DNA of 9,460 nt from Bugula neritina (lineage: Eukaryota; Animalia; Bryozoa), in contig CAXIUT010000079.1 of assembly GCA_964035545.1 (NCBI GenBank), forward strand, positions 1 through 9,460. The letters are read 5' to 3'. Made by a program: the position numbers and the translations under genes. Shown here in pieces: positions 1 to 9,460 of the stretch; the stretch's first letter is position 1; each line of letters begins with the position of its first letter. The notes under the pieces are model-generated. The model did not search any database. It saw nothing but the letters and a program-made list of their open reading frames with translations, and was not told where the DNA came from.

Positions 1-69
1 CCAACCCCAACCCCAACCCCAACCCCAACCCCAACCCCAACCCCAACCCCAACCCCAACCCCAACCCCA
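1..69 (+). repeat. Left telomere, (CCCCAA)n, the C-strand of a Tetrahymena-type TTGGGG telomere
   Basis: Perfect CCCCAA tandem repeats from base 1, ending CCCCA|TTTTAAAA at 69. No CCCAAA variants. Confidence 0.98.
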
Positions 70-207
70 TTTTAAAATATTTATTCAAAATTATTGAAGA
101 TTTATATGATTTATAACTTTTGATATTTTATTACAAAATATAAGTTGAAAGTGACTCAAATAGTACTCAGTTAAGTTATTACCAACTGTTTCTTCTTCAG
201 ATTATTC

Positions 208-1078
208 ATGTCAAAATAGTCGTTATTAGTCCAATAGATATAAAACTAAAAGCCTTTTAGTTCTTAAAGGAATACAGTATGAAAGCTCAAATTCTCTTGA
301 TGATATTAAGAAAGAAGACTAACTCTTATCAAATAATTCAAGAAAAGAATAGTAAGTTGGATAAAATTCTATTTCAAAGAGTACTAGATTGAAAAGTAGA
401 CATCATATAGTAATAAAAGATAAAAATAATAATCAACAAACGACTTTACATGGTTTTAACTTTTCTTCAAATATTGATATTTCTGAACAATAGATAATAG
501 ATAAAATAAAACAAGAAAGTAATTCTAAAAAGCGTGCTAATAAACAAAAATTAAAATCTAAAAGCAGTAAAAAAAATGATATCAAATAGTTAGAGAAATA
601 AATATAAATACAAAAACAAAAGAATGGTATTCTAGAATAAAAACTAAAATTAAGCAACTAAAAATATGATCAATTAAGATTACTGCCATAAAAAGTTCAA
701 AAATTAGAAAAAATAATAGTTTAAGATAAAATTAATAGCGAATAATTAAAATTAAGAATAAAAATACTTGAACAAAGATAAAGATAGTTAATAGAAGAAG
801 TTAAAACTAAATCATCGGTTATAGAGCAAGTAGTAGAGTAGAATTTTATTTATAAAGAAAGAGTAATGGAGGTTGAAAGTTTATATGCTGCTTATGACTT
901 TAATGTTAAATAGGAATTGTAGTAATTTGAGAACTTTTCAGACGGATAATCAGTTTTGAAAGAAGAAAAAGAGATAAATGACGAAAAATAATTAACATAT
1001 GAAGAGAAATCCTATGATTTATGTAGTAAAGACTCAATAGAAGAAGTCACAAATTAAATGGATACATTTAGTTTATGA
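208..1078 (+). CDS. Hypothetical Lys/Glu-rich coiled-coil protein (~280 aa); 5' end uncertain
   Basis: With UAR=Glu, one frame is free of TGA from 155 to the TGA at 1076-1078. It encodes heptad-like sequence (IKELEKEIEIQKQKNGILEEKLKLSNEKYDQL...KIKILEQRERELIEEV-like). That frame has no early ATG. ATG 208 (MSKESLLVQEIENEKPFSSERNT) joins it through a 34-nt GTATGA...TAAG intron (277-310) or a 19-nt intron (219-237). The start and intron are inferred. Confidence 0.6.
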
Positions 1079-1233
1079 AATAATGATCTTCAATTCATTT
1101 TTATGATATTCTTAAATAGTATTTGATTTATGAAGTTAAATTGAAAAAAACAAAAATTATTTTTTATTTTAACCACATTAAGATAGTATGTGATGGCTGT
1201 TATTATCTAACTCCTTAAAATTCAAATATAATA

Positions 1234-1802
1234 ATGCAAAGACTGGGTAAAGGTCGTGCTCCTACTCGTGCAATCAAGGCCAAAGAACATGATGAAGAAA
1301 CCATCAATGAGCTCAAAGAAGCCTTTAAGATCTTCGATAGTAAGAACACAGGTACTTCATTTATAAAATTAGGAGAAATTGATGCTAGAGAACTTAAAGC
1401 CATTATGAAGGCTTTCGGCATGGAAGTTAAGAAACAAGATGTGAGAGATATCTATGCTGAAATGGGAAAATAGATCAAAGAAGGTTTAAATTTCAATGAA
1501 TTTCTTGGAGTTATGACTAACCGCATGGTAAATTTAATTTGAATTAGGGTCCTCGGGATTCAAAAGATGAGATTCTTAAAATATTCAAATTATTTGATGA
1601 AGACAACTTGAACAAAATTACTTTTAAAAACTTGAAAAGAATCGCTGTAGAAGTAGGAGAGAAAATCCCTGATGATTAGTTGAAATAAATGCTTGAATAA
1701 GCAGATAGAGATGGAGATGGAATGCTTAATTTCGATTAATTCTACAGAATTATGAGAAGAAGAGGAGATCCTCTTGACGATTTCGATAGTGATGATGAAT
1801 GA
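1234..1802 (+). CDS. Centrin-family EF-hand protein, 175 aa, 3 exons (1234-1351, 1373-1527, 1548-1802)
   Basis: Spliced translation: ...ELKEAFKIFDSKNTGEIDARELKAIMKAFG...DSKDEILKIFKLFDEDNLNKITFKNLKRIAVEVGEKIPDD[E]LK[E]MLE[E][12 protein letters not shown][E]FYRIMRRRGDPLDDFDSDDE-TGA. KITFKNLKRIA and ADRDGDG are centrin signatures. The spliced length is 528 nt, a multiple of 3. Confidence 0.95.
1352..1372 (+). other. Spliceosomal intron, 21 nt (3n, no stop codon), centrin intron 1
   Basis: GTACTTCATTTATAAAATTAG. Removing it restores the 12-residue EF-hand loop DSKNTGEIDARE. Confidence 0.88.
1528..1547 (+). other. Spliceosomal intron, 20 nt, centrin intron 2
   Basis: GTAAATTTAATTTGAATTAG. It contains an in-frame TGA, and its removal is required to join MTNRM to GPRDSKDEILK. 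Confidence 0.93.
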
Positions 1803-1854
1803 TATCATGCCTTTCATTTCTTAATAAACATTAAATTTATTAGACTTATTTAAA

Positions 1855-2343
1855 TCATTTTCTTTTAAGAGAAGATTCCCACTCTTTAAGTTGAATTTCA
1901 AAATATTAATTGGGTTTAACCATTGGTCTTTTTTTCTTAACAAACAAAAATGCTTCTTCAAAGCTAATCTTGTATTTTTTCATGAGATAGGCAATAACTA
2001 AAGTTGGACTTCTTGATATTCCAAAAGCACAATGGACAAAAATACCTTATTTTGATCTTGCCGCCTTTTCTATAAAGTCGCATGTTTCTTCAAAAAATGG
2101 CTTAATAGACTGATTTAACGAATCTTTGACTTTAATTTGTAAGTATTCGAAGTCATTTTTAAAGTGTGTCATCAGTTCTCCACCTGCAACAAGAATATAC
2201 CTTATTCCTAAAGATTTTAGAAATGTTTTATTTTTAGCACAATATTGATCTCCAATATAAACATTCTTAACTATTTAATCAATGTCTATTTAATCTACAG
2301 GACATTAAAAATGTTATTTTTATGGCTTGTGAAGAATTAACAT
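1855..2343 (-). CDS. Atypical dual-specificity protein phosphatase (DSPc domain), 162 aa, intronless
   Basis: ATG 2343 to TGA 1857-1855. The translation has D[E]IVKNVYIGD, GIRYIL, the catalytic motif VHCAFGISRS (HCx5R), AYLM and RPMVKPN[E]YF, all DUSP hallmarks. Confidence 0.95.
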
Positions 2344-2428
2344 TTTTCTAGAATTTTAGACTAACTAATTTCAATAAATATAATATAAAACTTTAAAATT
2401 TATAAGTTAACAGATATATGGGCGATAA

Positions 2429-3772
2429 TCAAGCTGCCTTAACACACTTCTGTTGCTTTTCATCGAACTTGGTACCTTCGACACATGAAACACAGAGTTG
2501 GATACTTTCCAAGAATTTAGAATTTGCTGGACATTCTTTACATTCTTTACCATTCCAGATCGGTTTAGTCTTAGGATCACATGGCTTGCATTTTTGAGTT
2601 TATTCATCAAGAGAAGGAGCATTTTCTGGACATTTACAAGTTCCATTGACAAGAGGATAAATGCATCCCTTTGCACAGGATTTAGAAGTGGCATTCCAGA
2701 CAGTTCCAAGTTTACAGACTTAACAAGTTGATGTTTCATTATTCCACTTAGTATCGCAAGAAACACAAACTTTTTCTTTATTTAAATGTGGCTTATCAGC
2801 AGGACAGTTACATTTTTCTTTTGCTTGATCATAAGTAGCTCCTTCAGGACATGTGATACATTCTTTCTTTTTTTAATTCCAGTTTTTAGGAGGTGGGCAA
2901 GAAACACATTTTTCATCAGCACCAGTTTTAAAATCTCCAAGACATGCACATTTTTTAGCTGCAGCATCCCAAGTCTTGTTATCTTTACATTCAGTACAAG
3001 TTTTATCAGTTTTATTCCAAAATGTTTTGCATCCGATACATTTATTTTCTTTTGAAAGATAAGGTTTCTCATGTGGGCAAGAACATATTGATTGAGTCAA
3101 ATTGTAGACAAAACTTTCAGGACACATCATGCATTGACTTATTTTATTATCCCAGACGGCTGGCTAAGGACATTGTTGACACTTTCCAGTTGAATCAGGT
3201 TGATAGCCTTTTTTACAAACACATTTTAAAAGTTTAGCATCCCACTCTTTATTATCTTCGCATGGAGCGCAGTTTCCTGAAGCATCTGTTGCAGGCTTAT
3301 CTTTAGGACATTTGCAGTCTAGAGTTTTGGGATCTAGTTATTTACCTTTTTAGCATTTAACTGGATATGGTTTGGCTGGGAAAGAATCTCCAGTAGGTTG
3401 AACAGGAGGAGGAGTAGGTTGTGTTGGAGGAGGAGTAGTAGGTTGTGGATTAGGTTGAGGAACTTGAGTAGGTTGTGTTGGTGTTGTTGGAGCTGGTTGA
3501 TTAGGAACATGAGGTTGTGCGGGACCTAGAACATGAGGTGTGATGCTGGAAGTTTGAGGTACAGTTGGTTGTGGGTTAGTAGGAGGAGGGATTTGAGGAG
3601 CAGGAATATTAGTTTGAGGAATGGTAGGAGGATTGTTTGGAGTTTGTAAGTATGGGTTCATAGCGATGGCAGGAATTGAATCTGCTTAATGTGAGACTGA
3701 AGGGATCGTCAGATTCATGACGCTTGATAGCATCAATATTAAGAGTAAGAAGGACTTTGTTGGTTTAATCAT
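2429..3772 (-). CDS. Putative secreted protein, 447 aa: signal peptide, Pro/Thr/Gln-rich linker and Cys-rich repeat region (40 Cys)
   Basis: One UAR=Glu ORF from ATG 3772 (MIKPTKSFLLLILMLSSVMNLT) through PTQPTPPP-type repeats into 20 C-x(8-13)-C units (e.g. CPESFVYNLTQSIC, CPEGATYDQAKEKC), ending KCVKAA-TGA. It joins ORF-track fragments 3350..3661 and 2873..3130. Confidence 0.9.
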
Positions 3773-3792
3773 TTCTATATCAAATAAAAAAT

Positions 3793-3809
3793 TATTGAAT
3801 TATTCAATA
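3793..3809. promoter_or_regulatory. Perfect 8-bp inverted repeat TATTGAAT-T-ATTCAATA, 20 nt upstream of the secreted-protein ATG
   Basis: The dyad symmetry is seen directly. A regulatory role is inferred from position only, and AT-richness raises the chance of coincidence. Confidence 0.25.
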
Positions 3810-4019
3810 GATTTTGGTTTAAATAAATCCAGATTGACTGTTGCTGACAAAATAATAAATAAGATTTACTATACTGAACGTTAACTGTATTTTAACACAT
3901 TTCTGACCAAGTAATCAAAGTTTATTTTGATTCTCTTTTTTTTCTAATTGAGTATATTTTCACGTAATTGTAAAAAATAAACAAAAGAAAATTAAATCAA
4001 TCAATATTCCTAAATGTAT

Positions 4020-5057
4020 TCATCTTATATTTGTCCTATCAAAATAACGAGATTTCTTAATAGGATTGACTACTATCTTTTAGTCAGTTTATTCGATAGT
4101 TTTATTTCTATTTCTTCTTAAACTATGTGATTTATCTTCCTTTTAATGAATATCTGGCCATAAAAAACTTTCAGATCCTTTTCTAATTCCCGTATGAAGA
4201 ATTGAACTCTCTTTTTTTGATATATAGCCTGAATTTAACCTAAAATAAAACTATTGATATTGTTTTACTTTATCTTATGTTAATTATGTGTTTTGTTTGA
4301 TCTTAGATTTAAAACTTTTTCCCTTCTTTTTGATATTTTGCTTTTAGATAGGTTTAAAAATAATATTTAAAGATGAATTTTATTTTTATTCTTGAGTTGT
4401 ATTAGTATTTTTTGTTGAAAATGGTTTTATCTAGTGTTTTTCACTGATTCTCGATGATATATCTTCTTAATTATTCTAAATTTTGAAATTATTTTATTTT
4501 AGTTTAGTTTAAAGAGATATATTTCTCTCTTCGAGTGTTTCTTATTCTAATTTTTGTTGCAATTTTTCATTACAGTTATCTGAAAAGTCAAAATCCTATT
4601 CATCTAATTATTTTGAATGTTAAAAAGGACATTAATAACATTCTCCAAAGACTTCATTTTCTTAAGAAACATACTTTTAAACTTTTTCCATAATATTGTT
4701 CATTTATGAATTTTTAAGAACTAGAAGCTATCCTTTGTTCGGAAAATTGCAAAAAGGTTACATTATCACTTCACATTGAATCATCAGATATAAAAGTTTT
4801 AAGTATCTATTTCGATTTTTCTTCCAAAATGTATCTGGAAGTATACGATCTAACTTCTTAAACCATTGTATTAGCTTTATTTTATCATGTCGAGTTAAAA
4901 TTTAGTAAAACTGTGAATTTAATATCACCTACTTCAAGGTGATATATTCAAGTTAAAGCTCCTGAGAAAGATTATTATCATTTTTCGACTGAACTTGTTT
5001 GTTTTTTATTCTTTTATTAACAGAAATAGGAGAACGAGATGTTGGTCTATGAAACAT
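4020..5057 (-). CDS. DUF4485 (CEP112 N-terminal-like) domain protein, 345 aa
   Basis: ATG 5057 to TGA 4022-4020 with no internal TGA. It contains DKIKLIQWFKKLDRILPDTFWKKNRNRYLKLLYLMIQCEVIM[E]PFCNFPNKG[E]LLVL, matching the W..KL...KNRN.Y.KLL..M.....PF...P..G.L pattern I recall for DUF4485. The C-terminus is low complexity. Confidence 0.82.
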
Positions 5058-5146
5058 TTAAGCTTCAATCTAATATTTTAATCAATTTAACGTATAAAAC
5101 TACAGAACTATTTAATATTTATTTGATCAGATAAAAATCTTTAAAA
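5058..5146. promoter_or_regulatory. Putative bidirectional promoter; 89-nt AT-rich gap between divergent ATGs
   Basis: Start codons are head to head at 5057 (-) and 5147 (+). Promoter function is inferred from the geometry. Confidence 0.5.
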
Positions 5147-5494
5147 ATGATAGCAAGATTGACACATAAATGTAGGATAACCTAAAAAGATATATATTTG
5201 TTTGGAAAAGCAGTTGGAGACGATAATCCTGTTCATAGAGATCCTTAATTTGCTGCTAAAACTAGATTTAAAACTCCTATAGCTCATGGAATGACCTCTC
5301 TTGCTATTTTAAATCAAATTATACCCAAAAATTATCAAATGCTTTCCTTTAATATTAAATTTATGAGACCTATCTATCCAGAATACTAACTTATTTCTTA
5401 ACTAGAAATCAAAGAAAATCTTGAATTTTAAATGATCATATCAAAGGAAAACTAAAAAATCACCTCAATCAAAGGATTCTTAGAAACTCTTTGA
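5147..5494 (+). CDS. MaoC-like hot-dog-fold dehydratase / (R)-specific enoyl-CoA hydratase (PhaJ/HTD2-like), 115 aa
   Basis: MIARLTHKCRIT[E]KDIYLFGKAVGDDNPVHRDP[E]FAAKTRFKTPIAHGMTSL...IKFMRPIYP...TGA. It has the hydratase-2 motif GDxNPxH...F...IAHG with the catalytic Asp/His. It is absent from the ORF track because of internal TAA codons. Confidence 0.92.
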
Positions 5495-5561
5495 TAAAAA
5501 TGATTTTTTAATACTGGAATCATCAAAAAAAGTATAAAATCAAATTTATTAAACAAGTTGT

Positions 5562-6218
5562 TCATTTTTCTGTTTTAATATGTAGTCTTTTACTTTCTAA
5601 AGCTAATATTTCTTCCATGAGAACCATTTTTTCAATAGATTGTACTTTTTTCAATCGACGCATTTATTGATCACTAAGTTAAGAATTTAATGACTATGAT
5701 TAAGATCGATGCTGACTGCTTAACCTTCTATAATATTTTATTTTTTTCTAAAGAGAAGATCCATTCTTTTCTTTTTTTGCACTTTTTTCTTTAGACAGAG
5801 AATTAAACTTACCTTTTCGATATTTTTTGCTTTATGATGATAACTTTGTGCCGAAATATTCTTTGTTTGGATGATTATACTACTTCAAATAATTTTTTAG
5901 TTCTCTACTCGCAGTACTATCTTCTATATTATTGTTAGAACACAATATTTTTCTATTTTTTCTCTTTTTGTCTTTCCGATTTTTAGTCTGTTTATTAATT
6001 GGAAGGTCTTGTAAAGAGTCAAAAAGATTAATCTTACCTGAAACTTCATTAATACGAGTCGATGATTTAAGATCTTACTTTTTAATTGGCTTTTGCATTG
6101 CTTTCCGATCTGACTTGAGTTTATCTTTGACATTTTTCAAAAGATTTGGAGACATTATTTTATCTCTATTTCTTCCTTTGCTTTTTGATTGTTATTTCTA
6201 TCGTTTGTTATGATACAT
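5562..6218 (-). CDS. Hypothetical Lys/Arg/Ser-rich basic protein, 218 aa
   Basis: ATG 6218 (MYHNKREKEQSKSKGR...) to TGA 5564-5562 with no internal TGA. It has an NLS-like KNRKDKKRKNRK and a helical C-terminus (QEMRRLKKVQSIEKMVLMEEILALESKRL). It fills the gap between its neighbours. No domain recognised. Confidence 0.72.
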
Positions 6219-6277
6219 TAGACAATCTTAATCTTTGTCTTTAGTATAAAGATTATATTTATATTTACTCAAAAAAT

Positions 6278-6418
6278 TAAACTTGTACTCTTTATAGTAG
6301 TAAATTGATAAGAAAGTGTAAGAAAGTGAAGCAGTCCCTTCCTCTCACTTACAGTGAGCTGTCACAAGGCACTATTCTGTAATGCACCTTGTTTTGACGT
6401 GCTGTCACTTCAAGTTTA
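6278..6418 (-). ncRNA. Unclassified structured RNA element in or after the RACK1 3' UTR
   Basis: Core 6324-6410 is ~46% GC (40/87) in otherwise very AT-rich intergenic DNA. Nested complementary segments: 6324-6333/6400-6410, 6344-6349/6353-6358, 6361-6364/6395-6398, 6365-6372/6384-6391, plus an outer 8-bp pair 6278-6285/6411-6418. G-U wobbles work only on the minus strand. Confidence 0.6.
6309..6328. repeat. Tandem 10-bp direct repeat (TAAGAAAGTG)x2
   Basis: Seen directly. It overlaps the base of the structured element. Confidence 0.8.
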
Positions 6419-6424
6419 CATAGA

Positions 6425-7477
6425 TCATTGAGCTTTCTCTTCAGTTACTTAGACAACCTTGATATCTCCATTGCTGTAGCCGATGAAGAGTCTGTTTCCA
6501 AGGGTGTTCCATGAGATTGAGGTCACTTGGTGGAATTTATCTTGTTTGGCTTTCTTTGATTGTTTCTCTTAGAGATTTTTCTTTCCTTCAAGTTTGAAGC
6601 TTCCTTCTCCGATAACTGGGGTGTCTTTAGCTTCAAAATCCCAAATTTTCCATCCAACTTCAGTTCCAATAGCAATCCAGGTGCATCTTGGGTTGAAAGC
6701 AAGGCAGTTGACTGGGGCTCCAGCATCATGGCTTGGGCATGGCTTTTCAACATCACTGAAATCAAAAACTTTAACTTTTTTGTCTTTTCCACCAGTTACG
6801 ATGAAGTTTCCTCGAGGAGAAATAGTAATAGCATTGATATTGGCATCATGGACTTTAATGCTGTCCTTGATATTAAAGGTTTGGTTGTTCCAGACTTTAA
6901 GATATCCGTCCCATCCAACTGAAGCAAAGTATTGTCCTCCAACTGAAGTTTTAGAAGAAGTAGGGATAAATCTAACTTTAGAAACCCAATCATTGTGGTT
7001 GTATTCCTTAACAGTGTGTTTGCAGTGACCCTTAACGTTCCAGAGTTTGATATCTCTATCAGCTCCTGATGAAAGAATATATCTTCCATCTGAGGAAATA
7101 GCACAAGAAAGAACTTCTTTGCTGTGACCATCTTCAGTAAATCTGATGGTAGTCTTTCCATTTCTGAGGTCCCAAAGTCTCATAGTTTTATCCCATGAAG
7201 CTGAAAGGAGATAGTTGTTGTCATTGGTTAAAGCGAGGTCGCTAATGAAGTGAGAGTGTCCAGTAAGAGATTGAACGGGGACACCGAAATCTGAGACAAC
7301 TTTAGATTCATTGTTGAATTTCCAGATAAGGATGGTTTTATCTCTGGATGCAGTGATGAGAACTTGAGTATCTTCATTTTCTTTTTGAGGATGTCCTGTT
7401 TCAATAGCAGTGACCCAATCAGCATGTCCTTTAAGGTGACCAATTTAAGTGGTTCTGATGATGCTTTCTTGATCCAT
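6425..7477 (-). CDS. RACK1: RACK1 / Asc1, 40S ribosomal WD40 beta-propeller protein, 350 aa, intronless
   Basis: ATG 7477 to TGA 6427-6425. It contains GHLKGHADWVTAI, TASRDKTILIW (ribosome-binding RDK), FGVPVQSLTGHSHFISD, SASWDKTMRLWDL, HNDWVSKVRF, SVGWDGYLKVW and LFIGYSNGDIKV. These are RACK1-specific motifs spread over seven WD repeats. Confidence 0.95.
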
Positions 7478-7527
7478 AAATAATCTAATTTAATATTAAT
7501 AAATTAATTTAAAAAGATATCATTTGC

Positions 7528-9320
7528 TCACATATAATAACGCTGGTAATATCCTCGATTACCCTCTAAAGGTTAAAATTATTGAATCGGTCTCATAGAT
7601 TCCTGACTTTTAACTCTATTAAGTAAAGCAGCTGCTTTTTATCTGATTTTCTTTTTCTTTTAAGCACGATTATTACGTTCTTGCTAGACTTGATCTTCTC
7701 CTTAATTAAACTTGTTTTTGTTGACTTTAACATTTACTCTATGTTATTCTTTTTTCTCTTCAAGATTATTGATATTAATATTGATAGAAGTCATTCTATT
7801 TTGAGGAGAAACACTTGGATTTTGATATCTAGTCCTACTATAAGGAGCAGTAGGTTCTCCTTTTACTTAAAAATTTCTAAGAGTTGAAGGTTTAGACTTC
7901 TCATTATATTCTCTTTCAGTATTTACTTTAGAATTAGACCGATATTATTCATTATTCAAAATAGATGAATATTTAGTTTTCGGAGAATTGGGTATCCAAG
8001 GTTTTCTTGGATAATTAATCTCTTCTCGACTCGAATAACTCTGAATTTGATTTCTCTGAAATTCTTAAGCTTAACTTTCAATATTTTAATAGTATCTAGG
8101 CATCCCTCTTGGCGAGTCTTCTTTCTAATCTTCAGCTATCATAAACTAATTAGGAATAGGAAAATGATTATGTTCTATTTCATACTGGTAAATAGAAGAT
8201 TGTTTATTGTAAGGTTGTTTATTGGGTTGTTGAAGTGGATGTTCTGAATATCTTGGCGACATCATAGATTTCTTTTTAAAATGATCTTTATTGATAACAT
8301 GATTGTTCTGAGAAGTTTTATAAGATTGATCTTCAAGAGCTGTAATAGTTATACTTGAAGTCATTGGCTTCTTTTCTATTAGTTATTTTATTCTATGAGG
8401 TTGAATCTGATATTTATTGCTTTTAGATGATAGTTATCTTCGAATAGTTGACTGCTTAGGAGTATTGCTTTGTCTGTTTTCTTTATCCAATATCTTTTGA
8501 TACTTTTTCATGACTTATTCTTGATCAAATTAATCAAAATCTATAAGTAAATAGTTGATTTATTCTTATTTTTGTTAGCGCTATAAATTAAACTCACATG
8601 AGATCTCTTTTGAAAACTTTGTTATTTTCGATAGAAAAATAGAATTTTGAATCAGAGTATTTTCCTATTCCTCATTTTAATCAAAAATATTATGTACCTC
8701 AGGCTCCTCTTCTTTCCATAAAGAAAAATCTAATTGAATATTCGAATTTTAATCAAGAGATTTTCTTTAGAGCTCACTAGAATCAATTGATTTTAAAAAT
8801 TTTGAACTATTTATTGAGATAACCTTTTAATCTGAAACACTATTAGATTAATCACTAGAACCTTCTTCAACAATCATCTTTTTGAGACGCTTTAGACGTT
8901 TTAAAAAGACAGATTTAGTTCTAGTTAGAATCATCAAAGGGTATTCATATCTCAGAATAACAGCATTTCCATAGAATTCTGAATATCAAGGATAATACAT
9001 GCGAGAAGGTTGATTCTATCAAATATTTCTTGTTTTCCAAGAGAATTAACAAGGAAATAATATCTTTTAAGGTACTAATTATTATCAGCATAGATGATAG
9101 TATCTTTGAAGTCAATAGTTGTGGTAGCCACAGTATGATTGAATACGATTTAATTGGTAGGTTTGGTCAAAAAGAAATTAAAATGAATGTCGTATTTTTG
9201 AGTTAGTCGTTGGTTTACTGACTGGGTTCAAAGATGAGTACTTGTAAGACAGTTGTATCTACTCATTAGATGTGATATCGTCAATTTGAATATATTGTAT
9301 TAATAGTTATCTATTTACAT
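7528..9320 (-). CDS. Ciliate-type hypothetical protein (~582 aa; exons 9320-9242, 9217-8999, 8978-7528) with a conserved-looking N-terminal domain and a long disordered tail
   Basis: Spliced N-terminus: M[E]IDNY[E]YNIFKLTISHLMSRYNCLTINQRLTQKYDIHFNFFLTKPTN[E]IVFN...IDFKDTIIYADNN[E]YLKRYY...DRINLLA[E]FY. It resembles an NF..K..NEI...FKD...EYLKRYY motif I recall from ciliate hypothetical proteins (unverified). The last exon is TGA-free for ~1450 nt up to TGA 7530-7528. The start codon and first intron are less certain. Confidence 0.8.
8979..8998 (-). other. Spliceosomal intron, 20 nt
   Basis: GTATTATCCTTGATATTCAG on the minus strand. Removing it joins two reading frames and creates a T|AA (Glu) codon in LLA[E]FY. 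Confidence 0.85.
9218..9241 (-). other. Probable spliceosomal intron, 24 nt (3n, with in-frame TGA)
   Basis: GTACTCATCTTTGAACCCAGTCAG on the minus strand removes the only in-frame TGA (9230-9228). An alternative AG at 9222 (20-nt intron) joins an upstream frame with no ATG. Confidence 0.65.
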
Positions 9321-9371
9321 TTACCAGTCATCATAACTTAAAAATAACTAATCATTACAAATCCATTCACA

Positions 9372-9460
9372 TTGGGGTTGGGGTTGGGGTTGGGGTTGGG
9401 GTTGGGGTTGGGGTTGGGGTTGGGGTTGGGGTTGGGGTTGGGGTTGGGGTTGGGGTTGGG
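9372..9460 (+). repeat. Right telomere, (TTGGGG)n
   Basis: Perfect TTGGGG repeats to the end of the window, in the opposite orientation to the left telomere. Confidence 0.98.

What the first reader, a model, noticed from the sequence alone, without database searches (positions are those of the whole stretch)
6278..6418. Unclassified, GC-rich, apparently bistable RNA structure right after the RACK1 stop codon
Seen: on the minus (RACK1 sense) strand, about 14 nt after UGA, the sequence reads AAGUGA-C-AGCA-C-GUCA-AAA-CAAGGUGC-AUUACAGAAUA-GUGCCUUG-UGAC-AG-CUCACU-GUA-AGUGAG-AGGAAGGGAC-UGCU-UCACUU. Fold 1 is a three-way junction: a closing stem AAGUGA(C)AGCA/UGCUUCACUU, a long bulged hairpin with an unpaired AAA, a CUCACU/AGUGAG hairpin, and a purine-rich joiner AGGAAGGGAC. 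AAGUGA and UCACU each occur twice, so a mutually exclusive two-hairpin fold 2 is also possible (5' AGUGA with the internal UCACU; AAGUGAG with the terminal UUCACUU). An extra 8-bp helix UAAACUUG/CAAGUUUA can enclose the whole, and an Sm-site-like AAUUUUUUGA follows it (6269-6278). The core is ~46% GC while the other spacers are very AT-rich, and G-U pairs fix the strand. Established: RACK1/ASC1 loci host snoRNAs in yeast and vertebrates, but in introns, and this gene has none. I see no C/D boxes, SECIS quartet, telomerase template, tRNA cloverleaf or known ribozyme core. Inference: an undescribed cis-regulatory 3'-UTR switch of a ribosomal-protein mRNA, or a novel co-transcribed small RNA.
Basis: partly seen in the sequence, partly recalled or inferred. 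Interest (0 to 1): 0.8.

Follow-up and report, generated by a model that had tools for sequence, protein, structure and literature searches.

The report
rRNA look-alike in RACK1 3'UTR
Right after the stop codon of the ribosomal protein RACK1, ciliates from at least two classes keep an undescribed ~90-nt three-helix RNA whose core copies the ribosomal-RNA junction where RACK1 docks, so it is probably a feedback sensor by which spare RACK1 controls its own mRNA.

Summary
The fold is real and is not chance. An ~87-nt three-way junction lies at window 6324-6410 (- strand), 14 nt after the RACK1 stop. It is present after every RACK1 gene I could assess, from 92% down to 38% protein identity. These include gene-sized chromosomes with C4A3 telomeres, which are Chilodonella-like.

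All helices covary: 24 of 25 pairs show compensatory changes, and 85% of cells are paired against 64% in shuffles. There is no Rfam family and I found no paper on it. A cDNA-like contig puts the poly(A) tail 8 nt after the element, so it sits inside the RACK1 3'UTR.

The invariant core is GA | C-(A/U)G-helix-AG-G | AAGG. This has the topology and junction letters of the SSU rRNA h38/h39/h40 junction, where RACK1 binds. A covariance model built only from the elements picks out exactly that junction in E. coli 16S (E 0.0036) and in one eukaryotic 18S (E 6.6e-6).

Ordinary eukaryotic 18S, including probable ciliate 18S, matches only partly. Binding and feedback are inferred, not shown.

Best reading: RACK1 autoregulation by rRNA mimicry (confidence about 0.55).

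The parts
6425..7477 (-). RACK1 coding sequence (350 codons plus TGA stop at 6425-6427). In-frame TAA/TAG are read as sense codons. The rRNA-contact motif SRDK is present.
   Evidence: Translation and tblastn. Homologs at 92-38% identity. The window's TAA aligns with GAA in relatives.
6415..6424 (-). Short motif UCUAUGUAAA between the stop codon and the element. Similar letters (UCUAUGUAAA, UGUAUGUAGA, UGUUUAUA) occur in most relatives. Role unknown.
   Evidence: Direct reading. Not tested further.
6396..6410 (-). P1 5' strand: AAGUGA, bulged C, AGCA, bulged C, GUC. This is the closing helix and stands in for rRNA h38.
   Evidence: Covariation in helices 1 and 2: 10 of 10 pairs show compensatory changes.
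6393..6395 (-). J1/2: AAA. It is A-rich and 2-5 nt long in relatives.
   Evidence: Alignment A3.
6364..6392 (-). P2 hairpin: ACAAGGUGC / GUGCCUUGU, with loop 6373-6383 ending in the conserved AAUA(G). This is the counterpart of rRNA h39.
   Evidence: 9 of 9 pairs show compensatory changes, 86.5% paired. The loop motif is visible.
6362..6363 (-). J2/3: invariant GA, identical to the h39/h40 joiner of SSU rRNA.
   Evidence: Invariant in 25 of 25 elements. The Rfam structure lines show 'GA' at this place in eukaryotic 18S and in E. coli 16S.
6341..6361 (-). P3, the h40 look-alike. It has an invariant C6361-G6341 closing pair, then a 2x2 non-canonical step (AG 6359-6360 opposite AG 6342-6343). The helix proper is CUCACU (6353-6358) / AGUGAG (6344-6349), with loop GUA.
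   Evidence: C-G in 25 of 25; 5 of 6 inner pairs compensatory. RNAfold predicts the closing pair on its own. The same CAGCU...AGAGG base of h40 occurs in the 18S fragment L160, and CUGCC...GGAGG in E. coli.
6337..6340 (-). J3/1: invariant AAGG. Together with the preceding AGG it forms the invariant string AGGAAGG. It corresponds to the h40/h38 joiner: AAGGU in bacteria, AAGGA in L160, AAGUU in ordinary eukaryotes.
6324..6336 (-). P1 3' strand: GAC, UGCU, UCACUU.
6269..6323 (-). It is not part of the conserved element. A YUAUCA motif at 6306-6311 recurs in relatives 15-30 nt after the element.
   Evidence: The motif is seen.

Best explanation
The element is a cis-acting structured domain of the RACK1 mRNA 3'UTR. 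It imitates the small-subunit rRNA three-way junction h38/h39/h40, the place on the 40S head where RACK1 docks.

Proposed mechanism: RACK1 binds rRNA first. When RACK1 exceeds free 40S sites, the surplus protein binds the look-alike in its own mRNA, alone or with a neighbour such as uS9. That lowers the mRNA's translation or stability, giving negative feedback as in bacterial ribosomal-protein leaders and the yeast RPS28B 3'UTR.

- **Shown here:** the conserved structure, its exclusive linkage to RACK1, its place inside a polyadenylated mRNA, and the resemblance to the rRNA junction.
- **Taken from papers:** RACK1 binds h39 and h40.
- **Inferred:** RACK1 binds the element, and binding represses expression.
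For: **1. Conservation and linkage**
- Sampling by protein: 11 of 11 RACK1 orthologs with enough downstream DNA carry the element on the sense strand, 14-110 nt after the stop. They span 92% to 41% identity.
- Sampling by DNA pattern in metagenomes: all 18 structured hits follow a RACK1 ORF, one of them only 38% identical. The 25 unstructured chance hits do not.
- Covariance-model scores are 39-89 bits for 24 of the 25 elements and 20 bits for the most distant (L066). Chance hits score 11-25 bits.

**2. Structure**
- 24 of 25 pairs show compensatory changes. 85.2% of cells are paired, against 64.4% shuffled and 35-51% in slid controls.
- Each homolog folds to the same junction on its own.

**3. 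In the mRNA**
- Contig L032 runs from the RACK1 CDS through the element, then 8 nt, then more than 50 A.
- A contig from an RNA library of a relative runs from the CDS into the element.
- On single-gene chromosomes it lies between the stop codon and the telomere.

**4. rRNA likeness**
- Rfam structure lines give, for h39 | joiner | h40 | joiner | h38: '..| GA | CUGCCAGU..ACUGGAGG | AAGGU | GGGG' in E. coli and '..| GA | CAGCUGAC..GUUAGAGG | AAGGA | UGCG' in 18S fragment L160.
- The element reads '..| GA | CAGCUCACU..AGUGAGAGG | AAGG | P1'.
- A model built only from the elements finds the h38-h40 junction as the top hit in E. coli 16S (15.8 bits, E 0.0036) and in L160 (22.2 bits, E 6.6e-6).

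**5. RACK1 site**
- RACK1 contacts h39 and h40 through an Arg/Lys patch (PMC4666399, PMC3315329, PMC13542104). The window's RACK1 keeps SRDK.
Against: - No binding or expression data exist.
- The same model does not recover the junction in eight ordinary eukaryotic 18S genes.
- Probable ciliate 18S genes read GA | CU..GG | AAGUU | UGAG. With the hosts' likely own rRNA the element therefore shares only the topology, GA, the C-G closing pair, GG and AAG. The 18S of this organism was not available.
- The junction is also contacted by other head proteins, so the binder could be another protein.
- RACK1 contacts are described as electrostatic, which leaves the strict invariance of about 16 junction letters unexplained.
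- The E-values come from a briefly calibrated model and are rough.
Confidence: 0.55

Rival explanations
1. The element is a binding site for a different factor that recognises this junction shape or sequence. Candidates are another 40S-head protein (uS9/RPS16, uS3, eS17, uS10), an assembly factor, or an unrelated RNA-binding protein. It would couple RACK1 synthesis, mRNA stability or localisation to ribosome assembly rather than to free RACK1.
For: - The h38-h40 junction letters GA / AAGG are universal and predate RACK1, being present in bacteria too. Their conservation in rRNA is therefore owed to other partners.
- The strict invariance of junction letters in the element suits base-specific recognition better than the backbone contacts described for RACK1.
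Against: - The element is found only after RACK1, which is the usual signature of control by the gene's own product.
- No second gene family carries it among 43 pattern hits.
Confidence: 0.2
2. The element is a discrete stable small RNA, processed from the RACK1 3'UTR or made separately. It would act in trans, for example as a snoRNA-like or ribosome-associated RNA.
For: - It is compact, with a long closing stem and high conservation.
- Contig data cannot show RNA ends.
Against: - No conserved C/D or H/ACA boxes. The best snoRNA match scores 16.3 bits against an 80-bit threshold.
- A polyadenylated contig contains CDS and element in one piece.
- The spacing to the stop codon is tight, and the element lies between stop and telomere on single-gene chromosomes.
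Confidence: 0.08
3. The element is a ligand-sensing riboswitch or a self-cleaving ribozyme acting on 3'-end formation.
For: It has invariant junction nucleotides flanked by covarying helices, and it lies close to the poly(A) site.
Against: - No match to any riboswitch or ribozyme family, even at E up to 10.
- RACK1 has no metabolic logic for ligand sensing.
- The intact element is present in a polyadenylated transcript.
- The invariant letters are explained by the rRNA junction.
Confidence: 0.05
4. One reading: a bistable switch between the three-way junction and a two-hairpin fold, enclosed by an outer helix and followed by an Sm-like site.
For: In the window alone, AAGUGA and UCACU occur twice and fold 2 is possible at -23.8 kcal/mol.
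Against: - Fold 2 is 5.7 kcal/mol worse and is available in only 2 of 25 homologs.
- The outer helix is no better than mismatched flanks.
- The Sm-like run lies beyond the poly(A) site of a relative.
Confidence: 0.03

Closest known systems
SSU rRNA three-way junction h38/h39/h40 (RACK1 docking site on the 40S head)
   Same: - Same order of helices: a closing helix, a long hairpin, then a short hairpin.
- Same joiner GA.
- Same C-G first pair of the short hairpin, followed by non-canonical pairs.
- Same ...GG | AAG(G) joiner.
- The element model finds this junction in E. coli 16S and in 18S fragment L160.
   Different: - It is not rRNA: it sits in an mRNA 3'UTR.
- P1 is 10-14 bp, against 4 bp for h38. 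P2 is a simple 9-bp hairpin, against the long h39.
- Ordinary eukaryotic 18S has AAGUU and a Watson-Crick third pair, and is not recovered by the model.
Bacterial ribosomal-protein leaders (rRNA mimicry; for example the S15, L1, L20, S8 and S6:S18 leaders)
   Same: The logic is the same. The mRNA of a ribosomal protein carries a structured look-alike of that protein's rRNA site, allowing feedback when the rRNA is saturated (principle as stated in PMC7732827).
   Different: - Those are 5' leaders that block initiation in bacterial operons. This element is in a eukaryotic 3'UTR.
- RACK1 has no bacterial homolog.
- Binding is not shown here.
Yeast RPS28B 3'UTR regulatory hairpin (Rps28/Edc3-dependent decapping)
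   Same: It is a eukaryotic ribosomal-protein mRNA controlled through a structured 3'UTR element that depends on its own protein (PMC7732827).
   Different: - That element is a single hairpin in one yeast paralog and works through Edc3.
- There is no sequence or structural similarity to this element.
- This element is a three-way junction conserved across ciliate classes.
Yeast RPL30 / RPS14 / RPS9 / RPL22 autoregulatory pre-mRNA structures
   Same: These are ribosomal proteins that bind rRNA-like structures in their own transcripts (PMC7732827; PMC8216456).
   Different: Those act on splicing at 5' or intron sites. The RACK1 gene here has no intron at the element, and the site lies after the stop codon.

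Membership tests
Ribosomal-protein autoregulatory rRNA mimic | The element lies in the transcript of the ribosomal-protein gene itself. | tested here: met
   - Sense strand, 14-110 nt after the RACK1 stop in all loci.
- Contig L032 carries CDS, element and poly(A) in one piece.
- An RNA-library contig runs from the CDS into the element.
Ribosomal-protein autoregulatory rRNA mimic | The element resembles the rRNA site bound by that protein. | tested here: met
   - The topology and junction letters equal the h38/h39/h40 junction.
- A model built from elements alone hits that junction in E. coli 16S (E 0.0036) and in 18S fragment L160 (E 6.6e-6).
- RACK1 binds h39 and h40.
Ribosomal-protein autoregulatory rRNA mimic | The resemblance holds for the host's own rRNA. 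| tested here: inconclusive
   - The 18S of this organism was not available.
- Probable ciliate 18S genes share only the topology, GA, the C-G pair, GG and AAG.
- The model does not recover the junction in ordinary eukaryotic 18S.
Ribosomal-protein autoregulatory rRNA mimic | The protein binds the element specifically, more weakly than it binds rRNA. | not testable with these tools
   Needs EMSA, filter binding or CLIP.
Ribosomal-protein autoregulatory rRNA mimic | Excess protein lowers expression of its own mRNA through the element. | not testable with these tools
   Needs reporter or over-expression experiments in a ciliate.
Any Rfam 15 family (riboswitches, ribozymes, snRNAs, SECIS, snoRNAs and others) | A covariance-model score at or above the family's gathering threshold. 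| tested here: not met
   No match in the whole window at gathering thresholds. At E up to 10 there were only two chance-level matches: CRISPR-DR65 at 19 bits against 43, and TtnuCD33 at 16 bits against 80.
Box C/D snoRNA | Conserved C box (RUGAUGA) and D box (CUGA) next to a terminal stem. | tested here: not met
   - No conserved CUGA 3' of the element in the alignments.
- UGAUGA occurs in some loci only because a second TGA follows the stop codon.
Box H/ACA snoRNA | Hairpin-hinge-hairpin with an ACA box 3 nt from the 3' end. | tested here: not met
   The architecture is a three-way junction, no conserved ACA follows it, and the transcript continues to a poly(A) tail.
SECIS element | An AUGA...GA quartet with an AAR apical motif, serving an in-frame UGA. 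| tested here: not met
   No Rfam SECIS match. Reading on from the RACK1 UGA meets another UGA after 4 codons. The helices do not form the quartet.
rRNA gene fragment or pseudogene | Extended collinear sequence similarity to SSU rRNA beyond the junction. | tested here: not met
   Only the ~16 junction letters match. P1, P2 and the P3 interior vary freely with compensation, and Rfam SSU models do not hit the window.

The most novel reading that the evidence does not exclude
Ciliates have evolved, and kept across classes, a 3'UTR decoy of the 40S h38-h40 junction through which free RACK1 measures its own excess. This would be the first autoregulatory rRNA mimic for RACK1, a eukaryote-specific and exchangeable ribosomal protein and signalling scaffold. 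It would also be one of very few such mimics in a eukaryotic 3'UTR. It would give a minimal ~90-nt RNA that reproduces the RACK1 docking site.
Probability: 0.5. Interest if true: 0.85.

Novelty: new variant of a known kind. Interest (0 to 1): 0.75.

Why it matters
Feedback control of ribosomal proteins by rRNA look-alikes is textbook in bacteria but rare and scattered in eukaryotes. I found none for RACK1 in the library searched.

[quoted passage not shown] How cells set its level relative to 40S subunits is an open question.

A small, deeply conserved RNA that copies its docking site would make that question directly testable through binding, competition and reporter assays. It would provide a minimal RNA for structural work on RACK1-RNA recognition, and it would add a new structured-RNA family from a poorly explored group of eukaryotes.

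Even if the binder is another protein, the element is a solid new conserved mRNA structure with unusually clear covariation.

Tried and rejected
- **Known families:** Rfam at gathering thresholds and at E up to 10, and tRNA/tmRNA search, all found nothing.
rejected by covariation.
- **Bistable fold 2:** rejected.
- **Outer helix or any conserved flank pairing:** rejected, own flanks equal mismatched flanks.
- **Sm site or discrete small RNA:** not supported.
- **SECIS or readthrough:** rejected. A second in-frame UGA comes 4 codons on, and spacing to the stop varies from 14 to 110 nt.
- **C/D box idea from 'UGAUGA':** this is only a doubled stop codon.
- **Paramecium ribosomal-gene 3'UTR 8-mer GUACAUUA (PMC2874801):** a different motif, not this element.
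- **P2 loop AAUAG as a copy of the 18S 'CUAAAUAG':** the two sit in different structural positions, so I treat this as coincidence.
- **Reads:** only contigs were served, so RNA ends, strand and level could not be read.
- **Reciprocal model from eukaryotic 18S junctions:** prepared but not built. Direct searches already showed that ordinary 18S is not recovered.
- **Human DNA:** no contig was taken for human. The 18S search pattern was chosen so as not to match the human sequence as I recall it.

Full report
**Setting.** The window is a complete 9.46-kb macronuclear chromosome with C4A2/G4T2 telomeres at both ends. It is AT-rich, and TAA/TAG are read as sense codons. The TAA near the RACK1 C-terminus aligns with GAA (Glu) in relatives, which fits the peritrich code. 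RACK1 is encoded at 7477-6425 on the - strand: 350 codons, with TGA at 6425-6427. The next gene on that strand starts at 6153.

**The observation.**
- The quoted letters are at 6324-6410 (-), and P1 starts 14 nt after the stop.
- The stretch is 46% G+C, against 25-30% around it.
- Its minimum-energy fold is a three-way junction: -29.5 kcal/mol, z = -3.08, with 3 of 200 shuffles as good. The opposite strand gives z = -1.23.
- Rfam 15 has nothing at gathering thresholds in the whole window, and only two chance-level matches at E up to 10. There is no tRNA.

**Conservation.**
- I fetched contigs encoding RACK1 relatives found by protein search.
- Every relative with enough downstream DNA carries the same element on the sense strand, 14-110 nt after the stop. 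That is 11 of 11, from 92% to 41% identity.
- A metagenome scan for the invariant core returned 43 stretches. Eighteen have the helices, and all 18 follow a RACK1 ORF, one of them only 38% identical (L045). The other 25 are unstructured chance hits without RACK1.
- L045 and L066-68 are 1.3-1.6-kb single-gene chromosomes with C4A3 telomeres. This is the repeat used as a probe for Chilodonella, class Phyllopharyngea (PMC11601529).
- The element is therefore shared by at least peritrich-like oligohymenophoreans and phyllopharyngean-like ciliates.

**Structure.**
- Each of 21 distinct elements folds alone into the same junction. Unconstrained folding reproduces it in 8 of 10 relatives, with z from -0.4 to -3.9.
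- A covariance model built from them (R1) scores 24 of the 25 elements at 39-89 bits and the most distant (L066) at 20 bits. The pattern-selected chance hits score 11-25 bits.
- On the model alignment of 25 elements (A3), 24 of 25 pairs show compensatory changes. 85.2% of cells are paired, against 64.4% in shuffles (0 of 500 reach the observed value) and 35-51% when partners are slid. This alignment is fitted to the model, so these counts lean towards it. The single-sequence folds are the independent check.

The refined anatomy in the window is:

| Part | Letters | Coordinates (- strand) |
|---|---|---|
| P1 5' strand | AAGUGA, bulged C, AGCA, bulged C, GUC | 6396-6410 |
| J1/2 | AAA | 6393-6395 |
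| P2 | ACAAGGUGC / GUGCCUUGU, loop ending AAUA(G) | 6364-6392 |
| J2/3 | GA | 6362-6363 |
| P3 | invariant C-G pair, then a 2x2 AG/AG step, then CUCACU/AGUGAG | 6341-6361 |
| J3/1 | AAGG | 6337-6340 |
| P1 3' strand | GAC, UGCU, UCACUU | 6324-6336 |

- The GUCA/UGAC helix is 59% paired with no compensatory change. GUC pairs with GAC next to AGGAAGG instead: 81% paired, 4 of 4 pairs compensatory.
- Fold 2 costs 5.7 kcal/mol more in the window and is available in only 2 of 25 relatives.
- The flanks do not pair better with their own partner than with a stranger's: -4.24 against -4.30 kcal/mol.
- The Sm-like run lies beyond the poly(A) site of a relative.

**mRNA or separate RNA?**
- Contig L032 reads RACK1 CDS, 22 nt, the element, 8 nt and then more than 50 A. 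That is the signature of a polyadenylated cDNA.
- A contig from an RNA library of a ~93% identical relative runs from the CDS into the 5' part of the element. DNA carry-over cannot be excluded there.
- On single-gene chromosomes the element lies between the stop codon and the telomere.
- No C/D or H/ACA boxes are conserved.
- The runs served only contigs, so ends and levels could not be measured.

**What it looks like.** RACK1 binds helices h39 and h40 of 18S rRNA, together with uS3, uS9 and eS17, through an Arg/Lys patch (PMC4666399, PMC3315329, PMC13542104, bioRxiv 10.1101/2023.09.03.556115). The window's protein keeps SRDK. The Rfam structure lines give the following for the h38/h39/h40 junction:

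| Source | h39 3' end | joiner | h40 | joiner | h38 3' strand |
|---|---|---|---|---|---|
| E. coli 16S | ..CAAAGGA | GA | CUGCCAGU-GAUAA-ACUGGAGG | AAGGU | GGGG |
| Ordinary eukaryotic 18S | ..UUAGAGG | GA | CUUUGUGU-GUCUA-ACGCAAGG | AAGUU | UGAG |
| Divergent 18S fragment L160 | ..CUAGACG | GA | CAGCUGAC-AAUUUAA-GUUAGAGG | AAGGA | UGCG |
| Element, window type | ..CCUUGU | GA | CAGCUCACU-GUA-AGUGAGAGG | AAGG | GAC... (P1) |
| Element, L064/L066 type | | GA | CUGCC...GGAGG | AAGG | |

- The helix order, both joiners and the base of the short hairpin, including its non-canonical pairs 2-3, are therefore those of natural SSU rRNAs.
- As an objective test I searched rRNA genes with R1, which is built from elements only. 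The top hit in 64.6 kb is E. coli 16S h38-h40 (15.8 bits, E 0.0036). In L160 the hit is the same junction (22.2 bits, E 6.6e-6).

**Limits of the likeness.**
- R1 does not recover the junction in eight ordinary eukaryotic 18S genes.
- Contigs that look like ciliate 18S have the ordinary version. I identified them by an exact match to a ciliate primer recalled from memory, which is only a lead.
- With the hosts' probable own rRNA the element shares the topology, GA, the C-G pair, GG and AAG.
- This organism's 18S was not available.
- E-values from the briefly calibrated model are rough.

**Interpretation.**
- The best-supported reading is a 3'UTR decoy of the RACK1 docking site that lets surplus RACK1 repress its own mRNA. 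This is the logic of bacterial ribosomal-protein leaders and of the yeast RPS28B 3'UTR (PMC7732827).
- Binding and repression are inferred.
- I found no paper describing such an element. The fungal structured-RNA survey does not mention RACK1/ASC1.

**Verdict.** This is a real, deeply conserved and undescribed structured RNA in the RACK1 3'UTR. Its core is an rRNA-junction look-alike. The mechanism is plausible and directly testable.

Noticed in passing
window 6415-6424 (-); also L001, L007, L008, L025, L031, L038, L043 and L049 just after the RACK1 stop: A short motif (GA)UCUAUGUAAA, with variants UGUAUGUAGA and UGUUUAUA, sits between the stop codon and the element in most relatives. It is not the Paramecium ribosomal-gene 8-mer GUACAUUA. 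Its role is unknown.
   Followed up: partly
window 6306-6311 (-); L001, L007, L010, L013, L025, L031, L064 and L065, 15-30 nt after the element: A recurring YUAUCA motif lies downstream of the element. It may be related to 3'-end formation. In L032 the poly(A) tail starts 8 nt after the element.
   Followed up: no
L003-L006 compared with L001/L002, about 165 nt after the RACK1 stop: The same RACK1 locus ends in G4T2 telomere repeats in four contigs and continues as unique DNA in two others. This points to alternative chromosome fragmentation or telomere addition just past the 3'UTR.
   Followed up: no
window 6426 (run X4): One contig matches 6145-6426 exactly and then branches, at the RACK1 stop codon, into 98 unrelated letters. 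It could be a germline or alternative form, or an amplification chimera.
   Followed up: no
L160:431-509: This is a 987-nt eukaryotic 18S fragment filed in a Desulfobulbaceae MAG. Its h39/h40/h38 junction reads GACAGCU...AGAGGAAGG, unlike the usual eukaryotic GGGACU...GGAAGUUUGAGG. The organism is unknown.
   Followed up: partly
L070-L189 (genome-contig scan): At least 120 records filed as bacterial or archaeal genomes or MAGs carry eukaryotic 18S rDNA (fungal-, plant-, alveolate- and ciliate-like). This is contamination or mis-binning.
   Followed up: no
L031, L035, L038, L043, L044 and L032 at the RACK1 stop: Many relatives end RACK1 with a doubled stop, UGAUGA. It looks like a C box but is simply two in-frame UGA codons.
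   Followed up: partly
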